From: a virus
Lineage: Duplodnaviria; Caudoviricetes
IMG/VR virus record: IMGVR_UViG_3300014656_006081
Coordinates: 1-39,806 of that record
Strand: one strand, 5' to 3'
Length of the DNA stretch: 39,806 nt
Shown: in pieces, positions 1 through 39,806 of the stretch
Layout of the letters: every line of letters begins with the position of its first letter
How positions within the stretch are numbered: position 1 is the first letter of the stretch
Program-made: the position numbers and the translations under genes
Notes under the pieces: generated by a model
What the model saw: the letters and a program-made list of their open reading frames with translations, nothing else
The model's database searches: none
What the model was told of the DNA's origin: nothing

Positions 1-1707
1 ATGAGCCACGAGCTCAAGATTGAATCGGGATCGGACGCCGTAGCTGGCGACCATGTGCCCAACATCCAGGGAGCTCCCGTGTCGGACCTGGAGGAAATGC
101 GCCGTAAGGTGCAGGCCCGCCGCGCGGAAGAAGAACGTGATGGTCGCGCTGGAGGAGGCCAGGCTGGGAGAGGCGCCATGGGCACCGGCGTAGCGCAGCG
201 CAAAATTCCTACGGATTTTATCCTGCCCTGCGTGCGTGCAGAAGATCTCGGGCTCGGGATGCTCTATGCGGAGATCCACCGGGACCGCTTCCTCTTCGTC
301 AAGCAGACCCAGGAGTGGCTGGTTTGGGGTGGTCATCACTGGGGTTTGGACACGATGGACCAGGCCAAGGCCGAGGTCGAGGCCGTGGCGGAGTGCCTTC
401 TGGAGGAGCACGCGCGGCTTGGCCAATCAGCCACGGAGGCGGGACAGTCCGGGAACAAGGACGCGGCCACGTTCTACCAACGGCAGCAGCAGATGGTCAT
501 GAGCAGGGTCAAGAGGCTCCGCAAGAAAGGGGGGCCCGAGGCCTGCCTGGAGTTCGCCCACACCAACCGCACTCCCCTGGCCATCTCCGGCGAGGAGCTG
601 GATGCCCGGGAATGGCAGGTGGCCTGCGCCAATGGAGTATTGGACCTTCGCACTGGTCGGTTCCGGGGGGGGAGGACGGGGGATTTCATCCTCAAGGCCT
701 CGCCGGTGGAGTGGTTGGGGATCGATACCCCGGCCCCTCGCTGGGAGCGGTTCCTCCATGAGGTCATGGGTGACGACGCCGAAATGGCCGCCTACCTGGG
801 CCGCCTGTTCGGCGCATCCATGCGCGGCGGGAACAAGGAGCACGTCCTCCCGGTACTGCATGGCAAGGGGCGCAACGGCAAGTCCATGCTGGTCGAGACC
901 ATCATGCATGTGCTGGGGCCCCTGGCTGGGCCGATCCCGGCGGAGATGCTGCTGGACCAGAACAGTGTACGGAACTCCGACGCGCCCTCTCCCTCCATCA
1001 TGGCCTTGCGCGGATTACGCGCGGCCTTTGCCTCCGAGACGGACGAAAATCGCCGCTTCTCCTCGGCCCGTTGCAAATGGCTGTCTGGCGGCGACAAGCT
1101 CACGGGACGCTGGCCCAACGACAAGCGGCCCATCACCTTCGCGCCTACGCACATCTTGTTCCTGCTGACCAACCACAAGCCTCATGCTCCGGCGGAGGAC
1201 TTCGCCTTTTGGGAGCGCATGCACCTGATCCCGTTTGAGCGCTCCTTTGTGAATCGGGAGCCGAAGGACGAGACCGAGATGCGGCGGGACGACTCCCTGG
1301 GCGAGGCGCTCATGGCCGAGGCCCCGGGCATCCTCGCCTGGCTGGTGCGCGGTTGCCTGGAGTGGCAACAACAGGGGCTGAATCCGCCAGCCAAGGTCCT
1401 TGCCGCCACGGATGACTATCGCCGCGACGAGGATCTGCTGGCCCTGTTCGTGGGCGACTGCTGCGAAGTCGTGCCCGCTGATCTGAATGACCCCACGACC
1501 CGGACCAACGCTACGGATCTCTATGACGCCTTCGTGCATTGGTTCTCGGTGAACATATCCAAGAAGAAGCAATTCCCGCAGCGCAAGTTCGGCGCGCTGG
1601 CCCAGAAGAAGTTTCGTAAGGAAAAGGTCGGTGGGAAGAACTGGTATTATGGCCTGCTGATCAATGCCGAGGCCCGTGAAGAGCTGGGCGGAAAAAAGCT
1701 GTTCTAG
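1..1707 (+). CDS. P4/D5-family primase-associated SF3 helicase
   Basis: D5_N-like segment (ACANGVLDLRTG), Walker A LHGKGRNGKS, ASETDE, KWLSGGDKLTGR, LLTNHKP, winged-helix-like C-terminus. Confidence 0.9.
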   Translation: MSHELKIESGSDAVAGDHVPNIQGAPVSDLEEMRRKVQARRAEEERDGRAGGGQAGRGAMGTGVAQRKIPTDFILPCVRAEDLGLGMLYAEIHRDRFLFVKQTQEWLVWGGHHWGLDTMDQAKAEVEAVAECLLEEHARLGQSATEAGQSGNKDAATFYQRQQQMVMSRVKRLRKKGGPEACLEFAHTNRTPLAISGEELDAREWQVACANGVLDLRTGRFRGGRTGDFILKASPVEWLGIDTPAPRWERFLHEVMGDDAEMAAYLGRLFGASMRGGNKEHVLPVLHGKGRNGKSMLVETIMHVLGPLAGPIPAEMLLDQNSVRNSDAPSPSIMALRGLRAAFASETDENRRFSSARCKWLSGGDKLTGRWPNDKRPITFAPTHILFLLTNHKPHAPAEDFAFWERMHLIPFERSFVNREPKDETEMRRDDSLGEALMAEAPGILAWLVRGCLEWQQQGLNPPAKVLAATDDYRRDEDLLALFVGDCCEVVPADLNDPTTRTNATDLYDAFVHWFSVNISKKKQFPQRKFGALAQKKFRKEKVGGKNWYYGLLINAEAREELGGKKLF

Positions 1708-1722
1708 GACGAAAGACCATGG

Positions 1723-1752
1723 ACAGGAGCGGGTAGCCGCCTTCGCTCCTGT
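1723..1752. other. Inverted repeat after the helicase stop
   Basis: Perfect 9-bp stem ACAGGAGCG (1723-1731) / CGCTCCTGT (1744-1752). Confidence 0.55.
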
Positions 1753-1819
1753 GTGAAAAACCCGCAATTCCGGGGCTATGGAGTGCGGCCAGGACCCAAG
1801 GACGATTCATGTGCAGAGT

Positions 1820-1970
1820 CTCTTATAGGGTATTATTGCGGGATTCATTCAAATACCCATTTCTATCATCCTATTATTCTTTTTAACTAAAATAATAAAG
1901 AAAATAAGAATGTTAGAGATAGGATTCAAAATAGGATCGAAACAGGAGCGGGCAGGATCATGCAGGAAAA
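1820..1970. promoter_or_regulatory. Putative phage replication origin
   Basis: AT-rich island between helicase and primase; AGGA motif at 1921, 1933, 1944, 1954, 1964; ATAGGAT at 1919 and 1931 and inverted at 1868. Confidence 0.55.
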
Positions 1971-2005
1971 TGGTTGTTTCCACTGGTCGGAGGGGGGAGG
2001 CGAAT

Positions 2006-3439
2006 ATGAACGTGCTTGAGCTGTTGCAGGCTGACGGCATCTCGCCCCGCAAGGTGTCCGGTTCCAAGGGCGGTGAGTACCATAGCCCCTGCCCCGGCTG
2101 CGGCGGTACGGATCGCTTTCACTGCTGGCCCGAACAGAACGGTGGGGAGGGCAGCTGGTGGTGCCGTGGCTGCGACGCGGGCGGTGACTCAATCCAGTAC
2201 CTGGTGGATTTCCGGGGAATGGCCTTTCGCGCTGCTGCCGCCTTTGTGGGGCGCAAGCTGGAGCCCTGCGCCTCCTCCCGTCCGTTGCAGCCGCCCCGGC
2301 GTCCCAGCGAGGCCGCTCCGTGGCAACCAGAGCCCGCCCGTGAGCCTTCCGAGCGCTGGCGCACCCGAGCGGGCGAACTGGTGGCCGCAGCCCATGCACA
2401 GCTCCTGCGTACCCCTGAGCCCTTGGAGTATCTCGCCCGGCGTGGCCTGCCCCTGGAAGCCGTCGAGCGCTACCGCCTGGGCTGGCTGCCCGAGGACGTG
2501 TACCGCGAGCGTTCAGCCTGGGGACTGCCGCACGAGATGAACCCGCGCACGGGCAAGCCACGCAAGTTGTGGATCCCGGCTGGCCTGGTGATCCCCATCT
2601 TCCATGGCGGGCAACTGCACCGCGTGCGTGTGCGCCGCCCCAAGCCTGGCCCGTTCGGGCCGAAGAAATATTGTTGGGTGCCGGGCAGCGGCAGCGGGGT
2701 CATGGTCCTCTCTCCCAATGCCCGGGCCTTTGTGGCCGTGGAGGCGGAGCTGGACGCCATGCTCTGCGACTTTGCCACAGGCGATGCGGTGGGCGCTCTG
2801 GGGTTGGGCACCATCTCCGCCAAGCCGGATGTCTGGACGCATGGGATCCTGACCAGATCCCTGGCCATTCTGAACGCACTGGATTTTGAGTCCAGCGTCC
2901 CGGCGGGCACCGGCGAGGCGGCCCAGCTGGAAGCCGAGCGCAAGATGCGCCAGCAGCGCCAGGTGCGCGACTGGTGGCAGGCGACCTACGACCATGCCGA
3001 GCGCTGGCCGGTGCCCGAGGCCAAGGACCCCGGCGAAGCCTTCGCGGCGGGTGTGAACATCGCGGACTGGATCAAGGCGGGCCTGCCGCCGGTCATGCTC
3101 ATGCCTGCGGCCCCGGCGCGTCCCGTCGCTCCCCAATCTTCTCCCGAGGCTCCGGCCCCGGTCCGGCCTGTCGTTTCTCAAGCCATCCCCGAGGCCCCGG
3201 CCTCGTCCTCTGGTTCCAAGGCCGCCAGCTTGGCCGCCCTGGAGCGCCTGCTGCGCGAGACCGGCATCCGGCTGACGTTTAACGGCTCGCGGCCCTTTGA
3301 AATCCCCAAGCCTCTCCAGGGCCATACTGGCATCCTACGGCGGCTGAAGGAGTTGTGCTTCCAGGACGACGAGCTGGGGGCCTATCTGGACCGCCATCCC
3401 GACGCGATCATCACGGCGGAGAACCTGGTGGTGAGGTGA
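2006..3439 (+). CDS. Zinc-finger DNA primase (P4-alpha-type Zn finger plus Toprim-like domain)
   Basis: CPGCGGTDRF...WWCRGC Zn finger, EYLARRGL, VEAELDA, KDPGEA; GGAGG RBS before ATG 2006. Confidence 0.8.
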   Translation: MNVLELLQADGISPRKVSGSKGGEYHSPCPGCGGTDRFHCWPEQNGGEGSWWCRGCDAGGDSIQYLVDFRGMAFRAAAAFVGRKLEPCASSRPLQPPRRPSEAAPWQPEPAREPSERWRTRAGELVAAAHAQLLRTPEPLEYLARRGLPLEAVERYRLGWLPEDVYRERSAWGLPHEMNPRTGKPRKLWIPAGLVIPIFHGGQLHRVRVRRPKPGPFGPKKYCWVPGSGSGVMVLSPNARAFVAVEAELDAMLCDFATGDAVGALGLGTISAKPDVWTHGILTRSLAILNALDFESSVPAGTGEAAQLEAERKMRQQRQVRDWWQATYDHAERWPVPEAKDPGEAFAAGVNIADWIKAGLPPVMLMPAAPARPVAPQSSPEAPAPVRPVVSQAIPEAPASSSGSKAASLAALERLLRETGIRLTFNGSRPFEIPKPLQGHTGILRRLKELCFQDDELGAYLDRHPDAIITAENLVVR

Positions 3440-3652
3440 GAACGATGGTCAGGCTGGAATGGTGGCGAGGTGCGCCGGGCATCCGGGGCAGTCCGGAGCC
3501 CCGGCGAAGGAAGGAAAGTGAGGGCTGCCATGCGGAGCTGTTACCTCGGCATGGCGACCGGATAACGAAGGTATCCGATCAAGGTTCAACCTCAGCCCTC
3601 CTCCCGGCTCGCGGTGCGATGCGGTGAGGGGGGACTATCAGGAAAAGATCGG

Positions 3653-4999
3653 ATGGAAAAGCTGAAGCTCGAAATGTGGCCCGTTGCAAGGCTGCGTCCG
3701 TATGAAAGGCGACTGAGAAAGAACGAGAAAAACGTGGAACGCATGGTCTGCTGCATCGAAGAATATGGGTTTCGGATGCCCATCCTGGCGCTGGCCAGCG
3801 GCGAGGTCGTCGATGGCGACCTGCGCCTGAAGGCCGCCCTGCAGATGGGGCTGGAATCCGTCCCGGTGATCCTTGCAGAGGGCATGAGCGATGAGCAGGT
3901 CCGTGCGTTTCGCATCATGGCGAACAGTTCCGTGGCCTGGTCCAAGTGGAATGACGAAGAGCTCGCGCGCGAATTGCGGGAGCTGTGGGCGGCGGACTTC
4001 AGCCTTGAGCTGACCGGCCTGCCCCTGTCCGAGATCGAGGATCTCCTCGAAACGTTCGGGGAGGCGGACGCAGGGGCGGATCCCGACGCAATGCCGGTGC
4101 CAGGCCCCTGCGTCTCCCGTCCTGGGGATCTGTGGCAGCTTGGGGTGCATCGTCTGCTCTGTGGTGATTCCACCAGCGCGGCCGATGTGCGGCGGCTCAT
4201 GGACGTCGAACAGGCCGACATGATCTGGACCGATCCGCCCTACAACGTGGATTACCACGGCAAGGCGGGGAGCATCCAAAATGACAGCCTGCCGGACGCG
4301 GAGTTTCGGCGTTTCCTGCGGGATGCCTTCGCCGCGATGTTTGGGGTGCTGCGCAAGGGTGGGGCGGCGTATGTGGCGCATGCCGACACCGAGGGCCTGA
4401 ACTTCAGGGGTGCGTTTTGCGAGGTCGGGTTCAAGCTCGCGTCCTGTCTGGTCTGGCGCAAGGACCATTTCGTCCTGGGCCGCGCGGATTACCAGTGCCA
4501 ACACGAGCCGATTCTCTACGGCTGGAAGCCGGGGGCCGCGCATCGTTGGTTTGGAGGTCGCAAGCGCAAGACCCTCCAGGAGCTGGGTGGCCTTGGCCAT
4601 GTGAGTGTGTCCCCGGATGGAAGCGTGTCTCTGTTTCTCGACGATCGCGCCCTGCGCATCACCGGGCAGGACCTGGCTGTGGAGGATCTGGAAACCACGC
4701 TGGCCTTCGAGGAAAAGCCACGCAGCTCGGAACTGCATCCCACCATGAAGCCCGTTGCCCTTGTGGAACGCTTTCTCAAGAACAGCAGCCTGAAAGGCGA
4801 CTGCGTGCTTGATCCGTTTGGCGGATCGGGGACCACGCTCATCGCCTGCGAACGGACGAGGCGCCGATGCCGGACCATGGAGCTGGACCCCAAATACGCG
4901 GACGTCATCGTACGGCGGTGGCAGGAGTTCGCGGGGCAGGATGTGGTGCATGCCACGAGCGGCGAAACCTTTGCCCAGCGTGAGGCCGTCAATGGATAG
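3653..4999 (+). CDS. ParB-N-fused amino-methyltransferase (N6-adenine/N4-cytosine, beta class)
   Basis: ParB-like N-terminus (VVDGDLRLKAA), HRLLCGDS, TDPPYNV, HPTMKPV, LDPFGGSGTT, ELDPKY. Confidence 0.92.
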   Translation: MEKLKLEMWPVARLRPYERRLRKNEKNVERMVCCIEEYGFRMPILALASGEVVDGDLRLKAALQMGLESVPVILAEGMSDEQVRAFRIMANSSVAWSKWNDEELARELRELWAADFSLELTGLPLSEIEDLLETFGEADAGADPDAMPVPGPCVSRPGDLWQLGVHRLLCGDSTSAADVRRLMDVEQADMIWTDPPYNVDYHGKAGSIQNDSLPDAEFRRFLRDAFAAMFGVLRKGGAAYVAHADTEGLNFRGAFCEVGFKLASCLVWRKDHFVLGRADYQCQHEPILYGWKPGAAHRWFGGRKRKTLQELGGLGHVSVSPDGSVSLFLDDRALRITGQDLAVEDLETTLAFEEKPRSSELHPTMKPVALVERFLKNSSLKGDCVLDPFGGSGTTLIACERTRRRCRTMELDPKYADVIVRRWQEFAGQDVVHATSGETFAQREAVNG

Positions 5000-5732
5000 G
5001 CAGATGCTCGAGGAGCTCCTCGAACGCAGCGCCGAGACGGATATCCCCACGTTGCTCAAGGCCAAGGAAGAAGCCAAGCGCAGGATGCGCAACGATCCCT
5101 CCCCGCAGAACGTCTCCGTCTTTGAGAAGGCGTCGCGCATGATGGAGGCTCGAATGGGCAAGACAGACCATGTGCAGACGGAGAATCTGGCCAGCATCAC
5201 CGCAGTGCTGGAATACCTGTTGGACTGCGGTCGCAAGGTGAGGAAATCCAAGCTGTATCAGGATGTGAAAACCGGACTGCTCGCGCGGCAGCCCGGCGGC
5301 GGGTTCAGCAAGGCCGCCGTGGACGCCTACGCGCAGGCGCTGCCGCTGGTGGCCGTGCCCAAGGTGGACTCCGACAATATCAAGGAGCTGGCTAGGCGCA
5401 GGCAGGAAGCCACCATTCAGAAGATCGAGGAGGAGACCGCGCGGATCCGCTTCAAGCGGGAGGCGGAGCGTGGCCGCTTCATCCCTCGCGAGCAGGTGGA
5501 GCTGGAGCTGGCGGGCCGGGCCGTGGTTTTGGAAACAGGCCTCCGGCAGGCCGTGGAGATGAACGTGCTGGATCTGATCCATCTGGTGGACGGGGATCCG
5601 CGCAAGTCGCAGCGGTTTTTGGAAGTGTTCGAAGGCTATCTCAATGAGGCGCTGAACCAGTTTGCAAGCAAGGCAGAATTCGAGGTGACGTTTACAGATG
5701 CTGATTCAGGAAATGAAACCGAAACAGAATAG
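4992..5732 (+). CDS. Probable terminase small subunit
   Basis: Directly upstream of and overlapping the large subunit; Nu1-like coiled C-terminus (REAERGRFIPREQV). Confidence 0.65.
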   Translation: MDRQMLEELLERSAETDIPTLLKAKEEAKRRMRNDPSPQNVSVFEKASRMMEARMGKTDHVQTENLASITAVLEYLLDCGRKVRKSKLYQDVKTGLLARQPGGGFSKAAVDAYAQALPLVAVPKVDSDNIKELARRRQEATIQKIEEETARIRFKREAERGRFIPREQVELELAGRAVVLETGLRQAVEMNVLDLIHLVDGDPRKSQRFLEVFEGYLNEALNQFASKAEFEVTFTDADSGNETETE

Positions 5733-7701
5733 CCGCAGCCTGACGGTGGCGCTGCCGCGTTGGCTTCCCGATGCGGTGCGCGCCGACTTTGCGCGGCGGA
5801 TTGGCGAGGACGGCCCGGTGGTGCATCGCTTCCGGTTCTCCCTGGGCGAGCGCAAGGTCTACCGCAAGCGCAGGCCCATGCCCGTGAGCCAGTGGGCGGA
5901 GAAGCACCGCATCGTGCATCAGTCATCCATCCCCGGGCGCTGGCACAACGAGGTGACTCCCTACATGGCCGGTGTGATGGACGCCTCGTTTTTCCCGTCC
6001 GTGGAGACGGTGGCCATCTGCAAGACCCCGCAGACCGGCGGGTCCGAAGCCATCCACAACTGCATCGGCTACGCCATCGATCGCGCGCCCGGGCCGGTGA
6101 TGTATGTCTTCCCGGACCGGCTGACGGCCAAGGAAAATGCCCAGGACCGGATTATCCCGATGCTGGAGTCCAGCCCGCAGTTGCGCACCTACCTGACCGG
6201 GCTGGCGGACGACGCCAGCAGCCTGCGCATCAACCTTGCGCACATGACCATCTACCTTGGCTGGTCCGGCTCTGTCTCCCGCCTGGGGAACAAGCCGGTG
6301 CGCTTCCTGGTGATGGACGAGCTGGACAAATACAAGAACCCCAAGAACGAGACCTCGAGCGAGGCCCTGGCCGAGAAGCGCACCACGACCTGGCGGCGCA
6401 AGCGCAAGATCTGGAAGATCTCGACCCCCACCATCGAGAGTGGCCCGATCTGGCGGGCGCTGACCGAAGAGGTCCAAGTCGTCTTTGATTACTTTGTGCG
6501 CTGCCCGCATTGCGGGATGCACCTGCTCATGGATTTTGACCACATCCGTTGGCCCAAGGATGAGCGGGATCCCGAGGTAGTCCGGGCGCGTCGCCTGGCC
6601 TGGTACGAATGCGGGCAGTGCGGCGTCTGCTGGGACGACAACGACCGGGACAAGGCCGTGCGCCTGGGCGAGTGGCGGGCTCGCAATTCCGGGCTGGAAC
6701 TGGCGGGGCATTTGCGTGCCCATCGCCCGGCCAAGGTTGGCTTTCATATCCCGGCCTGGCTGTCCTACTTCGTTTCGCTTTCCGAGGTCGCGGCGGCCTT
6801 CCTGAAGTGGAAGAAGACCGGCAACCGCGACGACCTGAAGGACTTCATGAACCAGTACAAGGCCGAGCCGTGGCGGGCCTATGAGGTGCAGCGCAGCGAG
6901 GATGCGATCCTGGCCCTGTGCGACGACCGCCCGCGCGGCATCGTGCCCGGGGCGCTGGAGGACGGCACCCCGCGCGTGGCCGCCCTGGTGGCCGGGGTGG
7001 ACTCCCAGAAGCGCTATTTCCGCTATGTGATCCGGGCCATCGGCTGGGGCGAGGATGAGGAGAGCTGGTTGGTGCAGGCCGGGAGCGTGCCCAGCTTCGA
7101 GGCCCTGGAGCAGGTGCTTTGCAAAAACACCTACTGCGATGCGGATGGCAACGAGCACCGTGTGCGGCTGGCGGTGCAGGACGCCATGGGCACGCGCACC
7201 AAGGAGGTCTACCAGTTCTGCGTCAAGAACCGGGGGCGAGTCTTCCCCTATCAGGGGAAGCGCACGCTCTCCGCGCCTGTGCAGTATGCGCCGCAGGAGT
7301 TCTATCCCGGCACCAAGTCGCGCATTCCTGGTGGCCTTGTGCTGTGGAAGGTGGACACCACCTTCTTCAAGAACGACCTCGCCGCCAAGTTGCAGGTCGA
7401 GCCCACCGACCCCGGGGCGTTTCATCTGCATGCGGGCATTACCACCGAGTATGCCCAGGAGATGGTGGCCGAATACTACGACGATGAGCAGCTCTGCTGG
7501 CAGTGCCCCAAGGGCAAGGACAACCACTTTTGGGACTGCGAGGTCATGGCCCTGGTGGCCGCCTATGAATTGAATATACGTAACTGGAAGCGACCAAGGG
7601 CAAAGCCGAAACAAGCGAACGAGCGCAAGCAGCAAATGATCCCCCACCCCAACATAAATGCCGGATACGGTTCCCGCCCGGACTGGTTCAATAGGAGATA
7701 G
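5713..7701 (+). CDS. Terminase large subunit, lambda GpA family
   Basis: VSQWAE, TPYM, KTPQTG Walker A region, VMDELD Walker B, ISTPT, CPHC and CGQC Zn motifs, AGVD, NHFWDCEV nuclease motif; alternative start 5698. Confidence 0.93.
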   Translation: MKPKQNSRSLTVALPRWLPDAVRADFARRIGEDGPVVHRFRFSLGERKVYRKRRPMPVSQWAEKHRIVHQSSIPGRWHNEVTPYMAGVMDASFFPSVETVAICKTPQTGGSEAIHNCIGYAIDRAPGPVMYVFPDRLTAKENAQDRIIPMLESSPQLRTYLTGLADDASSLRINLAHMTIYLGWSGSVSRLGNKPVRFLVMDELDKYKNPKNETSSEALAEKRTTTWRRKRKIWKISTPTIESGPIWRALTEEVQVVFDYFVRCPHCGMHLLMDFDHIRWPKDERDPEVVRARRLAWYECGQCGVCWDDNDRDKAVRLGEWRARNSGLELAGHLRAHRPAKVGFHIPAWLSYFVSLSEVAAAFLKWKKTGNRDDLKDFMNQYKAEPWRAYEVQRSEDAILALCDDRPRGIVPGALEDGTPRVAALVAGVDSQKRYFRYVIRAIGWGEDEESWLVQAGSVPSFEALEQVLCKNTYCDADGNEHRVRLAVQDAMGTRTKEVYQFCVKNRGRVFPYQGKRTLSAPVQYAPQEFYPGTKSRIPGGLVLWKVDTTFFKNDLAAKLQVEPTDPGAFHLHAGITTEYAQEMVAEYYDDEQLCWQCPKGKDNHFWDCEVMALVAAYELNIRNWKRPRAKPKQANERKQQMIPHPNINAGYGSRPDWFNRR

Positions 7702-7703
7702 CC

Positions 7704-7907
7704 ATGAAAATGGACAGGAGCGTGGAGATGCATAAAGGACGGAAGTTGAACTGGAGACAGGCCTGCGAGATTCTGAATTGCTCCAAGAGCCATTTCTATA
7801 ACCTGATCAACGAGGGTAAGCTCCCGGCTTTTCGGGCAGGAAAAGTGCGCGGGGTGTGGGTGTGGGAGGGGGATGTGCGTGATTGTTTGGAGGCAGTGGC
7901 ACTGTGA
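7704..7907 (+). CDS. Excisionase-like (HTH_17/MerR-like) DNA-binding protein, possible late activator
   Basis: LNWRQACEILNCSKSHFYNLINEGKLPA winged HTH; AGGAG RBS. Confidence 0.8.
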   Translation: MKMDRSVEMHKGRKLNWRQACEILNCSKSHFYNLINEGKLPAFRAGKVRGVWVWEGDVRDCLEAVAL

Positions 7908-7920
7908 TTGGGGCGATTAG

Positions 7921-7947
7921 AAAGGCGGTCTTGGATGCCGCCTTTTT
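7921..7947. terminator. Probable bidirectional intrinsic terminator
   Basis: AAAGGCGG / CCGCCTTT stem followed by a T-run, lying between convergent genes. Confidence 0.75.
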
Positions 7948-7980
7948 GCTGTAGAAAAGCCTGAAATTCATCGTCTGAGT

Positions 7981-8271
7981 TTACTCAGACTTACGGCCCT
8001 GAGCGGCTGCGTAGACGCGCAACTTGTCGCGCCTGCCCACTGCGATGACGGTCACGTAGATCACGTCTTCATCGACACGGTAGACCAGCCTGTAGCCCAC
8101 CTTGCGCAGCTTGATTTTGTAGCAGTCCTGCATTCCCGAGAGCGCTGCTGACGGGATGCGGGGGTGTTCCAGGCGCTCGGTGAGTTTCTTTTTGAACTGT
8201 TCGCGGAGGTCCGCGTCCAGCTTCTTCCACTCCTTCAGGGCTAATTCGTGGAAGCGAAGTCTAAAGCTCAT
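7981..8271 (-). CDS. relE: RelE/StbE-family toxin
   Basis: ALKEWKKLD, CYKIKLRKVGYRLVYRV, VIAVGRR. Confidence 0.93.
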   Translation of the reverse strand: MSFRLRFHELALKEWKKLDADLREQFKKKLTERLEHPRIPSAALSGMQDCYKIKLRKVGYRLVYRVDEDVIYVTVIAVGRRDKLRVYAAAQGRKSE

Positions 8272-8506
8272 CGATATTTACTTCCACAAAAGGTCCACCC
8301 GCGCGCCCATGCGTCAGCTGTGCGTCCTCAAGGTCCTCTAAGCGCTCCAGCAACTGCTCGTAGTGTGCGGCGGAGAGCAGGTAGGCTTCCGGCTTGTTGT
8401 GGTTGAGCACGGCCACAGGGTCGTTCCCTGCTTGGTTCAAGACGGAGGCCAGATTCCGCTTTAGTTCGGTGACGCTCACGGTATTGCTGGCGTAGATGGT
8501 TTGCAT
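8261..8506 (-). CDS. Phd/YefM (StbD-like) antitoxin
   Basis: SVTELKRN, PVAVLNHNKPEAYL, acidic C-terminus; overlaps the toxin start. Confidence 0.92.
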   Translation of the reverse strand: MQTIYASNTVSVTELKRNLASVLNQAGNDPVAVLNHNKPEAYLLSAAHYEQLLERLEDLEDAQLTHGRAGGPFVEVNIDEL

Positions 8507-8520
8507 GGCAACCTCTTTTT

Positions 8521-8570
8521 TAGATGCTATATTTAATGCTATTTTTAGTGCCTAAAAAAGGCAATGTCAA
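8521..8570 (-). promoter_or_regulatory. Putative TA promoter and operator
   Basis: TTGACA (8570-8565), 17-bp spacer, TAAAAA; repeated ATGCTAT boxes between promoter and start codon. Confidence 0.5.
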
Positions 8571-8704
8571 CTCCCCCCTGGCAGGATAGGAGAGTCCCCT
8601 GAGTCCGAAAAAGTTTTAGTGCCTTGCATGAGCCAAAAATAAAGCCGAGGGCGGCAAGTGTCAGGTAAATACTGTCTCTGTAAACTCTGTACAATCTGCT
8701 CAAA

Positions 8705-10855
8705 TTATAAAGAATCAAGTTCAGCAAGTAGTTTTTCAGCATCAATAGGTTCAACGAATTTAACTGTGAGTTGATCCTCCAAACCGAAAACAGAAAGGGC
8801 CTCCTTAATTATTTTGAACTTATCTGTACTGTTCTTGTTAGTCTCGATAAAATGAGAACTTGAAATTTCTTTTGGCTCTCGTAGTTCATTTTCATCAGTC
8901 TTCAAATTGAACATCTCCGCTATATGCGGTTTTATAAATTCGTCTGGCAAAATCTCATATAATTTTTTGAATACACTTACATATAATTCAGTAATATTAC
9001 TTACCCGAATTTTGACACCAAGAAAAATTGCATACTCTAATTTTCTGTGCGTTGGAGAGTCAACACTGAATATATTTACTTCACCATTTAGCAAATCATT
9101 TTTATTGTGCTCTTCTGAGTATGATTTGATTCCATAGGCATCAATAAATACATTCAAAAGTTTAAGCGCCCTGTCACGAATCTCTTCTTCGCCGAATGTT
9201 TCATAGCCAAGAAGAAGTTTATTTAAGTTAATCCGTGATACATCACTAAGTATCTTTTTTTTCTCGACAAAGGACTTATTGCTAAGGCCTTGGTTGTCAA
9301 GCGTTATAGAAAGATTTCCTAATGTATGTAGATATCTTTCGTGGACATCTTTAGGAATTTTCCATTCTGGCGACAAAGTCTGAGGCATAATATGCTCAAT
9401 CTGACACTTTTCCAAATCTCGCTCGAATGAAAGAAGTTCTTTTTTATTAATGTTTTCAATCAATATTAAGAATTTTAATGTTTGCTTCTTTAACCTGTTG
9501 TAGAGGTCAATTTCAACAACGTTACGCGTTAACTGCTTGAGACTAGGCTGCCGATAGCCTTCTGGTGCTGAAGTAACTAGCTTTTCAAATGCGACAGCAT
9601 AGTCGCGGCGATAATCAGAAAATTCATTTTTTAGTTTCTTTGGGATCGTGGGTATAAACCTTGTGATTTGCTTCGTAGGAAGCCCTCCAAGTAAACGACA
9701 CGCGTCGTAAGCTACAACCTTTTTCAAAGCCCTATTCAAGCCATTAACGTCATCAACAATAATACTTCCATTTTCAATTGTAGCATGCTTATCAATAATA
9801 TCCATTAAAAGTGTCGAGTATGTTGAAAACGAAGATCGCAAATACTCAATACTGTTTTGATCGATATCTTTATGTGAATTTACACGAATTGTTTGATAAA
9901 TAATCGCCCATTTTGTAATGTCAAATATTAATTCTTTGCATTGTTTAAATCCTTCAATTTCGCCAACAAATGTTTTAAAAGTATAATATATAATTTTTGG
10001 ATCACGATTTACAAGTACAAATGTTTTTACTGCTATGTATTGACGAAAAAATAATTCTAACTCATCTTCTACTTTTTTTTCATTAGAAAATAATGATTCA
10101 AAATTTTTTATGTAAAGATTTGTTAGCTGTTCCTTTTCTGTTGTACTGAAATGATTATTCTTAAATGTAAAAATGAAATTTTTTATCAAATCAGAACTAG
10201 AAAGCGGTTTGCCAAGTGAATTTATAGATTCAAATACGGAGTTTTCATCTTGTGCATCATCTAGGAATATTATAACTACCTTGACTCTATCAAGAATATT
10301 TACAAATGATATAAAATCATCTGGTTTCATTCCACCAAGTCTTTTGAGAAGATACTGATAGTTTTCAAAATATTTAGTCTTTTTGTCATCTGCTGTGATT
10401 GTGTCTATTGCGCCAGTTAATAGTTTGCTTAACGAATTCTGATTCTCCATGTTGTTGAGCTTTAGTTTCACGATGCCATCATTATCCGTAAATAATGCTC
10501 TGCTAATATTTTTTGCAGCTTGTATAGCTTCATTTGTTTTAATAATATTTAAGTATATGTCGCGGATCGCACATAACACGAGAATAGTTGTTGTGATGCG
10601 CTGTTGGCCATCAATAATCACACGCTCGTCTTGAAAAGCACGAGTTCGATTTTTTACAATTATATTCCCAATATAGTATTCAGATTTTGTGTTTTCATCA
10701 TATTCTCGACCGAATTCAATAATATCATTGATCAATTTTTCAACATGTTTCTTTGCTTCCCAAGTATAGGTGCGCTGATATGTTGGAATTTGGAATTGTG
10801 CGTTATCGCCAATAATCAATTTTTTAATGTCTTTATGTCCGGATTCAATCGTCAT
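8705..10855 (-). CDS. DUF262 + DUF1524(HNH) GmrSD/SspE-like protein with extra C-terminal domain
   Basis: IPTYQRTYTW, IIDGQQRITT, FESINSLGKPL, IEHIMPQ, LHTLGNL, LSNKSF; low GC; GGAGG RBS. Confidence 0.9.
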   Translation of the reverse strand: MTIESGHKDIKKLIIGDNAQFQIPTYQRTYTWEAKKHVEKLINDIIEFGREYDENTKSEYYIGNIIVKNRTRAFQDERVIIDGQQRITTTILVLCAIRDIYLNIIKTNEAIQAAKNISRALFTDNDGIVKLKLNNMENQNSLSKLLTGAIDTITADDKKTKYFENYQYLLKRLGGMKPDDFISFVNILDRVKVVIIFLDDAQDENSVFESINSLGKPLSSSDLIKNFIFTFKNNHFSTTEKEQLTNLYIKNFESLFSNEKKVEDELELFFRQYIAVKTFVLVNRDPKIIYYTFKTFVGEIEGFKQCKELIFDITKWAIIYQTIRVNSHKDIDQNSIEYLRSSFSTYSTLLMDIIDKHATIENGSIIVDDVNGLNRALKKVVAYDACRLLGGLPTKQITRFIPTIPKKLKNEFSDYRRDYAVAFEKLVTSAPEGYRQPSLKQLTRNVVEIDLYNRLKKQTLKFLILIENINKKELLSFERDLEKCQIEHIMPQTLSPEWKIPKDVHERYLHTLGNLSITLDNQGLSNKSFVEKKKILSDVSRINLNKLLLGYETFGEEEIRDRALKLLNVFIDAYGIKSYSEEHNKNDLLNGEVNIFSVDSPTHRKLEYAIFLGVKIRVSNITELYVSVFKKLYEILPDEFIKPHIAEMFNLKTDENELREPKEISSSHFIETNKNSTDKFKIIKEALSVFGLEDQLTVKFVEPIDAEKLLAELDSL

Positions 10856-11348
10856 TATTTTCCTCCAAGTTGCACAAGCCCAGATTTTAGTTTGAGGAGC
10901 TCTTTCACATGCACATGTGTAAGGAGTTTAAAGAGACGGGGTTCTTCGCACCGGACCGATTTTCTAAGCATAGGTTTGCGCAAAGCAGCCCTCACGGGAA
11001 GTTGAAAATGCCAATTTTTAATTCAGCCAATAAACTTACTGACACCAGTAATCGACGTTTAGTCGTCAACGGGCTTTAGGCGAGGCGAAAACCAGCCATG
11101 TCCTCTCGTTTTGTCAAAAAAGCTCTTGACCCGGATGAGTCGTTTGGTGGTGGGTCCAGGTCATCTCCGGCTTGGCAGATCGTTGAGGAGTAATCCCGAG
11201 AGCCGAGTTATTGCTAATTTTCATTTACATCTGTTAAACGGTAAAGCATTAATTGTTATATGATTTAATATCACAAAGCTACATTTTAGCCAAAGATAAT
11301 CTGTGGCTTTCGAAAAGATGAGTATTCAATAATCCCTTGTGAATTTTC

Positions 11349-11375
11349 CGTCCACCACGTCCACCACGTCCACGA
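11349..11375 (+). repeat. Three tandem 9-bp direct repeats
   Basis: CGTCCACCA CGTCCACCA CGTCCACGA just upstream of the head operon. Confidence 0.9.
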
Positions 11376-11408
11376 CATGATGCCCGGCCCGTTCTATCCT
11401 GCCGGGCA
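11372..11408 (+). promoter_or_regulatory. Putative leaderless late promoter
   Basis: ACGACA (11372-11377), 17 bp, TATCCT (11395-11400), 7 nt, ATG 11408; no SD sequence. Confidence 0.55.
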
Positions 11409-11629
11409 TGTCTATTTGGTCAAAAGAAGAGCTTGAGCAGCAGATAGCCGCCTGGAAGAAGGCGCTTCTTTCTGTGTCGAGGGGCAAGGCGTACTCCATT
11501 GCCGGGCGCACGCTCACGCTGCAGGACGTGGCGGAGATCCGCACCACCATCGAGTGGCTTGATTCCGAGCGCCGCAAGCTCATTGGCCAGTCCGGCCCCG
11601 TGTTCGTCACCGGGCGGGTGGTGCGATGA
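11408..11629 (+). CDS. Head-tail adaptor, lambda gpW-like
   Basis: 73 aa, GKAYSIAGRTLT motif, directly before portal. Confidence 0.85.
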   Translation: MSIWSKEELEQQIAAWKKALLSVSRGKAYSIAGRTLTLQDVAEIRTTIEWLDSERRKLIGQSGPVFVTGRVVR

Positions 11630-13149
11630 GGGCCCCGGCGCTGACGCGCAAGCGTTCCCTGTGCATGGCCTCCGCCCTGGGGCGCGCCATGCCGTCCATT
11701 TCTCGCGACGCCGGGCGGCATCGCGGCACTCTCAGCAACTATCGGCCCACCCGCACGACCATCTCCCATGAGGCCTTTGAGCGCGGCACCGCGCAGTCCC
11801 GCTCCGAGGATCTGACCGCCAACGACTGGGCTGCCGCCTCGGTCGTCGATTCCATGACCGTGAACACGGTCGGCTCCGGCATTAAGCCCCAGGCGCGTGT
11901 GAACTGGAAGCGCCTGGGCATCTCGCAGGAAGCGGCCAAAGACCTGAACGAGCAGATGGAGTGGGCCTGGCGGCTGTGGTCTGTCGAGGCGCACGTCTCG
12001 GGCAAGCTCCATTTCGACGACTTGGTCTTTCTCGGCATGCGCTCGCTGCTGCGCATGGGCGAGCTGGTGCATCTGCCGCTGATGCTCGATGATCCGAGCC
12101 GTACCTTTTCTCTGGCTTTTCAGGATGTGCATCCGGCGCGTCTCTGCACCCCCTCCGACCGCACCATGGATCCGTCCCTGCGAGACGGCGTGGAGCTGTC
12201 GTCCATAGGTCGTCCCCTCGCCTATTGGATCGCCAGCCCCGAGCCGAGCCGGGGAGTGGGCCTGAACCAACCGTTCTCCCTCCTTGGTTCGGCCCATTTC
12301 GTCCGGCGTCCGGCGCTGACCGGGCATCGCCCCGGCGTGTTCCACTGCTTCCGTGCGGAGGAGGACGAACAGGTGCGCGGCGTGCCCAAGCTCGCCCCGG
12401 GCATGAAACTGTTCCGGCACCTGAACGATTCCTTCGACTATGAGCTCATGGCGCAGATCGTCTCCGCGTCCTTCCCTGTGTTTATCGCCACCAAGGATCC
12501 CCAGGCCGTCGCCCGCCAGTGGGCTCAGCCCCAGCCGGGGGAGGGCGAGGAAGACCAGCGCCGTTATTATCAGAACCTGCCCCCTGGCACGGTGGCCTAC
12601 GGCAACCCGGGCGAGGAGCCCATCCCCATCGAAAGCAAACGGCCCGGCAACAACTTCACCTCGTTCGCCGAGCTGATCATGCGTTCCATGGCCGCGTCCG
12701 TGGGCATGCCCTACGAGGTCCTGGCCAAGGACTTCTCCAAGACCAACTATTCCTCCGCCCGGGCCGCCTTGCTGGAGGCCTGGCGCATCTTCCTGCTCTA
12801 CCGCACCTGGCTGGTGCGCCACTACTGCCAGCCCATCTGGAACATGGTCCAAGAAGAGGCCTGGCTGCGTGGCATCATCACGCTGCCCAAGGGCGCTCCC
12901 GATTTTTACGACGCGCAATACGCCTATACCAACGCCGCCTGGATCGGCCCCGCCCGGGGCTATGTGGACCCGGTCAAGGAAGTCGTGGCCTCGACCAAGG
13001 CTCTGGAAGCCCGCTTGACCACTTACGCCGACGTCATCGCCGAGCGCGGTGGCGACATCGAGGAGGTCTGGAACCAGCGCGAGGTGGAAGAAGCGCGCTT
13101 GCGGGAGCTGGGTCCCCAGCAACAGCAACAGGAGATCGCCGATGTTTGA
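11626..13149 (+). CDS. Portal protein, lambda family
   Basis: RSEDLTANDW, VGSGIKP, QVRGVP, DFSKTNYSSARAALLE, YVDPVKE. Confidence 0.95.
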   Translation: MRAPALTRKRSLCMASALGRAMPSISRDAGRHRGTLSNYRPTRTTISHEAFERGTAQSRSEDLTANDWAAASVVDSMTVNTVGSGIKPQARVNWKRLGISQEAAKDLNEQMEWAWRLWSVEAHVSGKLHFDDLVFLGMRSLLRMGELVHLPLMLDDPSRTFSLAFQDVHPARLCTPSDRTMDPSLRDGVELSSIGRPLAYWIASPEPSRGVGLNQPFSLLGSAHFVRRPALTGHRPGVFHCFRAEEDEQVRGVPKLAPGMKLFRHLNDSFDYELMAQIVSASFPVFIATKDPQAVARQWAQPQPGEGEEDQRRYYQNLPPGTVAYGNPGEEPIPIESKRPGNNFTSFAELIMRSMAASVGMPYEVLAKDFSKTNYSSARAALLEAWRIFLLYRTWLVRHYCQPIWNMVQEEAWLRGIITLPKGAPDFYDAQYAYTNAAWIGPARGYVDPVKEVVASTKALEARLTTYADVIAERGGDIEEVWNQREVEEARLRELGPQQQQQEIADV

Positions 13150-14341
13150 GCTCTTGGGGCAGCGGTTGTGGGCCGTCGCGCCCACCGCCGTGGAACGAAT
13201 CTATCTTGAAACCCGCCATCCCTCGGCAGGCGCGGGCCTGTTTGGTCGTCAGTCCGAGCAGGCTCGCGCCTCTTACGACGTCATCAGCGGCGTGGCCGTG
13301 ATCAACGTGCGGGGCGTTTTGGCCAAGCGCGGCGGCTGGTGGGCGCAGGGCTACGAGCAGATCCGCGAGGACATCCAGGCCGCCCTGGCCGACGGCTCCG
13401 TGCGCTGCATCCTGTTGAATGTGGACAGCCCGGGCGGCGGCGCGGACGGCGTGAAGGTCCTGGCCGACTGGATCTATTCGGTCCGGGGTGCAAAGCCCAT
13501 GTGCGCCTATGCCGACGGCACCATGATGTCCGCCGCCTACTGGATCGGCGCGGCCACGGGCAGGATCTACGCGCCCAAGACTGCCGAGGTCGGCTCCGTG
13601 GGCGTGGTCATGCAGCACCTGGACTGGTCCAAGTACAACGACAAGCTCGGTGTGAACGTCACCTACGTCCACGCGGGCAAATGGAAGGTCGTGGGCAACC
13701 CGGACAATCCCCTGTCCGAGGAGGACCAAGCCTGCCTGCAGGAGCAGTGCGCCACCCTCTACGCCATGTTCACCGAGGACGTGGCCCGGGGTATGGGCCT
13801 TGATGCGTCGGGCGCGGACCAGTGGGCGGACGGCAAAACATTTTTCGCTGAGAAGGCCCAGCAGCTGGGGCTTGTCAGCGGCATCGTCGCAGGCCGTGAG
13901 GAACTCATCGAACGTCTAACCCAGGAGTCATCTCCCATGACCAGAAAGGAGCTGGAAGCCCAGCACCCTGAACTGCTCGCGCAGATCGAAACCGAGGCCA
14001 GGGACGCTGCACAGGAGCAAGGCCGCAAGCAGGCCATGGCTGAAGCAGCTACCCTGATCCGCACCGTGGCCGGTGACGAAGCCGCCGACCGTTTCCAGGC
14101 CCTGACCGAGGCCGGAGTCTCCGCCAAGCAGATGGAGGCCCTTGCGCCGCTCTTCGCCGCGTCCGCGCAGAAGCCCGAAGGCGAAGGCGGGGATGACAGC
14201 GAATCCCGCAAGAAGATCCTGCAGGCCCTGCAGGACAGCGGCCCGTCCCCCGTCCATGCCACCCGGCAGCCCCAGCCCGAGACCCCCGACATGAAGCGGG
14301 CGGCCTCGGCTGAACGCATGAAAAATCTGGAAAGGAGGTAG
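13142..14341 (+). CDS. S49 prohead protease (lambda gpC-like) with C-terminal scaffold
   Basis: LNVDSPGG, MMSAAYWI, VGSVGV, AQQLGLV; start 13142 overlaps the portal stop. Confidence 0.92.
   Translation: MFELLGQRLWAVAPTAVERIYLETRHPSAGAGLFGRQSEQARASYDVISGVAVINVRGVLAKRGGWWAQGYEQIREDIQAALADGSVRCILLNVDSPGGGADGVKVLADWIYSVRGAKPMCAYADGTMMSAAYWIGAATGRIYAPKTAEVGSVGVVMQHLDWSKYNDKLGVNVTYVHAGKWKVVGNPDNPLSEEDQACLQEQCATLYAMFTEDVARGMGLDASGADQWADGKTFFAEKAQQLGLVSGIVAGREELIERLTQESSPMTRKELEAQHPELLAQIETEARDAAQEQGRKQAMAEAATLIRTVAGDEAADRFQALTEAGVSAKQMEALAPLFAASAQKPEGEGGDDSESRKKILQALQDSGPSPVHATRQPQPETPDMKRAASAERMKNLERR
13937..14341 (+). CDS. Putative nested in-frame scaffold protein (Nu3-like)
   Basis: In-frame ATG with AGGAG at 13923-13927; MTRKELEAQHPELLAQI start typical of scaffolds. 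Confidence 0.6.
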   Translation: MTRKELEAQHPELLAQIETEARDAAQEQGRKQAMAEAATLIRTVAGDEAADRFQALTEAGVSAKQMEALAPLFAASAQKPEGEGGDDSESRKKILQALQDSGPSPVHATRQPQPETPDMKRAASAERMKNLERR

Positions 14342-14344
14342 GCC

Positions 14345-14704
14345 ATGCACGTTGCAAGCTATCAGGCCCCGAACTTTGTGGGCAGTCACCCCTCGATCAT
14401 GAAGCATTGCGTGCTGGCCTCCAGCGGCGCGGAAGTGGACCTCGTCGCCGGGACGGTGCTCGGACTCGTCACCGCCACTGGCAAGGCCGTGGCCTGGAGC
14501 CCCGCCGCCGCCGATGGCAGTCAGGTGGCCGCCCTGATTCTGGTGGAGGACGTTCGCCTGCCCATCGCGGGTGACATCAGTGCAAACGTGTACGTGCATG
14601 GTGAGTTTTTGCGCAAAGGCCTCGGTTGGCCCGATGCCGCGACCGACGAGCAGAAGGCCGCCGCCGTGGCAGCCCTGGCCGCCAAGGGCCTGTACGTCAA
14701 GTAA
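14345..14704 (+). CDS. Head decoration protein (gpD-like)
   Basis: AGTVLG, ADGSQVA, VYVHGEF; lies between protease and capsid. Confidence 0.88.
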   Translation: MHVASYQAPNFVGSHPSIMKHCVLASSGAEVDLVAGTVLGLVTATGKAVAWSPAAADGSQVAALILVEDVRLPIAGDISANVYVHGEFLRKGLGWPDAATDEQKAAAVAALAAKGLYVK

Positions 14705-14723
14705 CTAGCAAGGAGAATTCGAT

Positions 14724-15749
14724 ATGCCCACTCAACTGCCTCATCAGTTCGATGCTCGGACTCTGACCGAGGTCATCACCGCCCGCAAGCCGCTCCCGGG
14801 CCTGTTCAAGGAGCTCTTTTTCCGGACTCGCAACAAGCTGCCCAGCAAGTTCGCCGAGCTGGAAGTGCTGGTGCGCGGGCGCTCCCTGGTCCCGTTCGTG
14901 ACCGACTACGAGGGCGGAACCCTGTCTCCCAAGACCAAGCGCGAGCTGCGTACGGTCAAGACCCCGCGCATGAACCCCATCGAGCGCTTCTCCGCGCCGG
15001 AGCTGATCGACGTCAGCCGCCCGGGGCAGGGCCCCTATCGCAATACGCCGGAGGATCTGGACGCGGCCATCGAGGAGACCATCGTCCGCGACCTGGACGC
15101 CATCAAGGACGACATCGAGCTGACCATCGAGTTCATGTGCGCCCAGGCGGTCAAGGGCGGGCTGTCCGTTGTTCAGGAAGGGATCAAGGTCCTGGACATC
15201 GATTTCCTCATGCCCAGCGAGCACAAGATCGTCCTCGGTGACGGGGTGAGATGGAACCAGGACGACGGCGACCCCGAAGCCAACTTCGAGGATTGGGCCG
15301 CGCTCATCCTCAATGCCGCTGGGGTCGGTGCGGATGTGTGCGTCATGGGCACCAACGCCTGGCGCGCCTTCAAGGGCAACGCCAAGATCAAGGATGATCT
15401 GGATCGCCGTCGCATCGAGATCGGCAGCCTTTCCCCGGACGTGAACAAGCTGCGCAAGGGCGAATACAACGGCCTGGATATCTACTCCTACGGCGGGGAG
15501 TACGAGGATCTGGACGGCACGGTTCAGCATCTGCTGCACCCCGACTATGTCCTGCTGGGCTCCACCTCCGCCAGGTGCAGCATCGAGTTCGGCGTGCCCG
15601 AGGATCTCAAGAACCACGGCAAGCCCAACGAGTATTTCGCCAAGGCCTGGGAAGAGGAAAACCCCTCCGCCTATTGGATGGGTGTCGAGTCCCGCCCGCT
15701 TCCGTTCCCCAAACAGTCCGGCGGGTTCGTCTACGCCAAAGTGCTCTAG
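14724..15749 (+). CDS. Major capsid protein (lambda gpE family)
   Basis: LFF, LVPFV, IEFMCAQA, ESRPLP; 341 aa. Confidence 0.92.
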   Translation: MPTQLPHQFDARTLTEVITARKPLPGLFKELFFRTRNKLPSKFAELEVLVRGRSLVPFVTDYEGGTLSPKTKRELRTVKTPRMNPIERFSAPELIDVSRPGQGPYRNTPEDLDAAIEETIVRDLDAIKDDIELTIEFMCAQAVKGGLSVVQEGIKVLDIDFLMPSEHKIVLGDGVRWNQDDGDPEANFEDWAALILNAAGVGADVCVMGTNAWRAFKGNAKIKDDLDRRRIEIGSLSPDVNKLRKGEYNGLDIYSYGGEYEDLDGTVQHLLHPDYVLLGSTSARCSIEFGVPEDLKNHGKPNEYFAKAWEEENPSAYWMGVESRPLPFPKQSGGFVYAKVL

Positions 15750-15758
15750 GAGGTCGTC

Positions 15759-16139
15759 ATGGCGAAGAAGACTATCAAGGTTGTTATGGCCGTCACCTAC
15801 AGCGGCAAGGCGGGCCAGGTGCCCGCCGGGAAGGCCGTGCCCCTGCCTGAGGCGGAAGCCCGGGACCTCATCGCACAGGGGTTGGCCCGGGAGTATGCGG
15901 CGGAGGCCGATGCCCCTTCCCTGATCAATCCCGAGGTCGAATCGCTGAAAGCCCAGGTGGCCGAACTGCACCAGCAGCTCGCTGCCAGGGATGAAGCGCT
16001 TCATACCGCGCAGGCCGATTTCGACGCCAAGCTGGGGCAGGCCCAGGAATACGCCGAAGGCCTTGAGGCCCGGCTACAGGAAGCGGGGCAGGGCGGCGAA
16101 GCGGACGGGGACAAGGACACGAAGAAGGCCGGAAAGTAA
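15759..16139 (+). CDS. Phage protein after capsid (FI-like position), coiled coil
   Basis: GGAGG RBS; EARDLIAQGLA motif. Confidence 0.65.
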   Translation: MAKKTIKVVMAVTYSGKAGQVPAGKAVPLPEAEARDLIAQGLAREYAAEADAPSLINPEVESLKAQVAELHQQLAARDEALHTAQADFDAKLGQAQEYAEGLEARLQEAGQGGEADGDKDTKKAGK

Positions 16140-16165
16140 CCGGACATTCCAAACAGGAAAGCGCG

Positions 16166-16429
16166 ATGACACTGACCCCGCTAGAAACCCTGCTCGGCAG
16201 CGCCATAATCTCGATCATCACCGCCCTGTCCGTGCGTCTGGTCCTGGGCGGCTCCTTTGTGACCAAGGTCCAGTGCAGGCTCAACCATGATCAGGAATGC
16301 CGCACCAACGGCAGCATCCAGCGCAAGCTGGACATCCAGTTCCGGATGCTGCGCGCGTTGATCCTTCATTCGGATCTGCCGACGGAGAAGAAGGAAGAGA
16401 TCCTCAACGAGCGGGGTGTGGACCGATGA
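16166..16429 (+). CDS. Small membrane protein (holin/antiholin-like)
   Basis: One N-terminal hydrophobic helix; first gene of the lysis block. Confidence 0.55.
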   Translation: MTLTPLETLLGSAIISIITALSVRLVLGGSFVTKVQCRLNHDQECRTNGSIQRKLDIQFRMLRALILHSDLPTEKKEEILNERGVDR

Positions 16430-16854
16430 AGACGGTGCTTCTGACCCGCTCCAGCACGGGTGAGCAGGGGACGTTCGGCTCGTTGGCCTTTGCGGGCCAG
16501 CTGCTGCGCACGGCGGAACTGCCGGACCATGGCAACCGCTGCAACGTCTCCTGCATCCCCGTGGGGGATTACCCTTGCAACCTGGTGCGTTCCCCGCGCT
16601 TCGGCACAGTCTACCACGTGGGGGAAGTGCCCGGACGCACGGGTGTGCTGATCCACGGCGGCAACTTGGCGGGGGATTCGGAGCGCGGCTGGCGCACGCA
16701 TTCCCACGGCTGCATCCTGCCCGGCCTGCACCAGGGCCGCCTGGGTGACCAGCGTGCCGTTCTTTGTTCGCGCCCCGCTCTGGGCAGGTTCATGGCGGCC
16801 CTGGGTGGTCAACCCTTCATCCTCAAAGTTCGGGAGGCTTTCCCCCATGCTTGA
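16426..16854 (+). CDS. DUF5675-family protein, putative endolysin
   Basis: TFGSL, ELP, CIPVGDY, VPGRTGVLIHGGN, SHGCILPG; ATGA overlap; flanked by membrane proteins. Confidence 0.75.
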   Translation: MKTVLLTRSSTGEQGTFGSLAFAGQLLRTAELPDHGNRCNVSCIPVGDYPCNLVRSPRFGTVYHVGEVPGRTGVLIHGGNLAGDSERGWRTHSHGCILPGLHQGRLGDQRAVLCSRPALGRFMAALGGQPFILKVREAFPHA

Positions 16855-17383
16855 GTTTTTGTTTTCCATCATCTCGGGCGGTGCAACGGGCCTGCTCGGT
16901 TCCCTGTTCAAGGGAGTCGGTGACTACTTCAAGCGCCGCCAGGAGATGAGCCACGAGTGCGAGATGCGCAGGCTGGATATGGAGTTGATGGACAAGGAAT
17001 GGGAATACCGCGACCGCGCCGCCGCGCGTGAGGGCGAGGTCCGCATGCAGGAGTCCGCCGACGATCTGCAGGCCGCGTCCTACGAGCACGACCAGGCGAC
17101 TTACTCGCGTGGGTTCAAGGTCAAGCTGGCGGTCAACCGTACCCTGCTGGTGCTGGTGGATGTGGTGCGCGGACTCACGCGTCCAGGGCTGACAATCTTC
17201 ATGCTCTGGCTGATCTGGGACACCCGCTGCGAGGTCCAGGCGGCGCTGGAGGCCGCAGGCATCGAGCGCATTGATATCGCCATGGCCATGGACCTGCAAA
17301 AACGCATCGTGTGCACCATCCTCTATCTGGCCACCTTGTGCGTGGCCTGGTGGTTCGGCGATCGCGGCAGGAGGGTTGCCTAG
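16847..17383 (+). CDS. 3TM holin family protein
   Basis: Gly-rich N-terminal helix, RGLTRPGLT, C-terminal WWFGDR. Confidence 0.72.
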   Translation: MLEFLFSIISGGATGLLGSLFKGVGDYFKRRQEMSHECEMRRLDMELMDKEWEYRDRAAAREGEVRMQESADDLQAASYEHDQATYSRGFKVKLAVNRTLLVLVDVVRGLTRPGLTIFMLWLIWDTRCEVQAALEAAGIERIDIAMAMDLQKRIVCTILYLATLCVAWWFGDRGRRVA

Positions 17384-17715
17384 TGGACTCCCTGTTCGTG
17401 GATGATCTGGATTTCTTCTTCGCGGGGCTGGATGCCCAGGAAGTGACCGCCGTGTTGTTGGACGGCAGCACGCGCGACTTCCAGGGGTATCTCGACGCGC
17501 CGTTTGCCCTGCATGGGCTTGGGGACGGTTTTGCCCTGGAGACGGCAACGCACAAGCTGATCTGCAAGGCCTCGGACGCGGCGTGGCTCATGCGGGGCTG
17601 CGTCCTTACCGTGGCCGGAACGGAGTACGACGTCGAGGACGTCCGGCCCGACGGTGCCGGAGTCGTTGTTCTCGACCTGACCAAGGCCGATGCAATCGTG
17701 GAGGTCATGGGCTGA
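17383..17715 (+). CDS. Head-tail joining protein
   Basis: GTG overlapping the holin stop; DDLDFFF and YDVEDVRPDGAG motifs. Confidence 0.7.
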   Translation: MDSLFVDDLDFFFAGLDAQEVTAVLLDGSTRDFQGYLDAPFALHGLGDGFALETATHKLICKASDAAWLMRGCVLTVAGTEYDVEDVRPDGAGVVVLDLTKADAIVEVMG

Positions 17716-18242
17716 TGGCCTCGGTCTATTTGCAAACCAACACCCTGGATGTCGAGCGCATTGCCCAGCAATTCGCGGCGACCAAGACCCAGGTGGAAAA
17801 GGCCGCCCGGCGGGCCGTGCGCAAGCTGGTCCGCTGGGTGCAGTCGAGCTCCCTGCGCGAGGCCTCTCGCGACACCGGGATCAAGCGCAAGATCCTTGCC
17901 CATCGTCTGCGCATGAGCATGACGGGCGGCCAGTTTACAGCCCGGGTCTGGTATGGGCTGAATGCCATCCCGCTCTCCGCCTTGGAACCGAAGCAGACCG
18001 CGACCGGCGTCACTGCCGGGCCTGTCGAACGCCGCCATGCCTTCATCGTCCACCATGGGGCCAAGGGTCAGGTCTATCGCCGTGTGCATCGGGACCAGCG
18101 CCTGCCCCTGGCCGTGCAGTATGAAAACATCGCCGACGAGTTTCGGCGCGTCCTGCTGACGGACATCAACCCGCGTTTCGAGCGGATGTTTAGCAAGTAT
18201 TTCGAGCAGGAACTGCGCTGGGAAGTCCGGAGGGCCGCATGA
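17715..18242 (+). CDS. Minor tail protein Z-like
   Basis: AARRAV, VWYGLN, HAFI, RLPL, FEQELR. Confidence 0.8.
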   Translation: MASVYLQTNTLDVERIAQQFAATKTQVEKAARRAVRKLVRWVQSSSLREASRDTGIKRKILAHRLRMSMTGGQFTARVWYGLNAIPLSALEPKQTATGVTAGPVERRHAFIVHHGAKGQVYRRVHRDQRLPLAVQYENIADEFRRVLLTDINPRFERMFSKYFEQELRWEVRRAA

Positions 18243-18763
18243 TCGAGGCCGCTCGCGAAGGGATCGTCACCGCGTTGCGCGCGGGTTGCCCCGGCTTGCA
18301 GGATGTCCTGGATTATGGGCGTGAGACAACGCTCAATACCCCTGCGGCCGTCCTGAACCTTGCCCACCTCGAACCCGACGAAAACCCGGAGGACGGCTCC
18401 GGCAAGATCGCCCTGTGCTGCCGGTGGGAAGTCTTTTTGGTCGTGCCTGACCGGGCCAAATACGAGGGGCGGCTGCGCGAGCTGGCGGCAGCGGTCGGCA
18501 CCCTTGTGCATGGCCATCGCTTCGGGCTTGAGGCGCCACCCGCAAGGTTCATCCTGGCGGAGCCCAATGAGTTCGAACCCCATTTCAAAGGGGCCAAATG
18601 CTGGCGCGTTGAATTCGAGCAGGTCCTGCTGTTTGGCGAGTCTGTTTGGGAGGGCGACGGCGTGCTGCCCGAGCAACTCATGGTGTCTTACACGCCGCTG
18701 ATCGGTGCGGAACATGAGGCAGAGTACCAGGAGGTCACGGATGGAATCGTTCAACCACTCTGA
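18239..18763 (+). CDS. Tail completion/terminator-like protein
   Basis: TPAAVL, WRVEFEQ; synteny between gpZ and gpV. Confidence 0.65.
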   Translation: MIEAAREGIVTALRAGCPGLQDVLDYGRETTLNTPAAVLNLAHLEPDENPEDGSGKIALCCRWEVFLVVPDRAKYEGRLRELAAAVGTLVHGHRFGLEAPPARFILAEPNEFEPHFKGAKCWRVEFEQVLLFGESVWEGDGVLPEQLMVSYTPLIGAEHEAEYQEVTDGIVQPL

Positions 18764-19421
18764 TCTTGAGCGCCGCGTGGCCCGCCTGATCTGCTTCGGC
18801 ACGGTGGAGGAGGCGGACTATCCGGCGGCCCGGGTGCGTGTGCGCATGGGCAAGGCGCTCTCCGCCTGGTTGCCCTGGCTGACGCAACGCGCCGGGAATG
18901 ATCGCTCCTGGTGGGCACCGAACATCGGGGAGCAGGTGGTGGTTCTGTCCCCGTCCGGCGAATGCGCCCAGGGCGTGATTCTGGGCAGCATCTTCCAGAC
19001 GAAATATCCCGCACCAGCGGCTTCTCCGCATATCGACCGCCGCGTCTATTCCGATGGCGCGGTCATTGACTACGACACCGAGAGCCACAGGCTGCATGCC
19101 CTGATCCCGGGAGACGCCTTTGTGGAGGCCTCCGGCGACATCACCGCCCAGGCCGGGAAGAGCATCGACGTCCAGGCGGGGATGCGCGTCACCGTCAGCG
19201 CTCCCCTAATTGAATTGGACGCGGCGCTGATCCACCTGATCGGGGCCATCCAGACCGGCGGCCGGGGTGGCGAGACCCACCCGGTGGAACTGAACGGACC
19301 GGCCACCCAGACGGGCGGCGACTTCGTGAACGAAAATCACGACGTGAAGGCGTCCGGCATCTCCCTGACCGGCCATGTGCATGACTGCCCGCACGGTGGC
19401 GAGACGGGAGGCCCCAAATAA
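18741..19421 (+). CDS. Baseplate spike gpV
   Basis: WLPWLTQRAG, PNIGEQVVVL, C-terminal HVH metal-binding tip. Confidence 0.93.
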   Translation: MESFNHSDLERRVARLICFGTVEEADYPAARVRVRMGKALSAWLPWLTQRAGNDRSWWAPNIGEQVVVLSPSGECAQGVILGSIFQTKYPAPAASPHIDRRVYSDGAVIDYDTESHRLHALIPGDAFVEASGDITAQAGKSIDVQAGMRVTVSAPLIELDAALIHLIGAIQTGGRGGETHPVELNGPATQTGGDFVNENHDVKASGISLTGHVHDCPHGGETGGPK

Positions 19422-19756
19422 TGCGCGGCATGTGCGCCGAAAGCGGCAAGTCTTTGCAGGGCATTGAGCATCTGCGCCAGTCCATCCGGGATATCCTGAC
19501 CACCCCCCTCGGGTCGCGTGTCCACCGGCGGGAGTATGGCAGCCGCCTGCCCCGGCTGGTGGATGCCCCCTTGAACGATGGAACGCTCATCGAACTTTAC
19601 GCGGCCACGGCGGAGGCCATCGCCAGGTGGGAACCACGTTTTCGGCTCTCCAGTGTTGAGGCCGAACGCGGCGAGGCAGGGCGCGTCGTGCTTGCTCTGA
19701 CCGGCACCTATCTGCCCGAGGGCAAGGCCGTGACCATGGAGGGCATCATCCTGTGA
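19421..19756 (+). CDS. Baseplate wedge protein, GPW/gp25 family
   Basis: HLRQSIRDILTTPLGSRVHRREYGS, WEPR. Confidence 0.95.
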   Translation: MRGMCAESGKSLQGIEHLRQSIRDILTTPLGSRVHRREYGSRLPRLVDAPLNDGTLIELYAATAEAIARWEPRFRLSSVEAERGEAGRVVLALTGTYLPEGKAVTMEGIIL

Positions 19757-20640
19757 GCAGCTTTGAAAAGATCGATCTTTCCAGGCTTCCTGCGCCGTCG
19801 CTGATCGAAGAACTCAGCTTCGAGCAGATCCTGGCAGCAATCCTTGCCGACTATCTGGCGCGGGATCCGGACCACACCGCCCCGGTCGAGTCCGATCCGG
19901 CCTACAAGGTCCTTGAAACGGCGGCGCACCGTGAGCTGCTCCTGCGGCAGCGGGTGAACGAGGCGGCCTGTGCCGTCATGTTGGCCTACGCCTCGGGTGT
20001 GGATCTCGATAACCTGGCTGCCTTCGTGCCTCTGCAGCGTAAGCTTGTCGACCCCGGGGATCCGGACGCTTACCCGCCTGTCCTCCCAAGTTATGAAGGT
20101 GATGAGGATTTTCGCCGCCGCGTTCAGCTCGCGCCCGAGGGTTTCTCCGTGGCCGGGCCGGACGGTGCGTATATCTTTCATGCCCTGGTCGTGCCCGAGG
20201 TCAAGGACGCAGCCGTGTCCAGCCCGACGCCGGGCGAGGTCGTGGTGCATGTCCTTGGGCGCACTGGAGATGGCGTCCCGGAGGCGGACGTCCTGGCCGC
20301 CGTGCAGTTGGTGCTCTCGGCATCCGAGACGCGGCCCCTGACCGATCATGTGACGGTCCTGGCGGCGCAGGCCGTCAACTACAGCGTGCAGGCCCGGTTG
20401 CATGTGCGCTCCGGACCGAGCACCGAGGCCGTGCAGGCGACCGCGCTGAACGCCATGACCGCCCTGGCGAGTGAGCGGCACGTGCTGGGAGCGGGGATGC
20501 CGCTGTCCGCCGTTTACGCCGCGTTGCATGTCGAGGGGGTGGCCCGTGTGGAGCTGACCTCGCCCGCCGTGGACGTGAGTTGTGAGCCGCATCAGGCGGC
20601 GTATTGCACGGGCATCGTCCTGGAGGTGGCCGGTGTCTAA
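19753..20640 (+). CDS. Baseplate protein gpJ
   Basis: IDLSRLPAP, ESDP, FSVAGPDGAY, RPLTD. Confidence 0.95.
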   Translation: MSSFEKIDLSRLPAPSLIEELSFEQILAAILADYLARDPDHTAPVESDPAYKVLETAAHRELLLRQRVNEAACAVMLAYASGVDLDNLAAFVPLQRKLVDPGDPDAYPPVLPSYEGDEDFRRRVQLAPEGFSVAGPDGAYIFHALVVPEVKDAAVSSPTPGEVVVHVLGRTGDGVPEADVLAAVQLVLSASETRPLTDHVTVLAAQAVNYSVQARLHVRSGPSTEAVQATALNAMTALASERHVLGAGMPLSAVYAALHVEGVARVELTSPAVDVSCEPHQAAYCTGIVLEVAGV

Positions 20641-21256
20641 TCACCTGCTGCCTCCGAATTCCACCCCACGGGAGCGGGCGCTTTCCGAGGCCTGTTCCCG
20701 CCTCTCTGCGGTGCCGGTGCCGATTCGCTCTCTCTGGAATTCGGCCACCTGTCCTGAACCCTTGTTGCCCTGGCTGGCCTGGGCGCTGTCCGTGGATGAA
20801 TGGGACGTCACCTGGTCCGGGAAACAGAAGCGGGCCACCATCGCCGCCGCCGTGGCCGTGCATCGCATCAAGGGCACGCGCGGGGCTCTGAACCGCGCGA
20901 TCTCAGCGTTGGGCTACAGCGTCCGCGTGACCGAGTGGTTCGAGGCCGAACCGACCGGGGAGCCTTTCACTTTCCGCCTGACCATCGAGGTCGATGACCG
21001 GGGCATCGATGATGCCTTGCTCAAGTCCCTGGAGCGGGTGGTCAACAAGGCGAAAAACACCCGTTCACATCTGGCGGGCATTACCGTGGCCGCGCGCGTG
21101 GCTGGGACGCTCTTTGTGGGCGGTACGGCCTTGAGCGGCGACATTGTGACCGTGAGCCCCTGGGCCATTGGCGAACGCCAGTGCAGCGGCAAGCCCTGTT
21201 TTGCCCTGGCGACGGTTGGCTATGATTCCGTGACCATCAACCCCCTGGGGGCATAA
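20633..21256 (+). CDS. Tail protein gpI
   Basis: LLPPNST, LLPWLAWALSVDEW, HRIKGT. Confidence 0.93.
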   Translation: MSNHLLPPNSTPRERALSEACSRLSAVPVPIRSLWNSATCPEPLLPWLAWALSVDEWDVTWSGKQKRATIAAAVAVHRIKGTRGALNRAISALGYSVRVTEWFEAEPTGEPFTFRLTIEVDDRGIDDALLKSLERVVNKAKNTRSHLAGITVAARVAGTLFVGGTALSGDIVTVSPWAIGERQCSGKPCFALATVGYDSVTINPLGA

Positions 21257-22239
21257 TGGCTGATTTCTTTACTGTTTTGACAAAAGTTGGCGCGGCGGCG
21301 GTGGCGAATGCAACCGCCCTTGGAACATCGATCAATCTCGCTGAAATGGCCCTTGGCGACGGCGGCGGGGTGGCGATGACCCCCACAGCGGAAATGACGG
21401 CCCTGGTTCGCGAGGTCTACCGAGCGGACATCAACAATATCGCCGTTGAGATTGAAAGCCCGAGCATCATGCGGGTGGAATTGATCGTGCCCACCACGGT
21501 GGGCGGTTGGACCGCCCGCGAGGTGGGCGTGTTCGACGACACGGGCAAGCTCTTTGCCGTGGGCAACTTCCCCGACACCTACAAGCCCCAGCTTTCCGAG
21601 GGTTCGGCCCGCGAGTTGAAGGTCGTGGTCCTGTTGGAAGTGACCGCAAGCGGCGTCGTCAACCTGAGTGTTGACCCCACCATCGTACTGGCGACGAGCA
21701 AGTACGTGGACGCCGCCATCGCGGCCCTTGTGCAGCAAATGGCGGCCATGGCTGCCACGGTCCAGGGCAGCCTGACCGAACTGACCCCGGAAGATATCGG
21801 AGCCGCTCCCGCCAACCATACTCATCCGCCGGACACCCCCGCAGGAACCGTCGTTGCCATTGCGGGCACCGACGTGCCCAGCAGCTGGCTGGAGTGCAAT
21901 GGCGCAAGCCTGTCCACCACGACCTATGCCACCCTGCACGCCATTATCGGGACCGTCTTCGGTTCTGGAACCGGCACCTTCAAGCTGCCCGACCTGCGCG
22001 GCGAGTTCGTGCGTGGTTGGGACCATAGCCGGGGGGTTGATTCTGGTCGTGTGTTCGGCAGTGCCCAGACGGACGCTTTCAAGAGTCACAGTCATTCCGC
22101 CGCCGCCGTTGATACATCACATCCAGCTAACGTGAATGAAGGTGCTGGCTACGGGGCCAAATCAGGCAGCACTGGCGCTGCTGGTGGCACGGAAACCCGC
22201 CCGCGCAACGTGGCCCTGATGTTCATCATCAAATACTAG
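21256..22239 (+). CDS. Short tail fibre (gpH-like N-terminus plus collar domain)
   Basis: VGGWTAREVGVF, YKPQLSEGS, FKLPDLRGEFVRGWD, ETRPRNVA. Confidence 0.9.
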   Translation: MADFFTVLTKVGAAAVANATALGTSINLAEMALGDGGGVAMTPTAEMTALVREVYRADINNIAVEIESPSIMRVELIVPTTVGGWTAREVGVFDDTGKLFAVGNFPDTYKPQLSEGSARELKVVVLLEVTASGVVNLSVDPTIVLATSKYVDAAIAALVQQMAAMAATVQGSLTELTPEDIGAAPANHTHPPDTPAGTVVAIAGTDVPSSWLECNGASLSTTTYATLHAIIGTVFGSGTGTFKLPDLRGEFVRGWDHSRGVDSGRVFGSAQTDAFKSHSHSAAAVDTSHPANVNEGAGYGAKSGSTGAAGGTETRPRNVALMFIIKY

Positions 22240-22249
22240 GGGGAACCCA

Positions 22250-22855
22250 ATGCAGATCTATAATTTCCACCCCGGCACCGGCGAATATCTGGGCAGCGGG
22301 ATCGCCCGCCCTGACCCCCTGGAAGACGGGCGCTTTCTGATCCCTGCCCACGCCGCCGAGGTCGCACCACTAGAGCCGGGCCAAGGCCAGGCCGTTGTCT
22401 GGACGGGCGAGGGCTGGGACCTGGTGGAGGACCACCGGGGCGAGGTCCATTATTCCACGGCAACTGGCGAGCCGCTGATCATCGAGGAGCTGGGGGCGCT
22501 CCCCGCCGGGCTGACCGGCACCGCGCCCGGCGATTTCCAGAATTGGGACGCCGCTGCAGGGGCCTGGGCTGATGATGTGCAGGCCCTGACCGCTCTGTAT
22601 GCAACAGCCCTTCGTGCCGAACGCGATCGCCGCGTGCGCGAGGTCTACGACGCCGCTGTGATGCAGCTGCTGCGCGAGCGCCGCAGGGCCGTTGCGGCGG
22701 GGGCGGACCTGACGGCCATCGATGCGCTGATTGCCGAATGGGACGTGTTTGTCGACGAGCTTTGCAGTCTGCCGGAGCAATCCGGATTCCCCTGGCAAGG
22801 GCCCAATGATTTGGCCGTGCCCTGGCCTGAACCCCCTGCGACCAGAACCGCATAA
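22250..22855 (+). CDS. Tail fibre assembly protein
   Basis: IYNFHPGTGEYLG, IPAHA, WDLVEDHRG, LPEQSGFP, WPEPP. Confidence 0.85.
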   Translation: MQIYNFHPGTGEYLGSGIARPDPLEDGRFLIPAHAAEVAPLEPGQGQAVVWTGEGWDLVEDHRGEVHYSTATGEPLIIEELGALPAGLTGTAPGDFQNWDAAAGAWADDVQALTALYATALRAERDRRVREVYDAAVMQLLRERRRAVAAGADLTAIDALIAEWDVFVDELCSLPEQSGFPWQGPNDLAVPWPEPPATRTA

Positions 22856-22867
22856 AGGAGGACCCTG

Positions 22868-24076
22868 ATGTCTGAACTGTTTCTGCACGGCGTGGAGATC
22901 CTTGAGATCGATTCGGGACCGCGCCCCATCAAGACCGTCCGCTCGGCGACCATCGGCATTGTGGGCACGGCTCCGGATGCGGATGCCGCGGCCTTTCCCC
23001 TGAACACGCCTGTGCTCATCGCGGGCAATCGCCGCGAGGCAGCCAAGCTGGACATGGTGGGCGATGGCAAGGGCACGCTGCCCGCTGCCCTGGATGGGAT
23101 CTTCGACCATTGCGGGGCCGTTGTCGTCGTGATCCGCGTGGCCGAAGGGGCGGACGAGGCCGCCACCCTGACCAACGTCATCGGTGGCGTGGACGCGGCA
23201 ACGGGCCAGTATGAGGGCGTGCATGCGCTGCTGGCCTGCAAGTCCGTGCTCGGGTTTATGCCGCGCCTGCTCATCGCGCCTGGCTTCTCGCATCAGCGCC
23301 ATGAGGATGCGGAGAACCCCGGCACCTACCTCAAGAACCCCGTGGTGGCCGAACTGGAAGGCATCGCCAACCGCCTGCGTGCGGTGATCATCGTTGATGG
23401 TCCGAACTCCAACGATGCGGCCGCCATCAACGCCATCGGTGATTACGGCACGGCCCGTGTCTACATGGTGGATCCGTGGGTCAAGGTCTTCCGCGATGGC
23501 GTGTACGTCACCGAACCGGCGTCGCCCCGCGTGGCCGGGTTGATCGCCCTGATCGACAACGAGAAGGGCTTCTGGTGGTCGCCGTCCAATCAGCAGGTGC
23601 TTGGCATCTCCGGCACCGCGCGCCCGGTTGATTTTACCCTGGGTGATTCGTCCTGCCGGGCCAACCTGCTGAACGAGAAGAATGTGGCCACCATCATCAA
23701 CGAGGATGGCTACCGCCTGTGGGGCAACCGCACCGCGTCGTCCGATCCCAAGTGGGCCTTTCTGTCCGTGCGCCGCATCGCCGACATGATCAACGAGTCC
23801 ATCCTGCAGGCGCATCTGTGGGCCGTCGATCGCAACATCACCAAGACCTATGTCCAGGACGTCATCGAGGGGGTCAACGCCTACCTTCGGCACCTCACCG
23901 CTGTGGGCGCGATCCTGGGTGGAACGTGTTGGGCGGATCCTGAGCTCAATACCTCGGACCAAACGACGCAGGGCAAGGTCTATTTCGATTTCGACTTCTC
24001 CACCCCGTACCCGGCTGAACACGTCACCTTCAGGTCGCACCTGGTGGATGACTATATCGAGGAGGTCTTCAAATAA
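22868..24076 (+). CDS. Tail sheath protein (P2 FI-like)
   Basis: FLHGVE, FPLNTPVL, GFWWSPSN, GYRLWGNRT. Confidence 0.95.
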   Translation: MSELFLHGVEILEIDSGPRPIKTVRSATIGIVGTAPDADAAAFPLNTPVLIAGNRREAAKLDMVGDGKGTLPAALDGIFDHCGAVVVVIRVAEGADEAATLTNVIGGVDAATGQYEGVHALLACKSVLGFMPRLLIAPGFSHQRHEDAENPGTYLKNPVVAELEGIANRLRAVIIVDGPNSNDAAAINAIGDYGTARVYMVDPWVKVFRDGVYVTEPASPRVAGLIALIDNEKGFWWSPSNQQVLGISGTARPVDFTLGDSSCRANLLNEKNVATIINEDGYRLWGNRTASSDPKWAFLSVRRIADMINESILQAHLWAVDRNITKTYVQDVIEGVNAYLRHLTAVGAILGGTCWADPELNTSDQTTQGKVYFDFDFSTPYPAEHVTFRSHLVDDYIEEVFK

Positions 24077-24585
24077 TGTCCGCCGCTGATCACATTCTGA
24101 AAAACTTTGCGCTGTTCGTGGACGGTCGTGGCTACGTCGGCAACTGCGATGAGCTGCAGCCGCCCAGCCTGGCCCTGGTGACCGAGGACTATCGCGCCGG
24201 GGGCATGGACGCGCCCATTTCCCTGGATATGGGCATGGAGAAGCTGGAGTGCTCGTTCACCGTGTCCAAGCAGTGCGAACATCTGCTGGGGCAGTTCGGC
24301 GTATCCGCGAACAACGGCGTGCAGCTGACTGCCCGTGGGGCGCTCGAGAGCTTGGACGGCACCGTCATCCCCGTGGCCCTGAACATGCGCGGCACGGTCG
24401 TGAAGATCGAGCTTGGATCCTGGAAGCCGGGCGAGAAGTCCACACTCTCCGTGACCGTGTCCCTGACTTATTACAAGCGCGAACAGAACGGCAGCGTCCT
24501 GCACGAGATCGATGTGCTGAACATGAAGCGGATCATCGGCGGCACGGATCGCCTGGCCGCGATTCGCGATGCCTGCGGCATCTAA
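24076..24585 (+). CDS. Tail tube protein (P2 FII-like)
   Basis: LKNFALFVDG, YRAGGMD, WKPGE, YYK, EIDVLN. Confidence 0.95.
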   Translation: MSAADHILKNFALFVDGRGYVGNCDELQPPSLALVTEDYRAGGMDAPISLDMGMEKLECSFTVSKQCEHLLGQFGVSANNGVQLTARGALESLDGTVIPVALNMRGTVVKIELGSWKPGEKSTLSVTVSLTYYKREQNGSVLHEIDVLNMKRIIGGTDRLAAIRDACGI

Positions 24586-24606
24586 CCCTGAAAGGAGCAC
24601 GACAAG

Positions 24607-24846
24607 ATGGAAAAGATCACTCTTGAATATCCGGTGGAGAACAATGGCAAGAACTACAGCGAACTGTCCATGCGGCGGCCTGTGCTCCGGGACATGCTGG
24701 TTGCCGAGAAGAAGGGCGGCAGTGACCTGCAGAAGGAGTCCGTCACCTTCTCCAACCTCTGCGAGGTGACCCCCGAGGTCATCCAGGCCTTGGACATGAA
24801 GGACTACAAGAAACTGCAGGCGGTCTACACGGGTTTTTTGTCATAG
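24607..24846 (+). CDS. Tail assembly chaperone gpE
   Basis: ITLEYP, LSMRRP, LDMKDY; ends at a slippery T-run. Confidence 0.88.
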   Translation: MEKITLEYPVENNGKNYSELSMRRPVLRDMLVAEKKGGSDLQKESVTFSNLCEVTPEVIQALDMKDYKKLQAVYTGFLS

Positions 24847-24974
24847 ACGAGGAGACGGCCCGGCGCGGCATGTTGGCCCTGGCCTATTACACGGGCTGGA
24901 GCCGGGCCGAACTCCTGGCGCTGGACGTTGAGGAGTTCCTGATCTGGATCTCGCACCTTCCCCGGAGCAAGTAA
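24837..24974 (+). CDS. gpE' extension reached by -1 frameshift
   Basis: TTTTTTG at 24834-24840; -1 frame reads FVIDEETARRGMLALAYYTGWSRAELLALDVEEFLIWISHLPRSK and stops right before the tape measure start. Confidence 0.85.
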   Translation, partial: FVIDEETARRGMLALAYYTGWSRAELLALDVEEFLIWISHLPRSK

Positions 24975-26834
24975 GTGACCAAGCAGCGATTATCCGCAGT
25001 CGTCGAATTCGGGGCCGCCGTGGGCAGTTCCTTCAGCACGGCGACCAAGGCCGTACAGGGTGATTTGTCCGGCATCAGCTCTGCCTTTCAGGACATCAAG
25101 GCCAAGCAGGACAAGCTGCACAAGTTCGCCGGGTTCGACATGAAGGCCTTGGGCCGGGCCAAGCGCGAGATGGTTGAGTCGCGCGGGGAGGCCCAGCGCC
25201 TTGGTGAGCAGCTTGCCCAGACCGCCAACCCCAACAGAAAGCTGCGGGCCGAATTCGAGCGGGCGCAGCGCAAGGCGGACAAGACCGCCAAGGCCTACGG
25301 CCGCCAGAAGGGCCAGCTCTCCATCCTCAATCACGAGTTGAAGAAGGCCGGGGTCAATACCCATGACCTCGAGGGCGAATTCGACCGCCTGTCGGAGGGG
25401 GTCGCCAAGGCCGAGCGGCGCATGAAGGCCTTCCAGGGCGTGGTGCGTGCCGACGTGGGTGGCAGCTTCCGGAACATGGCCGGGCACGCCGCGCGCTTCA
25501 CCGCCGTTGTCGGCGCAAGCGTCGGCGCGGTGGGTGCGGCGGTGACCATGACCAACAAGATGACGGGGGAGCAGACCGCCCTGGCGCAGTCCCTGAACGT
25601 CTCCGCCGATGGTTTGGCGGCCTGGGGTGGCTTGGCCAAGGAGATGGGCTTCGAGGTCGACAACGTCGGCGACTTGATGGAGGAGCTGAACAACAAGATT
25701 GGCGAATCCGCAGGGCTCGAGGAGATCACGGCGGTCACCGAAAGCCTGCAGATCCTCGGCCTGACCTTTGAGGAGTTGCAGAACCTCTCCCCGGAGGAAC
25801 AATTCCGGCGTGTGGCCGAGGCCGTCAAGGAGTTGGACGACCACCAGGCCGCTGTTTCCGCCGCCGATATCCTCATGGGTGGCGAGGCGAACAAATTCTT
25901 CGGCTATCTGCGCAGCCGCAAGGAGGGCGTGGACGAGCTGCTTGCCCAGCAGAAGCAGCTCAACGTCCTGTCCGACGAAGGGCGGGCCGGGGCGCAGAAG
26001 TACAATGTGGCCTTTGCCAAGTTCTCCACGGTCATTGCCTCCACCACGCAGGAGATCTCCGGGTTGATTGGCGGGGCGCTGGCCCCGGTGATTGAGGAAT
26101 GGGGGCCGAAGCTGGCGGATTGGGTGCGCGAGAACCGGAGCGCCTTCTCCGAGATCGGGACCACGGTCAAGGAGCTGGTGCCCGCTGTCGTGTCCTTCGG
26201 CAGTGGCCTGGCCTCCGTCTTCAGGACCGTGGGCACGGTCATCTCCTGGACCGCAGGGATGCTTGGCGGCTTCGACAACCTGGCCATTGCCGTGGCCGTG
26301 ACCCTGGGCGCAAAGACCATGCTCAGCGTCGTGCAGTTCGGGCAGTCGCTTTGGGCGGCGGGGGCGGCCCTGCAACCGATCATCGCCATGGCGTTGCCCG
26401 GGCTTGTGGCGGGCATCAAGGCTGTGGGCATCGCCTTTGCCTCCAACCCCATCGGTCTGGTCCTCACCGGCATCACGCTGGCTGTGGTCCGGCTGATCAC
26501 CATCTGGGACGATTTGAAGAAGTCGTTTGCGGAGGGTGGGTTCCTTGGGGCGGTGGGGCGCTACTTCGATTTCTTTGGGGGCGATGAGGCGGCCAAGACC
26601 CCCGGCCCCGGGGGTGCTGCCGGTGGCGGTGGGGTTTCCGTCCCGGCCATGGCGGGTGCGCTCTCCATCCCTGATCTTCCTTCCATGTCCGGCGGTGCGC
26701 AGATCACGCAGCGTGTCGAGGGCATCCACGTGTATGCCGCGCCCGGGCAGTCTGCCGACGAGATTGCCGATGCGGTCATGCGCAAACTCGACGAGCGCAC
26801 GCGCGATGCCCGGCGTGGCGCTCTCTATGACTAA
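24975..26834 (+). CDS. Tape measure protein (short, 619 aa)
   Basis: Ala/Gly-rich helical protein, NPIGLV, position between gpE and gpU. Confidence 0.88.
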   Translation: MTKQRLSAVVEFGAAVGSSFSTATKAVQGDLSGISSAFQDIKAKQDKLHKFAGFDMKALGRAKREMVESRGEAQRLGEQLAQTANPNRKLRAEFERAQRKADKTAKAYGRQKGQLSILNHELKKAGVNTHDLEGEFDRLSEGVAKAERRMKAFQGVVRADVGGSFRNMAGHAARFTAVVGASVGAVGAAVTMTNKMTGEQTALAQSLNVSADGLAAWGGLAKEMGFEVDNVGDLMEELNNKIGESAGLEEITAVTESLQILGLTFEELQNLSPEEQFRRVAEAVKELDDHQAAVSAADILMGGEANKFFGYLRSRKEGVDELLAQQKQLNVLSDEGRAGAQKYNVAFAKFSTVIASTTQEISGLIGGALAPVIEEWGPKLADWVRENRSAFSEIGTTVKELVPAVVSFGSGLASVFRTVGTVISWTAGMLGGFDNLAIAVAVTLGAKTMLSVVQFGQSLWAAGAALQPIIAMALPGLVAGIKAVGIAFASNPIGLVLTGITLAVVRLITIWDDLKKSFAEGGFLGAVGRYFDFFGGDEAAKTPGPGGAAGGGGVSVPAMAGALSIPDLPSMSGGAQITQRVEGIHVYAAPGQSADEIADAVMRKLDERTRDARRGALYD

Positions 26835-26837
26835 CCT

Positions 26838-27227
26838 ATGCCAAAAATCATGATGAAGCTCGGGCGGTATGCCTTCTCCCTGAACACCGCCGCGTATCAG
26901 GAGCTGCAGCGCTCTGGCGCCTATCGCTGGGCCGCCCAGGAGCGCCATGGCCAGCACGCTGCCTTGCAGTATCTTGGGCCGGGTGAGGACTCCCTCTCTC
27001 TGTCCGGTGTGATCTATCCGCAGTTTGCGGGTGCGGTTGACCAGGTGGAGGACATGCGCGCGGAGGCCGCTCAGGGCGAGCCGCTGTTGTTGGTGGATGG
27101 CCTGGGGAGGATCCACGGCAAGTGGGCGATCCTGATGGTCACCGAGACGCAGCGCGTGTTCTTTGCCGATGGCGTGCCGCGCAAGATCGAATTTTCCCTC
27201 AAGCTTCGTTACTTCGGGGAGGCCTAA
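26838..27227 (+). CDS. Tail protein gpU
   Basis: MMKLG, QYLGPG, GKWAI, PRKIEFSL. Confidence 0.93.
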   Translation: MPKIMMKLGRYAFSLNTAAYQELQRSGAYRWAAQERHGQHAALQYLGPGEDSLSLSGVIYPQFAGAVDQVEDMRAEAAQGEPLLLVDGLGRIHGKWAILMVTETQRVFFADGVPRKIEFSLKLRYFGEA

Positions 27228-27434
27228 ATGCTCCGCTATCGCAGCAAGGACGGCGACATGATCGACGACATCTGCCACCGCCACTATGGCCGGACAGACG
27301 GCACGGTCGAGGCCGTGTTGAAGGCCAACCTGGGGCTGGCGGACCTGGGGCCGGTGCTTGGGGCCGGGGTGGTCATCAACCTACCTGACCTGCCCGATCC
27401 GGAGCCGGAGACGGGCATTAGCCTTTGGGATTAG
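27228..27434 (+). CDS. Tail protein gpX
   Basis: GDMIDDICHRHYG, ANLGLA, LWD. Confidence 0.93.
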   Translation: MLRYRSKDGDMIDDICHRHYGRTDGTVEAVLKANLGLADLGPVLGAGVVINLPDLPDPEPETGISLWD

Positions 27435-27437
27435 GCG

Positions 27438-28433
27438 ATGGAAGCGAAACTGCACAAGCCCGCATTCCGCATCGTGGCCAATGGCGACGACATCACCGCG
27501 ACCATCCGCAAGCGGTTCATTTCCCTGTCCATCACCGACGAGGCCGGGATGCAGTCCGACAGCCTGTCACTGGTCCTGGACGACTCCCCGCCGCATATCA
27601 GGCTCCCGGCCCAGGGGGCGGAGCTGCGTGTCTGGCTCGGCTATGAGCCGTCGGTCCGGTTCATGGGGCTGTATGTGGTGGACGAGATCGGGCTGAGCCT
27701 ATCGCCGGCACGCATGACCATCAAGGCGGCGGGTGCGCCCTTTGAGAAAAGCACGGCCTACCGGGAGCTGCAAACACAGCAGACACGTTCCTGGACGCCG
27801 CGCACGGTGCGAGAATTGGTGGAAGCGATTGCCTCCGAGCATGGCCTGACGCCTGCGGTTGGCCCGGAGATCGGCAAGATTACATTGCCGCACGTGGACC
27901 AGATCAACGAATCAAATATGCACCTGCTGACGCGCCTGGCCATGGACATGGACGCCGTGGCCAAGGCCAATGGCGGGAGCTTGATCTTTGTGAAAAAGGG
28001 ACAGGGCCAGACCGCCTCCGGCAAGGAGCTGGAGCGGATCTCGCTCGTGCCCGGGGACGTCACCAGTTGCAGCGTGACCATCTCGGGCCGTCAAAATTAT
28101 AAGACCGTTGTGGCCACCTGGCGCGATGTAGACGCCGCCAGAGACGTGGAGGAATGCGCAGGCGAGGGCGAGCCCACCTGCCGGATTCGTCATGCCTTCC
28201 CGACACGAGACGCTGCTCAGCAGGCCGCACGCGCGAAGCTGGAGGCCTTCCAGCGTGGCAAGGCGAGCCTTTCCCTGAGTCTTCCTGGTCGCCCGGGGGT
28301 CATGGCGGAGAGTCGCCTTGTCCTGGGCGGTGGCTTCCGCGAGGGCATGGCCAGGGAATGGAGCGTGACGCGGGTGGTTCACAGCCTGGGTGGCGGTGGG
28401 CTGGTGTTGAGCATGGATGGGGAAGGGATTTAA
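27438..28433 (+). CDS. Baseplate hub / late control protein gpD
   Basis: ITDEAGMQSD, LGY, DQINES, VVHSL. Confidence 0.92.
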   Translation: MEAKLHKPAFRIVANGDDITATIRKRFISLSITDEAGMQSDSLSLVLDDSPPHIRLPAQGAELRVWLGYEPSVRFMGLYVVDEIGLSLSPARMTIKAAGAPFEKSTAYRELQTQQTRSWTPRTVRELVEAIASEHGLTPAVGPEIGKITLPHVDQINESNMHLLTRLAMDMDAVAKANGGSLIFVKKGQGQTASGKELERISLVPGDVTSCSVTISGRQNYKTVVATWRDVDAARDVEECAGEGEPTCRIRHAFPTRDAAQQAARAKLEAFQRGKASLSLSLPGRPGVMAESRLVLGGGFREGMAREWSVTRVVHSLGGGGLVLSMDGEGI

Positions 28434-28528
28434 GAATTTTGATTACCTACTCGGTTGTTGTGCTCCATCGGAATTGCTGACGTTAAAATTCGTCTAGTGT
28501 TTAGAAAAAAAATCAACTGAGCCGGGAG

Positions 28529-28634
28529 GTGACCAATGCGGTCGGCCTGCCCTGGGTTGAAGTAGTAGACGTCTTAGGAAGTTGGGGCATTATCATTCCA
28601 GTACAGGACTGAAAATTCCCCACCAAGGCTGGGG
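28529..28634 (+). pseudogene. Gene-end scar, copy 1 (VTNAVGLPWVEVVDVLGSWG) plus hairpin
   Basis: 33/47 ungapped identity of 28541-28587 to 29888-29934; 17/23 of 28593-28615 to 29936-29958; identical TCCCCACCAAGG. Confidence 0.65.
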
Positions 28635-28888
28635 TGATGCGTTTCGGATTCAATAGTATGCGCAGTTATGTCGGAAGTATTCTGGCCAAGTCTGGTGTAT
28701 CCATGAAGGTCATCCAGAGGATCCTGCACCACAAGTCGCTGGCCCACACCGAGAAAAATGTGCGTGGGCTTGGTGTTGACATGAGTAGCACCATCAGTAC
28801 GATTGAGCAGAGCATTGTCCTGGATGCTCCCACACAAGCACCCACGCAATTGCGCCTGGTGAATAGACTTTTGTGGGCATGTCTTTAG
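28634..28888 (+). pseudogene. Decayed C-terminal fragment of a tyrosine recombinase
   Basis: FNSMRSYVGSIL...IQRILHHKSLAHTEKNV fits the HxLRH...LGH...Y box with the first His and the catalytic Tyr replaced; no N-terminal part. Confidence 0.75.
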
Positions 28889-28914
28889 CCAGGGCAACAA
28901 GTAGCGAGGATCAT

Positions 28915-29784
28915 ATGTCGGATCATGATGTCTTATTCTATTTTGATGAGTCTGGTGATTTTGGGTATCTTGAAAAAGAGCCCAAACCGGGATCGTTTGG
29001 GGTTGTCGCAGGCTTTGCATTCCCCACTCGGCACTTAAGTGACTATTCAAGTGTACTAAACAAATTATACTCCAGTTTAGACAAAGAAAACTGTTCTAAA
29101 GTTAGGTCTGCATTTGTTTTTGTCGGAGACCGAAATGAAAGAGTGCTAAACGAATACTTAGAGTTCTTTCTGCATAGCGAGATATTGATAGTCTATGAAG
29201 CTATTTGCCTATCTGGTGCTTATATTAACATGCAAGAAAGTGAATTCATAAAACAGAAATTTTCTGTGCCTAAGAATGATAACTTCGTTAGAGTGACTAA
29301 ATCACAGCAAAATGACATCTATCATTCTGTTTTTGAGCGAGTGGTAATAAAATTAGACGAGATATGTAAGATCGAAGGTGATCACTCATCAGAAATGATT
29401 TCAGACAATATGGATAAATCAATCCTGCGGAAGGCAAGACAGAAGATCACCCACCTTTCCAAAGATCAGCATGTTTATACATACAAGGCAATTGATAAAC
29501 AAGAGAAGAAGGAAATTAAGACATCAATAGTGTTTAAATGTGACTATCCGGATTTGGCAGTGCAACATGTCAAGGGGTTAAGTCTGACAGACGACGTAGC
29601 AATGACCTTTGCAGCAGACTTGATTGCCAATTCAATATATCGACATTTAAAAATGAAAATTTTTGTGGGTAAAGAAAACGCATTGCACTCTCATGCAATG
29701 ATGCAAGATCATTATCTTGTTAATAGAATAGTATTTTTGAGCGATGATGACATGACAGATAAACTCTATAACCATAAGTGTTAA
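28915..29784 (+). CDS. DUF3800-family protein (RNase H-like acidic motifs)
   Basis: FYFDESGD at the N-terminus, MISD, FAADLIANSIYR at the C-terminus; GAGGA RBS; low GC. Confidence 0.75.
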   Translation: MSDHDVLFYFDESGDFGYLEKEPKPGSFGVVAGFAFPTRHLSDYSSVLNKLYSSLDKENCSKVRSAFVFVGDRNERVLNEYLEFFLHSEILIVYEAICLSGAYINMQESEFIKQKFSVPKNDNFVRVTKSQQNDIYHSVFERVVIKLDEICKIEGDHSSEMISDNMDKSILRKARQKITHLSKDQHVYTYKAIDKQEKKEIKTSIVFKCDYPDLAVQHVKGLSLTDDVAMTFAADLIANSIYRHLKMKIFVGKENALHSHAMMQDHYLVNRIVFLSDDDMTDKLYNHKC

Positions 29785-29798
29785 ACCTCGCTCAATAG

Positions 29799-29838
29799 TC
29801 CCACACAACTCCCCACTCACCTGCGCATGGTGAAGTAA
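29799..29838 (+). repeat. Second copy of the recombinase 3' end
   Basis: 29/36 identity to 28828-28863; PTQLPTHLRMVK versus PTQAPTQLRLVN. Confidence 0.75.
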
Positions 29839-29875
29839 ATCCTTAACGACGACAAAGCATTATCTTTTAACCTAT

Positions 29876-30013
29876 TTGATCAACGTCGTCGGATTGCCCT
29901 TGGCTCGTGTGTTAGAAGTCTAAGCATCTTGGGGGTCGTTCCAAGGCAAGGCTGAAAAATTGTACATTCGCGGTATGTTCCAGATAAACTCCCCACCAAG
30001 GGTGTGCCTGGGG
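29876..30013 (+). pseudogene. Gene-end scar, copy 2 (LINVVGLPLARVLEV*ASWG) plus hairpin
   Basis: Homologous to 28529-28634; contains an internal stop and a frameshift. Confidence 0.65.
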
Positions 30014-30045
30014 CAATGACTACAAATAGTTGCAGCTCAAAATAG

Positions 30046-30105
30046 CTGATCAACGTGGTTGGACTACCCTCGATGGTGGTGTTTGAAATGCTGAAGGTGA
30101 AGTAA
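30046..30105 (+). pseudogene. Gene-end scar, copy 3 (LINVVGLPSMVVFEMLKVK)
   Basis: First eight codons give the same peptide as copy 2 with only synonymous differences. Confidence 0.65.
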
Positions 30106-30119
30106 GGAATGATTTCTCA

Positions 30120-31649
30120 TTATGACTTACGCAAAAGAACACCCTCAACGTCCTGTCTAGATATATAGACGCCATGAACTCGTGTCGTTGGGTTGTTGGT
30201 TGTTTTTATCAGCATGTCCCCTGCTCCAAGTAGTGTTTCAGCGCCAGTTTCGTCAAGGATGATGGATGATTCTGTGCGTTTCTGTACTGTCAACGCTATA
30301 CGGGCTGGGATGTTACTGCGAATAAGACCACTGAACGTTTTTGCATCGGGACGTTGCGTTGCCATTACCAAATGGATGCCTGCGGCACGAGCTAGTTGGG
30401 CAAGTCGGACGATACTTTGTTCGAGGTCGTGGTCTTGGAGTACTAAGTCTGCCAATTCTTCGATAACAACCACGATATAAGGTAAGTTGACGCCCTTTTT
30501 TCGAGCTTCCTTTATGTTGGTAACATGTAACCCCTCAAGCATCGAATATCTTCGGTCCATTTCCTCGACCAAGTCCATAAGACGTTCTTTAGACGGGTCG
30601 TTTCCTGTGGCGACATCTCCACCGTAGAGGTATTTTGATCCTCTATAGACAGAGAGCTCCACTTGTTTGGGGTCAAGGAGTGCTAGTTGCAAATTATCAG
30701 GCGAATGCTGTAAAATTAGAGACAGGATCAGTGCATGAAGGCATACACTTTTACCCTGTCCGGTGGCTCCACCAACCAAAAGGTGTGGTGCTTCAGCTAA
30801 ATCAAAGGAAAAGGGTATCCCCATGGCATTAACACCTGGAAAGACGAGTAAACGATCTTGGTCATGTGGAATTGTCTGAATCCACTTGTCGAGCTGATCA
30901 AATGAATTATAAATCCAGGTTTTTTTGGGGCGCGGGATGTCTAAGAAAACAGTCTTGGCTTCGTCCCCATGACTCAAACTAGGACGTGCCTGCTGGAGAC
31001 TGAGTAGCAAGCTGAGTCGCTCAAGCCCTTTTTTCAGTTTGTCTAGTTGGTTTACATCCGACATCAGCACTTTATAGCGGGTGACTCGTGGGCCATGGAT
31101 GGTGTCTTTCACCTCAACTTTAACGCCGATGTCGGCGAGCGCCTTGACCAGTTGAGTGGAGATATCTTGTGGTGCGTCAACAGTCGTTGGCTCGGGCGTC
31201 GTGGTTGGCTCTGGTGCTGTTTCTGGAAGTTCGGCTCGGCGATTAATCAGTGTCTCCAAGAAACGGTCGAAATCTTCATCCTGAGATTGCCAATCCTCCA
31301 TTAGTAGGGTCACGCCGCGGTGCCAGTGATGTCGAATCTGGTTGCGGAAGGTGTCCATGGCTTCAATCGGCACATTGCTGTACATGATAGAATGAGTGAC
31401 TAGCATGCCAATCCATATGGGTACATCTTGCTGGGTGAACAATGAAGTTCCAGGAATCTCAAGGCCTTTTGCATCGATATTGTCTCCGCTTATGGCCCCG
31501 AGGGCAAGAGAGCGGCCGATTGCTAACCTCGCAACGCTGGCTTTGGTGGATAAGCCTAACACGTCCATTAAAGACATAGTAAATTCGTCTGCAGTTTTAC
31601 TAGTGCGGTATCGAGCACTCAGAATCTGCTGAATAGATAATCCGCTCAT
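30120..31649 (-). CDS. DndE-like domain fused to an FtsK/SpoIIIE motor
   Basis: N-terminal RYRTS...ASVARLAIGRSL...HWHRGV (DndE-like); Pro/Thr linker; HGPRVTRY, PHLLVGGATGQGKS, LLDPK, VVIEELAD, RAAGIHLVMATQRP, LLGAGDML. Confidence 0.85.
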   Translation of the reverse strand: MSGLSIQQILSARYRTSKTADEFTMSLMDVLGLSTKASVARLAIGRSLALGAISGDNIDAKGLEIPGTSLFTQQDVPIWIGMLVTHSIMYSNVPIEAMDTFRNQIRHHWHRGVTLLMEDWQSQDEDFDRFLETLINRRAELPETAPEPTTTPEPTTVDAPQDISTQLVKALADIGVKVEVKDTIHGPRVTRYKVLMSDVNQLDKLKKGLERLSLLLSLQQARPSLSHGDEAKTVFLDIPRPKKTWIYNSFDQLDKWIQTIPHDQDRLLVFPGVNAMGIPFSFDLAEAPHLLVGGATGQGKSVCLHALILSLILQHSPDNLQLALLDPKQVELSVYRGSKYLYGGDVATGNDPSKERLMDLVEEMDRRYSMLEGLHVTNIKEARKKGVNLPYIVVVIEELADLVLQDHDLEQSIVRLAQLARAAGIHLVMATQRPDAKTFSGLIRSNIPARIALTVQKRTESSIILDETGAETLLGAGDMLIKTTNNPTTRVHGVYISRQDVEGVLLRKS

Positions 31650-33718
31650 TGCCTTTTTCCTTCAAAATAGCAGCCTTCTTTGGCCGTAGTCCTACCTATG
31701 CCATCCCCTACATCTTGATACTCAAGGAGGTAAGTTTTAATGACACTTCCCTTGATTTGCTGGAAAAAATCGTAGTGGATTTCTTCGTCTTGGGAGAGAA
31801 GGATGACTTGACGTTGCTTGTCGTCTGTCCAGAAATTGAGAATATTTAGTCGATGTGTGCTGTCAAGGCGGCCCAGGGGGGTGTCTACGACCATAGGGGC
31901 GTTGACTCCAGAAACTTGCGCGAGGCCTGCGAGAAGTGCCGTAGCGAAGATTTGGTTTTCGCCTGCCGAACGATCAAAAGTAATTTCTTTATTGGATTTT
32001 CCGAGAATGCGAGATTGACCGTTGTCTAAGATTTCGATCTTAGCCACTTGGTCTTTGTGCGCAAGTTGCTTGTAAAATTTTGTCATTGCGGCTCCCAGTT
32101 CTTTGACCTTAAGTGGGAAGAGAGCCGGAATTAATTGATCAATCACTTTTCGTACGCGTTCTGATTTCTCAATGATAGTGCGAGCAGGGCTGGAGTCGTC
32201 CAGTTTTTTCTTTTCTCTTTCGTATTCAGCTTTTTGTGAAGACACTTTAGCTTCAAGAGCGATTCCAGCTCTGTCATCAATTCTCATTTGCTCTTGCAGA
32301 TGGTCAAGTCGGTCTTGGATTTCTTTTAACTCGTCTTTAAGGGTGGCAAGCGTGCCGTCTCGATCAATTCCTTCTATTTTGTAGATCCTTCTGGCAAGTT
32401 CATCGATGTGCTTGGATAGCTGCTTTTCCTCGCGCAAGAGAGAATGAATTTCTTGGCGACCAAGAGATATACTGTCCATGAACTCCAAAATCTTATGGCG
32501 TAATAATTCATGTAGATAACTGTGGATGATTACAGTAGCACAGTCTTCCGGTGGAGGGTAGAAAAGGCTAGCCCACGCAGAATCAATGCGTTGATGAATG
32601 GCTTCAACCTGTGCCTCAGTAAGATTTGGATTGATCTCAGGTGTTCTTTCATTGTTGAAGGCTGTTTTGAACTCAATTTTACGAGGTTCTAATGAACCTT
32701 TGTCTGCTTCCCATTTATAATAACGAATTTCCCCTTCAATTTGATTTTTGAATTTGTTCAAAATATCTTTAGATGCTAAGTGGAAGGGGAGTCGACCAGT
32801 AAGCAATTCTTCTAATTTTTTCCGACACTCTTTTATTTTATTTCTAAATTGCTCTCGCTCTTCAACCAAGTCTTTTACAGTAGCGATATCACCACCTCCG
32901 CCTCCAATTGTAGTGATGCGGTTTAGCAATGACTCGCGTTCAATTCTTAGCTCGGATTCCTTTTCTGTGGCGATAAAGATCTTTTCACGCGACGTGTTTA
33001 GTGACGCCTGGTCTTCCAATAATGTATCTAATAACTTATTCAGCTTGTTTTCATCAACAGTTACAACGCCGTTACGTTTTTGACCTGCAAAAGTGCGAAG
33101 CCGGTCGGAAAGCATCCGGAGAAGAACCACGCCAAGTAGTCCTTCGAGTCCTTGCTTCACTTGCTCCACGCGGCCTTGATCCGCCAGTTTTTTCACTTCT
33201 TCGCCATCAAAAAAGAAAAAAGGAGCAATGTGCGCGGGTACAAAAAAATCATCCAACATGTCTGAAAGATGAAAATTGTTTCTACCATCGAGTTTTGGAG
33301 TGCCTGGCACATCTCGGTCCAACTCGCGAACTACGGTTTCTTCTTCAGCAGTCCACGTCCCATTAGAGCGAAAGTACCACTTTCGTGAAATATCAAAGGC
33401 CACTGTCTTGGTCTTGTTAATGACGACTCGGAGCATCATCATGTCGCTTCCCTTGCGAAAAGCTTCACCATTGAAGGCGCGTTCCAAAAAAGTTGGATAA
33501 CCTTTCAAATCTTCAGTTTTTAGTCCGGCGCGGGCCAAGTGGTTTATGGCGTCTTTACCATAAAGGCAGAGGTATAGGGCTTCTAAAATTGAAGTTTTGC
33601 CATACCCATTCATGCCTCCAATGAGGACAATATTTTTACCGTCACACGCTTCTGGGAAGGTAAAGACTTGGTGTTCGTAAGACTTAAAGTTGGTCAGTTC
33701 AATTTTAGATATCCACAT
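31646..33718 (-). CDS. dndD: DndD-like SMC/ABC ATPase
   Basis: GGMNGYGKTS, FFFFDGE, long coiled coil, SAGENQI, VVDTPLGRLDSTHR, QVILLSQDEE. Confidence 0.92.
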   Translation of the reverse strand: MWISKIELTNFKSYEHQVFTFPEACDGKNIVLIGGMNGYGKTSILEALYLCLYGKDAINHLARAGLKTEDLKGYPTFLERAFNGEAFRKGSDMMMLRVVINKTKTVAFDISRKWYFRSNGTWTAEEETVVRELDRDVPGTPKLDGRNNFHLSDMLDDFFVPAHIAPFFFFDGEEVKKLADQGRVEQVKQGLEGLLGVVLLRMLSDRLRTFAGQKRNGVVTVDENKLNKLLDTLLEDQASLNTSREKIFIATEKESELRIERESLLNRITTIGGGGGDIATVKDLVEEREQFRNKIKECRKKLEELLTGRLPFHLASKDILNKFKNQIEGEIRYYKWEADKGSLEPRKIEFKTAFNNERTPEINPNLTEAQVEAIHQRIDSAWASLFYPPPEDCATVIIHSYLHELLRHKILEFMDSISLGRQEIHSLLREEKQLSKHIDELARRIYKIEGIDRDGTLATLKDELKEIQDRLDHLQEQMRIDDRAGIALEAKVSSQKAEYEREKKKLDDSSPARTIIEKSERVRKVIDQLIPALFPLKVKELGAAMTKFYKQLAHKDQVAKIEILDNGQSRILGKSNKEITFDRSAGENQIFATALLAGLAQVSGVNAPMVVDTPLGRLDSTHRLNILNFWTDDKQRQVILLSQDEEIHYDFFQQIKGSVIKTYLLEYQDVGDGIGRTTAKEGCYFEGKRQ

Positions 33719-33739
33719 AGTCGTTCCCCAAGTCGGTGG

Positions 33740-33940
33740 TTAGTCGATCAGACCAAGTATTTCTTCAATTCGGGGGTAAATGCCCGCAGCTCGTTCTTGG
33801 TGCTGGCGTTCTCGTTGGAGCATGACCAACTGTGTGATTACTTCCACGGGGACGTTGGCCTCCTTGCATATATTCTCAAGGATTGTATGGGCTTCGTCAT
33901 CGGCCCAAAGTGGAAGGTCGTTTAAGTAAGAACTATCCAT
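33740..33940 (-). CDS. 66-aa dnd-associated small protein
   Basis: ATG overlaps the end of dndC, purine-rich RBS; ILENICKEANVP...IEEIL. Confidence 0.75.
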   Translation of the reverse strand: MDSSYLNDLPLWADDEAHTILENICKEANVPVEVITQLVMLQRERQHQERAAGIYPRIEEILGLID

Positions 33941-35090
33941 TGGCCAGTCCCTTCTCTTCCTGGAGCTCTGTTGCCCAGTGTTGATGGATGAGGTCAATTT
34001 CTTCAGCCGAAATTAATTGGTGCCCATAGGCCTTCTGAACTAATAGTAGGCGGTCAAGAATTTGTTTTCGCGCTTGGATGGTGAATGGTCCAGGGATATG
34101 ATTACCAGTTGCTCCGAATGTCAGTTTTCCATTGCGACGTATAGCTTGCCGCATGGTTAGGTCATTTCGAATTGCCCTAAGCCAGTCTCGGAAGTCGACA
34201 AGTGGTACGTATTGGTGTTTTCCAGCATCAACAAAGCCTTGAAGACTTTTGTCTTTTTCAACTACCGTACAGGTCCAGCAGCCAAATCTACTACTGGTCG
34301 TGCCGCAACCTGCAGCCTCATCAGAGGTGAGCATAACTGGGCATTCTCCACCTTTTGCATCTTTATAAAGCTGAACGAGATCAGCGTGTGATCCTCCCCA
34401 AGGTGCGTGGTAGCTCAAAAGTATTTCCCATATATCAGCTGTTGTTAGGTCGACAATTGGGCGATAAATATAAGCACCTGGGAGTTTTTCGTGTTCCGTG
34501 AGTCGTCCACCTCTGATGTTCCTGTATTTGTCGATGGATCGACGCCGGGAACTGCTCTCGTCACGTCGAACTCCCAGTACGACAATTACTGCACCTGATC
34601 GTGAAACTTGTTCTTTGATAAAACCGTTGGTCGGGAGGATTTTTAAACGATCAGTGCACCAACGCATTGTAGAGTTGGGGCTTGGGTAACCTTTTCCGAT
34701 GAGAAGTACCCAAAAGGAGTGATGGATATCGGGTTTTGTTCTAGCTACTGTGATTGGAAGGCCCAGGCTGCGTGCTGCCTCATCAATCCGACTTGTTACA
34801 TTATCCAAGTGGTTGATTACCAGAGGGCTTTCCACAAGCGTGTCGTTAGAAACTAAGTAAATATGTCGGGTGCGCTTGAATGGGGAGACCTCGAGGATAG
34901 CTTCAAATACGGCATGGGCAACTACTGTGCTGTCTTTGCCTCCAGAGAAGCCAATAACCCAAGGGTGGTTGTTTGTTGGATCAAGGTATTCTTCCTTGAT
35001 TTCATCAATAACCGTTCTCCAGCATTCATCAATAGGGAGGCCATCGATGGTCCCTTGGAGATTTTCTTCAATATTGCATGCGTGATTCAA
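33933..35090 (-). CDS. dndC: DndC-like sulfurtransferase (PAPS reductase family)
   Basis: PWVIGFSGGKDS PP-loop, NDTLVESP, GYPSP, RWCTDRLKI, GECP, SRFGCWTCTVV; TTG start uncertain. Confidence 0.93.
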   Translation of the reverse strand: MNHACNIEENLQGTIDGLPIDECWRTVIDEIKEEYLDPTNNHPWVIGFSGGKDSTVVAHAVFEAILEVSPFKRTRHIYLVSNDTLVESPLVINHLDNVTSRIDEAARSLGLPITVARTKPDIHHSFWVLLIGKGYPSPNSTMRWCTDRLKILPTNGFIKEQVSRSGAVIVVLGVRRDESSSRRRSIDKYRNIRGGRLTEHEKLPGAYIYRPIVDLTTADIWEILLSYHAPWGGSHADLVQLYKDAKGGECPVMLTSDEAAGCGTTSSRFGCWTCTVVEKDKSLQGFVDAGKHQYVPLVDFRDWLRAIRNDLTMRQAIRRNGKLTFGATGNHIPGPFTIQARKQILDRLLLVQKAYGHQLISAEEIDLIHQHWATELQEEKGLANG

Positions 35091-35409
35091 CGGTTTCTCG
35101 CTATTGTCTGGCTAAAAAAGGGGTGAAGTCTTCAACCCCTGAGTGGTTACCTCGTTCGATATGAAAACTCAAGATAAAGGGGCTCGTTTGAAGGCCAACT
35201 GGCGTTTGTCCAGAGAGGAAAGGGGCAAACGGTAATGTCATTAGTTGGCTCACCTGTCGTCAATGGCAGAAAAAAAAACCCGGTGAATATCTGTTGGTTT
35301 GTGTACTCTCGTGCCTTAGTAGGATATATCGGTTTGCCATTGTGAGTTGTTCAAAAAAGAGGCGTCAGTGTCCCGCGTGGGATGCCGTCGCCTTTGCATT
35401 TACCTGCTA

Positions 35410-35844
35410 TTAGCGTGAGCCGTCGTCGGTGCCTGTGGCGGGTTTCAGTGGAGATCTACCTCCCCCGATGTAATCGAGCAGAGCCTGCTTGATTTCTTCC
35501 TCACTGGTTTCAACCGATTTGAGCGCTGCCTTGATGTCTGCGAGTTCCTTTCCCAGCTCGGTCTTTGTCCCGGCGTCTTCGTTTCTGGGCTGCTCCTGTT
35601 CGTCTCGGAACATGGGGCCTTCGCCAAGAACAAGCCAGTTCATATCAATTCGATATTTCTCGGCCCATTTCGACAGAACAAGCATTGAAGGCTGACTTTC
35701 AGCCTTCAAGTAGGCTGTGACTGTTGGCGCTTGGATTTCTGCAATAGCAGCGAGTTCTTTTTGTTCTACGCCGAGCTCAACGATAACATCCCTTAGTCTT
35801 TGACTAAATGGCTGGAGCTCGGGTTTTCTTGTTTTAGGGGGCAT
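35410..35844 (-). CDS. XRE-family phage repressor (cI-like, no S24 peptidase)
   Basis: FSQRLR, QKELA HTH, NWLVLGEGPMF; divergent from a cro-like gene. Confidence 0.85.
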   Translation of the reverse strand: MPPKTRKPELQPFSQRLRDVIVELGVEQKELAAIAEIQAPTVTAYLKAESQPSMLVLSKWAEKYRIDMNWLVLGEGPMFRDEQEQPRNEDAGTKTELGKELADIKAALKSVETSEEEIKQALLDYIGGGRSPLKPATGTDDGSR

Positions 35845-35910
35845 ATAAAAATTCTACTTTCAATTAGATTTATACTTGCTCAGTTAGACTTTTCAGAGTA
35901 TCACTTCACT
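35845..35910. promoter_or_regulatory. Divergent cI/cro promoter region
   Basis: Minus strand TAGAAT (35856-35851) 6 nt before the cI ATG; plus strand TTGCTC-17 bp-TATCAC (35876-35904); repeated CA(A/G)TTAGA(T/C)TT boxes. Confidence 0.55.
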
Positions 35911-35954
35911 TGACGACTGGGTGAAACAGCAAACGCCAGCTCTGGAGACCATTT

Positions 35955-36227
35955 ATGGAAAAGATAATTGTTAACTTATGTGAATCCCTACACCCCCAAA
36001 AACCTACGCGTCAAGCGCGTCTCAAGGCGTGGATGGCGACCTACGGCATCGAGGCACGCGGTTTGGCGCGTGCAGCAGGGGTCAGTCCGCAGATGATGTC
36101 CATGATCATTGCAGGTCGTCGCGCTCCGCGCGAACGCATTGAGCGGTTGGTGCTTGCTGGAGTGCCTCGGGATTTGCTTCCTGAGCCGTCGGAGGGGAAG
36201 CGCAGCTCCAGTTCGTCTGCCGTCTGA
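35955..36227 (+). CDS. Cro-like HTH protein
   Basis: LARAAGVSPQMMSMII; GGAG RBS. Confidence 0.75.
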   Translation: MEKIIVNLCESLHPQKPTRQARLKAWMATYGIEARGLARAAGVSPQMMSMIIAGRRAPRERIERLVLAGVPRDLLPEPSEGKRSSSSSAV

Positions 36228-36298
36228 TCCTGCCTACATTAAATCAATGAAGGTGTTGGCCCGTGCCGACAACGTGAGAAATGAAGGGGAATTACATC

Positions 36299-36760
36299 AT
36301 GACCTTGAAGTTTGAAAAATTGAGCCTGTACGACGCAATCCAGCTGTCTGTGAGCAAGTCTGGCAAAACGCGCGACGAGATCGCCGCCGAGGTCGGCTGG
36401 GCGGCGTCCAATGCCAACCGCATTTTTTCCTCCGAGAACTACTGGCCGAGCCTGCCCACCGTGGCGCGGTTCTGCGTGGCCTGCGGCAACACGCTGCTGT
36501 TGGATTGGTTGCAGGTCCAGGTGCGCTTGGGTGGGCTGAAGTTCGACCCCGAACCCATGGACGCTGCCGACCTGGTGCTTTCCATGGGCCGCATGTTCCG
36601 CGAGCTGGGCGACGTCGCCCGCGTGGGCGAGCGGAGCGTGGCCGACAACAAAATCAGCCCGGACGAGGCCCGCAGGCTCATCAGGGAGCTGTATGAGCTG
36701 ATTGAGGAGGCAATGGGCACGCTCTCCGGGCTGCATGCCGTGCGCGATATGGCCCAGTAA
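36299..36760 (+). CDS. CII-like phage regulator
   Basis: HTH N-terminus, ELGDVA and DNKISPDEARRL typical of CII-family C-termini; alternative start 36281. Confidence 0.7.
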   Translation: MTLKFEKLSLYDAIQLSVSKSGKTRDEIAAEVGWAASNANRIFSSENYWPSLPTVARFCVACGNTLLLDWLQVQVRLGGLKFDPEPMDAADLVLSMGRMFRELGDVARVGERSVADNKISPDEARRLIRELYELIEEAMGTLSGLHAVRDMAQ

Positions 36761-36770
36761 GGCTGAGCGG

Positions 36771-36905
36771 GAATTGTTCGTTGCCCCAGGGGAGTATCCG
36801 TATCCCCCCTCCAACGCGGGGAGGTCGCAACCCCCATTGCCGAAAGGCGGCTTCCCCGCATCCCCTGGCGCAACGAGCATTCACCATCTCCTCAACAGGG
36901 GATGT
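36771..36905 (+). ncRNA. Candidate structured RNA in the early operon
   Basis: About 22-bp closing stem 36771-36793 / 36861-36882, inner stem 36816-36824 / 36851-36859, GCC-GAAA-GGC tetraloop hairpin, further hairpin near 36885-36904. Confidence 0.5.
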
Positions 36906-36946
36906 GGGCCGGACGAGCCCCACCCCAAAACCGCAGGGAGGAAGTC

Positions 36947-37177
36947 ATGAACGCCTTGAACCGATTCGAGAGCACACTGCGCGGGATGAAGCAGATCGCC
37001 TTGGACCTGCGCAGTGAGCAGGTCTGCCGTGAGGAGGATGAATCCTGCGTGACCACGGCGCTGGCCATGTTGGAGATGGTGGGCCGTCGGATGCGCTGCA
37101 ATGTGGCTCGTGGTGTTGCAACCCCTCCCCCGGGCGCGGATTGGCGCGAACGTCAGCTCCCTGCCGGGGACAGATAA
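36947..37177 (+). CDS. Hypothetical early protein
   Basis: GGAGG RBS; 76 aa. Confidence 0.6.
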   Translation: MNALNRFESTLRGMKQIALDLRSEQVCREEDESCVTTALAMLEMVGRRMRCNVARGVATPPPGADWRERQLPAGDR

Positions 37178-37187
37178 AGAGGACGCC

Positions 37188-37406
37188 ATGCTTGTGGATA
37201 CCCTTCGAAACCCGATTGTTCCCCCTGCCGCCACGCCAGAGAATGCCTGGCCCGCAGGTGTGGTGATCGTGGCCGAGAACCGCCACGGAGAGCTCGTTGA
37301 GCGTCGGTTGGACCTTGAGCCAGGCCTGCCCGAGTTTGCGCGCCTGCTGGCCGACCTGCGGCGCTGTGGCTACCGGGGGATCGTGCTGCGCAAGGTGGAA
37401 CAATGA
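37188..37406 (+). CDS. Hypothetical early protein
   Basis: GAGGA RBS; ATGA coupling to the next ORF. Confidence 0.6.
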   Translation: MLVDTLRNPIVPPAATPENAWPAGVVIVAENRHGELVERRLDLEPGLPEFARLLADLRRCGYRGIVLRKVEQ

Positions 37407-37531
37407 GCGGCGTACTGTGGGCCGATGTTCTTGGGCTGGGGTATTTCGCCCTGGGGCTGTGGCTGGTCGTCGCCGTGCTGAGCGAGGTGCTGCGCCTAGC
37501 GCAGGGTTTGGCTAAGAGGGGAGAGCAATGA
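37403..37531 (+). CDS. 42-aa single-pass membrane protein (absent from the ORF track)
   Basis: MSGVLWADVLGLGYFALGLWLVVAVLSEVLRLAQGLAKRGEQ; ATGA overlaps at both ends. Confidence 0.65.
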   Translation: MSGVLWADVLGLGYFALGLWLVVAVLSEVLRLAQGLAKRGEQ

Positions 37532-37812
37532 GTGGTACGTCAGTCTCCCCTGGAATCCTGCGGGCTCTGGCGCGCGCCCAGCAGGCCATGGATCCGGATC
37601 TCGTGGCGCGGGAGTGCAGGGCGGTTGTGCTGTGCTCCGCCATGACGGCGTTGTCTCTGTTCAACTCCATCAAAAAATTTTCGGGCGAGCAGGGCGAAGC
37701 CTCGCGCCTGCGTCGTCGGGCTGAGCTGCTGGTCAGTGAGTTGGGCTCGCTGGAGGCCCTGTGCAGGGTGACTGATGATGGCCGTGGTGACACTCAGGAG
37801 GGGCTCGCATGA
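37528..37812 (+). CDS. Hypothetical early protein
   Basis: ATGA coupling at both ends. Confidence 0.6.
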   Translation: MSGTSVSPGILRALARAQQAMDPDLVARECRAVVLCSAMTALSLFNSIKKFSGEQGEASRLRRRAELLVSELGSLEALCRVTDDGRGDTQEGLA

Positions 37813-38024
37813 ACTGGCCGCAGATCATCCTTGCCGTGCTCTCTGGCAGCGGGATTTTCCTTATTGCTCAGGGGAGCCTTTTTGCGGGCTGCATCCTTGG
37901 TCTTGCCGCCCAACCGTTTTGGATCCGGGAAACGTATCGGGCTCGGCAGTGGGGGATGTTCGCCCTGTCGCTCTGGTACACGTTTGCCTGGAGCAATGGG
38001 CTGTTCGTCAGCCTTGGGAGATGA
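37809..38024 (+). CDS. Small multi-pass membrane protein
   Basis: Hydrophobic; GLAAQPFW and QWGMF motifs; GGAGG RBS. Confidence 0.7.
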   Translation: MNWPQIILAVLSGSGIFLIAQGSLFAGCILGLAAQPFWIRETYRARQWGMFALSLWYTFAWSNGLFVSLGR

Positions 38025-38027
38025 GGG

Positions 38028-38276
38028 ATGTTGCGACCTGGCATGGACATAGTGATGCAGCGCGGAAGGCAGTCGCCCGTCGTGGTGCGGGTGCATCGCC
38101 ACGATGCGCGGGGCTTTTGGATAGGTTTTCAGCATGTGCGTGGGCGCGTGCGTCCAGACCACCTGCGGACCTTTCGCGGGACAGAGGTGCAGGCCGTGCG
38201 CGTGCCGGAGGGTTTTCAGCGAGTGCTGCCAGGTGTGCTGGTGGCGGAAATTGAATGCGAGGAGGGAGCGATATGA
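38028..38276 (+). CDS. Hypothetical early protein
   Basis: Stop overlaps the xis start (ATGA). Confidence 0.55.
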   Translation: MLRPGMDIVMQRGRQSPVVVRVHRHDARGFWIGFQHVRGRVRPDHLRTFRGTEVQAVRVPEGFQRVLPGVLVAEIECEEGAI

Positions 38277-38599
38277 ATGGTGAGAATTTGTTGGGCAAAG
38301 GGTTCAGGGACATCGCCACAGTGGCGATCCAGGACGCCTTGGCCGCCCTCGCGCAGAATGGGCAGATTGTGTTCGTGCGCGAGGCGGAGGATCCGTACCG
38401 GCATCGCCAGGCGTTCACGACGCAGGAGGTGGCCAAGCTCTATGGCGTGTCCAGGCGGACGCTGGAGCTGTGGCGCATGGAAGGGCGCGGGCCTCGGTAT
38501 ACGCGCCATGGCAAGCAGGTGCTGTATCCGCGCGCGGCGCTGGATAATTTCTTCGTCAAACAGGCCGTGCTGACGGTGGATGATGATGGCTTGCTGTAG
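38273..38599 (+). CDS. xis: Excisionase-like HTH protein
   Basis: FTTQEVAKLYGVSRRTLELWRMEGRGPRY...VLY; convergent with the integrase. Confidence 0.8.
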   Translation: MNGENLLGKGFRDIATVAIQDALAALAQNGQIVFVREAEDPYRHRQAFTTQEVAKLYGVSRRTLELWRMEGRGPRYTRHGKQVLYPRAALDNFFVKQAVLTVDDDGLL

Positions 38600-38603
38600 G
38601 CGG

Positions 38604-39806
38604 TCAGTCGCTGATCAAGTCCGCGTCCGTGTCTGCGGCAAGGTCTGCGGCAACGTCGGCGGCGAGGTCTGCGGCCCTCAGTACGTCAGCGATGATAGCC
38701 TGGCGGTCGCGCTCGTGACCGGGGATGAGTTTGGCGTAGCGCAGGGTCATGCTGATCTTTTCGTGGCGCATCAGTTCCTTGAGCTCCTGCAGCGTGACCT
38801 GGCGGGACTGGGCCAGCCAACTGGCGAACGTGTGTCGCAAGGTATGGAAGATCACGTGGTCGCAGGAGCGGGGCCAGCCCTCGTTGAGTTTCAGGTCGGC
38901 CACGGCGCGGCCAAAGGCGGAGCTGATGCCTCTGGTGATGGGGCCGCCATTGCGCGCCTGGAAGATGTGCTCCCCCGGGGCGCGGCCATAGGACTGCAGC
39001 AACTCGATCATGTCCGCAGGGGCGGGGATCGAGTCGCGGCGGCCACCCTTGGCCGTGAAGCGGATTACGCCTGCAGGGGCGTCCAGGTCCGCGCCGGTGA
39101 TGCTGAAGATCTCCACCGCGCGCAGGCCCGTCTTGAGGGACAGCAGGCTCATGTCGTGCAACTGCTTGGAGCGGTTGCGCAGATTCGCCAGCAGGGCCTT
39201 GGCCTCCTGGGGGGTGAGGTAGCGGTTGGATTCGTTGTCGGGCTGGGACAGGGAAAATTTCGAGTTGCGCCGCGAGTTCATCGGATTGGGGCCGGAGTAG
39301 AGCTCCATGCCGATGGCGTGGTTGATGGCGCGGCGGACAAAGGAGAAACAATGATTGACCGATTGCGCGGACATGCGAAGCGCGAGCTTGGTTTTGTGCG
39401 ACACCAGGATGGCCACGGTGATGGAGTCGATGGGCAGGGCGGCGAAGCTGGCGCGCATGTGCTTGTTCCATCGGTTCATCTCCTTGTCGATGAACTTGCC
39501 CTCGGTCTGTGCCCAGGCCTCATAGGATTCCACGGCCTGGCCCACGGTGAAGCGCTGGGCACCCTTGACGGGGATGGGCTTGCCGTCGCGGATGGTGTTG
39601 ACCAGGTCGTTGCGCTTCTGGCTGGCGTATTCGGGCGTAACACCTTCGGAGGCCCAACCGATGGTCTCCCAGTGACCTTTGCCGTCCGCGCCCTTGTACC
39701 AGACCGCATAGCAGCGGTCCGCATGCCCTCGGTGAGGGCGGCGGTTGGGGGATTCACGGTAGTAGACGCCGCGATAGCGGGTCTTGAGGAATTTGCGGGC
39801 TGCCAT
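38604..39806 (-). CDS. int: Tyrosine integrase
   Basis: N-terminal arm-binding domain, TGLRAVEI, KGG, FHTLRHTFASWL, LMRH, TLRYA. Confidence 0.95.
   Translation of the reverse strand: MAARKFLKTRYRGVYYRESPNRRPHRGHADRCYAVWYKGADGKGHWETIGWASEGVTPEYASQKRNDLVNTIRDGKPIPVKGAQRFTVGQAVESYEAWAQTEGKFIDKEMNRWNKHMRASFAALPIDSITVAILVSHKTKLALRMSAQSVNHCFSFVRRAINHAIGMELYSGPNPMNSRRNSKFSLSQPDNESNRYLTPQEAKALLANLRNRSKQLHDMSLLSLKTGLRAVEIFSITGADLDAPAGVIRFTAKGGRRDSIPAPADMIELLQSYGRAPGEHIFQARNGGPITRGISSAFGRAVADLKLNEGWPRSCDHVIFHTLRHTFASWLAQSRQVTLQELKELMRHEKISMTLRYAKLIPGHERDRQAIIADVLRAADLAADVAADLAADTDADLISD
38619..38678. repeat. Five degenerate 12-bp tandem repeats in the integrase 3' end
   Basis: GTCCGCGTCCGT, GTCTGCGGCAAG, GTCTGCGGCAAC, GTCGGCGGCGAG, GTCTGCGGCCCT; encodes AADLAADVAADLAADTDAD. 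Confidence 0.8.

What the first reader, a model, noticed from the sequence alone, without database searches (positions are those of the whole stretch)
30120..35090. Prophage-borne phosphorothioation-like operon: dndC - small protein - dndD - DndE::FtsK
Seen: four tightly coupled, low-GC genes, antisense to the tail genes, sitting between the tail module and the repressor. Known: DndC, DndD and DndE with a cysteine desulfurase (DndA or host IscS) write DNA phosphorothioates, and the usual partners are DndB and DndFGH or PbeABCD. None of those partners is in the window; a DNA translocase is built into the operon instead. Inference: a compact, phage-carried PT-like system in which writer and motor form one machine, acting either as anti-phage defence for the lysogen or as self-modification that shields the phage from host PT-dependent restriction. 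I cannot confirm that this arrangement is unreported.
Basis: partly seen in the sequence, partly recalled or inferred. Interest (0 to 1): 0.88.

Follow-up and report, generated by a model that had tools for sequence, protein, structure and literature searches.

The report
Prophage sulfur-DNA writer with built-in motor
A complete prophage carries an intact four-gene cassette that likely marks DNA with sulfur and has a DNA motor fused to it, in the same slot where a sister prophage keeps a different, textbook sulfur-based defence system; the gene layout was already noted by genome comparison, but I found no experimental test of it.

Summary
Observation confirmed: dndC, a 66-aa Sp-DndD gene, dndD and dndE::ftsK form an intact, coupled, low-GC operon inside a complete 40.5-kb prophage. 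DndE-HerA/FtsK fusions beside DndD were already noted in silico (Rakesh 2024), and this scan met the cassette before on other DNA, once in a prophage.

Added here:
(1) The small protein is the split-off DndD-binding tail of DndC.
(2) A model supports binding of the fused DndE to DndD's coiled-coil tip (0.75; best control 0.00), which would tether motor to writer.
(3) The same DndE head carries two barely alignable motors: FtsK alpha/beta (here; 6 of 43 full-length representatives) or HerA-like (36 of 43).
(4) A sister prophage at the same tRNA holds canonical dndBCDE plus pbeABCD in exactly this slot.
(5) No nuclease travels with the core, but another slot of this prophage encodes a DndI/SspE-family protein.

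Best reading: a motor-tethered phosphorothioate writer (about 0.75) that likely defends the lysogen without a nuclease of its own (0.4). A reader acting in trans (0.25) and self-marking against restriction (0.2) remain open. The prophage location is not typical: 0 of 20 other loci lay among matching phage genes.

The parts
33933..35090 (-). dndC, 385 aa: PP-loop/PAPS-reductase-family sulfur transferase that ends where canonical DndC continues into its DndD-binding tail. Keeps SGGKDS and Cys145/250/262/271/274; specificity-loop triplet N139-S140-T141.
   Evidence: TIGR03183 373 bits over cut-off 290; alignment with a canonical Salmonella DndC numbered like E. coli B7A; loop and Cys roles from PMC12193691
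33740..33940 (-). Small protein Sp-DndD, 66 aa from ATG 33940 (frame open from TTG 33997): the split-off C-terminal DndD-binding module of DndC
   Evidence: PF20306 54.6 bits; a profile of 12 small proteins hits Salmonella DndC 440-483 at 8.4 bits, reached by 0 of 2000 shuffles; PF20306 also hits full-length DndC of the sister prophage at 424-462, 30 bits; DndC 433-482 binds DndD per PMC12193691
31646..33718 (-). dndD, 690 aa: Rad50-like ABC ATPase with coiled coil. Walker A 34-42, SAGE 584, VDTPLGRLD 611; no CxC or CxxC hook.
   Evidence: TIGR03185 over cut-off; invariant columns in 45 homologues; motif scan
30120..31649 (-). dndE::ftsK, 509 aa: DndE (about 1-140), flexible linker (144-154), FtsK alpha and beta motor (about 157-505). 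No gamma domain and no room for a nuclease domain.
   Evidence: Pfam; AF2 pLDDT 83.7 and Foldseek FtsK motor 6T8G E 2.5e-30; DndE fold; K300, E398, R421, Q432 invariant in 34 sequences; ends where host FtsK continues for about 100 aa
28873..29784 (+). DUF3800-family gene, GC 0.37, convergent with the operon, inside the same variable slot; not a conserved partner
   Evidence: PF12686 21.7 bits; Atlas hits 0.94-0.96; no BLAST match in 20 other cassette loci
28404..35349 (.). Variable cargo slot between gpD and the repressor: 6.9 kb here, 10.0 kb with dndBCDE and pbeABCD in the sister prophage of G001
   Evidence: blastn breaks at 28403 and 35350; PADLOC and Pfam of the sister genes; only two short nucleotide matches between the two cargoes
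35410..35844 (-). Phage repressor (cI-like), co-oriented with and upstream of the operon
   Evidence: HTH_3 and RstR-type hits; 54% identical to the sister's repressor
27438..28433 (+). Tail hub gene gpD, other border of the slot
   Evidence: PF05954; 91% identical in the sister
8705..10855 (-). GmrSD/DndI/SspE-family protein (DUF262 NTPase with DGQQR, HNH-type C-terminal part), 716 aa, in a second low-GC slot; candidate reader in trans
   Evidence: PF03235 and PF07510; best PADLOC hit Orf5, E 3e-73; the 594-aa gene beside Salmonella dndBCDE hits a 596-column Orf5 model at 888 bits; weak SspE match in PDB, E 2e-4

Best explanation
The four intact genes likely build one machine that writes phosphorothioate marks on the lysogen's DNA and likely uses its fused FtsK motor, rather than a nuclease, to hinder unmarked invading DNA. 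Shown by sequence: all four parts are intact and keep their catalytic motifs; the small protein is DndC's detached C-terminal module; the motor is an FtsK alpha/beta unit without gamma domain; the cassette occupies a slot that holds a complete Dnd-Pbe defence system in a sister prophage. Predicted: DndE grips the tip of DndD's coiled coil, so an FtsK ring is tied to the writer. Inferred: the small protein bridges DndC to the DndD head as the tail does in canonical DndC; sulfur comes from the host's IscS-type desulfurase; the ring pulls DNA past DndC; the marked site may be GATC (weak: loop triplet N-S-T resembles the N-Q-T of GATC writers). Least supported step: the motor is slowed by marks on self DNA and runs on unmarked phage DNA, disturbing its replication, by analogy to the PT-gated translocation of DndFGH. 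The writer-with-tethered-motor part deserves about 0.75; the whole statement 0.4.
For: Motifs intact. All four genes in the same order in 9 of 10 close loci, the tenth cut by its contig end, and in 5 of 5 distant loci with DndD at 28-30% identity. TusA sulfur carrier directly behind the fusion in 4 of 9 close loci with downstream flank and a desulfurase in the long form L165 point to sulfur chemistry. The host has one IscS-type gene; IscS replaces DndA in E. coli (PMC3519819). Complex DndD with DndE(1-142): score 0.75, best of 3 controls 0.00; this mark was reached by 116 of 157 solved complexes and 2 of 215 mismatched pairs; runs agree in at least 62% of contacts, partner pLDDT at least 80. 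The interface (DndD 299-326, 398-428) matches the coiled-coil-2 site of PMC12193691, and no DndD relative beyond Rad50 heads was found in the PDB copy. Slot: dndBCDE-pbeABCD in the sister; HNH-effector-, IetA- and PDC-S31-like genes behind gpD in 3 more distant prophage contigs. The motor was swapped under one DndE head, as in the defence protein DndH (PMC10853773). PT represses DndFGH translocation on self DNA (PMC11662687); Pbe blocks replication without visible cleavage (PMC6459918).
Against: No experiment, and no expression data. No effector domain in any of the four proteins and no conserved partner: HNH genes in 2, DGQHR in 3, MORC pair in 1 of 10 close loci. Known PT defences (DndFGH, DndI, SspE, Pbe) all include a nuclease-domain protein. 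The long form L165 carries an AriA/PtuA-like ATPase pair, so the short form may have lost its effector. 2 of 5 distant copies are broken by insertions. In one gut survey 10 isolates with a minimal dndCD or sspBCD set showed no PT (PMC12914056). The desulfurase match does not show that the host enzyme serves this DndC.
Confidence: 0.4

Rival explanations
1. The cassette only writes the mark (the motor serves scanning or mark density), and a separate reader does the defence: here the DndI/SspE-family nickase at 8705-10855, or the DUF3800 protein; elsewhere the variable HNH, DGQHR or MORC neighbours.
For: 8705-10855 has DGQQR and an HNH-type part and its best PADLOC hit is Orf5, the label carried by the DndI-sized gene beside Salmonella dndBCDE. 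DndI alone couples with IscS-DndBCDE (PMC11662687). Rakesh et al. propose that variable neighbouring nucleases are the restriction arm.
Against: The gene sits 19 kb away in a separately exchanged slot; the sister has a NACHT/pentapeptide pair there. A match to it lies near only 1 of 20 other cassette loci, a match to the window's DUF3800 near none. It is far from the Salmonella-type Orf5 model (E 3.6e-26) and gave no DndI hit in the PDB copy. Several loci (L164, L178, L179, L181) show no nuclease of the panel.
Confidence: 0.25
2. The cassette is a self-marking device of mobile DNA: it puts sulfur on phage or plasmid DNA so that it passes PT-dependent barriers of new hosts, including lysogens of the sister prophage.
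For: Patchy, low-GC cargo of plasmids, islands and a prophage. PT-modified virus escapes DndCDEA-PbeABCD (PMC6459918). The sister prophage in the same genus carries such a barrier. Lone DndC-like genes occur in phage genomes (PMC12429752).
Against: The operon runs with the repressor, against the late genes. Loop triplets differ (N-S-T here, Y-R-N in the sister), so the marks may not cross-protect. No copy in 50,697 phage records or in three IMG/VR scans aimed at it.
Confidence: 0.2
3. It is a reduced remnant of a longer system that lost its effector, or it does something other than PT writing, and gives no defence.
For: The long form L165 has two ATPase-DndE pairs plus an ATPase-partner pair; broken copies exist (L175).
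Against: The same four-gene form recurs from 28% to 73% DndD identity with intact frames; 664 DndD-like clusters at E<=1e-40 among 7,997 candidates scored and 260 fusion clusters among 6,247; DndC keeps every cluster cysteine.
Confidence: 0.15

Closest known systems
DndE-HerA/FtsK fusion subset of Dnd systems (HerA/FtsK 'clade-3' of Rakesh, Aravind, Krishnan 2024, PMC10853773, citing Krishnan 2020; Pfam PF20306)
   Same: DndE fused to a HerA/FtsK ATPase directly after a DndD-related ABC ATPase; small Sp-DndD gene; computational description only.
   Different: The motor here has an FtsK-alpha domain and groups beside cellular FtsK, far from the HerA-like motors of most such fusions. The paper's main text lists alpha domains only for cellular FtsK, some DndH and an Orc/Cdc6-linked set. 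Which motor its clade-3 means could not be checked (supplement unreadable). The word prophage does not occur in its main text.
Canonical IscS/DndA-DndBCDE (E. coli B7A, Salmonella Cerro 87)
   Same: DndC PP-loop and cysteines, DndD ABC motifs, DndE fold, predicted DndD-DndE interface.
   Different: No DndB; DndC split into enzyme and tail; DndE fused to a motor; no DndFGH.
DndCDEA-PbeABCD (PMC6459918) and the sister prophage's dndBCDE-pbeABCD
   Same: PT writer in a defence setting; PADLOC files this DndD under PbeC model PDLC02733 (973 bits).
   Different: No PbeA (HKD nuclease-helicase), no CxC hook, small protein is Sp-DndD not Sp-CxC; the PbeC label looks like a library artefact.
DndFGH, SspFGH, DndI, SspE readers
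   Same: FtsK/HerA motor as in DndH and SspH (SspH models hit the motor only).
   Different: No restriction-nuclease, kinase or wHTH parts; the motor is on the writer side.
TdpABC and BREX type 4 (PMC12914056 passages; Tdp translocase and nuclease recalled)
   Same: Compact PAPS-reductase-family PT writer together with a ring motor.
   Different: No Tdp or Brx proteins; DndD and DndE are retained.

Membership tests
Dnd PT modification module | DndC with PP-loop and 4Fe-4S cysteines | tested here: met
   SGGKDS; C145, C262, C271, C274 match B7A C146, C273, C280, C283
Dnd PT modification module | DndC C-terminal DndD-binding module | tested here: met
   present as a separate gene; binding itself not modelled
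Dnd PT modification module | DndD-clade ABC ATPase with intact motifs | tested here: met
   TIGR03185 over cut-off; motifs invariant
Dnd PT modification module | DndE fold paired with DndD | tested here: met
   Foldseek 7X4E and 4LRV ranked first; complex 0.75 against best control 0.00
Dnd PT modification module | Cysteine desulfurase (DndA or host IscS) | tested here: inconclusive
   none in the prophage; one host gene, 37% to the L165 desulfurase; use by this DndC untested
Dnd PT modification module | PT dinucleotides in DNA | not testable with these tools
   needs LC-MS/MS or iodine cleavage
Canonical DndBCDE-DndFGH | DndB and DndFGH | tested here: not met
   no DGQHR (TIGR03187) or DndH (PDLC02684) match in G000, 99.97% complete; DndF and DndG not searched
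PbeABCD / CxC system | PbeA nuclease-helicase, CxC zinc hook, Sp-CxC | tested here: not met
   no PbeA, PbeC or PbeD match with the sister's proteins; no CxC or CxxC in DndD; small protein is PF20306
DndE-HerA/FtsK fusion subset (Rakesh 2024) | DndE fused to a HerA/FtsK ATPase next to a DndD-related gene | tested here: met
DndE-HerA/FtsK fusion subset (Rakesh 2024) | Motor belongs to their clade-3 | tested here: inconclusive
   motor has an alpha domain and no DndH-model hit, whereas the HerA-type fusions hit DndH models; their dataset unreadable
Cellular FtsK | Membrane anchor and gamma domain; membership of the cellular clade | tested here: not met
   neither domain present; 15 cellular motors form their own branch (support 100) without it
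Anti-phage defence system | Reduces phage plating | not testable with these tools
   only the slot context supports it

The most novel reading that the evidence does not exclude
A nuclease-free phosphorothioate immunity machine in which one FtsK motor both drives the sulfur writer along self DNA and jams unmarked phage DNA, used by a temperate phage whose sister fills the same slot with a different sulfur system, so that sister prophages of sulfate reducers compete through incompatible sulfur marks.
Probability: 0.25. Interest if true: 0.8.

Novelty: new variant of a known kind. Interest (0 to 1): 0.5.

Why it matters
Hundreds of sequence clusters carry this cassette, yet my searches found no experimental study of it. 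If four genes suffice for defence, it would be a PT system without a nuclease. If they only write, it shows how a motor changes the density of PT marks, which canonical systems place on only 10-15% of sites (PMC11662687). The two sister prophages (82-91% nucleotide identity, same tRNA site) give a ready comparison of two PT systems in one phage backbone. That is notable because dnd clusters and prophages were reported to avoid each other across genomes (PMC8569181). The split DndC tail is a natural tool for testing how DndC docks on DndD.

Tried and rejected
1. The only genome-contig scan and one viral scan drew patterns from the motor core; none of the 80 loci kept in each matched residues 1-99, so they gave no cassette loci (some served as cellular FtsK controls).
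2. Viral scans with the fusion, its N-terminal alignment and the DndD alignment and tblastn of the DndE domain against 50,697 phages found nothing. These scans depend on short exact patterns and do not show absence.
3. DndE-domain search of whole genomes: 0 of 150 relatives, 0 of 5, 0 of 30, 5 of 401, 0 of 401, 1 of 400 in the phylum.
4. The profile comparison was circular (the alignment held the target) and is discarded; one search replaces it.
5. The 'wFdom' query was out of frame and is ignored; motors were typed. My note 2 misread the loop triplet; corrected in note 3.
6. No TusA gene or remnant found behind the fusion in the window.
7. Promoter and terminator scans gave no more than chance (7 against 10.2; 11 against 8.0). 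Tetramer bias for GATC, GAAC, GGCC and KOPS counts were uninformative.
8. No RNA holder listed. Contig depth of prophage and host flank was alike in run X1 (about 17), a possible source of this DNA; contigs cannot show induction.
9. 'Recently captured cellular FtsK' was rejected: the fused motors lie outside the cellular branch.
10. 'PbeC, hence a Pbe system' was rejected (no hook, no PbeA).
11. The DndE tree rests on 146 columns with long branches; two rows (P0255, P0341) were left out. It does not show how many swaps occurred.
12. Krishnan 2020 and the supplement of Rakesh 2024 could not be read; either may already list this exact subtype.
Full report
OBSERVATION. The four genes are real, intact and coupled. 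Their GC is 0.459, against 0.644 for the phage backbone and 0.608 for the genome. Family scans name them DndC, Sp-DndD, DndD and DndE::FtsK-alpha::FtsK, each at or over its curated cut-off. The window is almost a whole 40.5-kb prophage with lambda-type head and contractile-tail genes, bounded by a perfect 51-bp repeat at tRNA-Arg(TCT). The genome (99.97% complete) has no second dndC, dndD or dndE and no match to DndB, DndH or PbeA/C/D with the queries used, so this is not a fragment of a chromosomal cluster. The host's own FtsK groups tightly with that of a Maridesulfovibrio record, so the host is probably a Desulfovibrionaceae-type sulfate reducer (inference).

ANATOMY OF THE WRITER. DndC keeps the PP-loop and the cysteines that match E. 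coli B7A C146, C262, C273, C280 and C283; the Salmonella DndC used as a ruler has the same numbering (PMC12193691 Results read). It stops at 385 aa, where canonical DndC goes on. The next gene supplies that part: a profile of 12 small proteins aligns to Salmonella DndC 440-483 (8.4 bits; 0 of 2000 shuffles reach it), and Pfam's Sp-DndD model hits the tail of the sister prophage's full-length DndC over cut-off. Fu et al. place the first DndC-DndD interface at DndC 433-482 and broke it with a triple change at L458, E462, R471; the leucine is kept here. The specificity triplet is N-S-T; close relatives have N-M-T, N-L-T, N-Q-S or N-Q-Q, nearest to the N-Q-T that Fu et al. list for GATC writers. 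That is a weak hint. DndD has complete ABC motifs and no CxC hook, so PADLOC's PbeC label does not make it a Pbe system.

ANATOMY OF THE FUSION. The model (pLDDT 83.7) shows DndE, a loose linker and an FtsK alpha/beta motor that superposes on solved FtsK motors. The N-terminal domain alone ranks DndE crystals first. Walker A K300, E398, R421 and Q432 are invariant in 34 sequences. There is no gamma domain (its role in directional loading is recalled, not tested) and no spare domain that could be a nuclease. The complex model of DndD with DndE(1-142) scored 0.75, best of 3 controls 0.00; this mark was reached by 116 of 157 solved complexes and 2 of 215 mismatched pairs, counts that hold only roughly for my alignments; runs agree in at least 62% of contacts and the partner's pLDDT is at least 80. 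The contacts lie at DndD 299-326 and 398-428, the coiled-coil tip that binds DndE in pull-downs of the canonical complex. This supports a tether; it does not show binding.

RELATIVES. The N-terminal 260 residues found 260 clusters among 6,247 candidates; DndD found 664 at E<=1e-40 among 7,997 scored. Ten close loci were read: three plasmids (one with a duplicate record) and seven metagenome contigs, two of them near-identical. All four genes stand in the same order in 9 of 10; the tenth is cut by its contig end. TusA follows the fusion in 4 of 9 with downstream flank, but not in the window. Other neighbours vary: DGQHR in 3, HNH in 2, a MORC pair in 1 of 10. Five distant loci (5 of 401 genomes) have the same four genes with DndD at 28-30% identity; two are broken by insertions. 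A long form (L165) has a desulfurase, two ATPase-DndE pairs and an AriA/PtuA-like ATPase with a partner. None of the 20 loci matched the window's phage structural or regulatory proteins, so a prophage home is the exception.

TWO MOTORS. Of 131 representatives at 50% identity, 43 are full length: 6 carry the FtsK alpha/beta motor, 36 a HerA-like motor that barely aligns to it, 1 is unclassified. No longer fusion was seen except one 704-aa protein with what looks like a DndD piece in front. In the motor tree the HerA types lie on a long branch of their own, and the alpha/beta types lie beside but outside 15 cellular FtsKs. In the DndE tree 12 alpha/beta types fall in one branch with 4 HerA types, inside the HerA types (support 94/85). 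So the motor was exchanged under a constant DndE head; how often is not resolved. That the cassette keeps a motor of either kind argues that translocation itself is selected (inference).

THE SLOT. Genome G001, same genus, has a sister prophage at the same tRNA, 82-91% identical over the backbone. Identity breaks at window 28403 and 35350. In between, the sister has dndB, dndC, dndD, dndE behind gpD and PbeA, an Sp-CxC-like gene, a PbeC-like ATPase and a 155-aa likely PbeD behind the repressor (PbeD by position only). The two DndCs are 39% and the DndDs 25% identical, so the two sulfur systems came in separately. The window's operon lies where the sister's Pbe arm lies, co-oriented with the repressor. 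In three more distant prophage contigs the genes behind gpD hit defence models. A second slot holds a DUF262-HNH protein here and a NACHT/pentapeptide pair in the sister. Its best PADLOC hit is Orf5, the label also given to the 594-aa gene beside Salmonella dndBCDE, which I take to be DndI by size and position (inference). This family is common in defence islands (recalled), so the link is a lead only.

MECHANISM. Most likely the host desulfurase loads DndC, the small protein ties DndC to the DndD head, DndD's tip holds DndE, and the FtsK ring draws DNA past the writer. I put this at about 0.75. For what the mark is for, I commit to nuclease-free defence of the lysogen (0.4 overall), because the core recurs without any fixed partner, sits in a defence slot, and PT is known to gate the DndFGH translocase. 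The rivals are a reader in trans (0.25), self-marking against PT barriers (0.2; PT-modified virus escapes Pbe) and a remnant (0.15).

WHAT IS KNOWN. Rakesh et al. 2024 (abstract, passages and sections 11, 13, 14, 16, 17, 22 and part 1 of 23 read) state that DndE-HerA/FtsK fusions occur next to DndD-related ATPases and cite Krishnan 2020, which I could not read; their supplement was unreadable and may list this subtype. Passages only were seen of PMC8569181, PMC12914056, PMC12429752, PMC12707154, PMC6459918, PMC3519819 and PMC11662687. Nine searches of the held library showed no experimental study of the fusion and no full Dnd operon reported in a prophage; lone DndC or SspD genes in prophages are reported. 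The library lacks most subscription journals. Earlier notes of this scan describe the same cassette on other DNA, one in a prophage with TusA; none came up for the sister-slot swap.

VERDICT. Real, and a variant of a kind described only by computation. The motor swap, the split DndC tail with a modelled tether, and the sister prophage with another PT system keep it worth a bench test: interest 0.5.

Noticed in passing
L194:6999-16818 (G001 sister prophage): A complete dndBCDE plus pbeABCD-type system inside a prophage, between repressor and gpD; the IMG/VR contig L187 ends right after its dndB, so such cargo can be clipped from viral catalogues.
   Followed up: yes
window 8705-10855: GmrSD/DndI/SspE-family gene with a weak SeqA C-terminal match at 659-700 (E 8e-4; SeqA binds GATC, recalled) in a second exchangeable slot between terminase and portal.
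   Followed up: partly
window 3614-4999: ParB-N fused DNA methyltransferase; the stretch 3437-5144 is missing from the sister prophage.
   Followed up: partly
L195:14171-17429: NACHT and pentapeptide-repeat gene pair in the sister's second slot.
   Followed up: no
L162, L163, L168, L165, L186: A DGQHR gene, mostly with a small membrane-protein gene, recurs near these cassettes in varying order and orientation.
   Followed up: partly
L165:5485-16209 and L175: Long form with desulfurase, DndC, two ATPase-DndE pairs, FtsK fusion and an AriA/PtuA-like ATPase with an unknown partner; L175 is a fragmented copy.
   Followed up: partly
L170:11656-13906: MORC-type ATPase and Methyltransf_35 pair directly behind the cassette.
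   Followed up: no
L176:1710-2669 and hits: Lone DndC-like PAPS-reductase genes in phage genomes (Thermus phage Tsatsa; Pseudomonas and Rhizobium phages), possible phage self-markers.
   Followed up: partly
window about 35350-35395: GC-rich hairpin with a T run behind the repressor gene, shared with the sister, just before the cargo begins; seen by eye, not called by the terminator scan.
   Followed up: no
PADLOC models PDLC02733, PDLC02736, PDLC02721: Models labelled PbeC fit the DndD-type ATPases of these FtsK/HerA cassettes best, which may cause false Pbe calls.
   Followed up: partly
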